From positions 1 to 64,000 of IMG/VR virus record IMGVR_UViG_3300049182_000044: a DNA stretch of 64,000 nucleotides; one strand, written 5' to 3'. The translations under genes and the position numbers were made by a program. This document shows positions 1 to 64,000 of the stretch, one piece after another. This stretch comes from a virus (taxonomy: Duplodnaviria > Caudoviricetes). The notes beneath the pieces are model-generated. The model saw only the letters and a program-made list of their open reading frames with translations, did no database searches and was not told the origin of the DNA. Positions within the stretch are counted from its first letter, which is position 1. Each line of letters begins with the position of its first letter.

Positions 1-459
1 TTTTCTGGGGTTCAGGGAATTCCATGGCCGGACCTTCAGGCCGGATTTTCCACCAATGTCAGTGCATGTTTTCTCCATGCTGTCGTCCCATTGGTTTCAC
101 TTCGTTCAACCCATCCGTATCTTTTTCCCCTTTTCCTTTTCGCCAATAGCATAATTTTCAATGCCATCACGCGCTGCGAATGTTACTCGTCCTTCCATGA
201 TAAACTGGCCATATGTTCTGGAACTTCAGCCGTTTTGCGTTGTCCATGTCTGCCGGCTTACGCCTTCAGCCATTTGGACAGGCCCCACTTGTAACTGAAG
301 TTTACAGTACGTGTTTTGAATCCCTCAAATTTTGGGTGTCTGACCCCTGGGGACGGTTTTAGCCCTTGAACCCCCGGTAAAAATGCCTCGAAGTGCGGAA
401 AATGCCTTATACTGCCTCGTTCTAGACGACATTTTTTCAAAAATCTTTAAAATCCGAAT

Positions 460-467
460 CTGTAAAG
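460..467 (+). promoter_or_regulatory. Candidate phage promoter CTGTAAAG
   Basis: About 110 nt upstream of ORF 575; a mirror copy on the minus strand lies at 301-308. Confidence 0.4.
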
Positions 468-574
468 GGTACATGAATGCTTTAAAATCAATGAGTTACG
501 ATTGTTAATGTGACAACAAAGATTACACACAATCGCAAGTATGGAAACTGTCGCTGAGCGTAAAAGGGGAAGTA

Positions 575-1711
575 ATGTCAGCAAACGAAGGCCAGGAGAA
601 GGTCAAACGCGAGTACAAGTATCGCAGAAGACCTCCAGTAAGTGAAGAGTCGAAACAGACTCGGAGATACGCCAATGAAGTACGCAGGCTCTATAAAGGA
701 TTTTTTGTCGTGAAAGACTCAGCCACCTATGTGGACGAAAAGACTACACTAGCTCATAGCTGCCTTATTTGCGGCAGCACAGAAGTAGTGAAGCCGAAAA
801 CCGTGTTATCTGGTCGTGGTTGCAGTGAGTGCAAAACCACTGAAGAGCACATGAAGCTGCTAGCCGATCACATACAACGCTTGAAAGAAGTACACGATGG
901 GCAGTTCGAGCTTATAGGATTGCCACCACGCTTTACTGGGGCGAGTAAGGAAATGCACCGCTGTAAGGAATGCACGGGTCAGTTTATTGTGCGTCCCGGG
1001 GCTGTACTAATGCCTGACTTCAAATGCAGCTTCTGCGAGGACAATAAGAATCAAAAGCGCCAAGTACGAGCATATAAGAACAGACTAGAGCTTTTATACG
1101 GTGGGCAGATTCGCTTGACGCACAGATTGAACTTGCACGAGCCTGTGTCATATACTTGCTCTTGTAACGCGCAGCACCCAAGCATGTGGGTTGCGAGTAT
1201 CGAAGAAATGCTTTCGGGTAGCGGATGCCCGAAGTGCGGCAACGCAGTTGCAATGCCTAAGCTTGTGAATCCAGTGATGAAGAGGGGTAAAGGATTCATT
1301 CTACGCCGCTCACTTGAAGCCAAGGCGCTAAATGCAATCTCGGCAGAAGTACCCTCGTTATTGGATGTAGAAACGGCTTTGACTTACCCGATTCCGGTGA
1401 TCGGGAAGAAGCATGTGCCTGCATACTATCTAGTTAAGAAGAACAAGCTGGTTGACGTAACTACGCTAAAGCTCTTTGATGAAGCGCGACCTCGCTATGT
1501 TTCTCGCTATAGGAAAGCGAAAAAGCTAGGATACGAATACGCTCTGATTGTAATTGATGAGAAAAAAGATATTGTGGTGATGTTCAACAGTGAGGAATGG
1601 CTGGCCTCTGCTGACAAGAAGTTGCCGCTCAATTTGAGGGAAGACTTTGTGATCGGCCCTAAGAACGTTCGATGCAAAACGTTCAAAGGCGAGAAGGAAG
1701 GGAAGGTATAG
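575..1711 (+). CDS. Zinc-ribbon-repeat protein of homing-endonuclease type; C-terminal PD-(D/E)xK-like domain appears degenerate
   Basis: Repeated CxxC pairs (CLIC..CSEC, CKEC..CSFC, CSC..CPKC). The C-terminus HVPAYYLVKKNKLVDVTT aligns by eye with YFPDFYRPFSRTVIEVKS of ORF 45173-45982. Confidence 0.6.
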   Translation: MSANEGQEKVKREYKYRRRPPVSEESKQTRRYANEVRRLYKGFFVVKDSATYVDEKTTLAHSCLICGSTEVVKPKTVLSGRGCSECKTTEEHMKLLADHIQRLKEVHDGQFELIGLPPRFTGASKEMHRCKECTGQFIVRPGAVLMPDFKCSFCEDNKNQKRQVRAYKNRLELLYGGQIRLTHRLNLHEPVSYTCSCNAQHPSMWVASIEEMLSGSGCPKCGNAVAMPKLVNPVMKRGKGFILRRSLEAKALNAISAEVPSLLDVETALTYPIPVIGKKHVPAYYLVKKNKLVDVTTLKLFDEARPRYVSRYRKAKKLGYEYALIVIDEKKDIVVMFNSEEWLASADKKLPLNLREDFVIGPKNVRCKTFKGEKEGKV

Positions 1712-1802
1712 AAAAAAGAGTGGTCTGGGAGCCAAAGCGATAAAGGGGATAAATCGCAGCTCACCAGACCACTGAAAAATAAAACTAAGGAGGACTTACA
1801 AA

Positions 1803-1907
1803 ATGAATCAAACGCAAAAATCTAATGCGCAGACACAAGCACGCAGGAACAGTTTCAAACAGCCGAGTAGTGCGATAATGCATCAACATGCCGATGGGCG
1901 CTTATGA
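1803..1907 (+). CDS. Small 34-aa ORF, absent from the ORF track
   Basis: Strong Shine-Dalgarno AAGGAGG just upstream of ATG 1803; MNQTQKSNAQ...GRL then TGA. Confidence 0.45.
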   Translation: MNQTQKSNAQTQARRNSFKQPSSAIMHQHADGRL

Positions 1908-1993
1908 TTGGGAGCATTCGCCTATGACCATCATTCACGTCCTGCGTATTTTGAAATTATGATTTATGCCGTTTCGCGGCACACATCCATCAA

Positions 1994-3058
1994 TCAAATT
2001 CCCAATGCTGCTCTAGCTTCACGCACCAGTGACTTAGCACGCTTCACCTGAGGGTCGTTCATTTCAGACTCTTTCAAATACCTCTTCAAACCAGTTGTGA
2101 TATTGAACTTCGGAAGATCGCGGATCGTCAATTCAGCCGAACGCTCACCTTCTTCCTGCTCCATGTTGACCTTTACTGATTTCGCTGCACCCATCAAGTA
2201 GATGATGTTCGGGAAATCACGCATGATGTTCTTCGGAACAATCACGCCTTCGCCAGTTAGGATCTTGTAGCGAATGTTTTCGTCATGCGTCAATGTATCC
2301 CAATCGTCTGAGCTCTCGATTAACTTCGTCTCGAGCGTGAAGTCAGGATGTGAATTGACGAACTCGTGGTGCACAGACAGCTTACCGCCATTGACGTACT
2401 TCGCCGTGAAGTCCAAAAAGCCTTTCGGCAGCGCTTCACCGAAGTTCTTCTGATACAGTGATCCACAGTAGGCAAATCGTTTCGAGCGCAGGAACTGCTG
2501 TTGATGAATGTGGCCGGAGAAGATGAAGTCACCAGCCTGGCGTTTGAACTTTTCGTCATCACCATGCTTCAACGGACGCCCATTATCACCGATAGCACCT
2601 GCAACCTCGATGTGTGCAAACACCAGCGGTGGCTTAGGTGCCTCAAGCACTTGATTGTGCGGGAACGGCATGAAGCAGCAATTGATACCGTCGATCTTCT
2701 TCAGCGTAGGCTGGTAGAACAAGTGGAAGGTTTTGAAGAACCCACTATCAGCCAACACCTTCAGAACGTCCATCGACGTCTTTGTGGTGTGAGCAACGTC
2801 GTGATTGCCCAGCTGATAGTAGGTATGAATATGACCGTCGTATGTGAGCAGCAACGTGATGATCGAAATCAGCGTGTGCTCGTCCATACGAGGAACGTCG
2901 CTCATGTCTCCAGGAACGAAAACATGGGAGATGCCATGCTCTGCTGCATAGCGGTAGGGTTTGTGAATCTCAGCGATTTGCTTCTCAGTCGGATTGCGAA
3001 AGATTTTCGCCATGCCGTTTAAATGCCAATCGGATGTTACGATTCCTCTGAGTGCCAT
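1994..3058 (-). CDS. sbcD: SbcD/Mre11/gp47-like metallophosphoesterase recombination nuclease
   Basis: Calcineurin-like motifs SDWH, GD, GNHD, FAH, GHIH. Confidence 0.85.
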   Translation of the reverse strand: MALRGIVTSDWHLNGMAKIFRNPTEKQIAEIHKPYRYAAEHGISHVFVPGDMSDVPRMDEHTLISIITLLLTYDGHIHTYYQLGNHDVAHTTKTSMDVLKVLADSGFFKTFHLFYQPTLKKIDGINCCFMPFPHNQVLEAPKPPLVFAHIEVAGAIGDNGRPLKHGDDEKFKRQAGDFIFSGHIHQQQFLRSKRFAYCGSLYQKNFGEALPKGFLDFTAKYVNGGKLSVHHEFVNSHPDFTLETKLIESSDDWDTLTHDENIRYKILTGEGVIVPKNIMRDFPNIIYLMGAAKSVKVNMEQEEGERSAELTIRDLPKFNITTGLKRYLKESEMNDPQVKRAKSLVREARAALGI

Positions 3059-3090
3059 AGTATTCTCTAATGCGTTGATATATGCACTCT

Positions 3091-3098
3091 ATTTACAT
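3091..3098 (-). promoter_or_regulatory. Candidate phage promoter ATGTAAAT
   Basis: 33 nt upstream of sbcD. Confidence 0.55.
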
Positions 3099-3499
3099 TA
3101 TTGCTCGTGCTGACCTCTTGGCGTAATTGAAATGTCGATCAGCTTGAACCAACCTTCGATCTGCAAAGTGTACGCAGTTCGACCCAAGGGCTTCTTGCTA
3201 GGAGGGCCACCCACAGCTTGAGCATTTAGCACTCTACACAATGCCGCAACAAGCTCTTCTACTGAGGCTGCATCCTCTACCCAAGGTACTGCGATAATGT
3301 CGTAGTCACGCGCCTGAGTCCCGTGAACACCTATTGCATACCCATTATCCCTAGCTACTGATCGGATCAGATCAATGGGCGGATTGGCTGGCTCATGCCA
3401 AGCATCTGCTACTGTCCCATCCTTACAGCGAAAACATTCACGCTCGGGCGTCCCATACACTCGGGAGCCATTACAAATAGTACAAGGCTTCTTACTCAT
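3098..3499 (-). CDS. Hypothetical protein with N-terminal CxxC..CxxC and a minimal nucleotidyltransferase-like motif
   Basis: HGTQARDYDIIAVPW resembles GS..xDxD. Start moved to ATG 3499 because of ATGA coupling with the upstream gene. Confidence 0.45.
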   Translation of the reverse strand: MSKKPCTICNGSRVYGTPERECFRCKDGTVADAWHEPANPPIDLIRSVARDNGYAIGVHGTQARDYDIIAVPWVEDAASVEELVAALCRVLNAQAVGGPPSKKPLGRTAYTLQIEGWFKLIDISITPRGQHEQ

Positions 3500-3894
3500 T
3501 CTAAAAACTCCTTCCATTCAATAGGGAAGCTGCAACGTCTTGTAGCCCCACGAAACATTGGTGCGATCTCTCGATCCTTGTACCCAGCCAGTCCGCATCC
3601 GATTCGCGTGACGAAAAACATCAGCTCACGATTCTCTTTAGTGAATTGCCTGAAACGTTTCACCGCCGCTTTGATTTCACTCTTTGACAGAACGTTTAGT
3701 GAACCATCCTTAGTCGGTATGGCATAACAACGTCGCATCAATCCCTCACCTATACCTCGTCGTGCACCGTACTTACGTTTAGCGACTTCGGCGGCACCTT
3801 TACCGTGGCGACCAGCGGTGTTCGAGCCAAACACAAACACCTCGTCTTCCGCTGGCGCACATCCATCTACGTGGTAGCGATACCTGGTGAACAT
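3496..3894 (-). CDS. Macrodomain-like phage protein (FVFGSNxAGRHGxGAA family)
   Basis: VFVFGSNTAGRHGKGAA, YAIPTK, TRIGCGLAG: Gly-rich loops typical of macro-like folds. Confidence 0.6.
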   Translation of the reverse strand: MFTRYRYHVDGCAPAEDEVFVFGSNTAGRHGKGAAEVAKRKYGARRGIGEGLMRRCYAIPTKDGSLNVLSKSEIKAAVKRFRQFTKENRELMFFVTRIGCGLAGYKDREIAPMFRGATRRCSFPIEWKEFLE

Positions 3895-4100
3895 GGATCT
3901 TCAATGCGCAAGAAGGGGAGCTCTGTGACGACCATCTCGGTCTTACCTTCGGTGTTGCCGATAGGGTAAAGCTCGAGATTTCCATCTGGATTACGGCGCC
4001 GAATCACATCACCTGGTTCGAGGAAGTCTATGTAAGATTGTTTCCATGTGCCGTCAAGCTGCTTCACTTCGATAGTTATCGTTATGCTTGAGTCTCTCAT
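3867..4100 (-). CDS. Hypothetical protein
   Basis: 77-aa ORF in the operon, abutting both neighbours. Confidence 0.6.
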   Translation of the reverse strand: MRDSSITITIEVKQLDGTWKQSYIDFLEPGDVIRRRNPDGNLELYPIGNTEGKTEMVVTELPFLRIEDPCSPGIATT

Positions 4101-4101
4101 T

Positions 4102-4929
4102 TCAGTCCTCCACGATTAGCAAGGACATTGCTTCACCACGATTGCCTTGAATGGAGGCCTCGTAAGGCATATCCCATTCGACCATATCGGAACCGATGGT
4201 GACAGTCGGTACCTGACCCTCATTGACGCACAGAGTACCTAAGAAGGCCGGTGCGCCAAAGAAGACACAGGCATCGGGATCGATCACGCGATGCTCTGGC
4301 GTCCTGAAAGCGTCACTCATTACAGGCATGCCATACAGGTGCCCCATGTTACCGCGCATGACGTTTTCGATCTTCGAACTTGGATCGAACATGCTGCGAA
4401 TTTCGGGATTGGCAATAAGGTTGTCACTGTAGAAGCGAGAGCCCATGAGACACGCATACACAGGAATGTCGTTATCAGTTACGATAGAGCGAACCTGAGC
4501 AAGCAGTTGCCCAGTCACTTCATTACGCTTCACACGAACGATCCGACTAGCCTTGTTCTTGAACGCTAGGCTGACAAGACCCCGATCTTCTGACGCGAAC
4601 ATTTGCTCCTGAGCTGAAATGAATTGCTCTTCCATCTGCAGGCGCTTGTTCACACGGTTGCGCTCAAACTTCATCGACACGGTCTTTTCAGACGGCTGCG
4701 CCCCGGTCATGGGAATACGATTGAGAAGACGCCGAGCAAAGCCTTCATGCTCGGCCGTACTCACTAGCTCTTGTTGAGTGCAGATAGCAAACGTAGGGTG
4801 TGCGTAATCGACGATGCTGTAGAACACATCTTTGCTGATCGTGATGTTCTCTTTTTTCGCGAGCTTCTCTTCTTGCTGACGCGCTTGCAAGGTCTTGAAC
4901 ATCGTGTTTATGTCCGGCTGTTGATCCAT
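4102..4929 (-). CDS. Divergent major-capsid-protein-like paralog
   Basis: Segments EGFARRLLNR, ASEDR and GNMGHLYGMPVMSDAFRTPEHRVI match, from memory, conserved blocks of Lu11/PaBG/RSL1-type major capsid proteins. Confidence 0.6.
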   Translation of the reverse strand: MDQQPDINTMFKTLQARQQEEKLAKKENITISKDVFYSIVDYAHPTFAICTQQELVSTAEHEGFARRLLNRIPMTGAQPSEKTVSMKFERNRVNKRLQMEEQFISAQEQMFASEDRGLVSLAFKNKASRIVRVKRNEVTGQLLAQVRSIVTDNDIPVYACLMGSRFYSDNLIANPEIRSMFDPSSKIENVMRGNMGHLYGMPVMSDAFRTPEHRVIDPDACVFFGAPAFLGTLCVNEGQVPTVTIGSDMVEWDMPYEASIQGNRGEAMSLLIVED

Positions 4930-4941
4930 TTCTCTTCCTCC

Positions 4942-5223
4942 TTAACGTTTTATAACTGCTACTACCTTCCCTATCAGTTCAACTCCTGCATCGTGGATCA
5001 GTTGAGAAGGATCTGCACTGTTCGACAGCTGAACTTCTGGTAGCACTACCTCCGACTTGATCTGTTGCCTCGTCGTACTAACAACCACGCCTATGACGAT
5101 ATCGCTAATATCGTACTCTTGCGAAGCACCGAAGAAGTCAGCAGCAGCCTGTCGCAAGTCTCTACGTGAATACGATTGACCCGGATCGAGCGAGTCAATA
5201 AAACTGTTCAACAACGCTTTCAT
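4942..5223 (-). CDS. Hypothetical protein
   Basis: 93-aa ORF, ATGA-coupled to the upstream gene. Confidence 0.65.
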   Translation of the reverse strand: MKALLNSFIDSLDPGQSYSRRDLRQAAADFFGASQEYDISDIVIGVVVSTTRQQIKSEVVLPEVQLSNSADPSQLIHDAGVELIGKVVAVIKR

Positions 5224-6140
5224 GTTGCATCACTCCATGGATTCTCTTCGCTATTTCCACCCATGACAGTGTTGTCCGAAGTGTTTACGAAGAAGTGGGT
5301 TCCTGTTAAAACCTTTTGCGGCTGATGGCGAGTAGGATCAAGAGCTCGAATCGCAGCAAGCGTCTGCTGAATTTCCCGTTCCAGCATTTTCGAGTAGTAC
5401 ATCTCTACACTACGCTTACCGCCAGTCTTCTCTTCAGACGTGTAATCCACCATCATGCGGTATGGATCAGACATCTGAACACGCGCTTTCTCAAGGCGGC
5501 GTTGAGCGATGATGTTGCGAAGCTCTTGTAAGCGTGTCATCATACGCTCGAACAAGTTCGATGCTTTGCCGCGCACCTGATCCCAGATCACCTGAAGTGC
5601 CGCGTAATCATCTTGCGCATACGCTTTCTTAGCTTCGACAAATAATGCCTGGAGCTTAAGATCTGTTGTCTTATCAGGATGAGTCTTTGCCGCGATCTTA
5701 CGGAAGAGCTTTTTGACCTTTTCAGAGACCTTAACATGCTGTTCCTCCATCTGTTCGGACATACGCTTGTTATGCTGCTCGTTATGATAACGGTGCATGC
5801 GCTCGATCTCTTCGTCAGTCAACTCAGGACCGCTCGATTCCTTCTCTTCAGCTCCGTCAACCGTGTCGCCCATCATCTTTTTCAAGTAGACGAGTTCGAG
5901 CTCTTCTTTAAGCTCTTTCAGCTGGCGAAGAGTTTCAGAGTGTGCCTCCTGCAACTCCTCTTCCATGGCTGTAATCTTCGACTTGATAGACTCAAGTTCA
6001 TCCTGCAATGCTTGTGCCTCACGCTCGAGCCGCGCCTCTTCTGAACGCTGCAACTCCTCGTACTCTCGCGTAGGCTTCCACATTACAAGAGCACGGCAGT
6101 CGGAAAGCTGAAGCTTACCTTGATACAGTGCTAATGTCAT
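5220..6140 (-). CDS. Coiled-coil protein with a J-domain (DnaJ-like co-chaperone)
   Basis: KKLFRKIAAKTHPDK: HPD motif in J-domain helix context, with long heptad-rich flanks. Confidence 0.75.
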   Translation of the reverse strand: MTLALYQGKLQLSDCRALVMWKPTREYEELQRSEEARLEREAQALQDELESIKSKITAMEEELQEAHSETLRQLKELKEELELVYLKKMMGDTVDGAEEKESSGPELTDEEIERMHRYHNEQHNKRMSEQMEEQHVKVSEKVKKLFRKIAAKTHPDKTTDLKLQALFVEAKKAYAQDDYAALQVIWDQVRGKASNLFERMMTRLQELRNIIAQRRLEKARVQMSDPYRMMVDYTSEEKTGGKRSVEMYYSKMLEREIQQTLAAIRALDPTRHQPQKVLTGTHFFVNTSDNTVMGGNSEENPWSDAT

Positions 6141-6151
6141 TTAATTCCCCT

Positions 6152-7144
6152 TTACCACAAACCCTTTGATTGCTTGACCCGATCCTTCAGGTGTTTCTTG
6201 ATCTGCACGAGCGTCTCTTTCAATTCGTAACGCTTGCACAGCTTCTCGATGCGTTCCACATCAGGATCTTTGAACGCGCAGTTCTCAAGAGTCACCTTGT
6301 GCGGTATGTCGAGCTTGAGCTTAATCAACTTGCGGCCAAGCTTGTGCCACTTCTTCTTTTTCGCAGCTAACAGGTGTTCAACGACGACCGGAGTCTTTTT
6401 CGGCTTCTTGGGCTTTCCGTTCTTGCCCATTTCAGCTTTAGGGATCAGTTCATCAATACGAGCAAGCAGTTCTTTCAGCGTGCCGAATTGATTCAACCAT
6501 CCAGCAGCGGTCTTCGGACCGACCTTATCAACGCCTGGGATGTTATCGACCTTATCGCCAAGCAGCGTGAGGTAGTCGACGATCTGATCGGGACGTACGC
6601 CGTATTCAACACGAATGCCTGCCGGATCGAGTAGCTCACGTTCCTTTGCGGTCACAATGTTGACGTTCTTCGTCACCAGCTGTGCCATATCCTTATCGTT
6701 CGTGGAGATCAATACCTCGCAGCCTTGCGCTTCAAACTCAGTGGCCAACGTGCCCATGAAGTCGTCGGCCTCAACGCCCTTCTTACCCAGCAGACGGAAG
6801 CCCATCGCCTTCAGTATCTGGCGAATTGGCTTGAACTGCTGTTTGACCTTCTCGTAGTCGTCTGTCTCTTTCGACTTGACTCGCGACTCGGAGCGCTTGT
6901 ACTCTGGATACACTTCCGAACGCCAGCTAGTGCGGCCACCCTTATCAAAGATTACCACGACACGATCAGGCTTCAGCTCATTGATATCCTTGAGGATGAT
7001 GTTCAACGTGCCTTTGATTGCGTTCGTCGGGAAACCTTCTTTGGTGGTCAACGGCTCGACCGCCCAATAGCCGCGGTGTACGTAATTATTTCCGTCCACT
7101 AAAAGGACGCGCAGCCGTTTGATCTTCTTTTCTTTCTTAGCCAT
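6152..7144 (-). CDS. 5'-3' exonuclease / flap endonuclease (PolI N-terminal, T4 RNase H family)
   Basis: LLVDGNNY, FD, YK, EADD, STNDKD, LGDKVDNIPGV helix-hairpin-helix. Confidence 0.92.
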   Translation of the reverse strand: MAKKEKKIKRLRVLLVDGNNYVHRGYWAVEPLTTKEGFPTNAIKGTLNIILKDINELKPDRVVVIFDKGGRTSWRSEVYPEYKRSESRVKSKETDDYEKVKQQFKPIRQILKAMGFRLLGKKGVEADDFMGTLATEFEAQGCEVLISTNDKDMAQLVTKNVNIVTAKERELLDPAGIRVEYGVRPDQIVDYLTLLGDKVDNIPGVDKVGPKTAAGWLNQFGTLKELLARIDELIPKAEMGKNGKPKKPKKTPVVVEHLLAAKKKKWHKLGRKLIKLKLDIPHKVTLENCAFKDPDVERIEKLCKRYELKETLVQIKKHLKDRVKQSKGLW

Positions 7145-7152
7145 GACGGCTC

Positions 7153-7716
7153 CTATTTGTCAAAGTCTATTGCGTGATGCTTCCAGTCGAAGCTCAATGT
7201 ATTGCGCAACCATTCGGAGGTTAATCTACGGTCGTAGCGCATCTTGTACTGATACACTGTTGATCCGTACATGAATACCGTGCCGCTGGACAATGGCCTC
7301 AATACAGCGACGTTGAAGAACTCGCACAAGAAATCAATCTCGCAGGTCGAGAACCGTGCCTCAGCATTCGCCACCCAAGGATGCAAGTCCTTCGGTACAG
7401 GAACATATTGCCCCGTAGTGCCACTTAACACAGCACTCACATGCGCCCACTGCTTAAACGCCCCATCAAACAAGCGCTCAGCTAAATGCTGACGAAGCGA
7501 ATCTTGCTGCGTTGAGTCTAGCCCAACCGCGTAGTAGGGTATAACAGGGCGATGACCAGTCTGCAGCAGTCTAGCCTCTTCAACCGTGTGCGTAATGATC
7601 TGAATCATGCTTTTGATCTGCTCGACTATAGACGTTTTGCTGTAGATCAACCTAGTATCCTCACCGACGCCGAGGACTTTTGGAAAACTTGGAATATTTG
7701 GATTGGTGAAGATCAT
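7153..7716 (-). CDS. Hypothetical protein
   Basis: 187-aa ORF; GGAG RBS of the downstream gene lies at its end. Confidence 0.65.
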   Translation of the reverse strand: MIFTNPNIPSFPKVLGVGEDTRLIYSKTSIVEQIKSMIQIITHTVEEARLLQTGHRPVIPYYAVGLDSTQQDSLRQHLAERLFDGAFKQWAHVSAVLSGTTGQYVPVPKDLHPWVANAEARFSTCEIDFLCEFFNVAVLRPLSSGTVFMYGSTVYQYKMRYDRRLTSEWLRNTLSFDWKHHAIDFDK

Positions 7717-7907
7717 GATTGCTTCTGCTTATCAGTCGATTGTCTGTACGCATCCCATCTATGCGGGTGCGATTTTCCTAAGGGACGTTTTGAATCTACT
7801 GCAATGCACTGCTCGCCAGCTTGCACCAAACAAAAAGGGCATACGACTGATCGTACGCCCTCACGAAGGTCAGGCAAGCTTGGCCTGATGTAATCTGGTC
7901 GAGACAA
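7713..7907 (-). CDS. Small zinc-finger protein
   Basis: CPFC..AGEQC..SHPHR (CxxC-C-H). Confidence 0.55.
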   Translation of the reverse strand: MSRPDYIRPSLPDLREGVRSVVCPFCLVQAGEQCIAVDSKRPLGKSHPHRWDAYRQSTDKQKQS

Positions 7908-8193
7908 CTACGCCTCCGTCTTTTTTGGCCCCTGTAACCTTGTACACAGGCTTTCCGATTATGTGTACGATCTTTGCTACGAGGAGATTGTCGAATACGT
8001 TCTGAACAACCGTCTTCAGCGTCCTTGCGTCGAGGTCCGCATTGGGGAAGAACTGCTTGACGAAGATCATCACGCCTTCAATGTCTACCAAGGTGTCGGT
8101 CTCTGCGCCTTCTTTTACACCCAACGCTGTCTTCACCACAGAGCTCTTAATCTCTCTCGACACTGTGTTCACGATATTTTCGATACGGTCCAT
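7870..8193 (-). CDS. Hypothetical protein
   Basis: Start moved to ATG 8193 (MDRIEN), ATGA-coupled with the upstream stop. Confidence 0.6.
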   Translation of the reverse strand: MDRIENIVNTVSREIKSSVVKTALGVKEGAETDTLVDIEGVMIFVKQFFPNADLDARTLKTVVQNVFDNLLVAKIVHIIGKPVYKVTGAKKDGGVVVSTRLHQAKLA

Positions 8194-8501
8194 CACACTT
8201 CCTCCACTCTGAGAACAACCCGCTCGATTGCAGAACCATTGCGCACACAATGCCCTTTAAGCTCGAACTTGTCACCGATTTTACGCTGCATCATCAGTCG
8301 CTGGAACGTTGCTGCTACAAGTTGATCCTTATCCAGAACCTTTTTGTCTTGTACCGATGCAACGTTGTCCAGCTCTTTGAGAATGTCGCTCTTGAAAATG
8401 ATTCGCTCGCGGAAGCTAGCGTTCATCCCGCTTTTGAAGCGATCACTGATCTTGTAGGCTGTATCAAACAGCACTTCATCCGCGTCGAATTTACTGTCCA
8501 T
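8193..8501 (-). CDS. Hypothetical protein
   Basis: 102-aa ORF coupled on both sides. Confidence 0.65.
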   Translation of the reverse strand: MDSKFDADEVLFDTAYKISDRFKSGMNASFRERIIFKSDILKELDNVASVQDKKVLDKDQLVAATFQRLMMQRKIGDKFELKGHCVRNGSAIERVVLRVEEV

Positions 8502-9295
8502 TATGTGACCTCGACTGTTTGACAGGCTTCAGCTGGAGGAGTCTTGTCGTAGTCCTTCGATTTAGCTAGGACTGCCAGCATCTCATACTCCATAGCACGC
8601 AGACGCTGCAACTCAACCAGCTCACTGGTGATGAAACGCTTGCGTTCGTACATGGCTTGAATTACATGCGCTTCCCATGCTGCATCGAATAGCGCGTGAT
8701 GCTTGACATAGTACGCAGGACTCTTGGACGTCGCTTCACCTACCTCAGCGAACTCCCGTGCGGTACGAACATCGCGCTCGTCACGGAAGTAAATGTCCAG
8801 CTCAAGACCCATGTGATCGAAGGCATCACGAAGGATTGCGCAGTCGAATGTAGGAGCATTAGCCCAGACACGGCGTGGCTTCACCACCTTCAACCAAGCT
8901 GCGAGACGCGCAAACGTGTCGATCAACTTCTCACGATGACCGGCCGCTACCTCGAGCATGTTGTAGGACTGCTTCTCCCACCACTTGATCGTTTCAGGAT
9001 CATGCGTGAAGCCGTGACGCAACGTCTGATACAGCGACACCGGCGTGTAGAACAAGCCGACACTGTTTGGATTGGACAAGTCTTGGAACGTTTCGATAGG
9101 CATACGCCCATCTTTCAGGAACGCCCCTTGCTCTTCCGAGATAATGTCTTCTTGAGAAAGAAGAACAGTTGGATTGAAAGAGACAGCGCCGATACTCATG
9201 ATACCAGCCATCTTCTTCTTTGATCCAACCAAATCCAGGGTTTCGAGATCGAGGGATACTTCGGGTTGAATGCTCACTTCATTTTCCTTTCGCAC
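8501..9295 (-). CDS. DEDDh 3'-5' exonuclease (ExoVIII/Rv2179c-like)
   Basis: LDLET, WANAPTFD, RDVRT, HHALFDA. Confidence 0.85.
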   Translation of the reverse strand: MRKENEVSIQPEVSLDLETLDLVGSKKKMAGIMSIGAVSFNPTVLLSQEDIISEEQGAFLKDGRMPIETFQDLSNPNSVGLFYTPVSLYQTLRHGFTHDPETIKWWEKQSYNMLEVAAGHREKLIDTFARLAAWLKVVKPRRVWANAPTFDCAILRDAFDHMGLELDIYFRDERDVRTAREFAEVGEATSKSPAYYVKHHALFDAAWEAHVIQAMYERKRFITSELVELQRLRAMEYEMLAVLAKSKDYDKTPPAEACQTVEVT

Positions 9296-9590
9296 TACTC
9301 AGTGAGCATACACGCGAAATCTCGTTTCGGATGTTGAACTTCACTGGCTGGGGTTTTTCGATTTCTGCTTGAATAGGGTTTAGTACCTGTTCCGCAGTCA
9401 TAAGATTTGCTTTGTTCGTGGTTAAGTTCTTCCACTGTTTGCAGTCCTTGCAGCACTGCTTAACCGTGACGACGTTCTTGGGCTTGCGATTTGCCTCACA
9501 CGCATTCACCGACATGGTGGATAGTAGAGTAGGGCAATAGAAATACATTACTGACTTGACTTCGTTATTGGTGTTCTTAGCTTTGGGCAT
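9279..9590 (-). CDS. Cys-rich hypothetical protein
   Basis: Likely start MPKAK at 9590 with a GGGAG RBS; C..C..CCKDC. Confidence 0.6.
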   Translation of the reverse strand: MPKAKNTNNEVKSVMYFYCPTLLSTMSVNACEANRKPKNVVTVKQCCKDCKQWKNLTTNKANLMTAEQVLNPIQAEIEKPQPVKFNIRNEISRVCSLSSAKGK

Positions 9591-9616
9591 GTTATTGGTC
9601 TCCCTATACAATGTAT

Positions 9617-9624
9617 ATTTACAG
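9617..9624 (-). promoter_or_regulatory. Candidate phage promoter CTGTAAAT
   Basis: 27 nt upstream of ORF 9590. Confidence 0.55.
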
Positions 9625-9627
9625 ATA

Positions 9628-9849
9628 TTACGTGGATAAAAAGCTTGAAGAGTACACCACAACTGCATCACATTGCCCAGGAATTTTATGATTACCCAGT
9701 GAAAGGGCTTGGTCGAGAACGACATGCTGATTGTACGTGCGATACTGACGCCAAAACAGCAATCCAAATAATCCCACAGTGCAGATTAGGCCGGATAACA
9801 ACATGACGTTGCCCAGCCTAAACGAACTAGATACGATGTTAGGTTGCAT
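9628..9849 (-). CDS. Possible small membrane protein
   Basis: Hydrophobic stretch VMLLSGLICTVGLFGLLFW followed by basic residues; start uncertain. Confidence 0.35.
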   Translation of the reverse strand: MQPNIVSSSFRLGNVMLLSGLICTVGLFGLLFWRQYRTYNQHVVLDQALSLGNHKIPGQCDAVVVYSSSFLST

Positions 9850-9904
9850 GATGGTCTCCAAACGTAGACACATCAAATTACAGTACGCGACGCACAAATG
9901 AAAA

Positions 9905-9934
9905 TGGCCGGTGCAGCTTTCGCCGCACCGGCCA
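9905..9934 (-). terminator. Intrinsic terminator after recA
   Basis: 10-bp perfect stem TGGCCGGTGC/GCACCGGCCA followed by TTTT on the minus strand. Confidence 0.8.
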
Positions 9935-9939
9935 CTCGA

Positions 9940-11799
9940 TCAATCCTCGTCGTCGTTATCCGACGGCTTGGACTCTTCTTCCTCTTCAGCGCCACCTGCT
10001 TTCTTGGTAGCGAAGAACTTGTCTACGCCGCTACCCTTCTGCAGATCGTTGAAGCACCACTCGCGCAGATTGAACGGCTTGATTCCGAGATACTCGAAAA
10101 TCTTCTTCTGCTGTTCTTTCGATCCGACGATCAGCATCTTGAACTCGAGCCACGAAATTGCCTTCTTAGCTTCTTTGCCTTTGATAATGAGCTTGATCGA
10201 ATTGCGCTTGCCTGCACACTGGCCGGTATCAGCCAGGTAACGCCACGTATCCCACACGGGGTCGAAACCGCGTGCTTTGCCGTCACCGTCTTCGATCCAC
10301 AAACGCAGCCAGCCTTCCAGATTAGGAACGCTCAGCTTGTTCTTGTGGGCACGAACATGGATCATGCGATACTTGTCAACGCCACCGGACTTGCCTACCG
10401 ACTTCTCTTCGACGATCATGCCTTTGTCGGTCACACCAGGCGCCGAGTTCAGAACACGAGGCTGCATACGCAGACGAACATCGGAGTAGAACTTCGGTGC
10501 TTCACCGCACGGCTCGTATTCAGGATTACCATAAGTAACCATCGGAGCCTTACGCAGCTGATTCACCGCGACGATACAGATACGCTTCGCACGAAGCTTA
10601 CCCTTGATGCGCTTGATCTGTTCGGAGAACATACGCGCTTGCATCGCCATTGCCGAACCCGGATCATCAACGTCCTGCTTTTCAGGAAGCATAGCTGGCA
10701 ACGAATCGAGAATCACCAGAGCCTGCAAGTTGCCGTCCTTTGCGGGGACGCGATACTTGCCAGTCTTCTTGAAGTAGTTCTTGTCGAACTTGTCACCAAC
10801 GATCTTGACGTTGTTCTTGTTGACCTTGCCGTCCGGTTGATAGTGGTCGTACACATAGTACCACTGTTCGCCCATGAGGATCTTGTCCGGCAGTGTACGT
10901 TCCAGCTTCGCAACGTAATCGAAGAACTTCTCTGCAACGCCTTCAGCGTAGTAACGAACACGAGGAGGCACCGCCCACTTCGACGTCTTGGGATCACGAA
11001 CACCGAACACTTGCTCGATCGGCATCTTGATGCCATTGGTGCGCATGATGTTCTCAATGTACTCGGGCGAGGACGAGCCTTCGTAGTCCCAGTACGAAAT
11101 GACAGGAACTTCCGTGAGGAGAGCTGCCGTCATGAACGTCGATGCACCAGTCGATTTACACGACTGTTCACCACCGAAGAACGTGTACCAGCCTGGTACA
11201 AGACCGCTACCGAGAATCAGGTCGAGCTGCAAGTTACCCGTGCTGAGACGATCTTCAACTTGACCGAGCGATGTACCCGACAACTGGTAATCTTTCTCGA
11301 TGCCATCAAGTTCATCGTCGATGTGAGCCATAGGATTGAAGAACTCGATCTCAGAGCCAACGTCATCGTCGCCCTTCTTGCCCTTCTTTTTCTTGCCCTT
11401 CGGCTCGTCGTCTGCATCGTCATCGTCATCGGAGGATTCTTCATCCTTCGCCTTCTTGGACTTCTTGCCCTTCTTCGGCTCGTCATCCGCGTCTTTGGAC
11501 TTCTTGCCCTTTTTCTTCTTGGGCTCTTCATCCTCATCCTTGGATTTCTTCGACTTCTTTTCCTTCTTGGGCTTCTCGTCGTCCTTCGACTTCTTACCCT
11601 TCTTCGGTTCGTCGTCCTTTTCCTTCTTGGACTTCTTCACCTTCTTGGGTTCGTCATCGTCCTTCGACTTCTTGCTGCGCTTGGACTCTTTCTCGGTCTC
11701 AGCTTTCTTACCGCGCTTCGACTTCTTTTCCTCCGCTGCTTCGGACTTTTTACCCTTCTTCTTGGTATCAGCCTTCTCAGCTTTATCTTTGCGTGCCAT
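9940..11799 (-). CDS. recA: RecA/UvsX-like recombinase with a ~145-aa K/D/E-rich N-terminal extension
   Basis: LSTGNLQLDLILG, Walker A variant GGEQSCKST, Walker B VILDS, VNQLR, GEAPKFYSDVRL, KNK. Start moved to ATG 11799 (GGAG RBS). Confidence 0.88.
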   Translation of the reverse strand: MARKDKAEKADTKKKGKKSEAAEEKKSKRGKKAETEKESKRSKKSKDDDEPKKVKKSKKEKDDEPKKGKKSKDDEKPKKEKKSKKSKDEDEEPKKKKGKKSKDADDEPKKGKKSKKAKDEESSDDDDDADDEPKGKKKKGKKGDDDVGSEIEFFNPMAHIDDELDGIEKDYQLSGTSLGQVEDRLSTGNLQLDLILGSGLVPGWYTFFGGEQSCKSTGASTFMTAALLTEVPVISYWDYEGSSSPEYIENIMRTNGIKMPIEQVFGVRDPKTSKWAVPPRVRYYAEGVAEKFFDYVAKLERTLPDKILMGEQWYYVYDHYQPDGKVNKNNVKIVGDKFDKNYFKKTGKYRVPAKDGNLQALVILDSLPAMLPEKQDVDDPGSAMAMQARMFSEQIKRIKGKLRAKRICIVAVNQLRKAPMVTYGNPEYEPCGEAPKFYSDVRLRMQPRVLNSAPGVTDKGMIVEEKSVGKSGGVDKYRMIHVRAHKNKLSVPNLEGWLRLWIEDGDGKARGFDPVWDTWRYLADTGQCAGKRNSIKLIIKGKEAKKAISWLEFKMLIVGSKEQQKKIFEYLGIKPFNLREWCFNDLQKGSGVDKFFATKKAGGAEEEEESKPSDNDDED

Positions 11800-11881
11800 A
11801 CGTTTCTCCACATGCAATACGAAAATAGGGGAAAGGACTTTTACATCCAATCCCCTATGCGTTACTTCAAGGCGTCAACGA

Positions 11882-13405
11882 TTAGAACGGAACATCGTCG
11901 TCATCGTCATCGTCTTTCTTCTTTTTCTTCTTGTCGCCCTTACCGGACTTCTTGTCAGCCTTCTTGTCCGACTTCTTGTCCGACTTCTTGGATTCCTTTT
12001 CCTTGCCCTTTTTCTTCTTGGGCTCGTCATCCTCGTCATCGTCATCGTCATCGTCGTCATCGTCCGAGTCCTCGTCGTCCTCGTCTTCATCCTTCGACTT
12101 CTTGCCTTTGCCTTTGACTTCTACTTTGCCCTTGCCCTTTTTCTTGGGCTCGTCATCGTCATCGTCATCATCGTCGTCCGAGTCATCATCCTCGTCATCA
12201 TCCGAATCGTCCGAATCATCATCGTCTTCATCGTCATCATCAGAGTCGTCGTCATCCTCGTCATCGTCATCCTTCGAGGATTTCTTGCCGGCCTTCTTGT
12301 CCTTGCCTTTGCCTTTGGACTTCGGTTCGTCGTCTTCATCGTCGTCGTCCGAGTCATCATCCTCGTCATCGTCCGAGTCATCATCCTCGTCATCGTCCGA
12401 GTCATCCTTGGACTTCTTGCCTTTGCCCTTGGCCGGCTTAGCATCTTTCTTGCCTTTGCCCTTTGCCTTCGGCTCGTCTTCATCGTCGTCCTCGTCCTCG
12501 TCCGAATCATCGTCATCATCAGAATCATCGTCATCATCGTCGTCCGACGGCTTGCCCTTCTTGCCCTTGCCTTTGGGCTCTTCCTTCTTGCCCTTCTTTT
12601 TCTTCTTGCCGAGATCTTCATCATCATCATCATCATCGTCGTCATCGTCTCCGTCACCAGAGTCGAGGTCTTCCTGACCAACGATATGCATACGCTTCAG
12701 TTCAGCCTTTGCGTCTGCTTCAGTTTCGCGACCCAACTGATCGAGCAGTGCTTCGCTCAGTTCCCAGACCAGGTATGCCTTCTCTTCGTCTGTCAACGCC
12801 GACTTGTCACCGAGGTTGACTTGGTACTGCTCAGGGCCCTTCGCGTCCGGATCGTGCTTGACGTTGATGTCCACGCCGTACTTCTCATGCGAGACAGGGA
12901 ACGTCTTCGTGCCGTCCTTGGTCTTGTGCTTGTTCAGCTCTTTGAGGCCCTGGATCTTCGCCATCAACGAACTGGTGATACGCAGGACACGAACCGGAGT
13001 CCACGAATCGCTACCCATCTCTTTGTGGCCACTTTCCTTCTCACCCTTAGAAGGCTTGCCTTTCTTGGCCGGCGCGTCTTCCTGAGCAGCGCGCGAAATG
13101 ACGTTAGCCAGGTAGAACACTTCACCCTTGCCGCCCGACTCGAGATCGTCGTATGGGCACTTGACGCCCTTCTTCGCGCCTTCGGTTTCCGGATCGAACG
13201 ATACGCAAATCTTCGGGATCTTGATTTCGCGCTTGTCCTTGCCGGCGATGATGTTGATCCAGTGGCGCTTGACTGCGAGCATGTCAAGATCAAGAACGCG
13301 GATGGTAGTCCACTTGTTCTTGGGCAGCTTGATCATCTCGAGCAAGTCTTCCAGGCGTTGCGACTCACGACCAACGCGCGGTTTGGCATCTGCTAATTTA
13401 ACCAT
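11882..13405 (-). CDS. ssb: Single-stranded DNA-binding protein (gp32-like) with a ~260-aa mixed-charge tail ending DDDDDDVPF
   Basis: N-domain IRVL..RHW..C..CP; adjacent to recA; acidic C-terminus resembling the bacterial SSB-Ct DDDIPF. Confidence 0.75.
   Translation of the reverse strand: MVKLADAKPRVGRESQRLEDLLEMIKLPKNKWTTIRVLDLDMLAVKRHWINIIAGKDKREIKIPKICVSFDPETEGAKKGVKCPYDDLESGGKGEVFYLANVISRAAQEDAPAKKGKPSKGEKESGHKEMGSDSWTPVRVLRITSSLMAKIQGLKELNKHKTKDGTKTFPVSHEKYGVDINVKHDPDAKGPEQYQVNLGDKSALTDEEKAYLVWELSEALLDQLGRETEADAKAELKRMHIVGQEDLDSGDGDDDDDDDDDDEDLGKKKKKGKKEEPKGKGKKGKPSDDDDDDDSDDDDDSDEDEDDDEDEPKAKGKGKKDAKPAKGKGKKSKDDSDDDEDDDSDDDEDDDSDDDDEDDEPKSKGKGKDKKAGKKSSKDDDDEDDDDSDDDDEDDDDSDDSDDDEDDDSDDDDDDDDDEPKKKGKGKVEVKGKGKKSKDEDEDDEDSDDDDDDDDDDEDDEPKKKKGKEKESKKSDKKSDKKADKKSGKGDKKKKKKDDDDDDDVPF
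12347..12406. repeat. 24-bp tandem repeat inside ssb (2.5 copies; another copy at 12176-12199)
   Basis: GTCCGAGTCATCATCCTCGTCATC repeated, encoding D/E/S octapeptides. Confidence 0.85.
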
Positions 13406-13464
13406 TTTGTGTTCCTTAGTTGTAGTAACTCTTTGTTAAGGGTGACTGATAACGTCAATAATGC

Positions 13465-13472
13465 ATTTACAG
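13465..13472 (-). promoter_or_regulatory. Candidate phage promoter CTGTAAAT
   Basis: 60 nt upstream of ssb. Confidence 0.6.
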
Positions 13473-13483
13473 TATTGACGCAG

Positions 13484-13588
13484 CTATTGCAAGTAAGCGA
13501 TAATGCCTAGGACGATTCCGATAATGCAGAAGCCCAGGACTATCCATGGGAAGGGGTCAGGAGGTTCGTAATCGTTATGCGATCTCAT
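13484..13588 (-). CDS. 34-aa single-pass membrane peptide, absent from the ORF track
   Basis: MRSHNDYEPPDPFPWIVLGFCIIGIVLGIIAYLQ; fills the gap between neighbours. Confidence 0.55.
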   Translation of the reverse strand: MRSHNDYEPPDPFPWIVLGFCIIGIVLGIIAYLQ

Positions 13589-13757
13589 ACGTCCACTGGC
13601 CAATGCCCATTGCATTCACAAACTTGCGCTGGACTTGACGCAGCCACACCAGGTGGTACGTATGCCCTTGCGGACCTTTCTTGACGGCTACGACCGGATG
13701 CCACGCAAACCACTTGTGTGCATTGACTCGATCAGCTTTGAGTTGGATGCTTGCCAT
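13575..13757 (-). CDS. Hypothetical protein
   Basis: 60-aa ORF with a GAGG RBS; WFAWHPV motif. Confidence 0.6.
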   Translation of the reverse strand: MASIQLKADRVNAHKWFAWHPVVAVKKGPQGHTYHLVWLRQVQRKFVNAMGIGQWTYEIA

Positions 13758-14892
13758 TTTTCTTCAACCTCTTTTTCGGCTTGACTGCCGGAGTTTTTAA
13801 TAACTGCTGCTCCCTCATGGTCTTACGCATAAGACGCAGCTCCTTCTTTGAAAACACTTCGTCAATATCGAGATACAGACGAGCTAAACTACGAATGTCG
13901 GCACACTTAGCAAGATACCGGACAACCTCCATCTCTTGGCGTTGCTCCAGCTTTACCTCTGCACCCACATCACCAACAATGTAATCCTGAAGTGACGTTG
14001 CACCGTCTTCACCACTATCAGAACTAACAAGCTTGTCCAGACTGACACTAAAGTTCACGTCTCCACTTGAGTTCGTACCTTGTGCCATCTGCTTACGCTG
14101 CATTTGCGGAATGGAATAGGCGATACCGTATTCGTGGCCATGATCCGTATTGGAACACGTCTGAGCGTTCAGTACCCAGTAATTGATGTACGATGTAAGA
14201 GCACCTTTCGTGCAATCGTACTTGTCAACGGCCTTGGTAATCGCAGTCAGGAAGTTATGATACACATCCTTGAAGTCGAAGTTTTCACCCTTCATCTTGC
14301 AGAAGGCCTTCGCTTGTTTGTACGCCAGCTTCACATAGTTGCTGACGATAGAATTTCGGAACTCGTAAGCAAGCTCCAGGTAGTCTTGCGCGATGTTGAT
14401 TGTGGAGAACAACCGACTGCGCGAGTTACCTACGTTCTGCTCCAACGCCCTGAGCTTCATATCGAGCATGATACGTTCATGCCCAGTTGCAAGTAAGTAG
14501 CGTTGATAAAGCTCTGCGTAGCCTTCAGTCTCTTTCAAGAACTTGACTACGAAGTTGTAGACGAAACCACGCTCGATCTTTGAGTTGGTCAGGATGTGAA
14601 TCTTCTTGTCCCGATCATCTGTAATCAAACAGTGGCACAGTGAGGTCATGAACTCCTCACGCGGAAGCGCTGAGAGCTTCCGTTTGCGATTTCTCGCTGT
14701 CAGACCGAGTAAGTACACGATCTGAACATCAAACACGTCGCTAGTCTTTACCAGCGGTGCCAGAGATTCGTAGATAAGGAAGTCCAACACTTCCTGAATC
14801 TGTCCCCCTGTTAAATTGCTGGTCAAGTCCGCGTTCGTCGCCTTCGCTAGCTCTTCCGCTAGTGCTGGCTCTTTTGTTTTGCGGGCTTTCAT
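13732..14892 (-). CDS. Phage-encoded sigma70-family RNA polymerase sigma factor
   Basis: YVKLAYKQAK..KDVYHNFLTAITKAVDKYDCTKGALTSYINYWV matches region 2. VSLDKLV..DGATSLQDYI matches region 3. No clear region 4. Confidence 0.75.
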   Translation of the reverse strand: MKARKTKEPALAEELAKATNADLTSNLTGGQIQEVLDFLIYESLAPLVKTSDVFDVQIVYLLGLTARNRKRKLSALPREEFMTSLCHCLITDDRDKKIHILTNSKIERGFVYNFVVKFLKETEGYAELYQRYLLATGHERIMLDMKLRALEQNVGNSRSRLFSTINIAQDYLELAYEFRNSIVSNYVKLAYKQAKAFCKMKGENFDFKDVYHNFLTAITKAVDKYDCTKGALTSYINYWVLNAQTCSNTDHGHEYGIAYSIPQMQRKQMAQGTNSSGDVNFSVSLDKLVSSDSGEDGATSLQDYIVGDVGAEVKLEQRQEMEVVRYLAKCADIRSLARLYLDIDEVFSKKELRLMRKTMREQQLLKTPAVKPKKRLKKNGKHPTQS

Positions 14893-15076
14893 CTGTGGTA
14901 CCTTCGCCGTTTAGGATTCTTTGGGCAGACTCTATACGTCTCTCCCGTGCCTCATTCATCGCTTTCATTCTCTGAGGGCGATCCATTGTGTTCCAACTCT
15001 CAACGTCTTCTTTAGAGCGGAAACACGTAGTGCACGTTTGCGTCTGCACATCCATTTTACAGATACGTGTACACAT
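14741..15076 (-). CDS. DUF1289-like small Cys protein
   Basis: CTRICKMD..CTTCFRSKEDVESWNTM; GGAG RBS before ATG 15076. The 3' end overlaps the sigma gene. Confidence 0.55.
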   Translation of the reverse strand: MCTRICKMDVQTQTCTTCFRSKEDVESWNTMDRPQRMKAMNEARERRIESAQRILNGEGTTDESPQNKRASTSGRASEGDERGLDQQFNRGTDSGSVGLPYLRISGTAGKD

Positions 15077-15087
15077 CTTTCGGCTCC

Positions 15088-15534
15088 TCAACCGTCATAA
15101 TGCGTCATATCGTGCTTGATCTTGTTGGCACAAGTAGGGCACTGAAAGCCGTAAGCACGCTTCACCATCTTCCTGCATCCGAGGCGAAAGCAATACGGTG
15201 TCCAATCCGGATCAGAGCGTTGCTTGTAGTCCTCGAAGATTTCACCATCGACAACACCTACATTACCGTCAGGCGCGTCAATCTCTTTCCATTCGCCCTC
15301 GGTGTACTGGTAGTATTTGCGTTGATCGTTCCTGAACATGAGCTTGCCTTCCTCGATGGGAACAGGACCGACGGCTGCCCATCCATTGGAAGTCAACCGC
15401 TTAAACGAGCCATCACGCATGTCGATATACGTATGCCCAATCCTCGGAGAACGAATCATGTCAAACATATCTTTGAGTGGATCGTTCTCCCACTTGTAGT
15501 CGGGGTTCATCTTAGGACTGGTTGTCATTTGCAC
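15088..15534 (-). CDS. Hypothetical protein with C-terminal Zn ribbon
   Basis: CFRLGC..CPTC. Confidence 0.6.
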   Translation of the reverse strand: MQMTTSPKMNPDYKWENDPLKDMFDMIRSPRIGHTYIDMRDGSFKRLTSNGWAAVGPVPIEEGKLMFRNDQRKYYQYTEGEWKEIDAPDGNVGVVDGEIFEDYKQRSDPDWTPYCFRLGCRKMVKRAYGFQCPTCANKIKHDMTHYDG

Positions 15535-15680
15535 CTCGCTCTACGTTGTTTCTTTTTCTTGTTGAACCGTTTGCACTCAGCTCTTTTCCAGATAGGAAGC
15601 ATGCGCTGAACTTCTTCTAACCAACGCTTGTCCTCATGCTCGCAAATTGCTTGAAAAGCAACTTCTTCAGAATTGGTCAT
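15525..15680 (-). CDS. Small basic hypothetical protein
   Basis: Probable start MTNSEE at 15680 with a GGAG RBS. Confidence 0.5.
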   Translation of the reverse strand: MTNSEEVAFQAICEHEDKRWLEEVQRMLPIWKRAECKRFNKKKKQRRARCK

Positions 15681-15957
15681 CACGCTGCTCCTTTTCTTCA
15701 CGAGCTTTACGTAGAGCATCTTGCCGTGCACCGAAGCCTGCAGGCATAGGACGTACTGGAACCCAGATAGGAACCTTACCGATGTGGCTACGGATATAGC
15801 CTTGCTTCTTCATCAGCTCATTGTATTCAGCTAGGAGTAGCTCTTCTTGTGCTTTTCGGCGGGGACGCCATGACATCACATAGTAAAGACCCGCCCACCC
15901 AATAATGGGTATGGCGGCCTTCACCAGCAGCGACATAGCTTGTGGATCGTCACACAT
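15667..15957 (-). CDS. Membrane-anchored hypothetical protein
   Basis: N-terminal hydrophobic helix followed by WRPRRK. Confidence 0.55.
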   Translation of the reverse strand: MCDDPQAMSLLVKAAIPIIGWAGLYYVMSWRPRRKAQEELLLAEYNELMKKQGYIRSHIGKVPIWVPVRPMPAGFGARQDALRKAREEKEQRDDQF

Positions 15958-16445
15958 TATGCCCCCACTGGTTGCGCTGTCTTACTACGCGAACCCTTGG
16001 AAAGCATATGACGGAACAAGGGCGACAGGCCCTCGAGGTAGGGGTTGAGGTCCATGGGAATAGAACGCCCACGATAGAGATTCAGATTGAAGATCGAGCT
16101 TGGCTGATCTGTCATCTTCACAGTGAGTTCTTGCCATTCACCTGGAGAGTACTCGATGCAAGGCAGTCCAACTACGATAGGGCCATTGTTCGCCCGATCT
16201 GCGAGATCATTGTACCACCTTGCGAGCGCGTACTTGTCATCCTTCGGTTGGGCCGGATCGTTAGCGTGTACGAATGATGTGATCTGTGCTTTGGTGAGCG
16301 GATCAAGATTGATGCAAACGTTCGTATGCTTGTTCTTTGGCTTGAGAGCGTTCTCGATAATGCGGTTGACTTTCAGATCGCGAAAGCCATAAACATCACG
16401 CATCAGTTTAGCGAACACCTTCGGTGGGATAATCAATGTTGCCAT
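15957..16445 (-). CDS. Hypothetical protein
   Basis: 162-aa ORF in the operon. Confidence 0.7.
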   Translation of the reverse strand: MATLIIPPKVFAKLMRDVYGFRDLKVNRIIENALKPKNKHTNVCINLDPLTKAQITSFVHANDPAQPKDDKYALARWYNDLADRANNGPIVVGLPCIEYSPGEWQELTVKMTDQPSSIFNLNLYRGRSIPMDLNPYLEGLSPLFRHMLSKGSRSKTAQPVGA

Positions 16446-16459
16446 TTCTTATTCTTTCT

Positions 16460-16741
16460 TTAGCCCATACGAGCTAAGTCTTTAAGCTTCAGTACTTCGA
16501 CTGTCAGCTTGGGGTTGTCGATCAGACCTTGCAGCGTGTTCTTACCTTTCAGAATTTCCAGCTGATATTCCGTCTGGCCGTAGTCTTGCACGAGCTTGCG
16601 TGGCGACTCTGCACTGTTGAGAATCACCTTCTGATTGTCGAGGATAATGTACGGGAACTGGAACGCATCGATCTTGACCGTGTAGTGGTCAGGATGCGTG
16701 ATCTTCCCACCTGTGATGCGCAAATGAATATCTGTTTTCAT
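16460..16741 (-). CDS. Hypothetical protein
   Basis: Start moved to MKTDIH at 16741 (ATGA coupling). Confidence 0.6.
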   Translation of the reverse strand: MKTDIHLRITGGKITHPDHYTVKIDAFQFPYIILDNQKVILNSAESPRKLVQDYGQTEYQLEILKGKNTLQGLIDNPKLTVEVLKLKDLARMG

Positions 16742-17223
16742 CCCACGTCTTTCAAAGCGTCCAACATCTGGTTGCATACGTCTGCCACTCCCTTCTTGTA
16801 CACCTCGTTTGTGTAATGCCCAGGATCCTCTGCCCAATCGCCGTCACTCTGATCGACATGCCCATGCCCATCGAACTCCTTGGGAAGGTCGTCACGCAAC
16901 TGGTCGAGCGACTCTTTGACCAACTTGATGATCTCGTCTCTGTGCTCGCACATGCCTTTCAGCTTGCGGATGAGTTCCATCATCTGATCTTGAGTAGCAA
17001 GTATCTTAGCCGCGAAAGCTGGATCCATGAGGCCAGGCCTATCCGCAACCCGTACCCAAACGCCGTCACGCATGATGTACGTTTCATCAGGAGCTCGATC
17101 TACCTTGTACCGCTCCAGCAGGAACATATGGCCTTCGCGGAACTTCTCCGGATCGGCTTGGGGAAGCACCGGGCCTTTGAAGTTCTCGAAGTCACTGAGT
17201 TTGAATGCAGGTAACGTGTTCAT
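16738..17223 (-). CDS. Hypothetical protein
   Basis: 161-aa ORF abutting neighbours. Confidence 0.65.
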   Translation of the reverse strand: MNTLPAFKLSDFENFKGPVLPQADPEKFREGHMFLLERYKVDRAPDETYIMRDGVWVRVADRPGLMDPAFAAKILATQDQMMELIRKLKGMCEHRDEIIKLVKESLDQLRDDLPKEFDGHGHVDQSDGDWAEDPGHYTNEVYKKGVADVCNQMLDALKDVG

Positions 17224-17544
17224 TTAATCACCAGGCTTTCTGCCTTGCGGCCAGAAGTGCTTTTCAGCACAGCGAGGACAAAACACGAGTCTGCAATCCA
17301 AGCAGCGTATTTCATCCCGTGTTTCAAATATTGGGTATTTGCAGGTGGCACACCAGCGCATGTGAATATCCCTATACGCTTTCAATACCGCTTCAGTGAA
17401 CTTCCACTGTTCGGTTGGAATATTCGTGGGAACTTCTTGTCCGGTTTTCTTGTACGCCACACCCATGACATAGCGCTGATCTCGCCAGTCACCAGTCGGA
17501 CTATACTCACCATCACCCTGAGGGGTTGTGCCTTTGACTAACAT
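17224..17544 (-). CDS. Zn-finger protein
   Basis: CATC..CLDC..CPRCAEKH. Confidence 0.6.
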   Translation of the reverse strand: MLVKGTTPQGDGEYSPTGDWRDQRYVMGVAYKKTGQEVPTNIPTEQWKFTEAVLKAYRDIHMRWCATCKYPIFETRDEIRCLDCRLVFCPRCAEKHFWPQGRKPGD

Positions 17545-17987
17545 CAGTCGCCTCGGTCTTTAATCAACTTCAACACCGGCACCAGGTGACGGCACACGAG
17601 AGGCACATTACCTGGATTGCGCACGACCGCTGGTTCACCATTGGAGTGCTTGATTCTCGCTGCACCCCAAGTGCTCAAAGCGTATTCGCAGTAGAACAGG
17701 AAGAACTCACAGTCACAACTGACAATCACACGCTTCTGCCCAGCTACCTTGTTCTTTTCAGGATCAAGGCCAATGACATGGCACTTGTGCGGCTTGTGGC
17801 GTTGTGGAAACACCGTTTGGCAAATCGCTTGCAACGCTGTGTGCCCACCCTTCGTCTTCGCCTTACCGTACTTCTTGACCACAACTTGATCGCGTGCTTG
17901 CTCTTTGATGTATCGAGGTGTATTCTTCAACAGCCCAACTATGCTGAGTCCTTTCTCGATACGCGCTTTGTCAACGGGAGTTGCCAC
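17544..17987 (-). CDS. SWIM-type zinc-finger protein
   Basis: VSCDCEFF..VCRH = CxC(x)nCxH. Confidence 0.65.
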   Translation of the reverse strand: MATPVDKARIEKGLSIVGLLKNTPRYIKEQARDQVVVKKYGKAKTKGGHTALQAICQTVFPQRHKPHKCHVIGLDPEKNKVAGQKRVIVSCDCEFFLFYCEYALSTWGAARIKHSNGEPAVVRNPGNVPLVCRHLVPVLKLIKDRGD

Positions 17988-17999
17988 GATATTTCTCCA

Positions 18000-19397
18000 T
18001 TAGATATTCGGGTCTGAAATGCGAACAATATCGTCTTCACCGAGGTATGAACCATTCTGAACTTCGAGCACTACGAGGTCTTCACTACCCTCGTTAGCTA
18101 GGCTATGTACAAACCCAGCTGGAATGTCAGCGTACTGCCCAACATTCAATTCGATGCGCTGCAAGCTATCCTGCTTGAACGTGCTGCCAATCGTAACTAC
18201 CGCCTTACCTTTCAAAACCGTCCAGCGTTCATCACGCGACGTATGGTACTGCAGCGAAATAGCTTTGCCTGGCTTGATCGTGAGGCGTTTGACCTTAACG
18301 AATGGAAGCTCTTCAAGAATCTTGTAGGAGCCCCAAGGACGATCAACAACTTTGAGTTCAGTCAGTACATCAGGTGCCGACTTGTCGTTCTTCAAATTAT
18401 CAACCAAATCACGAACTTGATGCGTTTGACCCCTTGCTGAAATGAGAAGTGCGTCTTCAGTGTCAATAACGATCAGGTCGTGAACACCAATCAGTCCGAC
18501 TACTTTGTTCTTCGGTGCGCACACTGAGTTCATTGTGCAGCTAACTTCAACTACATGCTCCGCAGGAGTTAACTTATCAATCATCTGATCGAACACGCCA
18601 AGGTCGTTCCATTTGAAACGAGCTTCGAGTACCGTCAAGTCATCCAGATGCTCGAATACATCGTACTCGATTGAGGACATCTTAACGGCTGGGCCGTCCA
18701 TCATGTAGGTGCATTCTTCCGAATTGCCTGAAATCAGGTATCGCTCACTCGCACTGATCGGAATGTACTTGTGTACGTCTGCCATGAAGCGCTGTGCTGG
18801 GAAAGCTGTGATGCCGCTATTCCACAAAGCACCGCTTTGAATTAGTGTACGAGCTGTTGCCTCCAACGGCTTTTCGAGGAATGAATCCACGATGTGAACA
18901 CGCCCGTCATAGTCACAATCACGCTTGTATGTGATGTAACCGAACTGCGTCGAAACCGTCCAAGGCTTGATGCCCATGAGAGCGATCTCGTTACGCTGAT
19001 CCGCCAGACTGCAAATCATCTCTGCATCAAGCACCCACTGGTCAATAGGATCAATGTCGTGATCTGAAGCCATCAACAAGATGGTCGCGCTTGGATTGAG
19101 TTGAGATGCAGCAAGCGCAATATGCGTGGTCCCATTGTTGAACGGACCTACCATCCAGTTGACCCGCTTGCACTGACTACCCAGTTCAACTGCTTCACGG
19201 CGAGCCTGTTGGTACAGCTCTTGAGTGATCGCTACTACGATGAACGAACACTCCAACGCTGATGCGCGAATCAATGCCTTTTGAAACAGCGTCTGCCCGT
19301 CGCTCAAACGAATGAACTGCTTGGGATTTTGTACGCGCGAATACGGCCACAGTCTTTCTCCTTTGCCTGCGGCCATGATTACTGGAACGATATGCAT
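18000..19397 (-). CDS. manC: Mannose-1-phosphate guanylyltransferase / mannose-6-phosphate isomerase
   Basis: VIMAAGKGERLWPYSR..PKQF, ASDH, FLEKP, WNSG, SIEY, WNDLG; C-terminal cupin RPWG..ISLQYH..E.W..EVQNG.YLGEDDIVR. Confidence 0.95.
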   Translation of the reverse strand: MHIVPVIMAAGKGERLWPYSRVQNPKQFIRLSDGQTLFQKALIRASALECSFIVVAITQELYQQARREAVELGSQCKRVNWMVGPFNNGTTHIALAASQLNPSATILLMASDHDIDPIDQWVLDAEMICSLADQRNEIALMGIKPWTVSTQFGYITYKRDCDYDGRVHIVDSFLEKPLEATARTLIQSGALWNSGITAFPAQRFMADVHKYIPISASERYLISGNSEECTYMMDGPAVKMSSIEYDVFEHLDDLTVLEARFKWNDLGVFDQMIDKLTPAEHVVEVSCTMNSVCAPKNKVVGLIGVHDLIVIDTEDALLISARGQTHQVRDLVDNLKNDKSAPDVLTELKVVDRPWGSYKILEELPFVKVKRLTIKPGKAISLQYHTSRDERWTVLKGKAVVTIGSTFKQDSLQRIELNVGQYADIPAGFVHSLANEGSEDLVVLEVQNGSYLGEDDIVRISDPNI

Positions 19398-19411
19398 ATT
19401 GCGCTTTCTGT

Positions 19412-20518
19412 TTAGATTAAGTGTGAGTAGAGCGCCTCACCGTTAAAGAACTTATCAAGGTGCGGCTGATAGAGTTCCATCTTGTGACGCATGATTTCCT
19501 TTGTCTTTACAGCATGAACAATCCAGTCACACAGCTTCTGTTTGTTCCGACGATAGGAGTTCTCGTCGCTGGTCCACACGCTTGGGTACAGGAAGTCCTT
19601 GTGGTACATTTCACGATAGGACAACCGATTCGGCATCAACGGGATTGCACCGTGCAGCGTGCCCTCGTACATACTGATACCCAGGTTTTCATGCAACGAA
19701 CAGCTGAACACGAACTCCGAACGCTGCATCAGTTCATGATACGCACGCTTGTCGAGGCCGAGTTCCTGAGTACACACGAAGCGATAGTCGATCTTGGTCT
19801 CGAGTGTATCACGCAAGTCTTTGAACAACCACGGCTGCTTATCAGAATTGAGCCGATGCGGGAACAGGATGACGTTCTCTTTCTTCTTCGGATACTTGCT
19901 ATTGTACAGCTTGAGATCCTTAAGGTACTCCATCGGCCAGCCAACAACATACGAGCGCGTGTTCTTGCTACGCGGTTCCGGCTGAATGCCGAGAATCTTC
20001 TCGAACAGGCTGAGGTGATAAGCTGATGCGAAATAGTTCTTGTCGTAGGCGTAGTACATCGCCCGTTCAGCGCCATAGCTCCAACGCTTGTCCTTGATCG
20101 TGAAACCAAGGATATCTGTTTCGTCATACGAGCCTGCGTGCCACAAGCCATGCAGTTCTACGTTCAGCTCCATCAGGTCGATCATGTAGCGAATCTGGAG
20201 AACTACTGGATTCCAAGCATCAGTGATAACGATCTTGTCACCGTTCTTGATCGCACCGTCCTGAAACATCTTCGCGAGCTTTGCAAGCTGGGTCGACTTG
20301 TAGATATTGGTCGCCGCCCAATCGAGGAACTGACCAGGCGGTACCTTGTTTGTCACCTTTGCACCAGTAACTTGCTTGACTTGACCGAGATTACGGATGC
20401 ATGTCTTGCGATCAACGTTTTGCGCATGTTCGAGCAGTTGGCGCGGAACGAAACGGAACCACTCTGCACTGTACCGGGATTCGACCGGCTCAATCGGGAG
20501 GATGAATACGTTATGCAC
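19412..20518 (-). CDS. GT-B fold glycosyltransferase (GT4-like)
   Basis: ILFPHRLNSDKQP and SLHENLGISMYEG (Ex7E), PNRLSYREMY. Start moved to GTG 20518 with an AAGGAG RBS. Confidence 0.8.
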   Translation of the reverse strand: MHNVFILPIEPVESRYSAEWFRFVPRQLLEHAQNVDRKTCIRNLGQVKQVTGAKVTNKVPPGQFLDWAATNIYKSTQLAKLAKMFQDGAIKNGDKIVITDAWNPVVLQIRYMIDLMELNVELHGLWHAGSYDETDILGFTIKDKRWSYGAERAMYYAYDKNYFASAYHLSLFEKILGIQPEPRSKNTRSYVVGWPMEYLKDLKLYNSKYPKKKENVILFPHRLNSDKQPWLFKDLRDTLETKIDYRFVCTQELGLDKRAYHELMQRSEFVFSCSLHENLGISMYEGTLHGAIPLMPNRLSYREMYHKDFLYPSVWTSDENSYRRNKQKLCDWIVHAVKTKEIMRHKMELYQPHLDKFFNGEALYSHLI

Positions 20519-21014
20519 TTGCTTCTCCTTTGCCTTGCAGGAATACCGTATCGAAGCCTTTGACGCCTTCAAACTTCAACGTCGCACCGCACTCGCCGTC
20601 CTCATTGACTTCAATTTCAATGTCACGCATGTACCCATACTTGTCGAAGATCTTCTGCATGAGCTGTGCGGCAATCATTTCGCAGCTCTTGAAATCCAGA
20701 GGCAACTGCTTGTCTTCGTACAAGCCCATCAACCAGTTCTGGAACATATGGAACTCGATCTCACGATCATCGTGGAATACCTCAATCGTCACCCGGAACT
20801 TGAAGAGGTGACGATGTGGCGAAGCGAGATACTGCACTTCATCGGGAGCACCTGGATAACGATGAAGGCCATGCTTCTGGAACGTGACGAAGATCGTTGT
20901 CTTGATCTTCTGGATGTTGTTTGAGATCACGCGCTCAGCCATTGCTTTGGCCATTGCCTGGCGCTGCTCCAGCTCAGCTGGCGACGCCTGAGGAATATGT
21001 ACACCGTTCGTCAT
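20511..21014 (-). CDS. dpdL: QueD-like T-fold protein, probable DpdL-type (CDG decarboxylase)
   Basis: YLASPHRHLF = LxxxHRHxF; H..HRH metal site, SCE and EDG motifs; lacks the canonical QueD C-x3-HGH. Start 21014 with an AAGGAG RBS. Confidence 0.6.
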   Translation of the reverse strand: MTNGVHIPQASPAELEQRQAMAKAMAERVISNNIQKIKTTIFVTFQKHGLHRYPGAPDEVQYLASPHRHLFKFRVTIEVFHDDREIEFHMFQNWLMGLYEDKQLPLDFKSCEMIAAQLMQKIFDKYGYMRDIEIEVNEDGECGATLKFEGVKGFDTVFLQGKGEASA

Positions 21015-21015
21015 G

Positions 21016-21963
21016 TTACTCTCCTTGCTGTTGGCCGACGCTGGGAATCTCAGGAGCATCGACAGGTTTCTCTGCGCGAGGAATCGACTTCTCGCCCAGC
21101 TGGGAAGGTTGGCGGCCTTTAACAGTGCCGTCCAACATCAGGTCGTCGCGGAACACGTCTGTGTGCCAGATCTTGCCGTCAACGTGAGCCATCGTGCGAT
21201 CAGTATGGTACGAATTAGAACCGAAGATCCACTCCACACCGCCGATTGCATTGCACCAGAACTCGTCGTAGCCACGTTTGCCTTTCGGCCATTCGTTCAA
21301 CACCTGAAACATATCAGAATTGACTCGCAGCATGTCCGCCATGTACGCGCCGGTCGACTGCTTCGGCATCTTGAACGTAATCAACTGATCCGGAATCTCC
21401 TTCATCAGGTGATTTGGCAGGCAGCGAATGCCATTGACCTTCACGAACTCGAACATGTCTTCGAGTCCGAGCTTCGTGTCGTCCCAGTCTTCGTAGTCGC
21501 GATAATTGATAATGTCGAACTGACCGTACACGTACAGATGCGTATCAGGCTTGTCAGCCTTCGATGCCAGCTCGAACAGCTTGAGCGTCTTGTACGGGAT
21601 CATGTAATCGTCATCAACGTTCAAGTACCAGCAACGATCATTCTCAGACATGGTCCGGAAGGCACCGAAACGATTCTGCCATTCGTCGAACGTTTGCGCG
21701 ATCATCTTCGCTTTGCTGAACTCTGCTGGGTAGTTGATCCAGAGGAGCGCGTTCGTGGTCTGCTTTGCAAGGGCGAACAACAAGGCTTTACGAGTACGTT
21801 CAGCTTCATCCATGAACGACTCTTCCTTGTTGTACGCGATTGTGACTACAGCATTCTCCACATTCATCAAGATGTTAAATGTGGCAGCGTAAAGATCATG
21901 CACACGTTCGTTACCGACGCTGCACAACATTACGTGAATACGGCTGAAATCAGGATTGGTCAT
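21016..21963 (-). CDS. GT-A fold glycosyltransferase-like protein
   Basis: N-terminal VMLCS strand, YLNVDDDY (DxD), GYDE; embedded in the manC-dpdA operon. Confidence 0.55.
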   Translation of the reverse strand: MTNPDFSRIHVMLCSVGNERVHDLYAATFNILMNVENAVVTIAYNKEESFMDEAERTRKALLFALAKQTTNALLWINYPAEFSKAKMIAQTFDEWQNRFGAFRTMSENDRCWYLNVDDDYMIPYKTLKLFELASKADKPDTHLYVYGQFDIINYRDYEDWDDTKLGLEDMFEFVKVNGIRCLPNHLMKEIPDQLITFKMPKQSTGAYMADMLRVNSDMFQVLNEWPKGKRGYDEFWCNAIGGVEWIFGSNSYHTDRTMAHVDGKIWHTDVFRDDLMLDGTVKGRQPSQLGEKSIPRAEKPVDAPEIPSVGQQQGE

Positions 21964-21979
21964 TTGGATCTTTCAGTGA

Positions 21980-22225
21980 TTAACGACGGTTACGTTTCTT
22001 GCTGGCCTTAGCCATCTTCTTGCGCTGCTTGTCCTTGCCCGGGTCGCGCCACTTCTTGTTGTTGCCCACGCGCACCCACATTTCGTCGGGGCCGAGAACA
22101 TCATCGGGACCAACTGCTTGTGCTTCCGGTTCGGCTTCATTACGATCAGGCCCTTCAGTGCTTGTGCCGCCATGAGCTTCTTTGAAGTCCATTTCGTTCA
22201 TGTCGTTCAGTGTGCGATGTTCCAT
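21980..22225 (-). CDS. Hypothetical protein with basic C-terminus
   Basis: 81-aa ORF between dpdA and the GT-A gene. Confidence 0.55.
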   Translation of the reverse strand: MEHRTLNDMNEMDFKEAHGGTSTEGPDRNEAEPEAQAVGPDDVLGPDEMWVRVGNNKKWRDPGKDKQRKKMAKASKKRNRR

Positions 22226-22227
22226 GA

Positions 22228-23886
22228 TTACTTCTTTCCTTTCTTCAGTTTGACCTTCTTTTTACCTTTGACCTTCACAGCCTTCGTCGAATCAATCGAG
22301 ACCTCTTCGTCTTTGATGACCTTCTTGGCTTTCTTTCCGGCCTTCTTATCCTTTACAGCAGCCTTCTTGTCTTGAGCTTCGACCTTCTTCGGCTTCTTTG
22401 GTTTGCCGTCGCCGCCGTTGTTCAGGTCTTGCACGACGCTCTCCATCGCTGATATACGAGCCAGCACACGCTTCTTCTTTTCGTCGAATGTCTGCAATTC
22501 ATTGCCTGCGTTGTCATCACCCGTAGTGGTCTCACCCGTAACAGGGAACAGCGAGTTGGTCAGCGTGATCGGCTTCTCAGAAGTGATCTCCAGGATATTG
22601 CGGTAACGCTTACGCGCCACTTCAATGCCCTTCTCAGTCGCAACGTCGATGAAGTCCATCGCTTGTTTGACAGACTGCAGCTTCGGATGGCTCTTCAACT
22701 GTGTGTACACCAGCTCGTTGTATTCCTTGCTGGTCAACGAATCGGCTGCCTCTTGCAACTGCTTCGAGTAACGCGTCATTTCGATTGCGTTGTGGATCGA
22801 CAGTAGTTCCAGCGTGAAACGATTAGCACCAAAAGCCAGAATGTCAGTGTACTTCAATGCCTTGCAAACCTCGCACTGACATGGCAGCAGCTTCTGAGTA
22901 TTCGGGATTGATCCACGTGAGCCGATCGGGATACGCTTCGATGTGTGATACAGGTCGAACTGGAAGTGGTATGCCTTGTTCGACGCCGACTGAATGTGCG
23001 ACGTAGAGTCAGACGTGATGTGTGGCTTCCAAGTGGAATTGGCGAGCTTCACCAGAACCGGAATGTGCAGCGAACCGAAAACACCCAGCATGTGATATTG
23101 CTTGTATTTCTGTCCGGTGTTCACCAAGTCCCAGATGATGTCCACACCGCCTAACAAACCTTGGCGGTACAAACCACCGACCGCGCAACGAGGCAGACGC
23201 TTGTCTTCAACGATCTTACGATACGCACGACGTTGATTGATATTGTGACCGTGAAAGATGTTCAGCAGCTCCACACCCTTCGCACGCTCGAGCATGATCT
23301 CGGTCGAAGCCTTCTGAAGCTTCGCCGCACGATCAATGATCTCGTCATTAGCGACCGAAAGCGGAAGATCGAGTACCATGCCGGCGTCTGCATTCTGATT
23401 GTAGAACTCAACCAGATCTGCAGGGCTAATGGCTCCGATCATGTCACGCGCCATCTGAAGTCCACCGGAGTCGGACAAAACATTGATACGTTGATCATCG
23501 GGAATGCGGGAAGGAGTACGGGGATTGACCGTGCCCTTCGAGTGCGCGAAGTTCGTCATGATGTATTCGATACCTAGACGCTTGCACACTGAATCGTTGA
23601 ACAGGTTGAAGTCGTAGAACTCGTCAAAGGATTCGCCGTATGGATAGAATGCATCCATCATATCGTTATTGCGAACGATCACGATCTCACGATCAGGACA
23701 AACGAACCAGATATGCGTACTCGTTTGTTCCTTGATCGTGATCTTGTGCGGGTCACCACCTTTGTACTTGATGTAGACTGCGAGACCGCCGAAGCTGCGA
23801 AACAGCGCTGCAGCTGCGACGAATGAGTACCCATGATCCGGGCACGGAGGAGAAGTGTATTTTGTTTTGGTAGATTTGTCGGACAT
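22228..23886 (-). CDS. dpdA: tRNA-guanine-transglycosylase-fold base-exchange enzyme, probable DNA-acting DpdA, with Lys-rich tail
   Basis: SDSGGLQ, MVLD, VGGL, HMLG, SDSTS and Zn site CQCEVC..HN. DNA versus tRNA substrate is inferred from context. Confidence 0.75.
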   Translation of the reverse strand: MSDKSTKTKYTSPPCPDHGYSFVAAAALFRSFGGLAVYIKYKGGDPHKITIKEQTSTHIWFVCPDREIVIVRNNDMMDAFYPYGESFDEFYDFNLFNDSVCKRLGIEYIMTNFAHSKGTVNPRTPSRIPDDQRINVLSDSGGLQMARDMIGAISPADLVEFYNQNADAGMVLDLPLSVANDEIIDRAAKLQKASTEIMLERAKGVELLNIFHGHNINQRRAYRKIVEDKRLPRCAVGGLYRQGLLGGVDIIWDLVNTGQKYKQYHMLGVFGSLHIPVLVKLANSTWKPHITSDSTSHIQSASNKAYHFQFDLYHTSKRIPIGSRGSIPNTQKLLPCQCEVCKALKYTDILAFGANRFTLELLSIHNAIEMTRYSKQLQEAADSLTSKEYNELVYTQLKSHPKLQSVKQAMDFIDVATEKGIEVARKRYRNILEITSEKPITLTNSLFPVTGETTTGDDNAGNELQTFDEKKKRVLARISAMESVVQDLNNGGDGKPKKPKKVEAQDKKAAVKDKKAGKKAKKVIKDEEVSIDSTKAVKVKGKKKVKLKKGKK

Positions 23887-23937
23887 GAATTAACCCCTTT
23901 ACTTCACGGATGGATATGCGGTGTAATTATGTCCAAC

Positions 23938-23945
23938 ATTTACAG
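23938..23945 (-). promoter_or_regulatory. Candidate phage promoter CTGTAAAT
   Basis: 52 nt upstream of dpdA, at the head of the modification operon. Confidence 0.6.
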
Positions 23946-23947
23946 TT

Positions 23948-24889
23948 TTACTGTTTGGGTAGTCTCATGCCAGGCGGCCTATCAAACCAAGTCAACTTGA
24001 GAAACTCCTTTAATTGCCGTGGATTGAAGCATAGATGGCCCTTTGAAAGAGGGCATGGTGTGTACGAGTCGTAGTGCTCCTTGTAGAACTCGTAGGAATC
24101 ACAGGGCTTCTGCGCCACAATGTCCATGAGCCCTTTGAACGTCGTAACCGCCAGCACTTCATCCCATTGACGATCCCACTTCTTGATCTTCTTGAGATAC
24201 CGAGCCTTCTCCTTCTTTGAGATAGGCTTACCTGTTGCGTACACTACGTCCATAGGACTGTCACGCGAAACATACATCAAGATCCATCCACTGATCTTAA
24301 TGTCGAACATCAACTCGATCAATGCGCAGTACGCCCTGATCTGTGCCACGTTGTGATGGTACGGGAGCATCCCGTGAGACTTCTGAGATTGAATGATTCG
24401 TGCGGAGCTCGTCTTATAGTCGATGACGTAGTACTCTCCGTTCTTGGAGCGCCATATGCCATCCAAATGGCCAGACACATTCTTGAATGCCTTGACGGTA
24501 AGTTCTTCATAGTTCATTCGCCCTTTGCAGATCGGGCACTTGTTCTTTCTCGATATGGCGCGGAAGCCCTTGCAGCCCGGCGTCCGGCATTTCCACTGAC
24601 CGTAAATCTGACCGGCCCGACCCATCCAATCCTGCATAAGCTCGTGAGCTACCGTCCCGACCTCCACGTAATAGCGACCGCTCATGTCAATGTCTTTCTT
24701 AACGTGGGCGGTCATCTGCTTGTAAGCATGCTTCAGCGGGCAGTATGGGAATCCAGATACACGTAACCGTTCTTCGTGAGTCCGCTCGTCTTCTACTTGA
24801 GTGGCTACGGCATCTAGATAGTATTGTTTGAATTCTTTTAGCACTCCCGCCATGTTCACGGTGGCGAATGCAGGTAAATGTCGTGCCAT
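23948..24889 (-). CDS. Cas4/RecB-like PD-(D/E)xK exonuclease
   Basis: YCPLK, GTVAH, GHLDG, IDYKT, QIRAY and a C-terminal Cys cluster; extra CxxxxC..CPIC insert. Confidence 0.8.
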   Translation of the reverse strand: MARHLPAFATVNMAGVLKEFKQYYLDAVATQVEDERTHEERLRVSGFPYCPLKHAYKQMTAHVKKDIDMSGRYYVEVGTVAHELMQDWMGRAGQIYGQWKCRTPGCKGFRAISRKNKCPICKGRMNYEELTVKAFKNVSGHLDGIWRSKNGEYYVIDYKTSSARIIQSQKSHGMLPYHHNVAQIRAYCALIELMFDIKISGWILMYVSRDSPMDVVYATGKPISKKEKARYLKKIKKWDRQWDEVLAVTTFKGLMDIVAQKPCDSYEFYKEHYDSYTPCPLSKGHLCFNPRQLKEFLKLTWFDRPPGMRLPKQ

Positions 24890-24906
24890 TTTTTTAGGCC
24901 TCAGAA

Positions 24907-24914
24907 CTGTAAAT
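24907..24914 (+). promoter_or_regulatory. Candidate phage promoter CTGTAAAT
   Basis: 45 nt upstream of ORF 24959; a divergent TGTAAAA at 24936-24942 points into the Cas4-like gene. Confidence 0.6.
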
Positions 24915-24958
24915 AACGCATATACATTAACATCTTTTTACACATTCTGGAGGGTCAA

Positions 24959-25360
24959 ATGGCTCAAGGAATTGATGGATTTACCGCAGGAGTTTTGATC
25001 GGTGCGGTGAAGACGAAACCGGACCTCGATCAGGTTTGCGAGTTGGTGAAGAGCCTATCAAACAGCTCGGATCGGCCGAGCGACGAGGACATTCAGAAGA
25101 TCTTCGCAGAGGCTCAACGCCGTTTCAAGCCGAGGGACTTGGTAAAGATCGATCATACAGATTACGTCGGAACCATTGCCGGGTACAACACATCCACAGG
25201 CGGCTTTTACCCAGGCTGGAGATTTCCAGTTTATGTAAAGATTGATGGAAGCTGTTTTGAGGACAAGGAATCACGAACATTCGAGTACGTGCTCGATCAG
25301 GTGTTACCGCTTAGCGTAGGACCTGTTTATCAACCTTTCTCATTAGGAGAACAAGCATGA
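24959..25360 (+). CDS. Hypothetical protein
   Basis: GGAGG RBS; first gene of a divergent unit. Confidence 0.7.
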   Translation: MAQGIDGFTAGVLIGAVKTKPDLDQVCELVKSLSNSSDRPSDEDIQKIFAEAQRRFKPRDLVKIDHTDYVGTIAGYNTSTGGFYPGWRFPVYVKIDGSCFEDKESRTFEYVLDQVLPLSVGPVYQPFSLGEQA

Positions 25361-25692
25361 CAGTCGGATATGTTGAACCCACCCGGGACTTGATGGTCTT
25401 GAGTTTCCACATTAAGGGCTACAAGACAGAGCGCGACGGCATCCAGGTACGTGTTATGGGTGCAGATGATGTCTACATCCATCATGCTGGAGCCACATCT
25501 TCCATATCTCTCACGATCAACAACATCTTGGTGGGTAACAAATTGACAGCTGCGGATGTCATTTCGATCAGCGGTGATGTAACGGGTATGCGAGATGCTG
25601 GAAGCTGGGACTTCTGGATGTTTTGTCGCAATCCATATTACGTTAATCCTGCGGCTGCAATGGCCGCTCTTGATACAAACTACAGCAGGTAA
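25357..25692 (+). CDS. Hypothetical protein
   Basis: AGGAG RBS, ATGA coupling. Confidence 0.65.
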   Translation: MTVGYVEPTRDLMVLSFHIKGYKTERDGIQVRVMGADDVYIHHAGATSSISLTINNILVGNKLTAADVISISGDVTGMRDAGSWDFWMFCRNPYYVNPAAAMAALDTNYSR

Positions 25693-25694
25693 TC

Positions 25695-26732
25695 ATGGCG
25701 AAGAAAGAGGAAGAAGTCGATCACCGCGATAACTTCCAGATCATTTCGGACGAGATCACGCGATTCGGTGGCCGTCAGAAAGCCACAGCTGATTCTCGCT
25801 TCATTTGCTGTCCGCTGCCTGAGCATGGCGGCGTAGACAAGACACCGTCACTTGGTGTCTACATGCAAATCGAAGGGAAGATACCACTAGGGTTCTTTCA
25901 CTGCTTTGGGTGCGGTACAAAGGGGCCCTGGAACAAGCTGGCAGAAGCCGCGGGCTTGCAGCCGATTAAAGACTGGAAGAAGAATTCGACGGTAGCCGCA
26001 GAGACGATTCTCACGAAAGATGTAGAGGAAGGCTTGCTTGGTGAAGAAGGGCTGACCTTCAAGAGCATCTTGAAGAAGATGCGTTGCGAAGAGGCTCAAC
26101 GCTGGCCAATCACAATGGACTGGCGTGGCTTCAGCGGCCAATTGGTTTATGCCGTTGGTGGTCACATCATCAACGATGAATACGCTGAATCAATAGGCGT
26201 TCTGTTCCCGATTAAGATCAATGGGAAGGTACGCGGCGGTGTGAAAGCAATCTACGAACGTAAAAGCGACAAGCAGCGAGCGTATGACAACATGAAGGGC
26301 ACTTGGGTCAAGAAGTACGGACTGTTCCCTTATATGTACGCCGCGAAGATGATTCGCAAGCTCAAGCTCAAGTTTGTATTCATCGTTGAAGGTCCCCGTG
26401 ATGCGTTACGCCTTTGCTCGTTAGGCATTCCCGCATTAGCGATATTGGGCGCGACCTCAATGTCGGAAGTGAAAGCGTTGTTGGTAGCAAACTTGGGTGT
26501 CACGCACGCCTACATCATGTCCGATAACGACAAGGGCGGTGATGTTATGGCAAAGACTGCCAAGAAGTTTTTGAAGAAGGCTGACGCACTGAAAGTGCAA
26601 AGGCTGAAGCTGCCGCGCAAGAAAGACGCGAACGGCAAACTGATAAAAATGGACCCGGGAAACATGCCGAAGAAGATCGTTAAACGGGTAATGGAATTCC
26701 TTAAGGAGGAACATGATTTTGAGCCAGACTAA
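25695..26732 (+). CDS. dnaG: DNA primase (Zn-binding domain plus TOPRIM)
   Basis: CCPLPEH..DKTPS..HCFGC; IVEGPRDA; DND.GG. Confidence 0.88.
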   Translation: MAKKEEEVDHRDNFQIISDEITRFGGRQKATADSRFICCPLPEHGGVDKTPSLGVYMQIEGKIPLGFFHCFGCGTKGPWNKLAEAAGLQPIKDWKKNSTVAAETILTKDVEEGLLGEEGLTFKSILKKMRCEEAQRWPITMDWRGFSGQLVYAVGGHIINDEYAESIGVLFPIKINGKVRGGVKAIYERKSDKQRAYDNMKGTWVKKYGLFPYMYAAKMIRKLKLKFVFIVEGPRDALRLCSLGIPALAILGATSMSEVKALLVANLGVTHAYIMSDNDKGGDVMAKTAKKFLKKADALKVQRLKLPRKKDANGKLIKMDPGNMPKKIVKRVMEFLKEEHDFEPD

Positions 26733-26925
26733 CCCCAACTTCCAGCAAGTGGAACGCAATTCCCCGATCATGGGAGCCTTCGCTGAAATGATGCAACGCT
26801 TTCGTCTCGCAGTGCTTGAGCAGTCGGTGAGTATGCCTCTCGGTACTGTCGGTACGTCCGACCAAGGCAATGGCGTCCTGTACCACAAGCGCTCCTTCGA
26901 CTACGAACTGGAAGGTGGTGTGTAA
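26713..26925 (+). CDS. Hypothetical protein
   Basis: AAGGAGG RBS. Confidence 0.6.
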   Translation: MILSQTNPNFQQVERNSPIMGAFAEMMQRFRLAVLEQSVSMPLGTVGTSDQGNGVLYHKRSFDYELEGGV

Positions 26926-27137
26926 TGCAAACATTCGGCATTGCAGCGGAACCGTATCAGATGATGTGCGGTGATTACAAGGAAGAACTCGTGGCGTTGC
27001 ATGGCCCGAACGGCCACATTGCTTCTGGCTTGCGCGTCGATCAAGCAAAGCCAATCATGGAAGAACTGAATCGTTTGCATAAGCAAACAGAAGGGAATTG
27101 CGATGTGGTTTCCCCGTCCGCAGAAGAGCACTTCTAA
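26925..27137 (+). CDS. Hypothetical protein
   Basis: TAATG coupling. Confidence 0.6.
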   Translation: MQTFGIAAEPYQMMCGDYKEELVALHGPNGHIASGLRVDQAKPIMEELNRLHKQTEGNCDVVSPSAEEHF

Positions 27138-27366
27138 CATCGACTGGCCGAAATTCATTGCGCTCTGCCTGGTTCTCGCACTCATTTTACTCCTCACAGT
27201 TGCCCTCACGGAGTACTACAAAAACAAAGAAAAGATCGCTAAGGAAACGGCTGAAGTAGCTAGTGATTGCAGCGTAATAGGCGATGTGCTTGACAGTGCT
27301 CACGGTGGTGCCGTTGAGCTGCGTAAAATCTACAAATGCCCGGATGGCTTGATTCGCATTCGATAA
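27103..27366 (+). CDS. Single-pass membrane protein
   Basis: FIALCLVLALILLLTVALTEYY; two Cys in the soluble part. Confidence 0.6.
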   Translation: MWFPRPQKSTSNIDWPKFIALCLVLALILLLTVALTEYYKNKEKIAKETAEVASDCSVIGDVLDSAHGGAVELRKIYKCPDGLIRIR

Positions 27367-27376
27367 GGAGAACGAG

Positions 27377-27619
27377 ATGGCAGTCACATTTATGGAGGGC
27401 GAATTGCTCGGCAGTCAGATCATGCGCGTAGAACTTGAATGCAAGCGCGTGATCGAGTTCAATGTACAGCACATCTCACCGGATAATCGCCAGTGGGTGG
27501 GTGAGCGTATTGAGGCTCAGGTGAACCACATCGTGTCACTTGAACGCCAGGCGGCCGTCGAAGAACACAAAAACGCTGTCTACGATCTGATTAAACCAAC
27601 TACAAAGAGACTGTTATGA
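27377..27619 (+). CDS. Hypothetical protein
   Basis: AAGGAG RBS. Confidence 0.65.
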   Translation: MAVTFMEGELLGSQIMRVELECKRVIEFNVQHISPDNRQWVGERIEAQVNHIVSLERQAAVEEHKNAVYDLIKPTTKRLL

Positions 27620-28263
27620 AGGCTGAGATTTTAGGCTCGGTGAACGCCGTGCAATGGCATAACCATGGTGATCATCCCGATGTGCAGAAAGCATACGCGC
27701 GCTTGCTGTTCAACAAGGCTGGTACGCACTATATGCTGATTCATCCCCGCCATTGCAAGGATCACTGGATTCCGATTGATCCTTCGATTCACGCCGAATC
27801 ACGCATGGAAGAAGAGATCGACGAGAGCAAGACGTTCGAGTTGAAGCTGGACGAGCAGATTTACGGTGATGCAAAGGTCGTGGACTTCGTGTCACGCGCT
27901 CTAACTGCATACGGACAAACGATTGACCAGTATTTCCCAACCGGCACAATCAAGGCATTGCGCCCCGATTCGTCGATCAAGCTCTCTACAAACTGGGTAG
28001 TAAAGCCCGGTGATTGGATTGTGGACTTCGAGGATGGTACGCGTCACGTCTATACTGATGCAAACTTCCAGAAACGCTACCGCATTGTTCCTGATGTGAC
28101 CGATGCACAACTGCTGGACTTCATTTCGGAATGCATCCTATACGAAGACAGCAATGGGTTGCAGAAGGGATGGCGTGTGGGAGTAAGTGAAGTGGCGTTT
28201 ATGCCTGGTGAAACATTCCGGGAAGCTATCATCAATCGCATGAAGAAGGCAGGGCGGCTGTAA
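27616..28263 (+). CDS. Phage protein with PGDW motif
   Basis: VKPGDWIV..F..RY. Confidence 0.65.
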   Translation: MKAEILGSVNAVQWHNHGDHPDVQKAYARLLFNKAGTHYMLIHPRHCKDHWIPIDPSIHAESRMEEEIDESKTFELKLDEQIYGDAKVVDFVSRALTAYGQTIDQYFPTGTIKALRPDSSIKLSTNWVVKPGDWIVDFEDGTRHVYTDANFQKRYRIVPDVTDAQLLDFISECILYEDSNGLQKGWRVGVSEVAFMPGETFREAIINRMKKAGRL

Positions 28264-28271
28264 AAGAGAAT

Positions 28272-28302
28272 GGGCGAGCAACTTTTACGTTGACTCGCCC
28301 TT
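28272..28302. terminator. Hairpin between convergent genes
   Basis: GGGCGAG-CAAC / GTTG-A-CTCGCCC stem. Confidence 0.6.
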
Positions 28303-28308
28303 CCTTGT

Positions 28309-28692
28309 CTATGCCTTTGCTTCGACAACGCCGTCCTCACCCATCGAACGTATCACGTTCATGTACGTTGCACTGATGACTGCAACATATATCTCTTTCA
28401 TACTGTCCGGCACACGATGCTTGTCCCAGAACTGATTGCGTGTAGTCAAATACAAGTAACGCGAATCTGGGAACAACGCCAGCGTCTTGCGAATCGGCGC
28501 GTACAGCTTCTCAATCAAGTCAGTAGGTGTTTCATTGTGTTCGATCTCCACCTTGACTTCAAACTCTACTGCGAAGATCTTCCCCGATCCAATATCCCAG
28601 ATCGCACCTTCACTTGGCTTCAACACCCGCACTGTTGCGCCAGTAAGATCCTTTGGGAACACTGGCAGATTCCCCAACGTATAATCAGGCAT
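28309..28692 (-). CDS. Hypothetical protein
   Basis: Probable start MPDYTL at 28692 with an AAGGAG RBS. Confidence 0.65.
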   Translation of the reverse strand: MPDYTLGNLPVFPKDLTGATVRVLKPSEGAIWDIGSGKIFAVEFEVKVEIEHNETPTDLIEKLYAPIRKTLALFPDSRYLYLTTRNQFWDKHRVPDSMKEIYVAVISATYMNVIRSMGEDGVVEAKA

Positions 28693-28712
28693 TTCATTCT
28701 CCTTGAACAGAT

Positions 28713-28746
28713 AAAAAAGGGCGAACAACCGTTAAGCTGTCCGCCC
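28713..28746 (-). terminator. Intrinsic terminator
   Basis: Minus strand GGGCGGACAGC-loop-GTTGTTCGCCC-TTTTTT; the G-U pairs only form on this strand. Confidence 0.75.
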
Positions 28747-28781
28747 TAAAACCCTTTGGGAGGGATTAAACCGATTTGTGC

Positions 28782-29384
28782 TTACACAAGCATTTCAGCT
28801 GCCTTAGCCTTCACACGCGGGAACTGGCTGTTGTCAGCGATATACTTGAAGTCGGCTTGCGACATGCTGGACTCGTTGTTGCGCATCGTGGTCAAGACCT
28901 GATCTTCGTCCATGCCAGGTGCAGCAGCCAGATTCAGTGCAAAGCCGGAAACGCTACCATCGCCTTCTGCGACTGCACGTTGTGCTTCGGACGGCATCGC
29001 CTCTACTTCCGTGGTCAGTTCTTGTGCACGGCTGTAAATCTTCTGTGCTTCTTTCTGAGCATCCGGCTGTTCCATGGTGGCCATCGCTTGCTCTTCATGA
29101 ACCAGCTTCAGCATGCCCATCGCAATCATGCGGCGGAACGTCGGGCTGCCCAGGATCGCCTTGCGAGTTGCCTGAGTGGTCAGATCAATCGGAATCCAGG
29201 TAACGGGAACCGAAACAACGATCGTCTGGCCTTGGCCGTCAGACATGGTCATGTTGACGTTGCCCTTTGGATTTGTGTTGTTGAGCACCCAGACCGAAGA
29301 TCCTTTCGAGTTTTCGAGGTCTGCAATTGTCAACGGCTTTGCTTTTGCGACTGCTGCTTTTACTTGGCCTTGGTTGTTGTTCAT
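28782..29384 (-). CDS. Conserved phage hypothetical protein
   Basis: 200-aa ORF with AAGGA RBS and its own terminator. Confidence 0.75.
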   Translation of the reverse strand: MNNNQGQVKAAVAKAKPLTIADLENSKGSSVWVLNNTNPKGNVNMTMSDGQGQTIVVSVPVTWIPIDLTTQATRKAILGSPTFRRMIAMGMLKLVHEEQAMATMEQPDAQKEAQKIYSRAQELTTEVEAMPSEAQRAVAEGDGSVSGFALNLAAAPGMDEDQVLTTMRNNESSMSQADFKYIADNSQFPRVKAKAAEMLV

Positions 29385-29976
29385 TTTGACTTCCTTCCTT
29401 AAGTTGTTTAATGAGAGTCTCGTATTTCATACGAGTGAGATTCAACAGCGCATGTACAGGAAACTGAGAAACTTCCCCGCCCTTTTTCTTCACAAACTTC
29501 TTGTACACCTTTTTGGATGTTAGATACGGCCACATCCAGTTTTGGAACTGGAGTTTTCGTATGCGTAACGGATACTCTTCTTCCAGCTTTTCAACCATCT
29601 TACCGGAGTAAGACTTTTCCTTCGGCTTATAGTTCTCCCGAATGTACTCGACTAGCGAGTTCAAAATCAGGATCGCCTTCACCCGCATGATAGCCTTCTT
29701 ACGCTTGATCGAAACCAATCGAGTACTGACCTTCACGCCACTGAACTTGTACAGGTGCAGCTCAGCATCACTAATGATCTTGTTCCCAATCGGCTGAACG
29801 CGGTCGATTGCCAAACATTTGTGCTTCGTTACTTCGGTATAGTTTTTGCAGGTCCGGATCGTGCACTCGTAGAACTTAAATCCCTCCACGTAAATGCACG
29901 AATTGACTTTTTGGTCAGCTGGGAACACAGGTATTACCCTCCGTTCCTCTGATCCATTTTTCTTCTGCACTTCCAT
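29239..29976 (-). CDS. Basic hypothetical protein
   Basis: 245-aa ORF; 3' end overlaps the next gene. Confidence 0.65.
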   Translation of the reverse strand: MEVQKKNGSEERRVIPVFPADQKVNSCIYVEGFKFYECTIRTCKNYTEVTKHKCLAIDRVQPIGNKIISDAELHLYKFSGVKVSTRLVSIKRKKAIMRVKAILILNSLVEYIRENYKPKEKSYSGKMVEKLEEEYPLRIRKLQFQNWMWPYLTSKKVYKKFVKKKGGEVSQFPVHALLNLTRMKYETLIKQLKEGSQNEQQPRPSKSSSRKSKAVDNCRPRKLERIFGLGAQQHKSKGQRQHDHV

Positions 29977-29987
29977 CTAAGCGTCCT

Positions 29988-30518
29988 TTACATGGTCGCA
30001 GCTAGACCCTTTTTGAATTTACCATACCCTGACTCCAGAAACTCGAATGGCTTAACATCGAGATACACTGACGCGCCGTAAATACTTATATTCGCGGCGT
30101 CGATCCTGTGAGGAACCAACTCTGATTCCTTATACAATGCATCCAGATCTTGCACTCGATTGAAAGCGTTCTTCCATTGTGCTGCAGTCAACAGCATCAA
30201 GTCCTCTACCTCGAACTCCGAAAGCACTCCGAGCATGAACGAAACCAACTCGCCTGTGTTACCGCCCATGCGTCCCCGGTTCATAAACCGTTCTGCGACG
30301 ATGACGTCCACATCGTACTTGGCGATCAGCCCACCGATCTCTGCCTTGAATGCTTCCTTCTGACTGATAAGTGCTCCAGTCAAATCCGTTACCGTGTTCT
30401 CAATCATCCCCGTCTCGTGAAACCGATAACGAAACGGAAGTTTGAGCTTCACTTCTGTGACTGCAAACGCGAAATTGCTTTTTCCAGGGTCGAGCCCGAG
30501 AATGGTGAAAGATTTCAT
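29988..30518 (-). CDS. ruvC: RuvC-like Holliday junction resolvase
   Basis: ILGLDPG, VAE, HRIDA acidic triad. Confidence 0.75.
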   Translation of the reverse strand: MKSFTILGLDPGKSNFAFAVTEVKLKLPFRYRFHETGMIENTVTDLTGALISQKEAFKAEIGGLIAKYDVDVIVAERFMNRGRMGGNTGELVSFMLGVLSEFEVEDLMLLTAAQWKNAFNRVQDLDALYKESELVPHRIDAANISIYGASVYLDVKPFEFLESGYGKFKKGLAATM

Positions 30519-30595
30519 GTTGTTCTCCTTTCACCCACATTACAAAAGACAACCTTGAATTTGAACACCTACAGATTGCCTCTCGAATACAATGT

Positions 30596-30603
30596 CTTTA
30601 CAG
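30596..30603 (-). promoter_or_regulatory. Candidate phage promoter CTGTAAAG
   Basis: About 78 nt upstream of the ruvC-like gene. Confidence 0.45.
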
Positions 30604-30657
30604 TATCTGAGTGGCAATTTTCGTAATTTCCTTGTATCAACCACATGGGAATTCATC

Positions 30658-31767
30658 ATGGGAATCAAGAGTGGAACACCTAGAATTAAAAGGGTTCACG
30701 CTAAAAACTACATCAGCAAACAAGCTGATGCTCGTCTTAAGGAAGCAGTACGTCCTTATCAAGAGATGGGAAAGCAAGCGTTGGGTGTGGACTCATTTGA
30801 AGTAAAATATTACCAGCAGACGAAATCAACTACGATCTGCACATGCAAACAGACCACGCTGTTCCAGCATCACGCTTCAGTTGTTGAGCCGAGCCGCAAT
30901 GTGCCAGTCACGTTGGCGAAGAACGACAGCATAATCGAAGAGACAGTTAGCATCGACTATGATCGTCCACTGTTCGGCTTCCATTCCGAACGTGAATTGC
31001 AAGATGAGCCAACAACTCTCGGCGATGAATTTGACTTTGTTGACGAGGAAGATGGCAGCAGCGGAGGCCAGCCTGCGACACTGGACAACTTGTTTGCCGC
31101 CGGCACAGACTGCGGCATCTGCTACAAGACTGGCTTCGTACCCGGCTACTCGGCATATGGCTTTGAACGGCATGTTTTGGCGACGCACAACATCGCTGAT
31201 GTTTATGGCTACCACATGGACGTAACGAGCGCACCGCACAAGATGAGGCGTCTCGACATGCGCGAAGGCTACGTTGACTTTGAAGTGGATGTACCTCGCT
31301 ACTTCAAAGACGTTAATGTGTCTGTGCGTAACAACACTGACATTCTGCCGGACACGCTGTACACCATCCTCGGACAAGACGATCGTCTGACATTTAACGA
31401 AGTGAAGTTGAATGCTGGGAAGAAGATGGTGGTGCGCGTATTGGCAGCAGAGTTTACCCACGTAGTCATTGAGTTTGACCTCGGCACAGAGAAACTTCTC
31501 GCCAATCTTGCTCAAATGACCAAGACCGTGGACTGGACGTTGTTCGATACACTGGGCAATATCAACATCATTCTGCCGATGACTATCAGTTCGGTAAACG
31601 CAAACGATGTTATCTATGTACCGAAACGTCAAGCACTGTTTAAGATCACGGATGTAACTTATTTGCGCACTGCAGATGAGCGAAATCTGGATTGGAGCGT
31701 GAACACTCGTGTGCTTCAACCACAAGAAGCGCTGGGTCGTATCAGCAAATCATTTAAACTGTTCTAA
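30658..31767 (+). CDS. Probable virion neck/head-completion protein
   Basis: Start of the plus-strand late block; CTC..CGIC; beta-rich C-terminus. Function inferred. Confidence 0.4.
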   Translation: MGIKSGTPRIKRVHAKNYISKQADARLKEAVRPYQEMGKQALGVDSFEVKYYQQTKSTTICTCKQTTLFQHHASVVEPSRNVPVTLAKNDSIIEETVSIDYDRPLFGFHSERELQDEPTTLGDEFDFVDEEDGSSGGQPATLDNLFAAGTDCGICYKTGFVPGYSAYGFERHVLATHNIADVYGYHMDVTSAPHKMRRLDMREGYVDFEVDVPRYFKDVNVSVRNNTDILPDTLYTILGQDDRLTFNEVKLNAGKKMVVRVLAAEFTHVVIEFDLGTEKLLANLAQMTKTVDWTLFDTLGNINIILPMTISSVNANDVIYVPKRQALFKITDVTYLRTADERNLDWSVNTRVLQPQEALGRISKSFKLF

Positions 31768-32036
31768 TTGATGCAAAGGAGAGGAAAATGAAGAAGTCTT
31801 TGCTGTAATCTGACAAATCGCGTTGCATTTATGCTACAAACTGTGCCAAATCGGTCAATCGAACACGTTTGGCACACGTTTGTCATGCACATTGTTGAGA
31901 TCAAAAGTGTGTATTTTGTAGCGCAGCATAATAATTTTTTGATGTGATTTCAAAAGACATTTTGAGTCATACACACATCAGATCTGAACTGTGTTGATTT
32001 AATTCTCATTTCAATTTCCTAACAAGGAGTAACACC

Positions 32037-32942
32037 ATGGCAATCCAACGCCGCCTGAAGAACGTGGCTGACACGTCCATCGCAAAGAAACGCAAGAAGA
32101 AAAAGACCGACGCCAAGTCGATCGCCGCTCGCAAGAAGGCAAAAGCTTACCGCATGAAGAACAAGGGCAAGCTGAAGGTCGCGCGCAAGAAGCGCGAGAT
32201 GAAGAAGACGGCCGCTGAAAAAGCGTTCGAGAAGAAGCACAAGGAAATCGTTGCCGAGAAGCTGCACGGCAAGAAGAAGAAGGCCAAGAAGGCAGGCAAG
32301 GTCGCCGCTGGTGATGCCAAGGGCGCACGCGCCAAGGCAAAGGAAGAGCGTCTGAAGGCCAAGGCAGCGAAGAAGGCCGCTGCTGAAGCCAAGAAGAAGG
32401 CAGCCGCTGCCAAGAAGGAACTCGCCAAGGCTCACAAGGCTGCGAAGAAGTCCCTGGTCACCAAGCACAAGCAAGCGCTGAAGAAGCTCGTCGGCGATCA
32501 CAAGAAGAAGTTGTCCTCGCTCGGCGGCAAGGCCAAGACGGCGAAGAAGTCGGTTGCCAAGAAGGCCAAGGTCGTTGTGAAAGCAGCGAAGAAGACCGCT
32601 AAGGTCGCTGTCAAGAAGGCGAAGAAAGTAGCCAAGAAGGCAGCAGCCGCTCCGGCAGCTAAGGCACCGAAGGCCAAGAAGGCGAAGAAGGCAAAAGCAG
32701 CTAAGGCTGCTAAGCCGGCAGCCAAGAAGGCCAAGGCACCGAAGGCCAAGAAGGCAGCTAAGGTAGCAAAGGCACCGAAGGCTAAGAAGGCCAAAGTCGC
32801 CAAGGCACCGAAGGCCAACAAGGTCCCGAAGGCAGCCAAGAAGGCAGCTAAGAAAGTCGCTTCCAAGACCACGACCAAGAAGGTCGGTCTGAAGAAGAAG
32901 ACCGCAAAGCCGCTCGCTAAGAAGGCACGTCCGCATCTGTAA
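32037..32942 (+). CDS. Histone H1-like Lys/Ala-rich DNA-binding protein 1
   Basis: Almost entirely K/A/P repeats (KAPKAKK, AAKKA); AAGGAG RBS. Confidence 0.8.
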   Translation: MAIQRRLKNVADTSIAKKRKKKKTDAKSIAARKKAKAYRMKNKGKLKVARKKREMKKTAAEKAFEKKHKEIVAEKLHGKKKKAKKAGKVAAGDAKGARAKAKEERLKAKAAKKAAAEAKKKAAAAKKELAKAHKAAKKSLVTKHKQALKKLVGDHKKKLSSLGGKAKTAKKSVAKKAKVVVKAAKKTAKVAVKKAKKVAKKAAAAPAAKAPKAKKAKKAKAAKAAKPAAKKAKAPKAKKAAKVAKAPKAKKAKVAKAPKANKVPKAAKKAAKKVASKTTTKKVGLKKKTAKPLAKKARPHL

Positions 32943-32977
32943 TCTCAGGTCGGAAAGCTGAATAAGCGATCTTAATG

Positions 32978-33020
32978 AAATGGGCCCAAATGTTTAATCG
33001 CATTTCGGGCCCATTTTTGT
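32978..33020 (+). terminator. Hairpin terminator between the H1-like genes
   Basis: AAATGGGCCC / GGGCCCATTT plus T-run. Confidence 0.7.
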
Positions 33021-33043
33021 ATCTACACTCAATCGAGGCAAAC

Positions 33044-34006
33044 ATGGCAACGAAGAAAACCGCAGCAAAGAAACCCGCTGCAAAGAAGAAAGCTGCGGCG
33101 AAGAAGCCAGCAGCCAAGAAAACCACTGTGAAGAAAGTGGCGAAGAAGACCACAGCCAAGAAGACTGCGGCGAAGAAACCGGCAGTGAAGAAGGCCAAGC
33201 CTGCTGCAAAGAAAGCTGCACCGGCTAAGAAGAAGCGCAAGCTGAAGGGCGTTAACGATCTGAGCATCGTCAAACAACGTGCCAAGGGCAAGAAGAAAGG
33301 CGCAGCTGCAGTCAAAGCTCGTCTGAAGAACAAGCAATACCGCCTGAAGAACAAGGCGAAGATCAAGCAGAAAGCCAAGGTCCGCAAGGCCAAGATGACG
33401 GCGGCGGAAAAGGCTTTCAACAAGAAGCACAAGGAAGTCATCAAGAAGCATCACGCCAAGACCAAGGGCAAGATCGCTAAGCTGAAAGAAAACCACACCG
33501 CCAAGATCGCGAAGCTGAAAGCCAAGAAGCAGACGCCGAACGTCAAGGCAAAGATCCAGGCTACGAAGGCCAAGCACACCGAGAAGGTCACGGCGCTGAA
33601 GCAGGCTCACGAGAAGAAGAAAGAATCGCTCCTTTCCAAACTCGGCGGCCTGGCTAAGAAGGCTGTGAAGACCGGAACAAAGGCGGTCAAGAAGGCCCTG
33701 AACATGGGCAAGAAGACCAAGAAGGTCAAGATCGACAAAGGCTTCAAGAACGTCACTCCGAAACAAGGCGCTAAGGCGAACAAGGCTCGTAAGGCCAAGC
33801 TTGGCGCGAAGAAAGTTCCGACCGTGAAGAAACGTTCTGCAAAAGAACTTGAGTCGTTCGAGGGATCGCCGCGCAAGAAGTCCAAGATCTCAAAGATCGT
33901 TCCGAGCAAAAAGGGCTCTAAGAAGGTCACGAAGGTAGTCAAGAAAGCAGCGAAGAAAGTCTCGCTGAAGAAGGCTAAGAAGCCGGCCAAGAAGTCCAAG
34001 AAGTAA
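33044..34006 (+). CDS. Histone H1-like Lys/Ala-rich DNA-binding protein 2
   Basis: Starts MATKKTAAKKPAAKK (GAGG RBS); shares the core YRxKNKxKxK..TAAEKAFxKKHKE with protein 1. Confidence 0.8.
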   Translation: MATKKTAAKKPAAKKKAAAKKPAAKKTTVKKVAKKTTAKKTAAKKPAVKKAKPAAKKAAPAKKKRKLKGVNDLSIVKQRAKGKKKGAAAVKARLKNKQYRLKNKAKIKQKAKVRKAKMTAAEKAFNKKHKEVIKKHHAKTKGKIAKLKENHTAKIAKLKAKKQTPNVKAKIQATKAKHTEKVTALKQAHEKKKESLLSKLGGLAKKAVKTGTKAVKKALNMGKKTKKVKIDKGFKNVTPKQGAKANKARKAKLGAKKVPTVKKRSAKELESFEGSPRKKSKISKIVPSKKGSKKVTKVVKKAAKKVSLKKAKKPAKKSKK

Positions 34007-34021
34007 CCAACGGAGGTCACC

Positions 34022-34213
34022 ATGGCCTATAAAACCGTTCGTGTGAAAACACGTAAGTTGACGCCGATGCAGAGCATCACCCGGCGACGCAAGTTCATCG
34101 CAAAGTTGCAACGCAGTAAAGACCCACGTAAAGTGGAGAAGATTGCGTTCCACAATGCTGCGATCAAATCGTTGCAGGCGAAGATGCGTCTGAAGAACCA
34201 AAAGCGTAAGTAG
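34022..34213 (+). CDS. Small highly basic protein
   Basis: 63 aa, K/R-rich; GGAGG RBS. Confidence 0.7.
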   Translation: MAYKTVRVKTRKLTPMQSITRRRKFIAKLQRSKDPRKVEKIAFHNAAIKSLQAKMRLKNQKRK

Positions 34214-34219
34214 TAACGT

Positions 34220-34252
34220 AGGGACCCATATCTAAACGGTATGGGTCCTTTC
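34220..34252 (+). terminator. Intrinsic terminator
   Basis: AGGGACCCATA / TATGGGTCCTT-T. Confidence 0.75.
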
Positions 34253-34271
34253 GTCATTTGAGGTCGAAAAA

Positions 34272-34631
34272 ATGAACGCACATCCTGAATTTCCTGTCGC
34301 CCTGAAGTACAACACTTTGCAGTTTGCAGCGAATGTGCTGATGCATATCCGTGGCCGTGAAGATACCGAAATGGGCACAATCGGTGAGCAGATGCTGGAA
34401 CTGCTTTCTTCTTTCCGCCGAGTGCGACCCGAATACATCGACGAGTTCTATGAACTCCTAACCGGCCTGTGCACCTACCTGATTAAATACTCTGGACTCG
34501 CAGAATCCTGCTCGAAGTCCGGTGCGTACAAAGCACGCCGTCTCGAGTGTTTGGCCACAATCAAAACGCTTATTCAAGGTATCGAAAAGCAAGAAGATGT
34601 GATGAAACTGCTCCGGAATATGCGTCGCTAA
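34272..34631 (+). CDS. Hypothetical protein
   Basis: GAGG RBS. Confidence 0.65.
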   Translation: MNAHPEFPVALKYNTLQFAANVLMHIRGREDTEMGTIGEQMLELLSSFRRVRPEYIDEFYELLTGLCTYLIKYSGLAESCSKSGAYKARRLECLATIKTLIQGIEKQEDVMKLLRNMRR

Positions 34632-34741
34632 TCTGTCCAAAAACGGGCCTTATTGGTGCTCCGTATGTCTGCGGTTTTGCAAGCGAAAATGTAATTTGAA
34701 TGTATAGTTTCAACAAATACCAGCATCTATAAGGTCCTATA

Positions 34742-36142
34742 ATGAAGGCGAAATCTGCATTAGACACGATGGAACGCATTCGCAAGGCTCGTAGCCTGAA
34801 CGACGTTGTATCCATCGTCCGCGACATTGCAAAGAACGTCGTTGCACAGCAAAAGAGTGTGACGAAAATGGGTGTATCCCTATCCGCCGGCAAGAAAATC
34901 AAAGACGAGACACTTGACATTGACCACACTGGCAAGAAGCCGGTTCGTGTGCGAGTCGGATCGAAGAAAAAGAAGGGTTCTGCACCTTTGAGTAGCGGAG
35001 CCAAGCTGGAGGGTTTCAAAGCTCCTCCTGCCGGACAAGTCAAAGAACACATGGAAGTCGTGCACCAGTTGCATGACAACGTAAAGCAACTGGAAGCCGC
35101 TCGTGCGCTGATCGAGCAGGCGTTTTCCCGTTCTGCGAAGAAGGATGTTGCCTTGAAGGGTATTGATGCCCTGATTAAGGACAGCACCAAGATCGTGAAC
35201 AACGCTTACGACATGATGGAAGAAATCTCGAAAAAGCACATTCCTGAAGAACTCGAAGAGATGAATCAATCTCTGTTCGACTTCTTGCTCGAGGCTGTTC
35301 CACAAGACAAGTACGCCAACATCATCCAGGGCACCTACGTGACTCTGCGTGAAACGGATTCCTCAGTTGCTCCTGCTGGCAAAGGTCCGAGTAAGCTGAA
35401 GATGAATACGGACTTCGTGTTCTCGTGCTACAACGTTCTCGAAAATCTGGAAGCCAGCGATGGCTACTTCTTCCCGAAATACGTACTGGTGCTGACCGGC
35501 GTGGTCGACCACCGTACCAAGGAAGGAAAGCCACATAGCGTCCTGCGTTACTTCCTGAATGCTTTGCCGGATTTCCGCGAGCCAGGAAAATACGATCTGG
35601 GCGCTGAAGTGCGGGACGAAGCGGACATGATGCATCGTGCGTCCCTCCTGCTTGCTCACAATTCCGTAGTCGTTCCGTTTGAACGTAAACCGATGCCACT
35701 CACCGATTCCGATGTGAAGACCAAAGGCTTCCACGGCATCCCGAACGTAGCTCGCGCTTATGTAGATGACGATCAACTGTGCGTCGTGGTCAAGAAGGGC
35801 AAGGCCAATACGGCTAACATTCAGAAGATTCAGACTGAAGTGATGTCTCTTCTGACTGCTGTCATCCGCACACCGAAGAAGGTCAAAGAAGCGGGGCCGA
35901 CGGGTAAGGGTGGTACTGTATTCAAATCCGCAGGTCGCGGCTCGGTCATTCTGCCGGCGCGTCCGGTGAAGGAAGGCGACAACACGGTTCTCAAGTTCTC
36001 GCTAATCCCTAACATCCCGGAAACCGATGCACAGCAGAAGTACACGGTCAATGTGGCTAAGCTGAAAGATCTGCAGGAGATGCTGGAACTGCCTGATGAC
36101 GTTATGTCCGAAGTCAAGAAGGCCTTGAAGCATCACATCTAA
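34742..36142 (+). CDS. Probable virion (head) protein with VSLSA motif at residues 45-49
   Basis: 466-aa ORF in the late block. Confidence 0.55.
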   Translation: MKAKSALDTMERIRKARSLNDVVSIVRDIAKNVVAQQKSVTKMGVSLSAGKKIKDETLDIDHTGKKPVRVRVGSKKKKGSAPLSSGAKLEGFKAPPAGQVKEHMEVVHQLHDNVKQLEAARALIEQAFSRSAKKDVALKGIDALIKDSTKIVNNAYDMMEEISKKHIPEELEEMNQSLFDFLLEAVPQDKYANIIQGTYVTLRETDSSVAPAGKGPSKLKMNTDFVFSCYNVLENLEASDGYFFPKYVLVLTGVVDHRTKEGKPHSVLRYFLNALPDFREPGKYDLGAEVRDEADMMHRASLLLAHNSVVVPFERKPMPLTDSDVKTKGFHGIPNVARAYVDDDQLCVVVKKGKANTANIQKIQTEVMSLLTAVIRTPKKVKEAGPTGKGGTVFKSAGRGSVILPARPVKEGDNTVLKFSLIPNIPETDAQQKYTVNVAKLKDLQEMLELPDDVMSEVKKALKHHI

Positions 36143-36154
36143 AGTTTGGCTGAG

Positions 36155-36205
36155 AATGCTCGATACTTCTGCGCTATCAAGTGTAAGCGGTATCGAGCAT
36201 TTTTA
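36155..36205 (+). terminator. Intrinsic terminator
   Basis: AATGCTCGATAC / GTATCGAGCATT-TTT. Confidence 0.7.
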
Positions 36206-36226
36206 CCATGGGTCATGGAGTTCTAA

Positions 36227-37408
36227 ATGCAACATCGTCAACAGGTGGTGAACTTCCGAACGTCAGAGTTTCCTCTGTCGGGAGCATTTGCACCTTTCCT
36301 ACTCAAGCCGAGGATGACGTACATCAACATCGGTGACCTCTTTGAATATGTCGCTGATCTGCTCTGGCACACAACTGGCGTCTTGACCAATCGCGTTGAC
36401 TTCACACTCGTCAACGCTTTCTCGCCCTTCACCGGATTCTCATACGGCTCTCACCCCATCCCGCCTAAACTTGCTTGGCCGACTGGGAAGAGCCTTATCC
36501 TTACCTTTGCGATCAGTGCGATCGACCCGTACACTGAAACGACAGAGCTGAAACTGAATCAAACGGCACGGCTGAGCAACAAGCATACTCGCTGGAGCTA
36601 TAGAGACGGTGCGCAGGACTATGTTTCGATTTCGGTGGACACCACAGTCGGTGCAGAGCTTGGCATTCGCTACCCCAAATTCAATGAGCTGCAATACATC
36701 TACAACTTGATCGGTGCAATGTCGAAGTCTATGGTTCGCCGTCAGACGGTTTATCGCAGCCCGAACGAGTCGTATGAAGAGCTGCACGAAAGCTATTCTC
36801 TGGTGAATTTGCATTCGCGCATTTTCAACATGCCGATCAAGAACTTGTTCAATCAGATTCCGTACCACTTGTGGGTGTTCAATGGCAACCTCTGGCGTTT
36901 GGCACCTAATGTCATCCCCCAGCGTTTGATTACCCCTCAGGCAGCCCTGTACTTCTTCATGTATCTGAGCGATGTAACTCGCTTCTCGCGCTGTGTCGGC
37001 GACGTGACGATGAAACGTCTCGGTCTCGAACTTGGAACTACGGAAGAAGGCATCGTCGGTCTGCTGACCAAGAGCGTGCTGAATATGGTGCAAATGATTA
37101 AGACTCCGGGCGACCGTGATCTGTCTGATCTGGAATTGCTTGCACCAGCGGTCCTTCAGGCGCTCCTGATTACAGGCAGCTCGACGATCAAGACACGTTC
37201 CTCATATCGTGCAGATCTCATTGCAAGTACAAAGATGTTGATCGAGGACCTTCAGGCACGCGAGAACGATCTCGGGCACTTGTTTATGCCGCCACGCGAA
37301 ACAGCACGCAAACTCATTTTAGAGGATCGCAACTACATTCGGATGATCGAGAACGCAATGGTGTTCCCTCAGTCGGATTTAGATAGCGATCCAATGGAGG
37401 TATCATGA
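36227..37408 (+). CDS. Hypothetical protein (late block)
   Basis: 393-aa ORF with GGAG RBS. Confidence 0.7.
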   Translation: MQHRQQVVNFRTSEFPLSGAFAPFLLKPRMTYINIGDLFEYVADLLWHTTGVLTNRVDFTLVNAFSPFTGFSYGSHPIPPKLAWPTGKSLILTFAISAIDPYTETTELKLNQTARLSNKHTRWSYRDGAQDYVSISVDTTVGAELGIRYPKFNELQYIYNLIGAMSKSMVRRQTVYRSPNESYEELHESYSLVNLHSRIFNMPIKNLFNQIPYHLWVFNGNLWRLAPNVIPQRLITPQAALYFFMYLSDVTRFSRCVGDVTMKRLGLELGTTEEGIVGLLTKSVLNMVQMIKTPGDRDLSDLELLAPAVLQALLITGSSTIKTRSSYRADLIASTKMLIEDLQARENDLGHLFMPPRETARKLILEDRNYIRMIENAMVFPQSDLDSDPMEVS

Positions 37409-38550
37409 TTCACTATGCGATTGACGGAGCCGTACTTGCGGTGACGCAGAAGTTCATTGACGAGGACTCGGAACAGCCTTTGCTTGCCGCTCCTGGGTAT
37501 CCTCAAGTCAAACTGATTGATGCGGAAAAGAATCGCCTGAGTTCTACTATCGGTAGCCCGACCGCTATCCCAGGTGAATGGAGTGCCAATATCTCTATTC
37601 CGAATCTGGGAGTTGCTGACAAGACTGAGCTACGTTTGATCTGGCGTTTTCTCACCACCGATAACGAGCGCATTGTCGAGAAGGATGTGGTGGTTGTCGA
37701 GCCGCGTGTGGAGTCTCGCGTTTCGGATATCGTTGCGGTGTTCGGTGATCAGAAATTCGCACTGACGTTGCCCGTGTACTTCGGTGGCACAGATACGGCT
37801 GAGTATTATCTGTATCGTGACAACGATATGATTCTGAGTGCCCCAGGTAACCTGGCTGACACCGCGCTCTATCAACGCACTACAACGGTTGACCGTACCA
37901 ATTTCCTACTTCCTCTGAATGTGCCGAATCCTTCGCTTCAAGCCTATCTGGTACGTGTCGATGTGGTGCCATGTGGCGTCGGTCACAAGAAGACGTTCAC
38001 GTACAAGTTGTGGGCGGTGACTCCTCAAATCATGAAGGGCATGTCCTTCTTGGAGGACTTCCTGAATAAGGCAAAAATCGAGAACACGATCCCCGAATTG
38101 CAGTACACGGATGGCGACTTGATTAACTATCTCGAACGCGGTCTGAATCTGTTCAACATGGTAGGCTCTATGCCCACCGCCTTCACCGGCACGAACATGC
38201 AGGGTGTGCTGTTTGATGCATGGGTGACCTGTGCTTCGTACTATGCGCTGGGCGCTCAATTGATGGCTGAGGGCGCATTGGCATTCGATTTCAGTGGTCA
38301 AGGTATTTCGCTGAACGTTGATCGTACCCCGCAGCTTGACTCTGCGCTGGGGCGTATTGAGAGCATGATCGACAGCCGCATCGTCCCGCTCAAGAAAGCT
38401 CTGCAAACTCAGGGCGTTACCAGTGGTGACGGTTCTGTGGGTAAGACCACAATGCGTAATTCAGCTAATCTCGGAACACTCGGACTGACGAATGCTGCGA
38501 CAACTCGTATCCGCGGTGTGCAGAACACCTTCGTCGGCAAGAGGTGGTGA
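37405..38550 (+). CDS. Probable head-tail adaptor/neck protein
   Basis: Ig-like N-terminal half; C-terminal YTDGDL..L..GL..FN and FDFSGQG.SL.VDR resemble head-tail connector proteins. Confidence 0.5.
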   Translation: MIHYAIDGAVLAVTQKFIDEDSEQPLLAAPGYPQVKLIDAEKNRLSSTIGSPTAIPGEWSANISIPNLGVADKTELRLIWRFLTTDNERIVEKDVVVVEPRVESRVSDIVAVFGDQKFALTLPVYFGGTDTAEYYLYRDNDMILSAPGNLADTALYQRTTTVDRTNFLLPLNVPNPSLQAYLVRVDVVPCGVGHKKTFTYKLWAVTPQIMKGMSFLEDFLNKAKIENTIPELQYTDGDLINYLERGLNLFNMVGSMPTAFTGTNMQGVLFDAWVTCASYYALGAQLMAEGALAFDFSGQGISLNVDRTPQLDSALGRIESMIDSRIVPLKKALQTQGVTSGDGSVGKTTMRNSANLGTLGLTNAATTRIRGVQNTFVGKRW

Positions 38551-38783
38551 TGAGTTCTCTTTGGGAAAGTCCTTCGATTGTCCCAGCGTTATACAAACAG
38601 TTTGGCTGGAAGAAGTCCAGTCAGACTGAAAAGAGTTACAGCATTACAGAGCGTACAGATGGACAGTACGAAGTGAATGTAGACATATTTAGAAGCTTAG
38701 GTGGCTGTCTTGTTGAGGCTGGCCATCAGCATAAAGTATGCCGCAGTTTGACTGAAGCTCAGTCCTATTTAAAACGTTTATGA
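38544..38783 (+). CDS. Hypothetical protein
   Basis: 79-aa coupled ORF. Confidence 0.5.
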   Translation: MVMSSLWESPSIVPALYKQFGWKKSSQTEKSYSITERTDGQYEVNVDIFRSLGGCLVEAGHQHKVCRSLTEAQSYLKRL

Positions 38784-38790
38784 GGCTAAC

Positions 38791-40092
38791 ATGCCATTAG
38801 TTTATGTCCCCCGCAAAAAGAAGCTCGCTCAGATCATTCAAGAGCTATTCGTTAATGCGTCCTCTGTAGGAGCTTTCGGTACTGCGCTGAATGTGCCAGT
38901 CCCGTCAGGCGTGCAGAACGGCGACCTGCTGATTATGTGTATCACAGCAGCCTCTGCCTATACCGACCCGGTCGGCTGGACGCTGGTGTCAGCCTACACC
39001 TGGTCCTATGGATATCATAGCCGGATCTACAAGCGTACAGCCAGCAACGAGCCTGCAGCTTATTCGGTGGTTCCCTCTCAGACTGAGAGCCTCGGAACGA
39101 TCATGGCGTACCGTGGGAAGACAGAGGTGGACGTCGTAGGAACATGGAGTGAGGGCTTGCAGAACTTGGCTATGTCGAGTATAACTACTACGGTGCCAGA
39201 CACGATCCTCATTTCCTATGCTGCAGATCGTTCGCCAACTAGCCCTTCAGCCCCTGCTGGAATGACCTCCCGCGCAGCCTATGCAGGAACATATCTGGGT
39301 TTCCGCGCATCCGATCAAACTCTCGGTGCCGCTGGAGCAACCGGAACACGAAGTGCGGTCGGAGGCACTCAATACAACAGCGCAGGCATCTTGTTTGCGT
39401 TGAGGGGCGGTTTCGACCCATACTGGAATAAGGTAGTCGCGTTGCTGCATCTGGACGGCGCTAACGGCTCCTCGGTGTACACAGACTCGTCGTCACTTGC
39501 TAAGTCCTATAGTTCTCTTGGATCGACGCTGCTGCTCTCAACTACTCAAAAGAAATTTGGCGCTTCCAGTTTACGTACTGCTAATTCAGGAGCTATAGCT
39601 ACCTCTAACCGGGACGGCGCTTTCGATTTCGGCACGGAAGACTTCACGATTGAATTCCAGCATTTCTACGTCCCTGGTGAAGCTGCATCTTATGGTACAT
39701 TCTTCGATATCGGTAGTCAGAAGCTGTCAGTTCAGTTCGGAAATGACACCTCTAAGATGCTCTTCTACGCTTCCGGCGGAGGCGTAACTGGACTGTCGGA
39801 CGGCGTAGGTGTCGCACACGGAATGGTAGCGAATACATGGAATCACGTGGCTGCAGTTCGGCATGGCTCAAACGCATATTTGCTCATTAACGGCGTGAAG
39901 CAGGTCATTTCCACTAACGTATCAGGGTCTATCATTGGTTCCACTGCCTCCAGTACAGTGGCGGCTATCGGCAATTACAGTGGTGGCCAAACATATTCAC
40001 CTGGCGGCTATATGGACGAAGTTCGAGTTACGAAGGGCGTCGCTCGTTACACTGCAGATTTCTCGGTCCCGTCAGCTGCTTTCACTGCGTAA
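38791..40092 (+). CDS. Virion protein with C-terminal LamG/concanavalin-A-like domain
   Basis: LLHLDG..DFTIE..WNHVAAVR..YMDEVRVTKGVARY. Confidence 0.8.
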   Translation: MPLVYVPRKKKLAQIIQELFVNASSVGAFGTALNVPVPSGVQNGDLLIMCITAASAYTDPVGWTLVSAYTWSYGYHSRIYKRTASNEPAAYSVVPSQTESLGTIMAYRGKTEVDVVGTWSEGLQNLAMSSITTTVPDTILISYAADRSPTSPSAPAGMTSRAAYAGTYLGFRASDQTLGAAGATGTRSAVGGTQYNSAGILFALRGGFDPYWNKVVALLHLDGANGSSVYTDSSSLAKSYSSLGSTLLLSTTQKKFGASSLRTANSGAIATSNRDGAFDFGTEDFTIEFQHFYVPGEAASYGTFFDIGSQKLSVQFGNDTSKMLFYASGGGVTGLSDGVGVAHGMVANTWNHVAAVRHGSNAYLLINGVKQVISTNVSGSIIGSTASSTVAAIGNYSGGQTYSPGGYMDEVRVTKGVARYTADFSVPSAAFTA

Positions 40093-40196
40093 TAGTTGCA
40101 GAACCAAGCAAAACATCGTAATTTTCATGCATAGGAAAGCGCATCCTATTAAACATCCTATGCATAGTAAACTCAATCCTTATAAGGAGCAAGAAA

Positions 40197-41069
40197 ATGA
40201 AGAATTCCCGTTCGCAAGGCACGATGCGTGCTGTTATTGCTGGCGCACGTACCGGTGAGCCAGTTGTTGAAGTCAAGAGCTACGCACTGGCTGGTGCGGG
40301 TATGGCTCGCGTCCTCGTGGAAGTGACCCACACGGAAGAATCTCGCAAGGACCCGTCCGTGATCGCATCCGCAATCCGCGCCCGTCTCGACAACAAGATG
40401 GAAGCTGTTGCAGGCTCCTTCACCACCGTCGAGAAAGGCTCCTTCGTTGAACGCATCACCGGCATCGTTTCGACGATTCGCAAGGCGATTCCGGTCACCG
40501 AAGAGAACATGAAGGGCTTCCGTGCTACGGCTGCCAATATGTTCATGGACGAAGAGAAGGAAATGTGGGCACTCCACAAGACCCAAGCAGGCCAGATTCT
40601 GGTCCAGACCACCGGCATCGGCGACGATATGTCCCTGGTCAATCTGCTTGATTCCTGCTCCAGCGCTGGCTTCCGCAACAGCCCTGACTACGGCCGTCTG
40701 AGCGCCATGGCTTCGGCTACCGCTACTCAAGTTCAAGGTGGCGATTTCGTCTCCTACGTGAACTTCGACAACTCGATCGGCCTGGGCTTTGTCGTGGCTA
40801 CCGCTGCTGACACCGACGACATTCTGGTACTGCCGCACGGCGCCGAAGAAGCAGAAGCAATCAAGCGCGCTGCTGTCACCCAGATCCATGCACAAGACGA
40901 GTTCCCGGCTCACGAGCTGACCTCGGAAGAGCAAGTCGAGCAAGTCGTGGCATCGGCACGTGGCGTGTCGGTTGAAGACCTCCTGTCGTTCTACAAGAAG
41001 GTGTTCGCACGTAACGCCAAGTTCTATGACCTGTTTGCCGCCCGCGTCCGTAGCCATCAGTTCATGTAA
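40197..41069 (+). CDS. Probable abundant capsid-associated structural protein
   Basis: AAGGAG RBS, strongly biased codons, own terminator. Confidence 0.55.
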   Translation: MKNSRSQGTMRAVIAGARTGEPVVEVKSYALAGAGMARVLVEVTHTEESRKDPSVIASAIRARLDNKMEAVAGSFTTVEKGSFVERITGIVSTIRKAIPVTEENMKGFRATAANMFMDEEKEMWALHKTQAGQILVQTTGIGDDMSLVNLLDSCSSAGFRNSPDYGRLSAMASATATQVQGGDFVSYVNFDNSIGLGFVVATAADTDDILVLPHGAEEAEAIKRAAVTQIHAQDEFPAHELTSEEQVEQVVASARGVSVEDLLSFYKKVFARNAKFYDLFAARVRSHQFM

Positions 41070-41091
41070 TCGGCAAGTGCAATAAATCGAG

Positions 41092-41118
41092 TGGCCGGGA
41101 AACCGGCCATTCCTTTTA
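41092..41118 (+). terminator. Intrinsic terminator (GAAA tetraloop)
   Basis: TGGCCGG-GAAA-CCGGCCA followed by TTCCTTTT. Confidence 0.75.
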
Positions 41119-41148
41119 TGGAGCATTGAAAACATTCGGAATTTTAAC

Positions 41149-41871
41149 ATGGCCAAGATCCTTATTTCTCTTTCAGCTGCGGCTGACCCTAGCTGGAAGA
41201 AAAGCAAATGGTTTCCTAAGAAGGTCCCTAGTGGTGAATCTGCAACTAAGCTTGCCTACGATAATATGCTGAAGGAAGCTCTGCAATCGTTTCCGGCACC
41301 TATTATTAAGCTTCTTCAAACTCAGGGCGTACACGTCGGTGGTAATTCCGTGTTCGACGCAATTCCTGATTTCATGTATGATTTTGAAGAGGCGGCTGCA
41401 GACTGGTTGTTTGAGGTATCGCTCGAAAACTTCTACAAAAACATTACTACGACTGGCAAGTTCTTCACAAAGTTGCACACGCAACTCTCCAAGTGCATGA
41501 AGACCTGGGCGGCTTACAATAAGTTGAATATCGACAGTAAGTATCCCGAATACTCTGCAGCAGTTAAGAAGATCAAGATGCCAGTTATTTCCATATCTTC
41601 TGACAACTCGCTAGCACCAAAAACTATTTCGTATGAGCCGGAGCTTGGAGCATCTTACGTGCAGATGTTTGCTAACGGTAAGCTGGCGGAACAGTTTGGT
41701 TTTGATTCCAGGGCAGCAAATTCTGCAGATCTTGCAGTAGCTAATGCTTTCTTGCTTCTCGTATCGCGAACCGAAAGAGGATATTTTCAACTGTTCACCG
41801 ACACATGGCGTTTCAAGAGCACACTTGCGGCGCCAAAGCCTGCGTCGAAAAAAGACTATACAAACTTTTAG
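41149..41871 (+). CDS. Putative internal head protein (MAKILISLSA)
   Basis: N-terminal motif shared with neighbours. Confidence 0.55.
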   Translation: MAKILISLSAAADPSWKKSKWFPKKVPSGESATKLAYDNMLKEALQSFPAPIIKLLQTQGVHVGGNSVFDAIPDFMYDFEEAAADWLFEVSLENFYKNITTTGKFFTKLHTQLSKCMKTWAAYNKLNIDSKYPEYSAAVKKIKMPVISISSDNSLAPKTISYEPELGASYVQMFANGKLAEQFGFDSRAANSADLAVANAFLLLVSRTERGYFQLFTDTWRFKSTLAAPKPASKKDYTNF

Positions 41872-41882
41872 AGAGCTTGATA

Positions 41883-42029
41883 ATGAAAACCGCTCTTTTG
41901 ATGGTAACGTGGCAGAAGCACTTCATCGAAGCCGTGTTTGGCCCGTATGTCGCAATGACAGAGGCCATGATGTCTATCGTGATGAAAAACGCGATTTCCC
42001 GCACGGCGCAATTGCTCAAACCTACGTGA
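41883..42029 (+). CDS. Small hypothetical protein
   Basis: 48-aa ORF starting MKTALL. Confidence 0.35.
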   Translation: MKTALLMVTWQKHFIEAVFGPYVAMTEAMMSIVMKNAISRTAQLLKPT

Positions 42030-42175
42030 TTCTGCGTCGTACCTGAACCCCTGTGCGTCGTTTGACAGATCGTGAACTTTGTGATATACTGGAATCGTGA
42101 AGGAGCTCTGCACCGCGTCGTTCAGGACCTTCAGGTTTGCGAAATTCACCAACCATCAAATTCAGGGAGTTCATC

Positions 42176-42799
42176 ATGGCACGCAAAGCACAACCGAAGA
42201 GCAGCAATAAGCGCTACTTCATCGTTGATGATCTGGCTAAGGTCATCCACTACGGCCCGTTCAACAGCTTTAAAGAAGGCGGTGCAGAATGGGACAGGCT
42301 TGAGGCCGAGTGGGTTGCTGCAAACCCCAGGCCCAAGCGTAAAAATCTGCCTCACGCATATCCGCTGTGCTTGGTTCCCGAACATGACCTCGACAAAGAG
42401 TTCAAGTTCGCTAAGGGCGTGAAGCGCGTGAAGCTGCGTCTGCCGATTCATTTGACCACGAAGTCCGGCTTCAACGTGATGCAGTACGGGGCCGAGGTTG
42501 AAGTCGATTTCGCCAGCATGGACTACGTTGGTCGCATCGACTACACGGACCTCGAAAAGGTGTTCGACCTGCGCAAAGGCGTTCCTGTCAGGCTGTTTGA
42601 TTCGACGCGCTTGTTCATGCGCGGTACACCTGAGAAGATTCTCCCGGCGTTGCAGACGATGTTGAACAATACGCCGAAAACATTTACCGCGCTGAGCAAG
42701 CTGAACTTCACTAGAAACTTCGTGAAAGCGCTTTTCACTTACGTCGGCGATTTGCAGGCAGCGATCAATGCTGTTCAGCAGTACGTCGATAGCGAATAA
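42176..42799 (+). CDS. Hypothetical protein
   Basis: Start moved to MARKAQ at 42176 (GGGAG RBS). Confidence 0.7.
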   Translation: MARKAQPKSSNKRYFIVDDLAKVIHYGPFNSFKEGGAEWDRLEAEWVAANPRPKRKNLPHAYPLCLVPEHDLDKEFKFAKGVKRVKLRLPIHLTTKSGFNVMQYGAEVEVDFASMDYVGRIDYTDLEKVFDLRKGVPVRLFDSTRLFMRGTPEKILPALQTMLNNTPKTFTALSKLNFTRNFVKALFTYVGDLQAAINAVQQYVDSE

Positions 42800-42811
42800 T
42801 AGAAGTAAATA

Positions 42812-42819
42812 CTGTAAAA
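42812..42819 (+). promoter_or_regulatory. Candidate phage promoter CTGTAAAA
   Basis: 66 nt upstream of ORF 42885. Confidence 0.5.
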
Positions 42820-42884
42820 AGACGGTGCAAACGCACTGTTTCACCCCGTTTTCCACAACAAACCTTTCATAGAAAGACCATACC

Positions 42885-43679
42885 GTGAACGCTAAAGTCA
42901 TCGTTTCCCTGTCCGCTTCCAGCAACAACTTCCTGAACAACGACAATCATCTGAACGTCGCCAAGGTTCAGGAACTGAATGGCAAGATCAAGGAAGCTCT
43001 CAAGGAACTCCCGACCGTCAATGAAAAAGGCAAGGCAATCAAGCCGCCGAAGCCGCTCACCACTTACACGATCAAGCGTAAGGCCAAGATCGTCAAGTTC
43101 GACAGCGCGCTCAACAACGCTGGCAACCTGACATACCTGGCACGTCGCGCAATCCCGGTTAAGGAATGCAAGCGCCTGACCGAACGCGGTGCAGTTCGCA
43201 ACCTCGACATCCTGACCGTGTACGACAAGGAAGTCATCGGCGACAAGCTGTACAAGCAGTGCAAGGAAGCAATGGCGGCAATGAAGACCCACATGGGCCG
43301 TGCCGACAAGACCAAGGAATCGGTCAAGAAGGAAAAGCTGGTCATTCGTGATGCCAATAACAAGGAATTCGCTCGTGGCGTCGCTGCATTCAAGAAATTC
43401 CTGAAGGCAGCAGGCGTTGACCTGGGCAAGGACCTCGTTGAATCGTCCGGCGGCATGGGTGGCAAGGCTGTGCTGTTCCGCCTCGACAAAGAGACGGTTG
43501 TCAGCATCGGTCGTTCCGACACCTCGAAGTTCAAGGCTGCAAAGAAGGCAGCTGAAGAAGCGGGCGACGAAGGCGACGACGAAGATGTGAAGCCGGCCAA
43601 GAACGTCAAGAAGGTCAAGAAAGACGGCGACAAGAAGAAGGTCAAGAAGAACGGCCTGAAGAAGAAGTCCAAGAAGTAA
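42885..43679 (+). CDS. Putative internal head protein (MNAKVIVSLSA) with acidic-then-basic tail
   Basis: GTG start; N-terminal motif; tail DEGDDED..KKKSKK. Confidence 0.6.
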   Translation: MNAKVIVSLSASSNNFLNNDNHLNVAKVQELNGKIKEALKELPTVNEKGKAIKPPKPLTTYTIKRKAKIVKFDSALNNAGNLTYLARRAIPVKECKRLTERGAVRNLDILTVYDKEVIGDKLYKQCKEAMAAMKTHMGRADKTKESVKKEKLVIRDANNKEFARGVAAFKKFLKAAGVDLGKDLVESSGGMGGKAVLFRLDKETVVSIGRSDTSKFKAAKKAAEEAGDEGDDEDVKPAKNVKKVKKDGDKKKVKKNGLKKKSKK

Positions 43680-43695
43680 TAACTGATAGCCGGCG

Positions 43696-43723
43696 AGGGA
43701 ACGTGTTCATTCACGTTCCCTTT
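43696..43723 (+). terminator. Intrinsic terminator
   Basis: AGGGAACGTG / CACGTTCCCT-TT. Confidence 0.75.
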
Positions 43724-43742
43724 CCTGCGTTATGGAGCAATC

Positions 43743-44021
43743 ATGTCTAAGATTCAGATTAGCATCGGTAGTGTAGGGCGCATCAAGAATGCAAAAATCC
43801 GCATACCTATCGGTCGCGATTTCTCTTCGATCTTCAAACGTGTGCAGAACCAAGCTGCGATCATGCAGAATGCTGGCGCACAGATGAAGGAAGACCTTGT
43901 TACGTTGACCAAAGCCGCCACGCCTCAGGCGATGACTTCCGAGGAAGTTGATAATTTATTGGCATCGTTGGATGAGGTCGAGAAGTATCTTAAGCTTGCT
44001 CGTTCCAAAGTCAAACAATAA
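43743..44021 (+). CDS. Hypothetical protein (MSKIQISIGS)
   Basis: GGAG RBS; variant N-terminal motif. Confidence 0.65.
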   Translation: MSKIQISIGSVGRIKNAKIRIPIGRDFSSIFKRVQNQAAIMQNAGAQMKEDLVTLTKAATPQAMTSEEVDNLLASLDEVEKYLKLARSKVKQ

Positions 44022-44041
44022 CCCACTAATTGGAGTAGCTC

Positions 44042-44719
44042 ATGACTAAGAAAGCTAAAGTAATCGTCGCAAAGACCAAACCCGCAGCCACAAAGAAAGC
44101 AAAGGTGTTGATCGCAACTTCGGCTGCCAAGAAAGCACCTAAGCCTGCAACCAATGCACAGCACGGAACCTTGATGGGCGTGTATGCCGACCTGGAACAG
44201 ATTCATGAAGAGCTCGAGGACAGCCTCGACAACGTGTCTGATCTGATGGACGAAGTTGAGGCATTGAAAGAAGGCACCTTCACTACTGAAGGCGCTAAGG
44301 CTTTCATCGCCAAGCTGAAAGATGCAATGAAGACCGTGAAGCCTATGATCTCGGCATCGCGCAACCTCGAAAAGGCCCTTATCAAGGCACGTGACGTTGG
44401 CACGAAGAGCGAGATCAAGCCCACTGAAACTGGAGGCGATGCAAACGTCCCGGTGGGTGACGACAGTGACAAAGCCTCGCCTCAAGGCGACATATACACT
44501 GTATACTCCACACTCGGCAACGATGACATTAACTCGATCGTTCGCGCCAAGTCGAAGGCCGAGGCGAAGAAAAAAGCAAAAGATCTGGTCGCGGGCACCG
44601 TGCAATCTGTGATGAAAATGGCTGAGCATGAGATCGAAGGCCAAGGCATTACTGCGAAGCACATTGCACGTATGGACAGCAAAGGCTTTTACGAGTATCG
44701 ACGCGACGGTGGCATTTAA
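44042..44719 (+). CDS. Coiled-coil protein with duplicated TKKAKV[IL][VI]A leader
   Basis: GGAG RBS. Confidence 0.65.
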   Translation: MTKKAKVIVAKTKPAATKKAKVLIATSAAKKAPKPATNAQHGTLMGVYADLEQIHEELEDSLDNVSDLMDEVEALKEGTFTTEGAKAFIAKLKDAMKTVKPMISASRNLEKALIKARDVGTKSEIKPTETGGDANVPVGDDSDKASPQGDIYTVYSTLGNDDINSIVRAKSKAEAKKKAKDLVAGTVQSVMKMAEHEIEGQGITAKHIARMDSKGFYEYRRDGGI

Positions 44720-44734
44720 ACAGCTGAGGCCTAT

Positions 44735-45163
44735 ATGACCAAGAAGATCAAAATCATGGTGTCGCAATCGAAGTCGAAATTCGGCACCGCTTGGGCTGTC
44801 ATTCGTGACCCCAGCAATGGCAAGTACCTTATCTGTCGCCGTGGCCCTACTGCTAACAACGCGGGTCAGTGGGGCTTCCCTGGTGGCGGAGTGGATGAAG
44901 GTGAGATGCACATCGAGGCCTGCGCTCGTGAAACCTGGGAAGAAATTCAGGTCCGGCTCGCTGTGAAGAACTTTCATGCTGTCGCGCATAGCCCTGACTC
45001 TGCGGTCATCTGGTTCGAGGTATTCAAGCTCGTTCAGCCAAAGGCTACGGAAGAAGTCGATCAGTTCAAGTGGGTACACCCGTATGACCTATACAAGTAC
45101 ACCTTGCACAAGAGCATCAAGGACTATTTCAAGGCACTTCGCTTAGGTGCAAAGACTCTCTAA
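44735..45163 (+). CDS. Nudix hydrolase
   Basis: WGFPGGGVDEGEMHIEACARETWEEIQ is a Nudix box. Confidence 0.9.
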   Translation: MTKKIKIMVSQSKSKFGTAWAVIRDPSNGKYLICRRGPTANNAGQWGFPGGGVDEGEMHIEACARETWEEIQVRLAVKNFHAVAHSPDSAVIWFEVFKLVQPKATEEVDQFKWVHPYDLYKYTLHKSIKDYFKALRLGAKTL

Positions 45164-45172
45164 GGAAGCATC

Positions 45173-45982
45173 ATGCGAAAACTTTCTCAAGCAGACTACG
45201 AGGCAAAGCTGAAAACGATAGTTCCTACTATCGAATGTCTCGGTCTCTACAAGTCGTCTGCTAAGAAGGTCAAGCACGCCTGTACCGTTTGTGGCTACTG
45301 CTGGGATGTGGTTCCGTCCTCATTCCTGCATCGTGGTTACGGCTGTCCAAAGTGCAACGGTACAGGTGGCAATGGTGGTATGCAAGAGGGCATTTACGTT
45401 GACCGTTTGTTTGAAGTCAACCCAAACATCCTGTTCATCGGCCCTTTTGTGTCAACTGACAGGGACGCTTTGCATAACTGCTTGCAGTGCGGTGAAGACT
45501 TCGAGATACTTCCTGCAAACGCTTTACGTGGTCGCGGGTGTTCGTCATGTTCTACTGAAAACCGTTCTGCATTTGGCAATGCATGGAAGACTCACGAAAG
45601 CACAGGTATGCGAGTACAAGGATTTGAGACCTTTGCACTCGACTATTTGAAAAAGAGCTTGCACGATTTCAGGCACTACACCTTCAAAATAAGCGAAGGC
45701 AAGCCTGTCATCCAGTATGTCGAGAATGGGAAAACTCGCAAATACTTTCCTGACTTCTATCGCCCCTTTAGCAGGACGGTTATCGAAGTGAAATCAACGT
45801 ACACCTTCTTAGGCACGAAAGAGATGTTTCAAAACATCAGTGCCAAAAGGCAAGCCTGCGTAACACAAGGATACAAATTCAAGCTGTTGCTTATGAGTCG
45901 CACTGGTAGGCGCTTGAAGGTGCCGATCAATTGGTGGCTCATGCCTTACGAGGAATTACACGCAAAGGTTTATCATGCTTAA
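45173..45982 (+). CDS. Putative free-standing homing endonuclease (Zn-ribbon repeats plus PD-(D/E)xK)
   Basis: CTVC..CPKC, CLQC..CSSC, YFPDFY..IEVKS. Confidence 0.7.
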   Translation: MRKLSQADYEAKLKTIVPTIECLGLYKSSAKKVKHACTVCGYCWDVVPSSFLHRGYGCPKCNGTGGNGGMQEGIYVDRLFEVNPNILFIGPFVSTDRDALHNCLQCGEDFEILPANALRGRGCSSCSTENRSAFGNAWKTHESTGMRVQGFETFALDYLKKSLHDFRHYTFKISEGKPVIQYVENGKTRKYFPDFYRPFSRTVIEVKSTYTFLGTKEMFQNISAKRQACVTQGYKFKLLLMSRTGRRLKVPINWWLMPYEELHAKVYHA

Positions 45983-46607
45983 GAAGAAAGACTCCTCAGG
46001 GCTTGGGAAGAAAAAGAAAGTCAGCACCGAAATGGTGGTGGTTGATTCTAGCAAGCCTGTAGAAAAGAAGAAAAAGAAACTGAAGGCACATTCGCCTAAA
46101 GCAATCGAAAAGGCAAAGAACAAGTTGGTTGCGAAAGAGGCAGAAATCGAGCAAGAGCTTCAAACGCTGGAAATTCCAAAAGGTCGGACGCCGGATGAAC
46201 GCCGAATGCTTGAAGAGTATTCGCGCATGCTGTACATGAACTCCCAACTGATTAAGCGGATGAAAAAGAAGCTTAAGGAGAACTTGAACAGCAAGGACAT
46301 CTATGCGTTGTCAACTCTCATGAGTCAGCAGCGCGAAGTGATTGCCGATATTCGTTCCGTGTCTGATATGTCAGGTCAGGTTGCGACGTTGGAAGCGAAT
46401 ATGTTGCAACCCATGGTGCGTAGCATCGGCCAGAACATGCTCGATTCGTTCTACCAATTGCGCAAGCTTATTATCGAGACCTCGAAGCCGAACGAAACGC
46501 AATTCGCATTACAGAAGCTGGACGAGATCACCAAAGAGCAGGGCAAGTTCCTGCACATGCAGTACGGTGATGCGGTCGGCAAGATCAGTCAAATCATGAT
46601 GGGATAA
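45975..46607 (+). CDS. Helical protein with basic N-terminus (terminase small subunit is possible but unsupported)
   Basis: Lys-rich N-terminus, coiled-coil core. Confidence 0.4.
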   Translation: MLKKKDSSGLGKKKKVSTEMVVVDSSKPVEKKKKKLKAHSPKAIEKAKNKLVAKEAEIEQELQTLEIPKGRTPDERRMLEEYSRMLYMNSQLIKRMKKKLKENLNSKDIYALSTLMSQQREVIADIRSVSDMSGQVATLEANMLQPMVRSIGQNMLDSFYQLRKLIIETSKPNETQFALQKLDEITKEQGKFLHMQYGDAVGKISQIMMG

Positions 46608-46610
46608 ATC

Positions 46611-46973
46611 ATGGCTAAACTTCATGTAGCACTTGCATCACAGCCCGAGCACAAATTCACGGGCTCGATCAAACTTCCCGGTATGACTCCTTTCTATTTC
46701 AATACAAAGGCCGTATCGGACAAGCAGGCAAAGAACAATGGCGTGGCTCAATTCGCCCGCAAGTTGAATATGTCAGTGGCGAACTTGCAGCGTCACATGA
46801 AGGACTATAAGCCGAAGATTGACATTTCGATGACTGAAGAGGCAAAGCCACCGAAAGAGGCTAAGCCCAAGCAACCCAAGCCTACGAAGGTCAAGATCGA
46901 TCACGAAGAAGCTCCAAAGGCTCCTATAATCGTAGCACCGAAGAAAGACAACCCGCAAGGCTCTTTATTCTAA
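46611..46973 (+). CDS. Hypothetical protein (MAKLHVALAS)
   Basis: Variant N-terminal motif; P/K-rich tail. Confidence 0.6.
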   Translation: MAKLHVALASQPEHKFTGSIKLPGMTPFYFNTKAVSDKQAKNNGVAQFARKLNMSVANLQRHMKDYKPKIDISMTEEAKPPKEAKPKQPKPTKVKIDHEEAPKAPIIVAPKKDNPQGSLF

Positions 46974-46985
46974 CTGGAAGACATC

Positions 46986-48275
46986 ATGAAAGTTCAAATC
47001 AGCCTCTCGGCCACCTCCTTTGAAAAGGGTGACCGCATCATTGCCAAGATCGCTAAAAACGAATGGCACACTGGAACCGTAACACGCGCTGGGGCTAAAC
47101 TTGGTTTGAAATTCGATGACGGCGCAACTGCGACTGTCGATCCCGAAGACTTTAAACTGGTCAAGAAGTTGACTACCGATAAGGTCTCGAAGAAACCTTT
47201 GACCGACGTTCAGGCAAAGCCATTGTTCGCCAAGGTAAAGAAAGAAAAGGCGACAAAGGATCCGAAGCCGGGTAAGAAGGTAAAGGTCGATGTGTCGGCT
47301 CTCCCCAGCGAGAAGCAGCAGAAGACTACGACCGTCGATCTCGACGCTCCGAACTACGATGACTGGATCAGCAAGTTCACCAAAGAGAAGGCTCAGAAGC
47401 AAATCGAAAAGCTGAAAGCCAAGATCGAAAAGATCAATGCAGCGGGGATGCGTGGTGCTCGCAAGTACGAAGACGCAGGTCCTATGGACCTCGCTTGGGA
47501 GAAGGCACAGCCTCTGCAAAACCAAGTAGACTTGCTTGAGTTCTGGCTGAAGAATCCGAAGAAGCAACCGCCGAAGGAAATGATTGCTGCATTCAACGAG
47601 CACCAAAGCCGTGAGCAGCGTAGTAAGCAATTCAAAGCACAACGCAAAGAGGCTGCTAGCAAGTTCCCTAGCTTGATTGGCAAGACCATCCAGTTCCAGA
47701 GCAAACGTGGGCTAATCGAAGCAGTCGTTATCAAGCAGTTGCCTGGTAAGTGGAGCGACAAGCCGCGTTACAAAGCACAGGAAGAAGGCAGGGGCACATG
47801 GACTGTGTCTCATGATCTGGTGCTGAAGGTGATTGACAAGGGCACGAATGCCAACTTGAAGAAGATCAACGAAGCTGCGGACAACAAGAAGGCATTGGCT
47901 AAACTGCTCAAAGAGAGCATCGGCGGTGAGATCACTTGGACCTCGTCCCGCCTGAACAAATCGGTGAAGGGTAGACTTACAGCAGTCGGACCTTCCAAGG
48001 TCAAAGCTACTGCGTTGGACAGTGGCGGTGATTGGAAGATTCCGCTCAACTTAATTACCCACGTAGGCGGCCAGCCGCTCGATAAGGGCATTGCAGGCTT
48101 GAAGCCGGCTAAGCCGTTGGTGGAGTCTGGACTGTTCATGGTTTATGACCGTCAAGGCAAACCGTTGATGAATAAGCCGGGTACGAAAGCAGAAGCGGAA
48201 AAGGCTTCTATGGAATACCTGAAGAACAACATGCGTCCGGGTGTCATGACTATGACGCGACCAGTCTACAAGTAA
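46986..48275 (+). CDS. Putative head protein (MKVQISLSA) with three SH3/Tudor/KOW-like beta modules
   Basis: KGDRIIA..W.TG.V..KFDDG; IGKTIQF..W.V; IGGEITW..W.IP. Confidence 0.5.
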   Translation: MKVQISLSATSFEKGDRIIAKIAKNEWHTGTVTRAGAKLGLKFDDGATATVDPEDFKLVKKLTTDKVSKKPLTDVQAKPLFAKVKKEKATKDPKPGKKVKVDVSALPSEKQQKTTTVDLDAPNYDDWISKFTKEKAQKQIEKLKAKIEKINAAGMRGARKYEDAGPMDLAWEKAQPLQNQVDLLEFWLKNPKKQPPKEMIAAFNEHQSREQRSKQFKAQRKEAASKFPSLIGKTIQFQSKRGLIEAVVIKQLPGKWSDKPRYKAQEEGRGTWTVSHDLVLKVIDKGTNANLKKINEAADNKKALAKLLKESIGGEITWTSSRLNKSVKGRLTAVGPSKVKATALDSGGDWKIPLNLITHVGGQPLDKGIAGLKPAKPLVESGLFMVYDRQGKPLMNKPGTKAEAEKASMEYLKNNMRPGVMTMTRPVYK

Positions 48276-48279
48276 TATC

Positions 48280-48588
48280 ATGGCACGTTTTCGTCCTGTA
48301 GGCCCGAAGCGTCCGTCAGTCGTTGCAAAGATCAGGCGCACAAAGACTCAGGCCTATGGGACGAAAGACCAGTGGGCTGTAATGTCAGCGGCATGTATTG
48401 CACGAGACGGGCATCGCTGTAAGCAATGCGGCAACCCGTCTCGTCCCGGCAATAGACTGAACGCGCATCACATTATCCCAGTTGCAAAGGGTGGCAAAAC
48501 CGTTCTCTACAATCTCAAAACACTGTGCGAAACGTGTCACTCGAAACAACCCGGGCATGGGCACATGCTTCGCAGACATAGACACTGA
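48280..48588 (+). CDS. HNH endonuclease
   Basis: RDGHRCKQCG..HHIIP..GG..NL..LCETCH. Confidence 0.9.
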   Translation: MARFRPVGPKRPSVVAKIRRTKTQAYGTKDQWAVMSAACIARDGHRCKQCGNPSRPGNRLNAHHIIPVAKGGKTVLYNLKTLCETCHSKQPGHGHMLRRHRH

Positions 48589-48721
48589 AAGGCATCACCA
48601 TGGCTGTACCCAAGACACTTAACTCATGACGACGTATGGGCTCCCTCGAAAGACGGAGCCTGTCCTCGTTTATGCGCCAATAAATATAATTTAAAGTATC
48701 GAACCACTAAGAGGATTCCTT

Positions 48722-49573
48722 ATGGATGCCCAGGCAATCACAGGGCGTATGTTGACCTCGCTGAGTGCAGACAAGCACACTATGATCCGGCATTACTTGT
48801 TAGCCTTCGGGATCACTAATGCCGGCAGCGATAAACTTCCGCCCGTATTCAAAGAGAAGCACCAGCCAGAATGGGAAGCGTTCACACGCGAGTTTGAGCT
48901 GAGCGTTCCTCGTGCAACGAAAGAGAAGATCGCCCTGTACCGCGTACTGGAGTTTGTGCGCTACATGAAACATATGGGCATCAACCCATTCCAAGGAGCG
49001 TTTAAGCATCCTGCTGAAGCGAAGATTGCTAGCAAGGGTGTCGATCCGGTCAAGGTGTACGAGAAGCTGCTTGAATCGAGTATGTTCGACGTTGCGCGGT
49101 CGATTTCGAGACTGGCTCACAAGACGCATTTGCTTTTGCAGATGAAGATCGCGAAGTCAGTGTCAGATGTGAAGGCGAAGAACGGGCAGTATGTTCTTAC
49201 AACAGCGTTCATTCTTAAACCTCAACGCAAAGATGACACTTTGGACGGGGTCTTGACAAACATGCGTGGTCTGTTGTATAATGACAGTAAAGTGCCAGTT
49301 CAACTCACTGAGCGCAAGCAAGCCCTGCCAAAGACCTCCCGCGCAAAACCCAAGATTCAAAATAGCAAAGCTGAAGTGCTGCTCCGAAGCGAATCCTTCA
49401 TGGGATGGTATCCGCTGTCCAAGAACGATCACTTCGTTGCGTACTTGATCCGCGCACGGGAAGACCTGCTTGTGTTCAAAGTCAAAGTGGCACTTGATGT
49501 AGACGTAAACCTAGGCTCTTCTACCAAGCAGACAATCATGCGTCTTTGGACGAAGGCGTTTAAATCAATTTAA
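48722..49573 (+). CDS. Putative head protein (LTSLSA)
   Basis: GAGGA RBS; SLSA at residues 13-16. Confidence 0.55.
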   Translation: MDAQAITGRMLTSLSADKHTMIRHYLLAFGITNAGSDKLPPVFKEKHQPEWEAFTREFELSVPRATKEKIALYRVLEFVRYMKHMGINPFQGAFKHPAEAKIASKGVDPVKVYEKLLESSMFDVARSISRLAHKTHLLLQMKIAKSVSDVKAKNGQYVLTTAFILKPQRKDDTLDGVLTNMRGLLYNDSKVPVQLTERKQALPKTSRAKPKIQNSKAEVLLRSESFMGWYPLSKNDHFVAYLIRAREDLLVFKVKVALDVDVNLGSSTKQTIMRLWTKAFKSI

Positions 49574-49580
49574 TGTAAAT
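49573..49580 (+). promoter_or_regulatory. Candidate phage promoter ATGTAAAT
   Basis: 22 nt upstream of the 49602/SNF2 unit. Confidence 0.5.
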
Positions 49581-49601
49581 CGAAGGAAATGGGCATTCAC
49601 C

Positions 49602-50045
49602 ATGAATGAGAAAATCAGAAGTACCATCGAAAAGATCTCGGCTCTTTCGTTTAACGCTCGCGTGATCGCTGATCGCCTCGGGGTTAAGGGTTCGGCCAAA
49701 CAGGTATCTACCAGTGCGGGTGTCGAGGACGTTAATACGCTCAAGGATCAGATCATTACGCTCAACAAAGAAGTCGATGCATTGCGCGACCTCATTGATG
49801 ACGAGCATGATGCAGTCTTCACCGACGAACAGGCAAGCACATTCACCGCGGCTTTCGAGAAGAGCCTCGCTGATTTGCCGCATGTGGTCATCAGCTCGGT
49901 GTACACAGCAGAATACTTGAAGGCAAACCCGCGTAACATTCGTTACCTGATCTGCCTGACTCTGGTGAACACGTTCACCACTCGCAACCTTGTGCCGATG
50001 CCTTTGTGGTACACGGTCATCGCAAACAACGGTTCTCTTAATTAA
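49602..50045 (+). CDS. Hypothetical protein
   Basis: 147-aa ORF directly upstream of the SNF2 gene. Confidence 0.65.
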   Translation: MNEKIRSTIEKISALSFNARVIADRLGVKGSAKQVSTSAGVEDVNTLKDQIITLNKEVDALRDLIDDEHDAVFTDEQASTFTAAFEKSLADLPHVVISSVYTAEYLKANPRNIRYLICLTLVNTFTTRNLVPMPLWYTVIANNGSLN

Positions 50046-50057
50046 CAGGGAAGAACA

Positions 50058-53000
50058 ATGAACAACAGTTCCATTCATGAGGCAAGTGCTCTCGGCAATG
50101 CACTCGAGGGCGGTGAAGGCATGACTCCTCTGGAGCGTGCTCAGACTTCACTCTCGAACACTTCGTTCGAGGCGTTGTTGCCTATTCAGCTCGATCCGGA
50201 TTCACAAGTTGCAAAGGACTACGACCAGGTATTCTACCCGCGTCGTAAGCCGCTGAAAGGTGCGTTCACCAATCGCGGTATGTATCCTGAACTGGCGAAA
50301 TACCTCGCCGAAGTCAGCGGCTATCTCAATGCGGTGTTCAGCCAAGCTCGTTACCTGCTCAGTGAAGCACCTCTGCTGGCTACGATGCCGAAAGATGCGA
50401 CGATGGCGATGACCACTCGCCACCTCGATACGGTCATCAAACGCATCGACAAAGACAACATCAACATCGCGCAAAAGGCGTTCATCGAATCCGTTAGCAG
50501 CGGTAAGGCTCACATCATCAAGCCGTCCAACCGTTACAAGAACGGCTTCGATGTGATCTACAGTGGCTTGCCGACGTTTGGTGGTGCGAAGGGTACCGCG
50601 ATCTCTCTGCAGCCCGGTGCCGGTGGCATCAATCACGCTTTGCCGGAAAGCACTCGTGACGCAGGCTGGCGTGGTATGCGTGAAGAAGGCGGCTCGTTGA
50701 CACTCGAAATAGGCAAGCGTTCGCTCACTATGTGCCGCGAACTCATTACCGACCTCTTCGAGGACGCAAACATCGGTACGCTGGCCACCGCGCACAATCG
50801 TCACACGAAGATCCTCCCGCTTGACTTTGACTTCCGTAAGGTTGTTGGTGATGCGGTTGATGCAATGAAGGGCCTTGGCGTTGACATGCGCCCTCTCGCA
50901 GACATCCCGAAGGTGGACCCGCTGCTGTTCAAAGGTCTCGGTAAGTACTTCTCTATCGTAGCCATCTACGAAGCCAACCACAACATCGTTCGCAAGCGTT
51001 TGATCGACGAAACCCAAACGCCTGAGAACTACAACATGAACGAGGACTTCCTCGCGATGCAGCCGAACATCGGCTTCTCTATCGTGATGCACCTCCCGCA
51101 GGAAATCGTTTCGTTCATCACCCAGACGAAGCCGAGTGATCGCGTTCCTCTCGCAGCACTCAATACCTGGGTGTCTGCATGGTCGCGCGCTCTGTTGAAG
51201 ATTCCGAAAGCGAAGGCCAAGAAGGGCGAGCGTGTTACCGTTATGGGCAGCCCGCGATATGTCCTGCCTGCATCGACAACAACTGCACTGATCGAGCGTC
51301 GTAAGCAGCTGGGCTTCTTCACTGAGGAAGGTCGTACTAACGAAGACAACCTCTATGTGTCGAATGTCGGTACGTTGAACTTCTGCCCGAAGTCGTCTGA
51401 TCTGGCGATGGAGAACGCTCGCAATTACGAGCGCCTGCTGGAGGAAGCACTTCAGTTGTCTTTCGACGCGGGTACTCCGCTCAATGCTTCTCAGATGGGT
51501 GAAACGAATCCGGTATTCGGCCTCGTGCATCCTGAATATCGTGAGAAGATTGCAGGCTTGAAGTCGCAACTCAAGCGTTACGCCGGTGCTGTGCAGACCT
51601 ACAGCTGGGATTACAACTGCATTCTGACCAGTGCTATGAGTGACCCGGACAAGCTGATCGCTACCAATCTGGCCGGTGCTGCAAAGCCTGATGAACTGTC
51701 CGTCGCAGATTACCTGCGTAAGCCGTTCGCACAGTCTATGATGCTTCTGTTCCCCGACTCGAAGGCAGACGTAGTTGACGAATCGGATCCGATGAAGAAG
51801 GTCACTGCTGACGGCAAGACCGAAAGCAAGACCAAGCCGGCTACGATGGCCACTTACGGTCACGGCGGTTCTGCCACTCCGATGCTGCGTACCTCGGTGT
51901 TTCAGAACGCGAAGAAGCTGTACACCTACCTGCTTCAAGACAAAGCTGTACCTTCATTTCAAGAGCTGGTCGATAAAGCTGCTCAAGACCTAAACGTCAA
52001 GAACTTGGAGACAGACGAGCACGTAGCACCGTATGAGAAGAATCTTTTCAACGGCCTGCTCACAGCGGATCTGAAGGTGTCTCCTGTACTTAATCCGGCA
52101 ACGTCCTCTCCTCAGCGTCAAGTTGACGCGATCTGGACGATGCTGGAACGAGCTATTCGTGACTCTTCCGGCTTTCCTGGCTCGAATCTGGCGCGGCATT
52201 GTTATGCAACTGGTGAGAACATCGACGAGAACGATCACTTCTTCAACCCGGAGCATTTCACACTGGCCGAGTTCAAGAACGTCTACAAGTATTTCGGTGG
52301 GCGTATTTTCTACCATGCGATGCAGGCACTGGCGCATGCTGATCGCAAGAAGCTGATGGTGATCAACCTCGAAAACCCGCAGCCGCAAGTGAACTTCACT
52401 GCACTCGTGAACGAGGTAATACCGCTTGCTGTCATGCTCAGCAAGTACGTCCCGCAGTCGGAACAGATCTACACGAAGGCAGACGAACTGGCAGAGAAGA
52501 ACAAGCGCAACACTTCGATCACGGCTGATGACATCCATGTGCCGGGCTCGAAAGGTCCGAATGCTCAAACAGGCGATCCGGGCTTCCAATTGTTCCCGCA
52601 CCAGATCGAAAGTCACCAATACCTGCGTAATGCTCCTCGCTTCGCTGTGCTGGACATTGCACCGGGCGGTGGTAAGACCATTGCAGTTCTGTCTGATATT
52701 GCGAACTTGGTTCGTGATAAGAAGTGCACGAAGCCGTTGATCGCATGCCCGAATGGCCTGGTACGTAACTGGGTTGAGGACATGCACAAGATCACCCAGG
52801 GCAAGTGGAATATCATCCCGATCACCACTTCAATCTATCGTACCTGGGGTGACGAGCGTCTGACCAAGATGATTCACAATGCACCGCGAAACACTATCGT
52901 GGTCGTCGGCTTGTCAGTTCTCAAGCTGCAGAAGTATCCGGTCGTTATCGGCAATCACGTTGAAGTCGTCTCCGGTACGCTGGAGTTCATCAAGAAGTTC

Positions 53001-55832
53001 GGCTTCGACTACGTTGCACTGGACGAATCGCATCGCGTTAAGAACCCGAAGACTGCTGTCCACAAAGCTGTTAAGCAATTGTGTACCGCATCGTCGGTCA
53101 AGTACATTCGTTTGGCCACTGGTACGCTGATCTCGAACAAGCTGACAGACGTAGTTGGTCAGGCAGCGATGTTCTCGTCGCAGATTTTCCGTACACCGGA
53201 AGAGTACGAAGCAGCGAACAGCGAACAGATCGGCGACACTAAGGTGTGGACGTGGAAGAAAGAGACGCCGCGTCTTGCGCGTGAACAGTTGTCGCGCCAC
53301 TCAGCAGTCATTACGTTCAAGCGTAAAGAGTGGGCATTCATGCTCCCAGTACCGAAAGAGAAGTTCATCGCGGTTGCCCTTAGCAAGTCTGAGAAGGAAG
53401 GCGGCGATGCTCACCAGCTGATGTACGATGCAATTCTCAAGCAGACCCTCGAGGAGTTGAAGAAGGACGAGGACGTCATGAAGTTGCTGAAAGGCGATGA
53501 TGACGACGAGAATGGTGACGACGACGAGAACGGTGACGAAGACAACGGGCCGTTGATGCCTGAAGACCTCGATGATGCCACGATGGCTGAACTTGAAATG
53601 TCGCTGCGCCCGTACTTGCAGCGTCTAGAGATGATGCTTGTCGATCCGTTGGGCGACCCGTTCGGTGAAGTGTACTTCAAGGGCATGAAGCGCGGTGACT
53701 TTGTCTCCAATAAGGTGCTGAGGGTTATCGAGCGTATCAAGCTCAACTTCATTGACTTCCATTGGGAGAAGGGCAAGGTATACAGCAAGAAGGGTGTTGA
53801 CGAACAAGGCAACGACCTCGACCTGTGTGACTTCAATGGCAAGCGTTATGCGTTGATGCCGCCACCCAATGTCAATCCTCTGGATCGTGAAGCGTACTAT
53901 GCACCGTACAAGTCGATCATTGAGCCGGACAAGGATCCACGTTGGAAGGAAGAGCCTCGTGGTAAGGTCATTGTGTTCTGCCGCTACACCCGTTCGGTGA
54001 ATGCGATCTTCCATGCACTTGAGCAGTTGAGTCCTACACTCGCTAAGATGGCAGTACGCTTCCACGGCGAGATCAAGGACAAGTGGGCCAACCTCGATGC
54101 GTTCAAGTCTACGCCTATCAGCAAGAACAAAGGCGTACAGATCCTGATCGCAAACGAGCAAGCTATCTCTGAAGGCCACAACCTGCAGATGGCATCCCGC
54201 TTGATTCGTGTTGAATCGCCCTGGGCACCAGGTGAGCTCGATCAGTCGTCTGCTCGTATCTTCCGTCCTGATCCGACTGGGGCATTCACACGCGAAAACG
54301 TGTACCTTGATTGGGTGATGGCGAACGGTTCGATGGAAGTCGCTAAGATGGGTCGTTTGATCTCGAAGATGCTGACGAAAGCTCAGTTCGACGAGGCCGG
54401 CAATCCACTGTACGAAGCTCTCAACGAGTATCAGTTGGCACCGATTTCGATGTCGCTGGAGACAATCGCATCGACGCCGCTGCTGTCTGATATTGAGGAG
54501 TACACCAGCGCATACGGCGACCTCGCAAGTATCATGAGTTCAGAGTTCCGTGAGATGCGTGCTACGCGTCCTGCGAAGATGTTCTCTATCGAGCCGGAGC
54601 CGATGCTGGAAGATGCGAAGATCATCGACTACGTACCGTATGTCCCGAACATGCGTGTGCCGGATCGTAACAACTTCGGTCTGATTGCATTGCCTGAGTT
54701 CTTGCAAGACACGGAGAACGAAGAAGCAGTCGAGATCCTTAGCGACCCGAAGAAGTTGATCGGTATGTATGCACATACTGAAATGGGTAATGGTACGATC
54801 ACGAATGTAACGTTCCGTACCAGCAAGGATAATCCGAATGCCCCGAAGCGTATCATTCGTGTTGAGGTAACGCTTGCAGGCAGCGAAGAGAAGTACGAAG
54901 GTGACCCGTCAATGATTCACATGGCGACAAACCTGACCGCTGAAACAATCAAGAACTTCCAAGTCAAAGCCAAGGTCGCGACGAAGAAGGACAAGGAACG
55001 TGCTGAGAAGTTGCGCAAGAAGGCAGCATTGAAGGCGGAAAAGGAAGCAAAAAAGATCGCACGGCAGAAGAAGCGTGAGAAGGAATCGCTTAAGAAGCTG
55101 AAGGAGATCGAGAAGCTGAAGGACAAGAAGGGCAAGGTGTCGGCACCTAAAAAACCAAAGGTTGAAGAGCCTGAGGAAGACGAGGATGATGATGTTGAAG
55201 ATAACACCAGCGTCGAGCTTTACCCGGTTGTGTACAACGGCTTCCTCGCACTCGAAGCGATTCCTGAAGACGAAGACCTGAATCTGAAGAAGTATGGGTT
55301 TAAGCCTTTCGGCGATTATGCGTACATTGGTATCAAGGACTATGTGACGTTCGATGCGGTAATGAAAGCGCTCACGAAGAAATTCAAGATCGCCAAACCC
55401 GTGTTGAAGCGCTTGGAGTTGCTGCACGATTCGTTCCAGACGGGTCGTGGCCGCAAGTTCGACGTTGCACAAGCACCGATCAGCGAGTTCAAGAACTTCT
55501 ACCGACTGAGCCACACAATGGCTAAGAAGGATGAAGAGACTGGTAAGGTCGAACTCAAGATCTATCCGGTCATCATGAACGGCCAGTTGATGCTGACAGT
55601 AGACTTGGCGACCAACCCGATTGTTCGCAAACTCCTGAACAAGACGATTCCGAAGTCCAAGTCCAAGTTCCAATTGGCGCATGGACTCGATGTGCAGTTC
55701 TTTAAGTCCAAGGCTGAAATGAAAACCGTCTTCAAGAAGATGGTGGCCGGCGGCATCGAGATCACGAATCGTAAAGAGTACGAGAAGGAGTTCGAGGCTC
55801 TCAAGCTGAAGCAGGACAAGGTCAAGAAGTAA
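50058..55832 (+). CDS. Giant SNF2/SWI2-family helicase-like ATPase (DarB-like)
   Basis: Walker A APGGGKT, LDESH, ATGT, HG.I, SEGHNLQ, PWAPGELDQSSARIFR. Confidence 0.85.
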   Translation: MNNSSIHEASALGNALEGGEGMTPLERAQTSLSNTSFEALLPIQLDPDSQVAKDYDQVFYPRRKPLKGAFTNRGMYPELAKYLAEVSGYLNAVFSQARYLLSEAPLLATMPKDATMAMTTRHLDTVIKRIDKDNINIAQKAFIESVSSGKAHIIKPSNRYKNGFDVIYSGLPTFGGAKGTAISLQPGAGGINHALPESTRDAGWRGMREEGGSLTLEIGKRSLTMCRELITDLFEDANIGTLATAHNRHTKILPLDFDFRKVVGDAVDAMKGLGVDMRPLADIPKVDPLLFKGLGKYFSIVAIYEANHNIVRKRLIDETQTPENYNMNEDFLAMQPNIGFSIVMHLPQEIVSFITQTKPSDRVPLAALNTWVSAWSRALLKIPKAKAKKGERVTVMGSPRYVLPASTTTALIERRKQLGFFTEEGRTNEDNLYVSNVGTLNFCPKSSDLAMENARNYERLLEEALQLSFDAGTPLNASQMGETNPVFGLVHPEYREKIAGLKSQLKRYAGAVQTYSWDYNCILTSAMSDPDKLIATNLAGAAKPDELSVADYLRKPFAQSMMLLFPDSKADVVDESDPMKKVTADGKTESKTKPATMATYGHGGSATPMLRTSVFQNAKKLYTYLLQDKAVPSFQELVDKAAQDLNVKNLETDEHVAPYEKNLFNGLLTADLKVSPVLNPATSSPQRQVDAIWTMLERAIRDSSGFPGSNLARHCYATGENIDENDHFFNPEHFTLAEFKNVYKYFGGRIFYHAMQALAHADRKKLMVINLENPQPQVNFTALVNEVIPLAVMLSKYVPQSEQIYTKADELAEKNKRNTSITADDIHVPGSKGPNAQTGDPGFQLFPHQIESHQYLRNAPRFAVLDIAPGGGKTIAVLSDIANLVRDKKCTKPLIACPNGLVRNWVEDMHKITQGKWNIIPITTSIYRTWGDERLTKMIHNAPRNTIVVVGLSVLKLQKYPVVIGNHVEVVSGTLEFIKKFGFDYVALDESHRVKNPKTAVHKAVKQLCTASSVKYIRLATGTLISNKLTDVVGQAAMFSSQIFRTPEEYEAANSEQIGDTKVWTWKKETPRLAREQLSRHSAVITFKRKEWAFMLPVPKEKFIAVALSKSEKEGGDAHQLMYDAILKQTLEELKKDEDVMKLLKGDDDDENGDDDENGDEDNGPLMPEDLDDATMAELEMSLRPYLQRLEMMLVDPLGDPFGEVYFKGMKRGDFVSNKVLRVIERIKLNFIDFHWEKGKVYSKKGVDEQGNDLDLCDFNGKRYALMPPPNVNPLDREAYYAPYKSIIEPDKDPRWKEEPRGKVIVFCRYTRSVNAIFHALEQLSPTLAKMAVRFHGEIKDKWANLDAFKSTPISKNKGVQILIANEQAISEGHNLQMASRLIRVESPWAPGELDQSSARIFRPDPTGAFTRENVYLDWVMANGSMEVAKMGRLISKMLTKAQFDEAGNPLYEALNEYQLAPISMSLETIASTPLLSDIEEYTSAYGDLASIMSSEFREMRATRPAKMFSIEPEPMLEDAKIIDYVPYVPNMRVPDRNNFGLIALPEFLQDTENEEAVEILSDPKKLIGMYAHTEMGNGTITNVTFRTSKDNPNAPKRIIRVEVTLAGSEEKYEGDPSMIHMATNLTAETIKNFQVKAKVATKKDKERAEKLRKKAALKAEKEAKKIARQKKREKESLKKLKEIEKLKDKKGKVSAPKKPKVEEPEEDEDDDVEDNTSVELYPVVYNGFLALEAIPEDEDLNLKKYGFKPFGDYAYIGIKDYVTFDAVMKALTKKFKIAKPVLKRLELLHDSFQTGRGRKFDVAQAPISEFKNFYRLSHTMAKKDEETGKVELKIYPVIMNGQLMLTVDLATNPIVRKLLNKTIPKSKSKFQLAHGLDVQFFKSKAEMKTVFKKMVAGGIEITNRKEYEKEFEALKLKQDKVKK

Positions 55833-55841
55833 TTGAAGCAC

Positions 55842-55863
55842 GCCACGGCCTTCGGGTCGTGGC
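55842..55863 (+). terminator. cUUCGg hairpin after the SNF2 gene
   Basis: GCCACGGCC-TTCG-GGTCGTGGC; weak U-tract. Confidence 0.55.
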
Positions 55864-55881
55864 TCTAACGGAGAATCCATC

Positions 55882-56217
55882 ATGCAAGTCACTAAGTCAC
55901 AACTGGAACGTCAACAGTTGATCCTCAAAGCCCTCGGTTTCTACTTCGGTAAGCTGGACGGCATTTGGGGCCCTATGTCAATTGAGGCGAAGAAGAAGTA
56001 CGAAGCCGATGCTTCGTTCCGTCCAGGGATCCCGAACAACGGTATGCCTTTCGGTGAGCGTCCGCCTTATCCGGCAGGCATCACTCTCGATCATGCAACT
56101 GGCCTTCTGCATCATCCGCGGATCGATCTGCATACTCTTCCTACCGCAGCGCCTCAGCCTTCTGAGGAAGAGCTGGAGCAACTTACCGCTCCTGACACGG
56201 ACACAGGCAACGAGTAA
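55882..56217 (+). CDS. Peptidoglycan-binding-domain protein
   Basis: QLILKALGFY.G.LDGIWGP.S..A (PG_binding_1 pattern). Confidence 0.7.
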   Translation: MQVTKSQLERQQLILKALGFYFGKLDGIWGPMSIEAKKKYEADASFRPGIPNNGMPFGERPPYPAGITLDHATGLLHHPRIDLHTLPTAAPQPSEEELEQLTAPDTDTGNE

Positions 56218-56235
56218 TCCTCTATCCCACCACCC

Positions 56236-56258
56236 AAAGGCGGCCTCGTGTCGCCTTT
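56236..56258 (+). terminator. Hairpin terminator
   Basis: AAAGGCGGC-CTCGT-GTCGCCTTT. Confidence 0.6.
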
Positions 56259-56294
56259 CCTCACCTTTAGGCTCTCTTCGCCCCAAACGCAAAA

Positions 56295-56302
56295 CTGTAA
56301 AT
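56295..56302 (+). promoter_or_regulatory. Candidate phage promoter CTGTAAAT
   Basis: 35 nt upstream of polA, just after a terminator. Confidence 0.6.
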
Positions 56303-56336
56303 ACGATATGCGTGATTTAATGCGTTGAGAGAACCT

Positions 56337-59300
56337 ATGCCTGCCTATAAATATACAACCTTTGAGTATCAGTTCGGAGGCTCGTTTGCAGAGGTGTCTG
56401 ATTCCTACGGCTATGTCAAACTCCCGTATCGTCAAGAGGCGAATACGAAGAAGATATTGTTCGTTCTGGATTTCGTACCTACTGAGGACTTGAAGTCGGG
56501 GAAATTGTTATCGGGTGAGACCGGTGACATCCTTGAGAACTTGATGATCGTAGCAAAAGATGTTTTCCTCAAGGATCAGTACGAGCCATTTTCATGGCTC
56601 GCCTGCACCTTTAACGCATTTCGGACGATGGGGAAGTCCAAGCAGTTTCAAGATCAAGCACGAGAAGCTTTCGCAGACCGTGTTAAGGCTTTGATTGTCA
56701 AATACAAGCCGGATGTAGTTGTTGCATTCGGAGCACAGCCGATACGTGCATTGCTCCCCAAGAAGGTAGAACTGAGCCGTGGCCGCCTAGCCAACTGGTA
56801 TGGTGTGCCGATCAAATCGACCATCAAGACCGACAAGGGCGAGCACAAGTGTCGCATCATGCCTACACTGTCTCTCAATCCACTATCGAGTGGTGACAGT
56901 GCAGCACCTTCGATCATGGGTTACATGGCTCGCAATCTTGCGAATGCAATAAATGGCAAGCTGATGTACGCCATTGACGCAGACGAGATTGAGAATCACA
57001 AGTCCGTGCTGATCGACACGATCAAAAAGTTCGACAAGATGATGGACATGCTCGCTGAGCAGAAAGTCGTCTCAATCGACACGGAGGACGAAGGCCTGCT
57101 CAAGGTCACCAACCGAGTGCTGACAGTTCAGTTCGCGAAGTGTACCAAGTTCGGTTACGTGCTTCCATACCTGCACAAGGACACACCGTTCGATGGCAAG
57201 GAACTGAATTACATCCAGCAACGCTTGTGTGCCTTCTTTGAGGGCGAGAACAAGAACGACTATCACGTTTATGCCAACGCGCAGTTCGACTTGAACGTGA
57301 TGCGTACTGCGTTCAAGACATCCTACATGGCGAATCGAGTGTGGGATATCTTCGCAGGTGAGTATGGCCTGGACGAGAACATGAAGTTCCTCCAAGCAGT
57401 CACCGGCGACTATTACTACTCGTTGGGTAATCTCTCGACGCAGTACGGCTTCGACGGCTATTTGAAGGCAGCGTTCGGTAAGGAAGATCGTAAGAACATA
57501 TCCAAGCATGATCTGAATGACGACCTCGTTCGATACATGACACTGGACGTTGTGGTGCCGTTTGCAATTCACCTGAAGCAGCAAGAGCAGGCAATACGGC
57601 TCGGACACGGCAAGTACAACTCGTTGGTGAGTGAGCAGTTGAGTGACTTGATTCACGGCTTCTCGCGTATGGAAACAGTAGGCTCCGGCTTGGATGTCAA
57701 CTACTTGTTCCACTTGCGCACACCTGCATCGCCAATCGAGAAGGTCATTAACGAAATGACCTCGGACTTGATGAACACTCCGGCGGTCAAAGAAGCGAAC
57801 AAACTGCTGCTCAAGAAGGAAGGCATTCCCGAGAAGATGGGTGGCTGGGCAGCACAAGGAGCAACGACGCAGAAGTTCTCGTTGCGTACCGATGCTCACA
57901 AGAAGCTGCTGTTCTTCAATGTGCTTGGCCTCGAACCGATTTCGTTCGGTAAGGCAAAGGAAGGCGGCCAAGGCGCTGGTAAGCTCGACAAGCACTTCCA
58001 GAAGCATTACGAGAACATACCCGAAGTCAAGATGTACACAGCGTTGGGTAAGGCGAAGAAGCTCAAGACTGCATACGTCAACAACTTCCTCAAGCTGCTG
58101 GCATCAGACGCCGACTTCAAGTCAGACTATCGCATTCGACCCAACTACAACTATTTGGGCGTTGTGACGGGACGTACCTCAGCGTCAGATCCGAACTTGC
58201 AACAGATTCCGGCACACTCGGAGCTGGGCAAGCACATCAAGCGTTTGTTCGTTGCACGCCCAGGCTTCCTCTACATCAAGGTCGACTATCGCGTACACGA
58301 AGTTCGTGGTTGGGGTTTGATCTCGTTCGACCGCGCATTGGCCTCGGTGTTCCAGGCAGCAAAGAACTTGCGCGATGCGTATCGTCTGCATCCTACCGCA
58401 GAGATGGCCAAGCGTTTGAAGTATGAGGCAGACATTCACATTATCAACGCAGCCTACTTCTTCACGGTTGCAATTGAGAAGGTGGACAAGCCGCTGCGTA
58501 ATGCTGTTAAGGGTGTTATCTTCGGTTTGATTTATCAGATGTCGATTAAGTCCTTGGCAAAGACGCTGAACAAAGAGCTGGAGTTCACGAAGAAGCTGGT
58601 GAAGGACTTCAACAAGCGTTTCCCGGCAGGTATGAAGTGGATCGAGACTTGCAAGAAGTTTGCGCAAGAGCATCTGTACTACGAGAATCCACTGGGCTTC
58701 CGTCGTCACTTGTGGGGCTATCTCCTGCCAGAGTCTACGCAAAACGGCAGCAAAGTACACGCAGAGATGGATCGCCGTGCAGTGAACTCACCGATTCAAG
58801 GTATGTGTGCGCAGTTCATGGCAATCGGTTCGCGTCAGCTCGACAAGATGGTGTTCGATCTGCGTAAGGCCAAGAAGCGTGTGATGAAGCTGTTCATCAA
58901 CAACTCGGTGCATGACTCGCTCGAAAACGAAGTGGCGTACAAGGACTTCATCCTCGGACTGGACTACGTCGAACAGGCGTTGACCACCAAGGTGCGTGAA
59001 GAGGTAGCACGCCGTCATGGTTTCGAGTTCGTAGTTGACCTCGAGATCGACTTTGAAATCGGTGCAGCGCTGTCGCAAGTGCAAGCATGGGACTTCTCGG
59101 TGCCTGAATTGGAGCGTATCGTCAAAGATGCTCTGGTCTTCCAACGTGACGAACTGAAGTACGATGTGAACGTTGACAGTGCTTTGAAGAAGATCTTCAG
59201 CCAGAAGGAGGACATGCCGACTTGGATGACGAAGCAGATCAAGAACATCGGCTACAAGTTCGACTACGAAAAGACTCCTGAAGAGCGCGCTGCAGAAGCG

Positions 59301-59420
59301 AAGGCTAAGGCAAAGGCTGAAGCGAAAGCCAAGGCAGAAGCCGAAGCAAAGGCCGAGGCTGAAGCTAAAGCGAAAGCAAAAGATGGAAAAGGAAAGGAAG
59401 AAAAAGCTAAGAAGAAGTGA
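56337..59420 (+). CDS. polA: Family A DNA polymerase with N-terminal UDG-like domain and 3'-5' exonuclease
   Basis: SIDTE, NAQFD, YMTLD; TGRTSASDPNLQQIP, VDYRVHEVR, RNAVKGVIFGLIY, VHDS. N-terminus KILFV..PDVVVAFG is UDG family 4-like. C-terminus is an AEAKAK repeat. Confidence 0.92.
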   Translation: MPAYKYTTFEYQFGGSFAEVSDSYGYVKLPYRQEANTKKILFVLDFVPTEDLKSGKLLSGETGDILENLMIVAKDVFLKDQYEPFSWLACTFNAFRTMGKSKQFQDQAREAFADRVKALIVKYKPDVVVAFGAQPIRALLPKKVELSRGRLANWYGVPIKSTIKTDKGEHKCRIMPTLSLNPLSSGDSAAPSIMGYMARNLANAINGKLMYAIDADEIENHKSVLIDTIKKFDKMMDMLAEQKVVSIDTEDEGLLKVTNRVLTVQFAKCTKFGYVLPYLHKDTPFDGKELNYIQQRLCAFFEGENKNDYHVYANAQFDLNVMRTAFKTSYMANRVWDIFAGEYGLDENMKFLQAVTGDYYYSLGNLSTQYGFDGYLKAAFGKEDRKNISKHDLNDDLVRYMTLDVVVPFAIHLKQQEQAIRLGHGKYNSLVSEQLSDLIHGFSRMETVGSGLDVNYLFHLRTPASPIEKVINEMTSDLMNTPAVKEANKLLLKKEGIPEKMGGWAAQGATTQKFSLRTDAHKKLLFFNVLGLEPISFGKAKEGGQGAGKLDKHFQKHYENIPEVKMYTALGKAKKLKTAYVNNFLKLLASDADFKSDYRIRPNYNYLGVVTGRTSASDPNLQQIPAHSELGKHIKRLFVARPGFLYIKVDYRVHEVRGWGLISFDRALASVFQAAKNLRDAYRLHPTAEMAKRLKYEADIHIINAAYFFTVAIEKVDKPLRNAVKGVIFGLIYQMSIKSLAKTLNKELEFTKKLVKDFNKRFPAGMKWIETCKKFAQEHLYYENPLGFRRHLWGYLLPESTQNGSKVHAEMDRRAVNSPIQGMCAQFMAIGSRQLDKMVFDLRKAKKRVMKLFINNSVHDSLENEVAYKDFILGLDYVEQALTTKVREEVARRHGFEFVVDLEIDFEIGAALSQVQAWDFSVPELERIVKDALVFQRDELKYDVNVDSALKKIFSQKEDMPTWMTKQIKNIGYKFDYEKTPEERAAEAKAKAKAEAKAKAEAEAKAEAEAKAKAKDGKGKEEKAKKK

Positions 59421-59694
59421 CGGCCCAAGGGTTGTGCATCATAAACGAGAGCCTTTCGACGTATTCATCGCACGTCCTAGCAAGTGGTCGAATCCATTTC
59501 GCATAGGCGTGCATGGTACTCGCAAAGAAGTGATTCAAATGTACCGTGAATGGATCGTGCAGCAGCCAGAACTTATGGCCAGTCTGCATGAGCTTCGTGG
59601 GAAGACTCTTGGATGCTGGTGCCACCCTAAGCGTTGTCACGGCGAAGTGCTAGTCGAATTAGCTAATCGCCCAATCGCTCCCTGGCTAAGATAA
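59383..59694 (+). CDS. DUF4326 protein
   Basis: DVFIARPSKWSNPF..LRGKTLGCWCHPKRCHGEVL. Confidence 0.85.
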   Translation: MEKERKKKLRRSDGPRVVHHKREPFDVFIARPSKWSNPFRIGVHGTRKEVIQMYREWIVQQPELMASLHELRGKTLGCWCHPKRCHGEVLVELANRPIAPWLR

Positions 59695-59698
59695 TCTT

Positions 59699-61057
59699 AT
59701 GAGACAACTACATACTGAAAAAGATGGTATCACTTACATCGACGACATACCGTTCAATGAAGTGAAATGGTACTACATGGCTCCAGTTCCGGATCGCGCT
59801 GCGTTGCAAGAGCCGCCAGAAGGCACTGAGTTCGCCATGTGCAACGATATGTCGAAACGCACGACCCATCCTGGAAGCTTCTTCGTCTGGATTTATCAGA
59901 ACGGGAAGTGGTCTGATATTTCGATTGAAATCGTCCGCAACATCCCCGATTTCATGTCGTACAACGCTGGCGAATGCCCGTGTGGGATCAAACGGCATAC
60001 CGGCATGATCGCTGGGCCTGCGGTACACAACACCGGCCCTCGCGGTACGTTCGGAGGACTGATTCACATCGACGATGCATGGGCATGCGGTCAGGATCAG
60101 ATGTGTAAAGAGAACGTAGATAACACCCGAACAAAGGAACCACAAATGACAATGCCGAGTGATGAAGAACTCGAATTGAACGAGCCGGAAAAGCGTCTGC
60201 GCATCTCCGAAGCATTTTACTCCATCGAAGGTGAAGGCCCGCTTACTGGTGTGCCTACCGTTTTCATCCGCACGTTCGGATGTAACTTCACCTGCTCCGG
60301 TTTCAGCAATCCGACTGGTCAGAAGGTCATTCCGATCAAGATCGACACTTTGCAGAAATTCAAATCGACGGTCGGTTGCGATTCCATCTATTCGTGGCAT
60401 CCGGATTACAAAGACCTCTCTCAGTGGCATACGATCTCGCAACTGGCATCGCACGTAGTTGAAGGATTGCTGCCCGGCGGCAAGGTATTGAATCCCCGCA
60501 CAGGTCAATCGCCCATCCTTTCGTTGACGGGCGGTGAACCGACAATGCACCAGGACGCGATCATTCAGTTGATTAACCATCCGATGATGCAGGACTTCGA
60601 CAAGCTGCTGATCGAAACCAATGCGGCATTCCCGTTGAAGGACGAGTTCATCGAAGGCCTCAATGTGTGGAAAGAGAAGGGTCGTGAGCGTCTTATTATC
60701 TGGGCCTGTTCGCCTAAGCTGAGCATTAGTGGTGAACCGCGTCACAAGGCGATTCGCCCGGAGATCATCGCCGCTCAAATGCAGGTGCGCGATAGTCTCC
60801 ACTATCTCAAGTTCGTTAGTGACGGGTCTACGGAGTCGTTTGAGGAAATCGTTGACACTGTAAAAGAGTACAATGATTACTTGTCGAACTTCATGATGGA
60901 ACTCGATCCGCATTCGATCTACGTCATGCCGATGGGTGCCACCCACGAACAACAAATGGAGATACAGCGCAAGGTCGCAGACAAGTGCCTCGAATACGGG
61001 TACAGCTTCTGCATTCGCGCTCACTGCTTCGTCTATAACAATGAGGTAGGGACATAA
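59699..61057 (+). CDS. queE: 7-carboxy-7-deazaguanine synthase (radical SAM) with a 149-aa N-terminal extension or internal start at 60146
   Basis: ISEAFYSIEGEG..GVPTVFIRTFGCNFTC..GCDS, LTGGEP, IETN, CSPK, LKFV, YVMP. Confidence 0.88.
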   Translation: MRQLHTEKDGITYIDDIPFNEVKWYYMAPVPDRAALQEPPEGTEFAMCNDMSKRTTHPGSFFVWIYQNGKWSDISIEIVRNIPDFMSYNAGECPCGIKRHTGMIAGPAVHNTGPRGTFGGLIHIDDAWACGQDQMCKENVDNTRTKEPQMTMPSDEELELNEPEKRLRISEAFYSIEGEGPLTGVPTVFIRTFGCNFTCSGFSNPTGQKVIPIKIDTLQKFKSTVGCDSIYSWHPDYKDLSQWHTISQLASHVVEGLLPGGKVLNPRTGQSPILSLTGGEPTMHQDAIIQLINHPMMQDFDKLLIETNAAFPLKDEFIEGLNVWKEKGRERLIIWACSPKLSISGEPRHKAIRPEIIAAQMQVRDSLHYLKFVSDGSTESFEEIVDTVKEYNDYLSNFMMELDPHSIYVMPMGATHEQQMEIQRKVADKCLEYGYSFCIRAHCFVYNNEVGT

Positions 61058-61545
61058 TGCCAGTCGATGACGTTGAGTTAGAGGACATGACCGTTGCGGA
61101 GAAGAAGCTCTTTTTCGATGGGGCCCCTTTCTCAGCGCATCGCATCATTTTGTCGACTGGTCTGTCATTGGCCATGAACTCGCTCACGCCGAAATTCTTG
61201 CCGATGTTTCAGACCGAACAGGCGGATATGATGGAGCAGTTTTGTAAGGTGGCGTTGAAGGTAGATAAGCGTCACTGGGACTTTTTCGATTTGTTGATCG
61301 AGACCTTCCACTTGTTCTACAACTGCTTATCTATGTCAACAGGCCCGATTGAGCCTGCAGTGCGAGAGCGTTTAATCATCGTCTATAACGAGCGCCTGAC
61401 GATGAACTTCTATGTCTCTCCTGACAAGGCATTGACGTTAATGGCAGACCTGCTTCCCATCGAAGTGTATCAAGATCCTTACCGCACGGATAAGTTCAAA
61501 GCATCCCGTGTGGCATTTGAATCAATTCTCAACCCCGTACATTGA
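61057..61545 (+). CDS. Hypothetical protein
   Basis: TAATG-coupled to queE. Confidence 0.7.
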   Translation: MPVDDVELEDMTVAEKKLFFDGAPFSAHRIILSTGLSLAMNSLTPKFLPMFQTEQADMMEQFCKVALKVDKRHWDFFDLLIETFHLFYNCLSMSTGPIEPAVRERLIIVYNERLTMNFYVSPDKALTLMADLLPIEVYQDPYRTDKFKASRVAFESILNPVH

Positions 61546-61554
61546 AAGACCAAC

Positions 61555-62754
61555 ATGACTCTCAAGATCGCATTGAACGAGGATATCAAGAAATTCTCGT
61601 TCTCCATGGCTGCAAAAGACCTCGATGCAGCGATCTCCCGTGCAGGCAACGTGATCGCATCTGCCGGCTCTAATGTGAAGAACTTTATCCTTGCAGGCAG
61701 CGAAGGCAAGGTGCTTCTATTAGCATATAACCCCGACACCTACGTACTGATGCGCCTAAATGGCAAGTCGAAGGGTGAAGGCTCGTTCGGCTTCTCGAAC
61801 ACGACGCTCCAGGGCGTTATCAAAGGCCGTGGTGACATGGAGTTCGAGTTCAACGGTTCGGAGTTCGAGTTCAAACAAACCAAGGGCAAGTACGCCGGCA
61901 AGATTCTCACGACGCCTGTTACGTCCGATCAGATTTCGATCATCAATACCAAGTTCGCAGAGATCAAGAAGAAGTCCAAGGACAAAGAGAAGCTCAAGCT
62001 GCATGCTCCGGCGCCTTCGGTTCTCCCGCGTGATGTGCTGAACGTCCTGAAAGAAGGTGTTCGCCTCACGGGCATCAAGGATGTGTACACTGATACTGCG
62101 CTGCTGAACTACATGCAGCTGAACGAGAAGGGCATCTTGACTGTTTCAGCGTTCGACAATCATCACTTCGGCTACTACAAGTGCAAGGTGGACGCAGGCG
62201 GCATGACGTTCAAGGCAGCGCTCCCGTCGTCCCACTTCCTTATCATCGACCGCATGGTTGAGGGCACTGAAGCAACGTTCCATGTTATGAACGAGAGCAT
62301 TCGCGTCGAAGGCGAGGACTTCACTCTGATCCTCCCAGGCACTCAGGCAGACGAAAAGAGCTTCGGCCTGATCGCGTCGTACATCAAGGAACTGGACAAG
62401 GCAGACTTCGCAGCGACCTACGATAATGACAAGCTGCTTTCGGTCGTGGACAATCTGTTCACACTGCATTCGGTGAACACTTCGTTCGAGATCAGTCACA
62501 AAGCCAAGGGCACGAATTTGCGCGTTGACTTTAACACCGCAAATGGCTCGGCGAACGATGCCGTGAAGGTTGCTCCAACGGTGTCGAACGACATTAAGGC
62601 GAAGGTCGAGCCGAAGATTCTGAAGGACATCCTTGGTCTGTTCAAAGGCCAGAAGGAAGCTACATTCAGCGTCATCAAAGACAAGGTGATTCGCCTCGAC
62701 GCGAAGACCAAGTCGAATGCAACGGTCACACTCGTTAGTGCGCTGTCCAGCTAA
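61555..62754 (+). CDS. dnaN: DNA sliding clamp (beta-clamp/DnaN-like)
   Basis: About 400 aa with a three-repeat alpha/beta pattern; SAFDNHHF resembles ATDGHRL and EPKILKDIL resembles NxxYLxDxL. Confidence 0.65.
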   Translation: MTLKIALNEDIKKFSFSMAAKDLDAAISRAGNVIASAGSNVKNFILAGSEGKVLLLAYNPDTYVLMRLNGKSKGEGSFGFSNTTLQGVIKGRGDMEFEFNGSEFEFKQTKGKYAGKILTTPVTSDQISIINTKFAEIKKKSKDKEKLKLHAPAPSVLPRDVLNVLKEGVRLTGIKDVYTDTALLNYMQLNEKGILTVSAFDNHHFGYYKCKVDAGGMTFKAALPSSHFLIIDRMVEGTEATFHVMNESIRVEGEDFTLILPGTQADEKSFGLIASYIKELDKADFAATYDNDKLLSVVDNLFTLHSVNTSFEISHKAKGTNLRVDFNTANGSANDAVKVAPTVSNDIKAKVEPKILKDILGLFKGQKEATFSVIKDKVIRLDAKTKSNATVTLVSALSS

Positions 62755-62756
62755 TC

Positions 62757-63377
62757 ATGAGTGGCCAACGCCGCGTACAAGGTGCCGATGGTAACCCCGT
62801 CGGCATTCATCCAGATAGCACAGGCTGGACAGAAACCTATCCGAAAGCCGTATCGGAGGGCATATCCGAGTGGGTGCAGAAATCACAAACCGGCCTAAAC
62901 GAAAACTACCCGATTATTGGCAGAGAAGCTGCCGCAAAATGGATGCACCAGATGAAAGCACAAATCGAACCCGGAAGCACGACGCTGTATTCTGAAAAGG
63001 GCCGCCTCGAAGTTGATCCTAAGACCTTCGATTGGCCGATTGACACCTCTAAGGCAGAAGTGAGCCTCAACGTATCCGTTGAAATGCTGGCCGAAGCCCC
63101 GTGCGATCATGAGCACAAGGAAGGCGAAGAACACCACCATGGCACCACCACGATCCGTTACGCAATCAGTGACGATGGTAAGCTCGTATTCGAGACAGTA
63201 CCACCCGGTGGTTCGTTTGCGGTGACATTCCCGTATTCGCATCCTGAAGAGCGCCACATGCAGCATCAAATCAATGAGCTTCGCCGCATCAATAAGGTGC
63301 GTCCGGCTATTGATCGCAGCAAGGTGAAGGCGAAGAAGAAACAAGCAGCAGCATCACGAAAGCGAAACAGGAAATGA
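62757..63377 (+). CDS. Hypothetical protein
   Basis: 206-aa coupled ORF with a His cluster and basic tail. Confidence 0.65.
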   Translation: MSGQRRVQGADGNPVGIHPDSTGWTETYPKAVSEGISEWVQKSQTGLNENYPIIGREAAAKWMHQMKAQIEPGSTTLYSEKGRLEVDPKTFDWPIDTSKAEVSLNVSVEMLAEAPCDHEHKEGEEHHHGTTTIRYAISDDGKLVFETVPPGGSFAVTFPYSHPEERHMQHQINELRRINKVRPAIDRSKVKAKKKQAAASRKRNRK

Positions 63378-63802
63378 GTTCACCTATTAAGTTCGATGAC
63401 AAGTTCGTGTTGCCGCATTACTCGACCAACAAGTTTATTCCACTTGGGCAACAACGCGGTAACAAAGGCATCACGCACACGTTGTTTCTAGGTAAGCAGC
63501 CGATTCATGCATCGTTCTTTGTAGGTGAACCAGTGACTATTACTGGTTACTGCTCGTATCGGCTGTTGTTCAACAATAACGAGAGCCTGCTGACAGGTGT
63601 TCTATTCCTGTCACCCAGTGCTCAAACAGTAGTGTCAGACTACACTCTTTCAGTAGGCAACAATCCCGCAGCGTTGCCTGAACACTTCGAGCCGTCCTTC
63701 ATCCTTGAGAACTCTGGCATCTTGGTATTCAAGGGTTCCGACAGCTCGATCCTCGCGATACCGAGTGAAGTGGATTCGTCGCTGCTAATCAAAACGGAGT
63801 AA
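63374..63802 (+). CDS. Hypothetical protein
   Basis: ATGA-coupled. Confidence 0.65.
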   Translation: MSSPIKFDDKFVLPHYSTNKFIPLGQQRGNKGITHTLFLGKQPIHASFFVGEPVTITGYCSYRLLFNNNESLLTGVLFLSPSAQTVVSDYTLSVGNNPAALPEHFEPSFILENSGILVFKGSDSSILAIPSEVDSSLLIKTE

Positions 63803-63805
63803 CAA

Positions 63806-64000
63806 ATGGCAGTTAGTCGAGACGTAGAATCGGTAGTGAAGGCAATGAAACGCGACAAGCGCTACAAACGCTTGAAAGAGGCGTTCGATACATTGCCCAT
63901 CTATCAACTCAAGATCGGGGCGTTGAACGATGAGCTGGCGAATTTGCACAAGATTCGTGAGATCAGACGGTTGAACGTCGCCGATCCTGCCTTCGTTGAT
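63806..64000 (+). CDS. Partial helical protein running off the window edge
   Basis: GGAG RBS; MAVSRDVESVVKAMKRDK.. with no stop before 64000. Confidence 0.6.
   Translation, partial: MAVSRDVESVVKAMKRDKRYKRLKEAFDTLPIYQLKIGALNDELANLHKIREIRRLNVADPAFVD

Follow-up and report, generated by a model that had tools for sequence, protein, structure and literature searches.

A DpdL-family protein encoded between two predicted glycosyltransferases in a jumbo phage, and a possible sugar-bearing 7-deazaguanine

Organization of the locus

The window analysed here is a stretch of 64,000 nucleotides from a jumbo phage genome of 281 kb, which CheckV rates as complete. Positions 19412–21963 are occupied by three co-directional genes on the minus strand, encoding a GT-A glycosyltransferase, a DpdL-family protein and a GT-B glycosyltransferase. 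The genes of the window considered below are:

18000–19397, minus strand: ManC-like mannose-1-phosphate guanylyltransferase / mannose-6-phosphate isomerase, 465 aa
19412–20518, minus strand: GT4-like GT-B glycosyltransferase, probably retaining, 368 aa, with an EX7E motif
20511–21014, minus strand: DpdL-family T-fold protein paralogous to QueD, 167 aa, motif LASPHRHLF
21016–21963, minus strand: GT-A glycosyltransferase, 315 aa
21980–22225, minus strand: possible small gene between DpdA and GT-A, 81 aa with a basic C-terminus, from the ORF list only
22228–23886, minus strand: DpdA-like guanine transglycosylase of the TGT superfamily, 552 aa; the C-terminal tail is rich in Lys
59699–61057, plus strand: QueE-like radical SAM enzyme (putative 7-carboxy-7-deazaguanine (CDG) synthase), extended by ~160 aa at its N-terminus

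DpdL starts at the ATG at 21014, which has GGAG ahead of it and lies 4 nt from the GT-A stop. The start of GT-B is the GTG at 20518, overlapping the DpdL stop codon; an earlier note had given this gene as a 386-aa ORF with a TTG start, which is an over-extension. Judged from these start and stop positions, GT-A, DpdL and GT-B are translationally coupled. The operon gave no match to GenBank phages in a megablast search.

A DpdL-family protein distantly related to QueD

The preliminary description had read the middle ORF as a T-fold protein of the DpdL type, with the motif LASPHRHLF and without the catalytic Cys context of QueD. Both features can be read directly in the sequence, where Leu occupies the position of the QueD catalytic Cys and Arg that of the QueD Gly. 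The motif agrees with LxxxHRHxF, the signature of DpdL, as opposed to CxxxHGH in QueD (PMC10516641). That study (NAR 2023) applied the name DpdL to a protein of ACP17, with which the window protein shares 55.8% identity (E 3e-35); the window protein also matches phrog_17812 with an E of 4e-32. The family comprises 1172 homologs at E ≤ 0.001, and H67, R68, H69 and F71 are invariant among 30 of them. The DpdL of phage phiST (CGPG_00067) matches the family profile over positions 5–122 of 130 (E 3e-20). These comparisons confirm, far beyond chance, that the window protein belongs to the DpdL family.

In the HMM comparison proposed in the preliminary description, DpdL and QueD behave as distant T-fold paralogs. 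Alignment of the two profiles by hhalign gives moderate support (probability 81%, E 1.2e-5, 94 columns) and pairs HRH with HGH/HGY, SCEM with GCE and EDGExG with ETxxN, so that the two zinc-binding His residues and the acidic C-terminal motif fall in register. Searches of Pfam, NCBIfam and PDB by HMMER, with DpdL or with the profile of its family, gave no QueD/PTPS match, and PF01242 does not match the window DpdL at E ≤ 0.1; hhalign alone connected DpdL to QueD. With Leu in place of Cys, no PF01242 match and a genuine QueD encoded elsewhere in the genome, the protein was rejected as an ordinary QueD.

The preliminary description had also held that LxxxHRHxF paralogs were assigned as CDG decarboxylases. 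The signature and the family stand, but the activity is a proposal of the original study and not an experimental assignment (PMC10516641). The only published attempt at heterologous co-expression of dpdL and dpdA yielded no dDG; for ACP17, the GT-B gene that lies between the two was left out (PMC10516641).

Two predicted glycosyltransferases and a GDP-mannose gene

The view that both flanking ORFs encode glycosyltransferases is borne out by their predicted folds, as compared by Foldseek and VIA-align, and by the intact motifs DDD and EX7E. The AlphaFold2 model of GT-B (pLDDT 91.9) has its best structural matches among GT4 enzymes, including sucrose-phosphate synthase (VIA-align Z 24.3, rmsd 3.4, 318 residues aligned) and BshA (Z 23.8). 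Small-molecule and polysaccharide GT4 enzymes (Z 20–24) outscore the T4 alpha-glucosyltransferase AGT (Z 16.6, rmsd 4.9, 309 aligned), and the Synechococcus tetrahydrobiopterin (BH4) glucosyltransferase, at Z 19.3, falls outside the best matches. E277, E285, R222 and K227 are invariant in the alignment and correspond to EX7E and the phosphate-binding Arg/Lys pair; the match to Pfam Glycos_transf_1 is weak (E 0.074). The model thus describes GT-B as a GT4-like enzyme of two Rossmann domains, probably retaining. Such a predicted fold does not identify the acceptor, and some sources label homologs "glycosyltransferase involved in cell wall biosynthesis". A search of the whole genome for the QTMAN_N domain (PF12038) found none at E ≤ 10.

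The AlphaFold2 model of GT-A (pLDDT 81.5) matches GT-A enzymes in Foldseek with a probability of 1.00 and superposes on TarS with a Z of 15.0 (VIA-align, rmsd 3.0, 204 residues aligned). D117, D118 and D119, a DxD-type motif, are invariant in the alignment. According to the model, the protein is a GT2-like enzyme of the GT-A fold, with a single Rossmann-like domain and a DxD metal motif. Searches of Pfam, PHROG and NCBIfam gave no match. Homologs are rare: 12 were found among 5.8 billion proteins, and none in GenBank phages, IMG/VR or JGI metagenomes. As a hint only, the lengths of the longest contigs are identical for pairs of GT-A and GT-B homologs (16598, 31893, 11125) and of GT-A and DpdL homologs (8668).

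GT-A has a pI of 5.1, and the GT-B family is mostly acidic (median pI 5.5). These values do not point to DNA binding and would fit a free base or a non-DNA acceptor.

The ManC-like protein contains the Pfam domains NTP_transferase, ManC beta-helix and MannoseP_isomer and aligns end to end with TIGR01479 at 288.7 bits, under the equivalog cut-off of 372.95. It is likely to supply GDP-mannose.

DpdA and the supply of CDG

The DpdA-like protein shows weak database matches, a partial one to TIGR00432 (E 3.7e-7, residues 332–418) and one to Pfam TGT that is under the cut-off (E 0.014). DSGGLQ and C-x-C-x2-C...H motifs are readable in it, and its homologs in phages GR7B and Motura carry TGT annotations. 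It is of another type than the DpdA of PA5oct or ACP17. No match was found for it in the PDB, nor for PF01702 in a six-frame search of the genome.

The QueE-like protein aligns with a viral QueE at 35% identity over 295 aa (tblastn, E 2.5e-46). It is atypical in its length of 452 aa and matches models of QueE only weakly. Genes for FolE and a true QueD lie beyond the window, at genome positions 96.9 kb and 105.3 kb. No QueC was found in the 281-kb genome. The same pattern, CDG supply genes without QueC, is seen in ACP17, PA5oct, Phosso and phiST.

DpdL and GT-B form a conserved module

Locus samples were taken as the best 80 of more than 585 matches and are biased towards relatives of the window. 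Among the 80 IMG/VR loci so picked by GT-B similarity, DpdL lies upstream on the same strand in 77, and within 300 nt of GT-B in 58 of these. Conversely, of the DpdL loci that could be assessed, 56 of 68 have GT-B. In 70/80 GT-B loci, as in the window, a transglycosylase of the DpdA type is encoded along with the pair, and the surroundings of the module include genes for DpdA, FolE, QueE and DNA polymerase. The pair occurs in more than 100 other phage contigs and in the cultured phages ACP17, PA5oct and its relatives, Phosso, X1, BUDD and BCSR5; the GT-B homologs adjoining DpdL in ACP17 and PA5oct match with E values of 2e-63 and 6e-85. No GT-B was found in phiST, which has DpdL.

Further genes recur in the sampled loci. 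An epimerase resembling GDP-mannose dehydratase is present in 61 of them and a GFO/IDH/MocA oxidoreductase in 30. In seven loci a gene separates DpdL from GT-B; its product, considered as ManC, proved to be a stand-alone cupin like that of mannose-6-phosphate isomerases. Genes for a HIT protein and for a xanthine-PRT-like phosphoribosyltransferase also recur, which suggests the handling of a free base or nucleotide.

Gene order marks DpdL followed by GT-B as a conserved module, which is new here. The conserved pairing, the codon overlap and the recurring sugar-nucleotide genes are evidence, at the level of sequence, for a functional link between the two proteins.

In a tree, DpdLs with and without GT-B interleave, and conservation is alike in the two groups at every alignment column. 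DpdL chemistry is therefore probably the same everywhere, with or without GT-B.

Proposed pathway

We place at about one in two the probability that the three genes are the core of a five-gene operon for the synthesis of a sugar-bearing 7-deazaguanine, which would most likely be located in the phage DNA. FolE, QueD and QueE would convert GTP to CDG, where the pathway would stop, since QueC is absent. DpdL, a T-fold protein with a zinc site, would convert CDG to the base that is used, most likely plain 7-deazaguanine by decarboxylation, as proposed for phiST. The DpdA-like transglycosylase would exchange guanine in DNA for this base. The adjacent ManC would make GDP-mannose, from which GT-B would transfer a sugar, probably alpha-mannose, and the rare GT-A would add a second one. 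Besides the activity of DpdL and the donor sugar, we infer the acceptor atom, whether glycosylation precedes or follows base exchange, and the presence of the product in DNA.

The puzzle posed in the preliminary description is real: bare deazaguanine has no C7 side chain to glycosylate. The sugar could be carried by the 2-amino group, as in huimycin, or by an electron-rich C7 or C8 as a C-glycoside; a handle on a C7 side chain is less likely. As DpdLs with and without GT-B interleave and share their conserved residues, the sugar probably sits elsewhere than on such a side chain. A pocket of the TGT type would be expected to accept an N2-glycosylated base poorly, and we know of no C-glycosylation by a retaining GT4 enzyme. 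Attachment of the sugar might be coupled to the decarboxylation step. That the DpdL/GT-B pair stands for a widespread, undescribed DNA hypermodification, with the sugar directly on the 7-deazaguanine ring (N2- or C7/C8 C-glycoside), is a tentative reading that we hold to be possible but doubtful.

Alternative explanations

Of the two ways out of the puzzle raised earlier, the one with the sugar on another position or base holds in part. Another position is the better reading, as it leaves DpdL unchanged; a hydroxylated pyrimidine was rejected, the only ThyA-family gene of the genome encoding an ordinary thymidylate synthase (TIGR03284, 261 bits). The other way out was a changed reaction of DpdL. 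Instead of decarboxylating, the protein would then make, by itself or together with the divergent QueE, a hydroxyl or amine handle at C7, for example hydroxymethyl, to be O-glycosylated by GT-B as 5-hydroxymethylcytosine is in T4. O-glycosylation of a hydroxymethyl group is the classic route of DNA glycosylation, and the 452-aa QueE, with its N-terminal extension and weak model matches, could fit such a role. Decarboxylation, moreover, is only proposed, and dpdL and dpdA together gave no dDG (PMC10516641). We nevertheless regard a C7 handle as unlikely, and the evidence leans against it. PhiST, whose DNA contains proven plain dDG, has a DpdL of the same family, and every conserved column is common to the interleaved DpdLs with and without GT-B. 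No conserved reductase or hydroxylase lies beside DpdL in the window, and T-fold enzymes of the QueD/PTPS kind are not known to use a redox cofactor.

The glycosylated product might also never enter DNA. Huimycin, dapiramicin and the cyanobacterial tetrahydrobiopterin glucoside, which is made by FolE, PTPS and a pteridine glycosyltransferase, are models for a soluble deazapurine or pterin glycoside, here perhaps an inhibitor or regulator of host queuosine or folate metabolism. A PTPS-like T-fold protein together with GT-B and FolE follows the gene logic of a pteridine glycoside, GT-B resembles the BH4 glucosyltransferase in structure, the GT-B family is acidic, and the xanthine-PRT-like and HIT genes recur. 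HuiG, moreover, acts on a free 7-deazapurine base (PMC7439116). A soluble product is improbable, however, given the DpdA-type transglycosylase in 70/80 GT-B loci and in the window, the position of the module among DNA replication genes, the better structural matches of GT-B to enzymes other than the BH4 glucosyltransferase, and a DpdL without the PTPS/QueD catalytic Cys. In PA5oct, which carries the pair, the DNA itself is modified at G (PMC12191111). The two glycosyltransferases and ManC could, on the other hand, be unrelated to 7-deazaguanine and act on the host envelope or a phage protein, with DpdL serving plain dDG and adjacency reflecting shared early expression. GT4, GT-A and ManC are also a standard toolkit for envelope polysaccharides and LPS; neither fold names an acceptor, some GT-B homologs bear cell wall labels, and GT-A is rare, with 12 homologs and none in IMG/VR. 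A serotype-conversion enzyme would be expected to track tail or lysis genes and not a single deazaguanine enzyme, whereas DpdL lies immediately upstream on the same strand in 77 of the best 80 of more than 585 GT-B loci, from very different phages, and overlaps GT-B at the start and stop codons here. We consider such an unrelated role quite improbable and retain the sugar-bearing 7-deazaguanine as the preferred reading.

Relation to known systems

The locus resembles the published DpdL system in the DpdL family itself (56% identity to ACP17), in LxxxHRHxF and in FolE, QueD, QueE and a DpdA-like protein without QueC; it differs in the GT4-like partner, present here, in ACP17, in PA5oct and in more than 100 viral contigs, which the paper omits (PMC10516641). 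Compared with phiST, which has plain dDG and no GT-B, the window adds GT-A and ManC and has a DpdA of a different subfamily.

The T-even phages with glucosyl-hmC and the arabinosyl-hmC phages likewise modify a base and then act on it with phage glycosyltransferases, and the gentiobiosyl-hmC of T2/T6 parallels a possible second sugar. In T-even phages, however, the pyrimidine is made at the nucleotide level, whereas here a purine analog without a hydroxymethyl handle would enter by base exchange; GT-B is also nearer to GT4 (Z 24) than to T4 AGT (Z 16.6), and the phage of the window supplies an NDP-sugar enzyme.

Huimycin and dapiramicin combine a FolE/QueD/QueE-type pathway with a GT4-like GT-B, and HuiG N-glycosylates the 2-amino group of a 7-deazapurine, for which no C7 handle is needed (PMC7439116). 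They differ in being actinomycete secondary metabolites, glycosylated on the free base O-methyl-preQ0, with QueC and without DpdA or DpdL; HuiG is likened here by its fold and function as described. In vertebrate tRNA, mannosyl- and galactosyl-queuosine are made by QTMAN/GTDC1, a GT-B mannosyltransferase, and QTGAL, a GT-A enzyme. There, too, one GT-B and one GT-A glycosylate a 7-deazaguanine-derived base within a nucleic acid; the sugars, however, are attached to the cyclopentenediol hydroxyls of queuosine in RNA, and PF12038 gave no match in the genome of the window.

To our knowledge, every glycosylated DNA base described to date derives from a pyrimidine. In the literature searched, no glycosylated 7-deazaguanine in DNA was found, and none of the eight catalogued 7-deazaguanine modifications of phage and bacterial DNA carries a sugar (PMC10516641). 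If the proposal is true, the product would be the first reported glycosylated purine-type base in DNA, as far as that literature shows, and would occur in hundreds of phages from the environment as well as in the cultured PA5oct, ACP17 and Phosso. A single base would then unite the two main strategies by which phages counter restriction, the so far unassigned modified G of the PA5oct-like jumbo phages used in therapy would be explained, and candidate enzymes for nucleic acid labelling would become available. The module is present in cultured phages, in which the idea is directly testable. The GT-B gene omitted from between ACP17 dpdA and dpdL may explain the failed reconstitution of DpdL.

Organization of the operon

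The minus strand between 18000 and 23886 carries five co-directional genes, in the first 64 kb of a viral record of 281.6 kb rated complete by CheckV:

22228-23886, minus strand, DpdA-like protein (transglycosylase)
21016-21963, minus strand, 315-aa protein (GT-A), stop 4 nt before the T-fold gene start
20511-21014, minus strand, T-fold gene, ATG start at 21014 with GGAG ahead of it, stop at 20511-20513
19412-20518, minus strand, 368-aa protein (GT-B), GTG start at 20518 with AAGGAG ahead of it, overlapping the T-fold stop
18000-19397, minus strand, ManC-like protein

The T-fold and GT-B starts were fixed from the DNA, and longer readings of 386 aa (GT-B) and 182 aa were rejected as over-extensions. 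On the minus strand at 17400-25200, scanning for consensus sites gave no promoter-like match, nor any terminator-like site between the operon genes; the single terminator-like site of the operon is inside the DpdA gene. This weakly supports a single transcript. Over its full length, the ManC-like gene aligns with the model for bifunctional GDP-mannose pyrophosphorylase/mannose-6-phosphate isomerase at 288.7 bits, under the strict cut-off. Directly 3' of it, a 147-aa ORF (17544-17987, minus strand) matches phrog_18980, of unknown function, and contains a C-x-C...C-x-H pattern that resembles a SWIM zinc finger. A Cas4-like PD-(D/E)XK nuclease (23948-24889, minus strand; PF12705, phrog_1706) lies directly upstream of the DpdA gene.

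A DpdL protein between two glycosyltransferases

The T-fold protein is a DpdL, as the preliminary description had proposed from its motif. The sequence reads L-A-S-P-H-R-H-L-F, and DpdL is defined by LxxxHRHxF where QueD has CxxxHGH (PMC10516641). The protein shares 55.8% identity (E 3e-35) with the ACP17 protein used as DpdL in that study, and matches phrog_17812. The phiST DpdL is picked up over almost its full length (E 3e-20) by a profile built from 30 homologs. None of its 1172 homologs has a precomputed Pfam domain. The comparison of DpdL with QueD suggested earlier gave no link by HMMER; profile–profile alignment with phage QueDs reached a probability of 81% (E 1.2e-5, 94 columns), placing HRH on HGH/HGY, SCEM on GCE and EDGExG on the C-terminal ETxxN.

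In addition to FolE and a QueE-like gene, the window's genome has a separate true QueD, and QueC was not found in its complete 281.6 kb, the same context as described for DpdL (PMC10516641). The true QueD, outside the window (G000:C1:105225-105662, in the full genome), has C-x3-H-G-Y by hhalign, the canonical motif being C-x3-H-G-H. The QueE-like radical SAM protein (59699-61057, plus strand; 452 aa) has an N-terminal extension of ~160 aa without a family match, the QueE similarity starting near residue 166. The statement that DpdL had been assigned as a CDG (7-carboxy-7-deazaguanine) decarboxylase needs to be softened: this activity is proposed, but it was not assigned by experiment, and no dDG, the 7-deazaguanine nucleoside of DNA, was obtained when dpdL and dpdA of phiST and of ACP17 were expressed together (PMC10516641).

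Both neighbors of DpdL are predicted glycosyltransferases with intact motifs, in agreement with the earlier reading. The 368-aa protein has a predicted GT-B fold (pLDDT 91.9), and its best structural matches are all of GT4 type (sucrose-phosphate synthase, Z 24.3; BshA, 23.8; LmbT, 23.1), with PimB' and GDP-mannose-bound PimA at Z about 21. In 31 homologs, the EX7E glutamates E277 and E285 are invariant, as are R222/K227. T4 AGT and the BH4 glucosyltransferase also match the model (Z 16.6 and 19.3, respectively), and the fold does not point to an acceptor. Most members of the GT-B family are acidic (median pI 5.5), the window's copy having a pI of 9.0. The 315-aa protein has no protein-family match and only 12 homologs among 5.8 billion proteins; its DDD motif is invariant in the homolog alignment, and a GT-A fold is predicted (pLDDT 81.5; Foldseek probability 1.00), with TarS (Z 15.0) and SpsA (Z 14.9) matched by VIA-align.

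A conserved DpdL/GT-B module

The key new result is that DpdL and GT-B constitute a conserved module. The puzzle of glycosylating bare 7-deazaguanine, which offers no C7 side chain, is real and reaches beyond the window, since the module is widespread in phages. Homologs of the window's GT-B lie next to DpdL, between it and DpdA, in ACP17 (E 2e-63) and PA5oct (E 6e-85). The GenBank phages with the closest DpdL homologs (ACP17, BCSR5, Phosso, X1, BUDD and eleven PA5oct-like phages) all have a GT-B homolog.

IMG/VR loci were sampled as the best 80 of more than 585 matches each for DpdL and GT-B, sets skewed to the window's relatives and sharing some contigs. In about 54 of these best 80 DpdL-chosen loci, GT-B is no more than 6 kb away on the same strand, mostly directly downstream. 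With the window, ACP17, PA5oct and phiST included, and counting only loci with enough flank, GT-B is present in 56 and absent in 12, a further 16 being not judgeable. Conversely, DpdL is upstream on the same strand in 77 of the best 80 GT-B-chosen loci (58 within 300 nt), and one of the remaining three ends at a contig edge. PA5oct-type DpdA occurs in 70 of these 80, FolE in 62 and QueE in 49.

Clustering of all loci gives the recurring order DNA polymerase – GDP-mannose dehydratase-like epimerase – 248-aa protein – DpdA – 181-aa protein – DpdL – 91-aa protein – GT-B – xanthine-PRT-like phosphoribosyltransferase – HIT protein – FolE – QueE. Of these, the epimerase occurs in 61 loci, the phosphoribosyltransferase in 91 and the HIT protein in 58; the 181-aa and 91-aa proteins, both of unknown function, occur in 103 and 66. 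Seven loci have a stand-alone mannose-6-phosphate isomerase-type cupin between DpdL and GT-B. The phosphoribosyltransferase, HIT-domain protein and GDP-mannose dehydratase-like SDR (example sites in related phage loci: L111:8858-9406, L100:9738-10145, L163:1397-2197) are absent from the window's genome. The 181-aa protein just upstream of DpdL (e.g., L069:5417-5959) is annotated 'glycosylase' in phage Phosso, and neither it nor the 91-aa protein (e.g., L145:564-836) has a Pfam match. No description of the module was found in the literature searched.

Possible position of the sugar

PhiST, the only DpdL-family phage with measured chemistry, replaces all G by dDG (PMC10516641); its genome has DpdL and lacks QueC and GT-B throughout. 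In the DpdL tree, built on few columns and with modest support, GT-free and GT-linked proteins are interleaved with at least five state changes, and GT-free lineages are basal when it is rooted on phiST. Every column conserved at ≥80% in both groups has an identical consensus residue. Together, these observations give no sequence sign of a new DpdL function. In the simplest reading of the sequences, DpdL would make the same base everywhere and GT-B would add a later step, which favors a sugar on another position over a C7 handle, the two outcomes originally considered. An O-linked sugar on such a handle remains an alternative, disfavored because DpdL of GT-linked phages has no sequence sign of changed function.

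Precedents for another position exist: the GT4-like HuiG of the huimycin cluster puts GlcNAc on the 2-amino group of a 7-deazapurine, where dapiramicins also carry their sugars (PMC7439116). Queuosine of vertebrate tRNA is mannosylated and galactosylated; the QTMAN_N domain is absent from the window's genome. We infer that a C-glycoside at C7 of 7-deazaguanine is also conceivable, because C7 is an electron-rich pyrrole carbon; we know of no case of C-glycosylation by a retaining GT4 enzyme.

Location of the product

We give a probability of roughly one half to the product being glycosylated 7-deazaguanine in DNA, of which no report was found in the literature searched. DpdA alongside the DpdL/GT-B pair almost everywhere, the position of the module amid replication genes, and a Lys-rich tail on the window's DpdA argue for this location. 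A further argument is that PA5oct DNA resists enzymes with G in their site and is recognized as containing a modified G (PMC12191111). The DpdA tail (22228-22440, minus strand) has ~70 Lys/Ala/Gly-rich residues with runs KK, KKPKK and KKGKK, and may be a non-specific DNA tether.

The GT-B fold and the mostly acidic GT-B family count as neutral or as arguments against a location in DNA. Alternatively, the free base may be glycosylated before insertion, or the product may be a soluble deazapurine or pterin glycoside; the phosphoribosyltransferase and HIT genes that recur in the module would suit such free-base or nucleotide chemistry. The transferases may also be unrelated to the 7-deazaguanine base. 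A hydroxymethylpyrimidine substrate in DNA is unsupported, as the genome has a single ThyA-family gene, which resembles an ordinary thymidylate synthase.

DpdA and the history of the cassette

The window's DpdA belongs to another subfamily than those of PA5oct and ACP17. Its closest GenBank relative, also for the neighborhood, is in phage NCTB (LT598654.1; loci L090 and L171), at 34% identity. This phage lacks both DpdL and GT-B and has a QueC-like gene; thus, one DpdA subfamily pairs with different base-supply cassettes. The subfamily difference and the gene content of NCTB therefore make GT-A, DpdL, GT-B and ManC look like a module set next to a pre-existing DpdA.

Follow-up and report, generated by a model that had tools for sequence, protein, structure and literature searches.

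Two lysine-rich genes lying in tandem in the 281-kb genome of an uncultured phage, P0001 and P0002, encode proteins built around a common core which, judging from sequence comparisons, is a previously undescribed conserved domain or family of jumbo phages of the PaBG/Lu11/Y3 type. A distant homolog, gp191 of Pseudomonas phage PaBG, occurs in purified virions, and P0001 and P0002 therefore most probably accompany the phage DNA within the head. We lean towards regarding them as polycationic virion proteins of a new family, with the packaged genome as their binding target. The virion evidence concerns PaBG gp191; the phage analysed here is known from its genome.

The positions of the genes and of the elements found in and around them in the window (the whole 64,000-nucleotide stretch of DNA that was analysed) are collected in Table 1. 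Both products have a strongly biased composition (36% K, 17-28% A and 3% P), P0001 containing 36% K and 28% A, with a pI of 11.2 and a net charge of +106, and P0002 containing 36% K, with a pI of 11.25 and a net charge of +112. The original prediction described two K/A/P-rich proteins with a common non-repetitive core and an LS[SK]LGG element in each, and both observations held: BLASTP with compositional adjustment aligned 87 aa of the two at 49% identity (E 6e-13), and the LSSLGG of P0001 and the LSKLGG of P0002 were mutually aligned. This similarity far exceeds the effect of common lysine richness, and by the alignment the two proteins are true paralogs, duplicated members of one family. They are the only copies detected by the core HMM in the 281-kb genome.

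Table 1. Features of the P0001-P0003 locus, numbered from the first letter of the window.
Feature	Position	Strand	Description
Intergenic leader 5' of P0001	31768-32036	+	269 nt; includes the Shine-Dalgarno sequence AAGGAG
P0001	32037-32942	+	301 aa; AAGGAG at 32024-32029, 7 nt 5' of ATG
P0001 conserved core, aa 1-75	32037-32261	+	From MAIxRxLKxVxD (N-terminal) to TxAEKxFxKKH; core HMM 86 bits
LSSLGG element, P0001	32511-32528	+	
P0001 polycationic C-terminal tail	32529-32939	+	Imperfect 9/18-nt repeats (KAPKAK type) at 32732-32854
Intrinsic terminator P0001/P0002	32977-33022	+	Hairpin 32977-33017, 17-pair stem, then UUUUU
P0002	33044-34006	+	320 aa; GAGG 5' of ATG
P0002 N-terminal AAKKP-type repeats	33047-33229	+	Periods of 15, 33 and 42 nt
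P0002 conserved core, aa 63-137	33230-33454	+	Core HMM 96 bits
LSKLGG element, P0002	33632-33649	+	
P0003	34022-34213	+	63 aa, 35% K+R; GGAGG 5' of ATG
Strong hairpin closing the P0002-P0003 unit	34216-34254	+	dG -23.9 kcal/mol, z -6.0

The two paralogs differ in layout. In P0001 the core comes first and is followed by a K/A-rich helical middle part, LSSLGG and a KAPKAK-type tail; P0002 starts with AAKKP repeats, after which come the core, a helical middle part, LSKLGG and a basic tail. The repeats-first architecture of P0002 recurs in protein P0011 of phage L007 and in a cut ORF of L008, and counterparts of LSSLGG were found in L007 P0011 (VKLGG) and in gp185 of Erwinia phage Y3 (RLKGGK). Long ORFs are also present on the opposite strand (for example 32019-32936, minus strand); by their codon usage these are shadow ORFs, since the best antisense frame scores -0.04 to +0.12 per codon, compared with +0.53 to +0.57 in the frames adopted here. 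The most likely start of P0002 is the ATG at 33044, directly past the terminator, the upstream ATG at 32975 being situated within the hairpin.

P0001 and P0002 belong to separate, terminator-bounded transcription units. A terminator between the paralogs had already been noticed on first reading of the sequence, and the folding calculations bear this out: the dG of its hairpin is -23.4 kcal/mol (z -5.4), and none of 200 shuffled sequences folded equally well. In the hairpin closing the second unit the U tract on the 3' side is interrupted. The promoter of P0001 is probably located within its leader, where no sigma-70-like site was found on the plus strand upstream of the gene. The sole motif obtained from upstream k-mer enrichment across this phage, AACTGTAAA, is the same as the Lu11 site annotated as 'putative middle/late promoter', and precedes the DNA polymerase, gene 22228-23886 and about 20 further genes of this phage; no copy is present in the leader, and the motif is absent 5' of both P0001 and P0002. 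The strong ribosome-binding sites and the flanking terminators would be compatible with high, separate expression of the two genes.

The existence of a 63-aa basic ORF 3' of P0002 was also confirmed. The frame of P0003 has the top codon-usage score among the six frames and is coding-like, and the gene is probably co-transcribed with P0002, from which it is separated by an 18-nt gap with GGAGG in front of the ATG. The proposed 'protamine-like peptide', on the other hand, is not conserved as a member of the module. P0003 is an orphan with no relatives found among 5.8 billion clusters, and a counterpart is absent from every related locus. We also considered that it might be a degenerate copy of the core, but this was rejected (hhalign probability 0.2%; 86 of 1000 shuffles scored equally).

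The core comprises about 75 residues, is helical and has a charge of approximately +30. It is marked by h-x-R-x-L-x-x-V-x-D at the N-terminus, a KxYYxKNKxKI helix and T-x-A-E-K-x-F-x-K-K-[HR]. The suggestion that it could be an undescribed domain gained support from the profile search with the core that had been recommended, which revealed a family including stand-alone forms: an exhaustive HMMER search of 1.84 billion representatives found core forms of 83-88 aa, and profile searching added further ones of 81-92 aa. Core-plus-tail forms occur in the related metagenomic phages L004 and L005 (P0006 and P0007), and the metagenome scan added a single further locus, L008. Scanning 185,579 cellular genomes turned up no copy of the core, and the family appears to be phage-specific. 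Searches of Pfam (at E up to 0.1 for P0001 and P0002), PHROGs and NCBIfam gave no family for P0001, P0002, P0003 or the core. The sole match among PDB sequences was a chance one (E 2), involving the tail of a eukaryotic ribosomal protein with the annotation 'L7-A'. There was no usable match in the ESM Atlas, and nothing was found when phage records were searched by megablast with the region, in a word-indexed search with residues 1-95 of P0001 or in IMG/VR pattern scans; tblastn of P0001 and P0009 against phages was likewise negative, probably through the low-complexity filter.

What is new here is that the core is not confined to this phage, being recognisable by sequence in 'hypothetical' proteins of cultured phages. 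The core HMM scored 20.7 bits against Lu11_0110 (AFH14642.1), 15.8 bits against Y3 gp185 (ARW58825.1) and 9.2 bits against PaBG gp191 (PaBG_00191, AGS82067.1), and each of these scores beat all 1000 shuffles preserving local composition. The Y3-type alignment matched the core alignment in a profile-profile comparison with a probability of 86% (E 5e-6). Copies of Y3 gp185 are present in 58 records of cultured Erwinia, Dickeya, Salmonella and Yersinia phages; Lu11_0110, Y3 gp185 and the copies are all annotated as hypothetical. Both Lu11_0110 and Y3 gp185 share with the proteins described here the MA-x-h-x-R-x-L N-terminus and the gene position, the former having also the KAYYKKNK motif and the latter AA(D/E)KKFD. 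In contrast to P0001 and P0002, both are single-copy; the Y3 type has AKPKAAK repeats in place of the middle helix of the core, and Lu11_0110 bears six AT-hook-like PGRPKK repeats (KKxPGRPKKTP) missing from P0001 and P0002. Most members of the family also have a polycationic tail that is specific to the lineage, with AAKKP or KAPKAK repeats here and PGRPKK repeats in Lu11.

PaBG gp191 is a K/A-rich protein of 332 aa (pI 11.3) with an N-proximal core and an AKKA/AKP-type C-terminal tail, and its gene belongs to the same block, ahead of the head-to-tail joining gene. Unlike P0001 and P0002, it is encoded by a single-copy gene which comes after SbcD rather than after the phrog_21298 gene, and its core has diverged, with TPQEKL instead of TAAEKAF. 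Its similarity to P0001 and P0002 is seen only by profile (hhalign with the core, E 0.0095) and via L007 P0011 (BLASTP, E 4e-5); its link to the core is modest in statistical terms and depends in part on gene position. Two other PaBG proteins, gp158 and gp159, whose genes adjoin the phrog_21298 homolog, were ruled out as counterparts, as they are not basic.

Position upstream of the head-tail-joining block is conserved in nearly all cases. In L004, L005, L007, Y3, JA11, Alexandra and Sen-NF the core gene lies directly upstream of a homolog of w_466, after which come a homolog of w_393 and the gene for head-tail joining, and in the phage analysed here P0001 and P0002 precede a block of w_466-like, w_393-like and head-tail-joining genes. 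In Lu11 and PaBG the core gene is within the same block, one gene more distant from the w_466-like gene. For PaBG, gp192 has no BLASTP support as the w_466 homolog; gp193 is the better counterpart, since the structural match S5VME3 has 347 aa, the length of gp193. The w_466 model itself (pLDDT 68) matched no solved fold, and matched only uncharacterised proteins from the same phage group.

An indication of function better than composition comes from the PaBG virion. A gene product 191 of 35,272.92 Da, listed as 'Unknown', was identified in a Coomassie-visible band of CsCl-purified virions (Table 1 of Evseev et al. 2020, PMC7412058), and the mass calculated for gp191 is 35,272.5 Da. The protein was present in several gel bands, which the authors read as proteolysis (PMC7412058); these bands do not place it in the head, because PaBG tail proteins likewise gave several bands. 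A strongly basic protein that binds DNA might be carried along with virions during purification, and one may imagine a nucleoid-type protein acting inside the cell, where it would coat and compact host DNA in the course of shut-off, as in the host-nucleoid silencing suggested originally, or organise replicating phage DNA, and would get into virion preparations only through adherence to DNA or particles. The composition resembles that of H1, Hc1 and Hc2, and production of Hc1 in E. coli leads to nucleoid compaction and reduced synthesis, according to the work cited in PMC12619734. Genes of recombination and replication adjoin (RuvC on one side here; SbcD in PaBG, Y3 and Lu11), and P0001 and P0002 have no head-cargo tag. 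Nevertheless, we find this account unlikely, as gp191 is abundant enough in CsCl-banded particles to form a Coomassie band and its gene and the homologous ones consistently accompany the head-tail-joining block.

The missing tag is M-K-I-x-I-S-L-S-A (MK[IV]x[IV]SLSA), carried at the N-terminus by other putative head-cargo proteins of this phage. If it is the loading signal, P0001 and P0002 would need another route into the head; MAIxRxL, conserved at the N-terminus, might serve as another signal. Another proposal, which we judge quite improbable, is that of a helper of head assembly, whose core docks to a part of the prohead (portal, scaffold or core) while the polycation serves as a packaging counter-ion or an aid in DNA spooling, and is then largely cleaved or expelled. 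A conserved core with freely swapped tails (AAKKP, KAPKAK, PGRPKK) fits a specific protein contact combined with generic charge, the several gp191 bands might be read as processing, and the head-tail-joining block adjoins the gene. However, the core's own charge of about +30 suits nucleic-acid binding, and gp191 of full-length size (35 kDa) remains in mature PaBG virions.

AT-hooks bind the DNA minor groove, and the resemblance of the PGRPKK repeats of Lu11_0110 to them points to DNA as the ligand. Similar tails do bind other polyanions: those of AKP type in PhaF bind RNA (PMC12818456), and those in AlgP associate with polyphosphate (PMC11894788, PMC11513989). A PhaF-like translation factor or RNA chaperone, or an AlgP-like protein of polyphosphate granules, binding RNA, ribosomes or polyphosphate, might thus be envisaged, and ribosomal proteins including bS21 are among the top structural matches of the core, which are weak and none of them significant. 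We regard this as very improbable, since no ribosomal or RNA-binding Pfam family was found for the core even at E up to 10, the Lu11 repeats point to DNA and the PaBG homolog is present in virions.

The AlphaFold model of the core has three confident helices, no strands and no recognisable compact fold; of the claim that the core is folded, the helices stand, while foldedness as such is uncertain. Foldseek found no match to the model in the PDB, and the best Z among 48,161 chains in VIA-align was 4.0 (GapR and ribosomal proteins), which is not significant for a helical model. The top-ranking Caulobacter GapR (PDB 6jyk; DUF2312) is a basic, all-helical DNA binder of about 89 aa, but the superposition has an rmsd of 9.5 A, and there is no sequence match or Pfam hit. 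Prediction of a core homodimer returned a score of 0.00, 'no answer', which counts neither for nor against dimerisation.

Likeness to cellular histone-like proteins is confined to the tails. The C-terminal tail of H1, Hc1/Hc2 and the tails of AlgP and PhaF are K/A/P-rich, low-complexity, polyanion-binding repeats, whereas these cellular proteins are devoid of the core; for H1/H5 the likeness is in composition only (AAKKP and KAPKAK repeats). As there is no Pfam match at all, there is none to the models of H1, Hc1 or Hc2: neither the winged-helix globular domain of H1/H5 (PF00538), unlike which the core model consists of three helices with no strands, nor Hc1 (PF07432) and Hc2 (PF07382), for which Pfam and NCBIfam gave no match to P0001 or P0002, although the HMMER bias filter may suppress low-complexity matches. 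The G-R-P core of AT-hooks (HMGA type), which K/R residues flank, does not occur in P0001 or P0002, compared with six PGRPKK in the Lu11 homolog.

Among tailed phages, the nearest functional analogues would be IPI, IPII and IPIII of T4, small basic proteins packed into the head that remain with the DNA and are injected. They have no sequence similarity to P0001 and P0002 and a much lower charge density, and they bear a short capsid-targeting sequence at the N-terminus, which the prohead protease cleaves off; no such signal was recognised in P0001 or P0002. The adenovirus core proteins VII and Mu and the basic virion proteins of chlorella virus PBCV-1 (PMC3281028) are protamine- or histone-like polycations condensing the genome inside the particle; these viruses, however, infect eukaryotes and have no portal-driven packaging motor, and there is no sequence relationship.

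The DNA-compaction role proposed originally is retained as the most likely one in view of the H1/Hc2/AlgP-like tails and the presence of gp191 in virions, and we infer that DNA is the ligand, that the proteins are located inside the head and that they are co-injected. According to the mechanism we favour, abundant P0001 and P0002 would lie alongside the packaged 281-kb genome within the head, neutralise phosphate charge of the DNA and probably enter the cell alongside it, as the T4 internal and adenovirus core proteins do. A bolder version, possible but tentative, would be that in the PaBG/Lu11/Y3 group of jumbo phages, and in uncultured relatives of the group, the genome is packaged as nucleoprotein, in which H1-like polycations, present in hundreds of copies, offset a considerable part of the charge on the DNA and are co-injected; in the cell they might shield the incoming DNA, 7-deazaguanine-modified in this phage, or act as a first phage 'chromatin', and the tandem duplication would have provided two specialised forms, one with the core first and the other with the repeats first.

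The DNA packed by tailed phages is usually described as nearly naked and accompanied by small counter-ions, and the textbook exception is that of the T4 internal proteins. At least 60 cultured jumbo phages carry the core family, and if our interpretation is true, a whole clade of jumbo phages would use protein counter-ions or 'phage chromatin'. This would bear on the condensation and ejection of genomes of 250-280 kb, on the guarding of incoming DNA from host defences, and on how polycations pass the portal motor or are loaded ahead of it. Since cultured members exist (PaBG, Lu11, Y3, Alexandra and JA11), the question is directly testable, and the family gives a clue to the function of a number of proteins so far called 'hypothetical', as well as of the 'Unknown' virion protein of PaBG.

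The neighbouring lysine-rich paralogs P0001 and P0002 lie near the beginning of a plus-strand gene block, and both were confirmed as real genes, since codon usage clearly supports the predicted frames over the long ORFs (175-305 aa) running antisense to them. The latter are shadow ORFs, produced by the richness of the coding strand in AAG and GCN codons; software that simply takes the longest ORF chooses the wrong strand for P0001. Each protein contains 36% lysine and has a pI near 11.2, with net charges of +106 (P0001) and +112 (P0002), and the tails carry imperfect short tandem repeats, of the KAPKAK type in P0001; P0002 has N-terminal repeats of the AAKKP type. The shared core and the LS[SK]LGG element noted originally were both upheld: identity reaches 49% over 87 residues (E 6e-13 after compositional correction), and LSSLGG of P0001 pairs with LSKLGG of P0002 in the full-length alignment. 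The terminator noted between the paralogs is a strong hairpin (dG -23.4 kcal/mol, z -5.4) followed by a U run, and a second strong hairpin (dG -23.9, z -6.0) also bounds the transcription units, which have strong translation signals. The start of P0002 is most likely the codon directly past the terminator; the upstream ATG at 32975 falls within the hairpin.

Coordinates of the features discussed (plus-strand block in gene order, then other features)
Feature	Position	Strand	Remark
phrog_21298 gene	30592-31767	+	first gene of block; conserved protein of no assigned function, with CTC and CGIC cysteine motifs
P0001	32037-32942	+	AAGGAG precedes ATG
P0002	from 33044 (most likely start)	+	
P0003, 63-aa ORF	34022-34213	+	K/R-rich
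119-aa ORF		+	
w_466	34742-36142	+	conserved, no assigned function
w_393	36227-37408	+	conserved, no assigned function
Head-tail connector gene	37405-38550	+	phrog_17327, E 1e-102
RuvC-like resolvase gene	29988-30518	-	divergent from phrog_21298 gene
Antisense ORFs	32019-32936; 32917-33444; 33029-33766	-	opposite P0001/P0002
Promoter-like motif sites	23945; 24907; 42812; 56295	-; +; +; +	about 20 more in the whole record
Motif-preceded gene	22228-23886		
DNA polymerase gene	56325		motif-preceded
Helicase gene, 1924 aa	50058-55832		phrog_21391
QueE-like radical-SAM gene	59699-61057		phrog_2076; beside polymerase block; fits 7-deazaguanine DNA modification
Lysine-rich ORF, 151 aa	G000:C1:207214-207669	-	outside window; no core HMM match
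Lysine-rich ORF, 171 aa	G000:C1:226265-226780	-	outside window; KKSKKDK repeats and acidic DEDEDD block; no core HMM match
DarA_C-domain gene	L005:9662-10090		same late block of a related metagenomic phage
Acb1-family anti-CBASS gene	L007:6665-7195		same late block of a related metagenomic phage

The IMG/VR virus record, rated complete by CheckV, spans 281,566 bp, and the window covers its opening 64 kb. Gene content identifies the phage as a jumbo myovirus, with Pseudomonas phages PaBG and Lu11 and the 'hairy' jumbo phages of Erwinia and Dickeya as distant relatives. A profile HMM of the core finds two copies in this genome, P0001 and P0002 only. No copy was detected among 185,579 cellular genomes; curated family libraries hold no entry matching either protein. 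An exhaustive HMMER search of 1.84 billion representatives returned just two matches, each of about 85 aa and spanning the core alone. The profile search with the core, suggested in the original prediction and performed with six cores, added three further proteins of 81-92 aa. Contigs bearing these proteins keep the gene order of the window: a phrog_21298 homolog, the core gene or genes, a w_466 homolog, in some cases an HNH gene, a w_393 homolog and the head-tail connector. Two paralogs are also present in the related metagenomic contigs L004, L005, L007 and L008. In the first two, a protein with the core and a K/A-rich tail (210 and 239 aa) precedes a core-only protein; in the other two, a core-only protein precedes a P0002-like one with AARKP-type repeats, a diverged core, VKLGG and more basic repeats.

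Whether the core deserves the label 'folded', as was proposed, is uncertain. AlphaFold, run on nine cores, gave a model with a mean pLDDT of 78, with block means of 91-95 for residues 31-60 and 86-87 for residues 21-30 and 61-70, and helices at 26-41, 43-56 and 59-77. Neither Foldseek nor an all-against-all search gave a significant structural match to the model (best Z 4.0, rmsd 9.5 A). Hydrophobic positions are few, so the core may need a polyanion or a partner to become ordered.

Among cultured phages, Erwinia phage Y3 encodes Y3_185 (225 aa, K/A/P-rich, annotated 'hypothetical protein') directly upstream of Y3_184, the w_466 homolog, and genes of this type occur in 58 cultured phage records. 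Both ends of the core are matched in Y3_185, by the N-terminus MAKVNRKLTSPKD and the motif AADKKFDGERAKHL, but AKPKAAK repeats stand in place of the core middle. Four such proteins, compared profile to profile with the aligned cores, matched over the whole core with a probability of 86% (E 5e-6). The KAYYKKNKHKI stretch of Lu11_0110 (429 aa) is almost the same as in the metagenomic cores, and the protein also has six AT-hook-like KKxPGRPKKTP repeats. PaBG_00191 (332 aa) occupies an equivalent block (SbcD, gp191, gp192-194, head-to-tail joining gene gp195). Because lysine richness inflates scores, each protein was compared with 1000 shuffles preserving local composition; the core HMM scored 15.8 bits for Y3 gp185 (best shuffle 11.2), 9.2 for PaBG gp191 (5.8) and 20.7 for Lu11_0110 (12.6). 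P0011, the L007 protein built like P0002, matches PaBG gp191 by BLASTP (E 4e-5); against the core HMM, 27 of its 1000 shuffles score equally well, and its link to the core, weak on its own, comes mainly from architecture and gene position.

The only experimental datum for the core family comes from PaBG, in which 14 Coomassie-visible bands were obtained from CsCl-purified virions, band 8 being gene product 191, listed as 'Unknown' at 35,272.92 Da (PMC7412058). The mass calculated for PaBG_00191, 35,272.5 Da, agrees with this value and leaves no doubt about the identification; the assignment of the 221-kDa helicase to gp202 likewise agrees with the numbering. Gp191 appeared in several bands, read by the authors as proteolytic processing (PMC7412058). 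Its presence in virions changes the reading of the family: what was H1-like by composition is now a probable virion protein. As to gp202, it is band 1 of the virion proteome (Table 1 in PMC7412058) and has the 1924-aa helicase as its counterpart in the window; a giant helicase is thus probably packaged in this phage group.

Several neighbours deserve separate mention. The phrog_21298 protein is kept in 81 cultured jumbo-phage records, 'hypothetical' in all, and its gene adjoins the basic genes in the closest relatives of this phage only. w_466 directly follows the basic gene or genes in most related loci, with one gene between them in PaBG and Lu11. An internal stretch of w_466, residues 42-50 (K-M-G-V-S-L-S-A-G), resembles the MKIxISLSA tags with which other proteins of this phage begin, and the AlphaFold model of w_466 (pLDDT 68) matches only uncharacterised proteins from PaBG, Lu11, Yoloswag, Motura and phiRSL1. 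P0003, which the original prediction had included as a protamine-like part of the module, did not prove conserved: it is an orphan without relatives anywhere searched, missing from all related loci, and sequence comparison shows no kinship to the core. Its ribosome-binding site is good and its codon usage resembles that of coding sequence; it may encode a genuine small basic protein specific to this lineage, though one outside the conserved module.

The sole recurrent promoter-like motif, AACTGTAAA, is not found upstream of P0001 or P0002. In the form A-ACTGTAAA-(T/G/A), it precedes about 20 start codons by 13-60 nt and matches the 'putative middle/late promoter' annotated in the Lu11 record (CTGTAAATAGATAGAA); it looks like a promoter common to this phage group.

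The core family combines a conserved basic core with interchangeable polycationic tails, and its genes are tied in fixed linkage to the head-tail-joining block. DNA would be the ligand of P0001 and P0002, as their charge and the AT-hook-like repeats of Lu11 suggest, and the proteins may accompany the genome inside the head and on its way into the cell. Both lack the MK[IV]x[IV]SLSA tag found on other proteins proposed to be cargo. On a rough scale, some 260 copies of each protein would offset about 10% of the roughly 563,000 phosphate charges of the genome. Our literature search found no paper describing proteins of this type as a family or as histone-like; unrelated Hc1-like genes were reported in 'moraphages', with speculation on genome compaction (PMC12619734). 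A polycationic DNA protein of the virion is of an already known kind; what is new is this core family, the core itself and its spread over a jumbo-phage clade.
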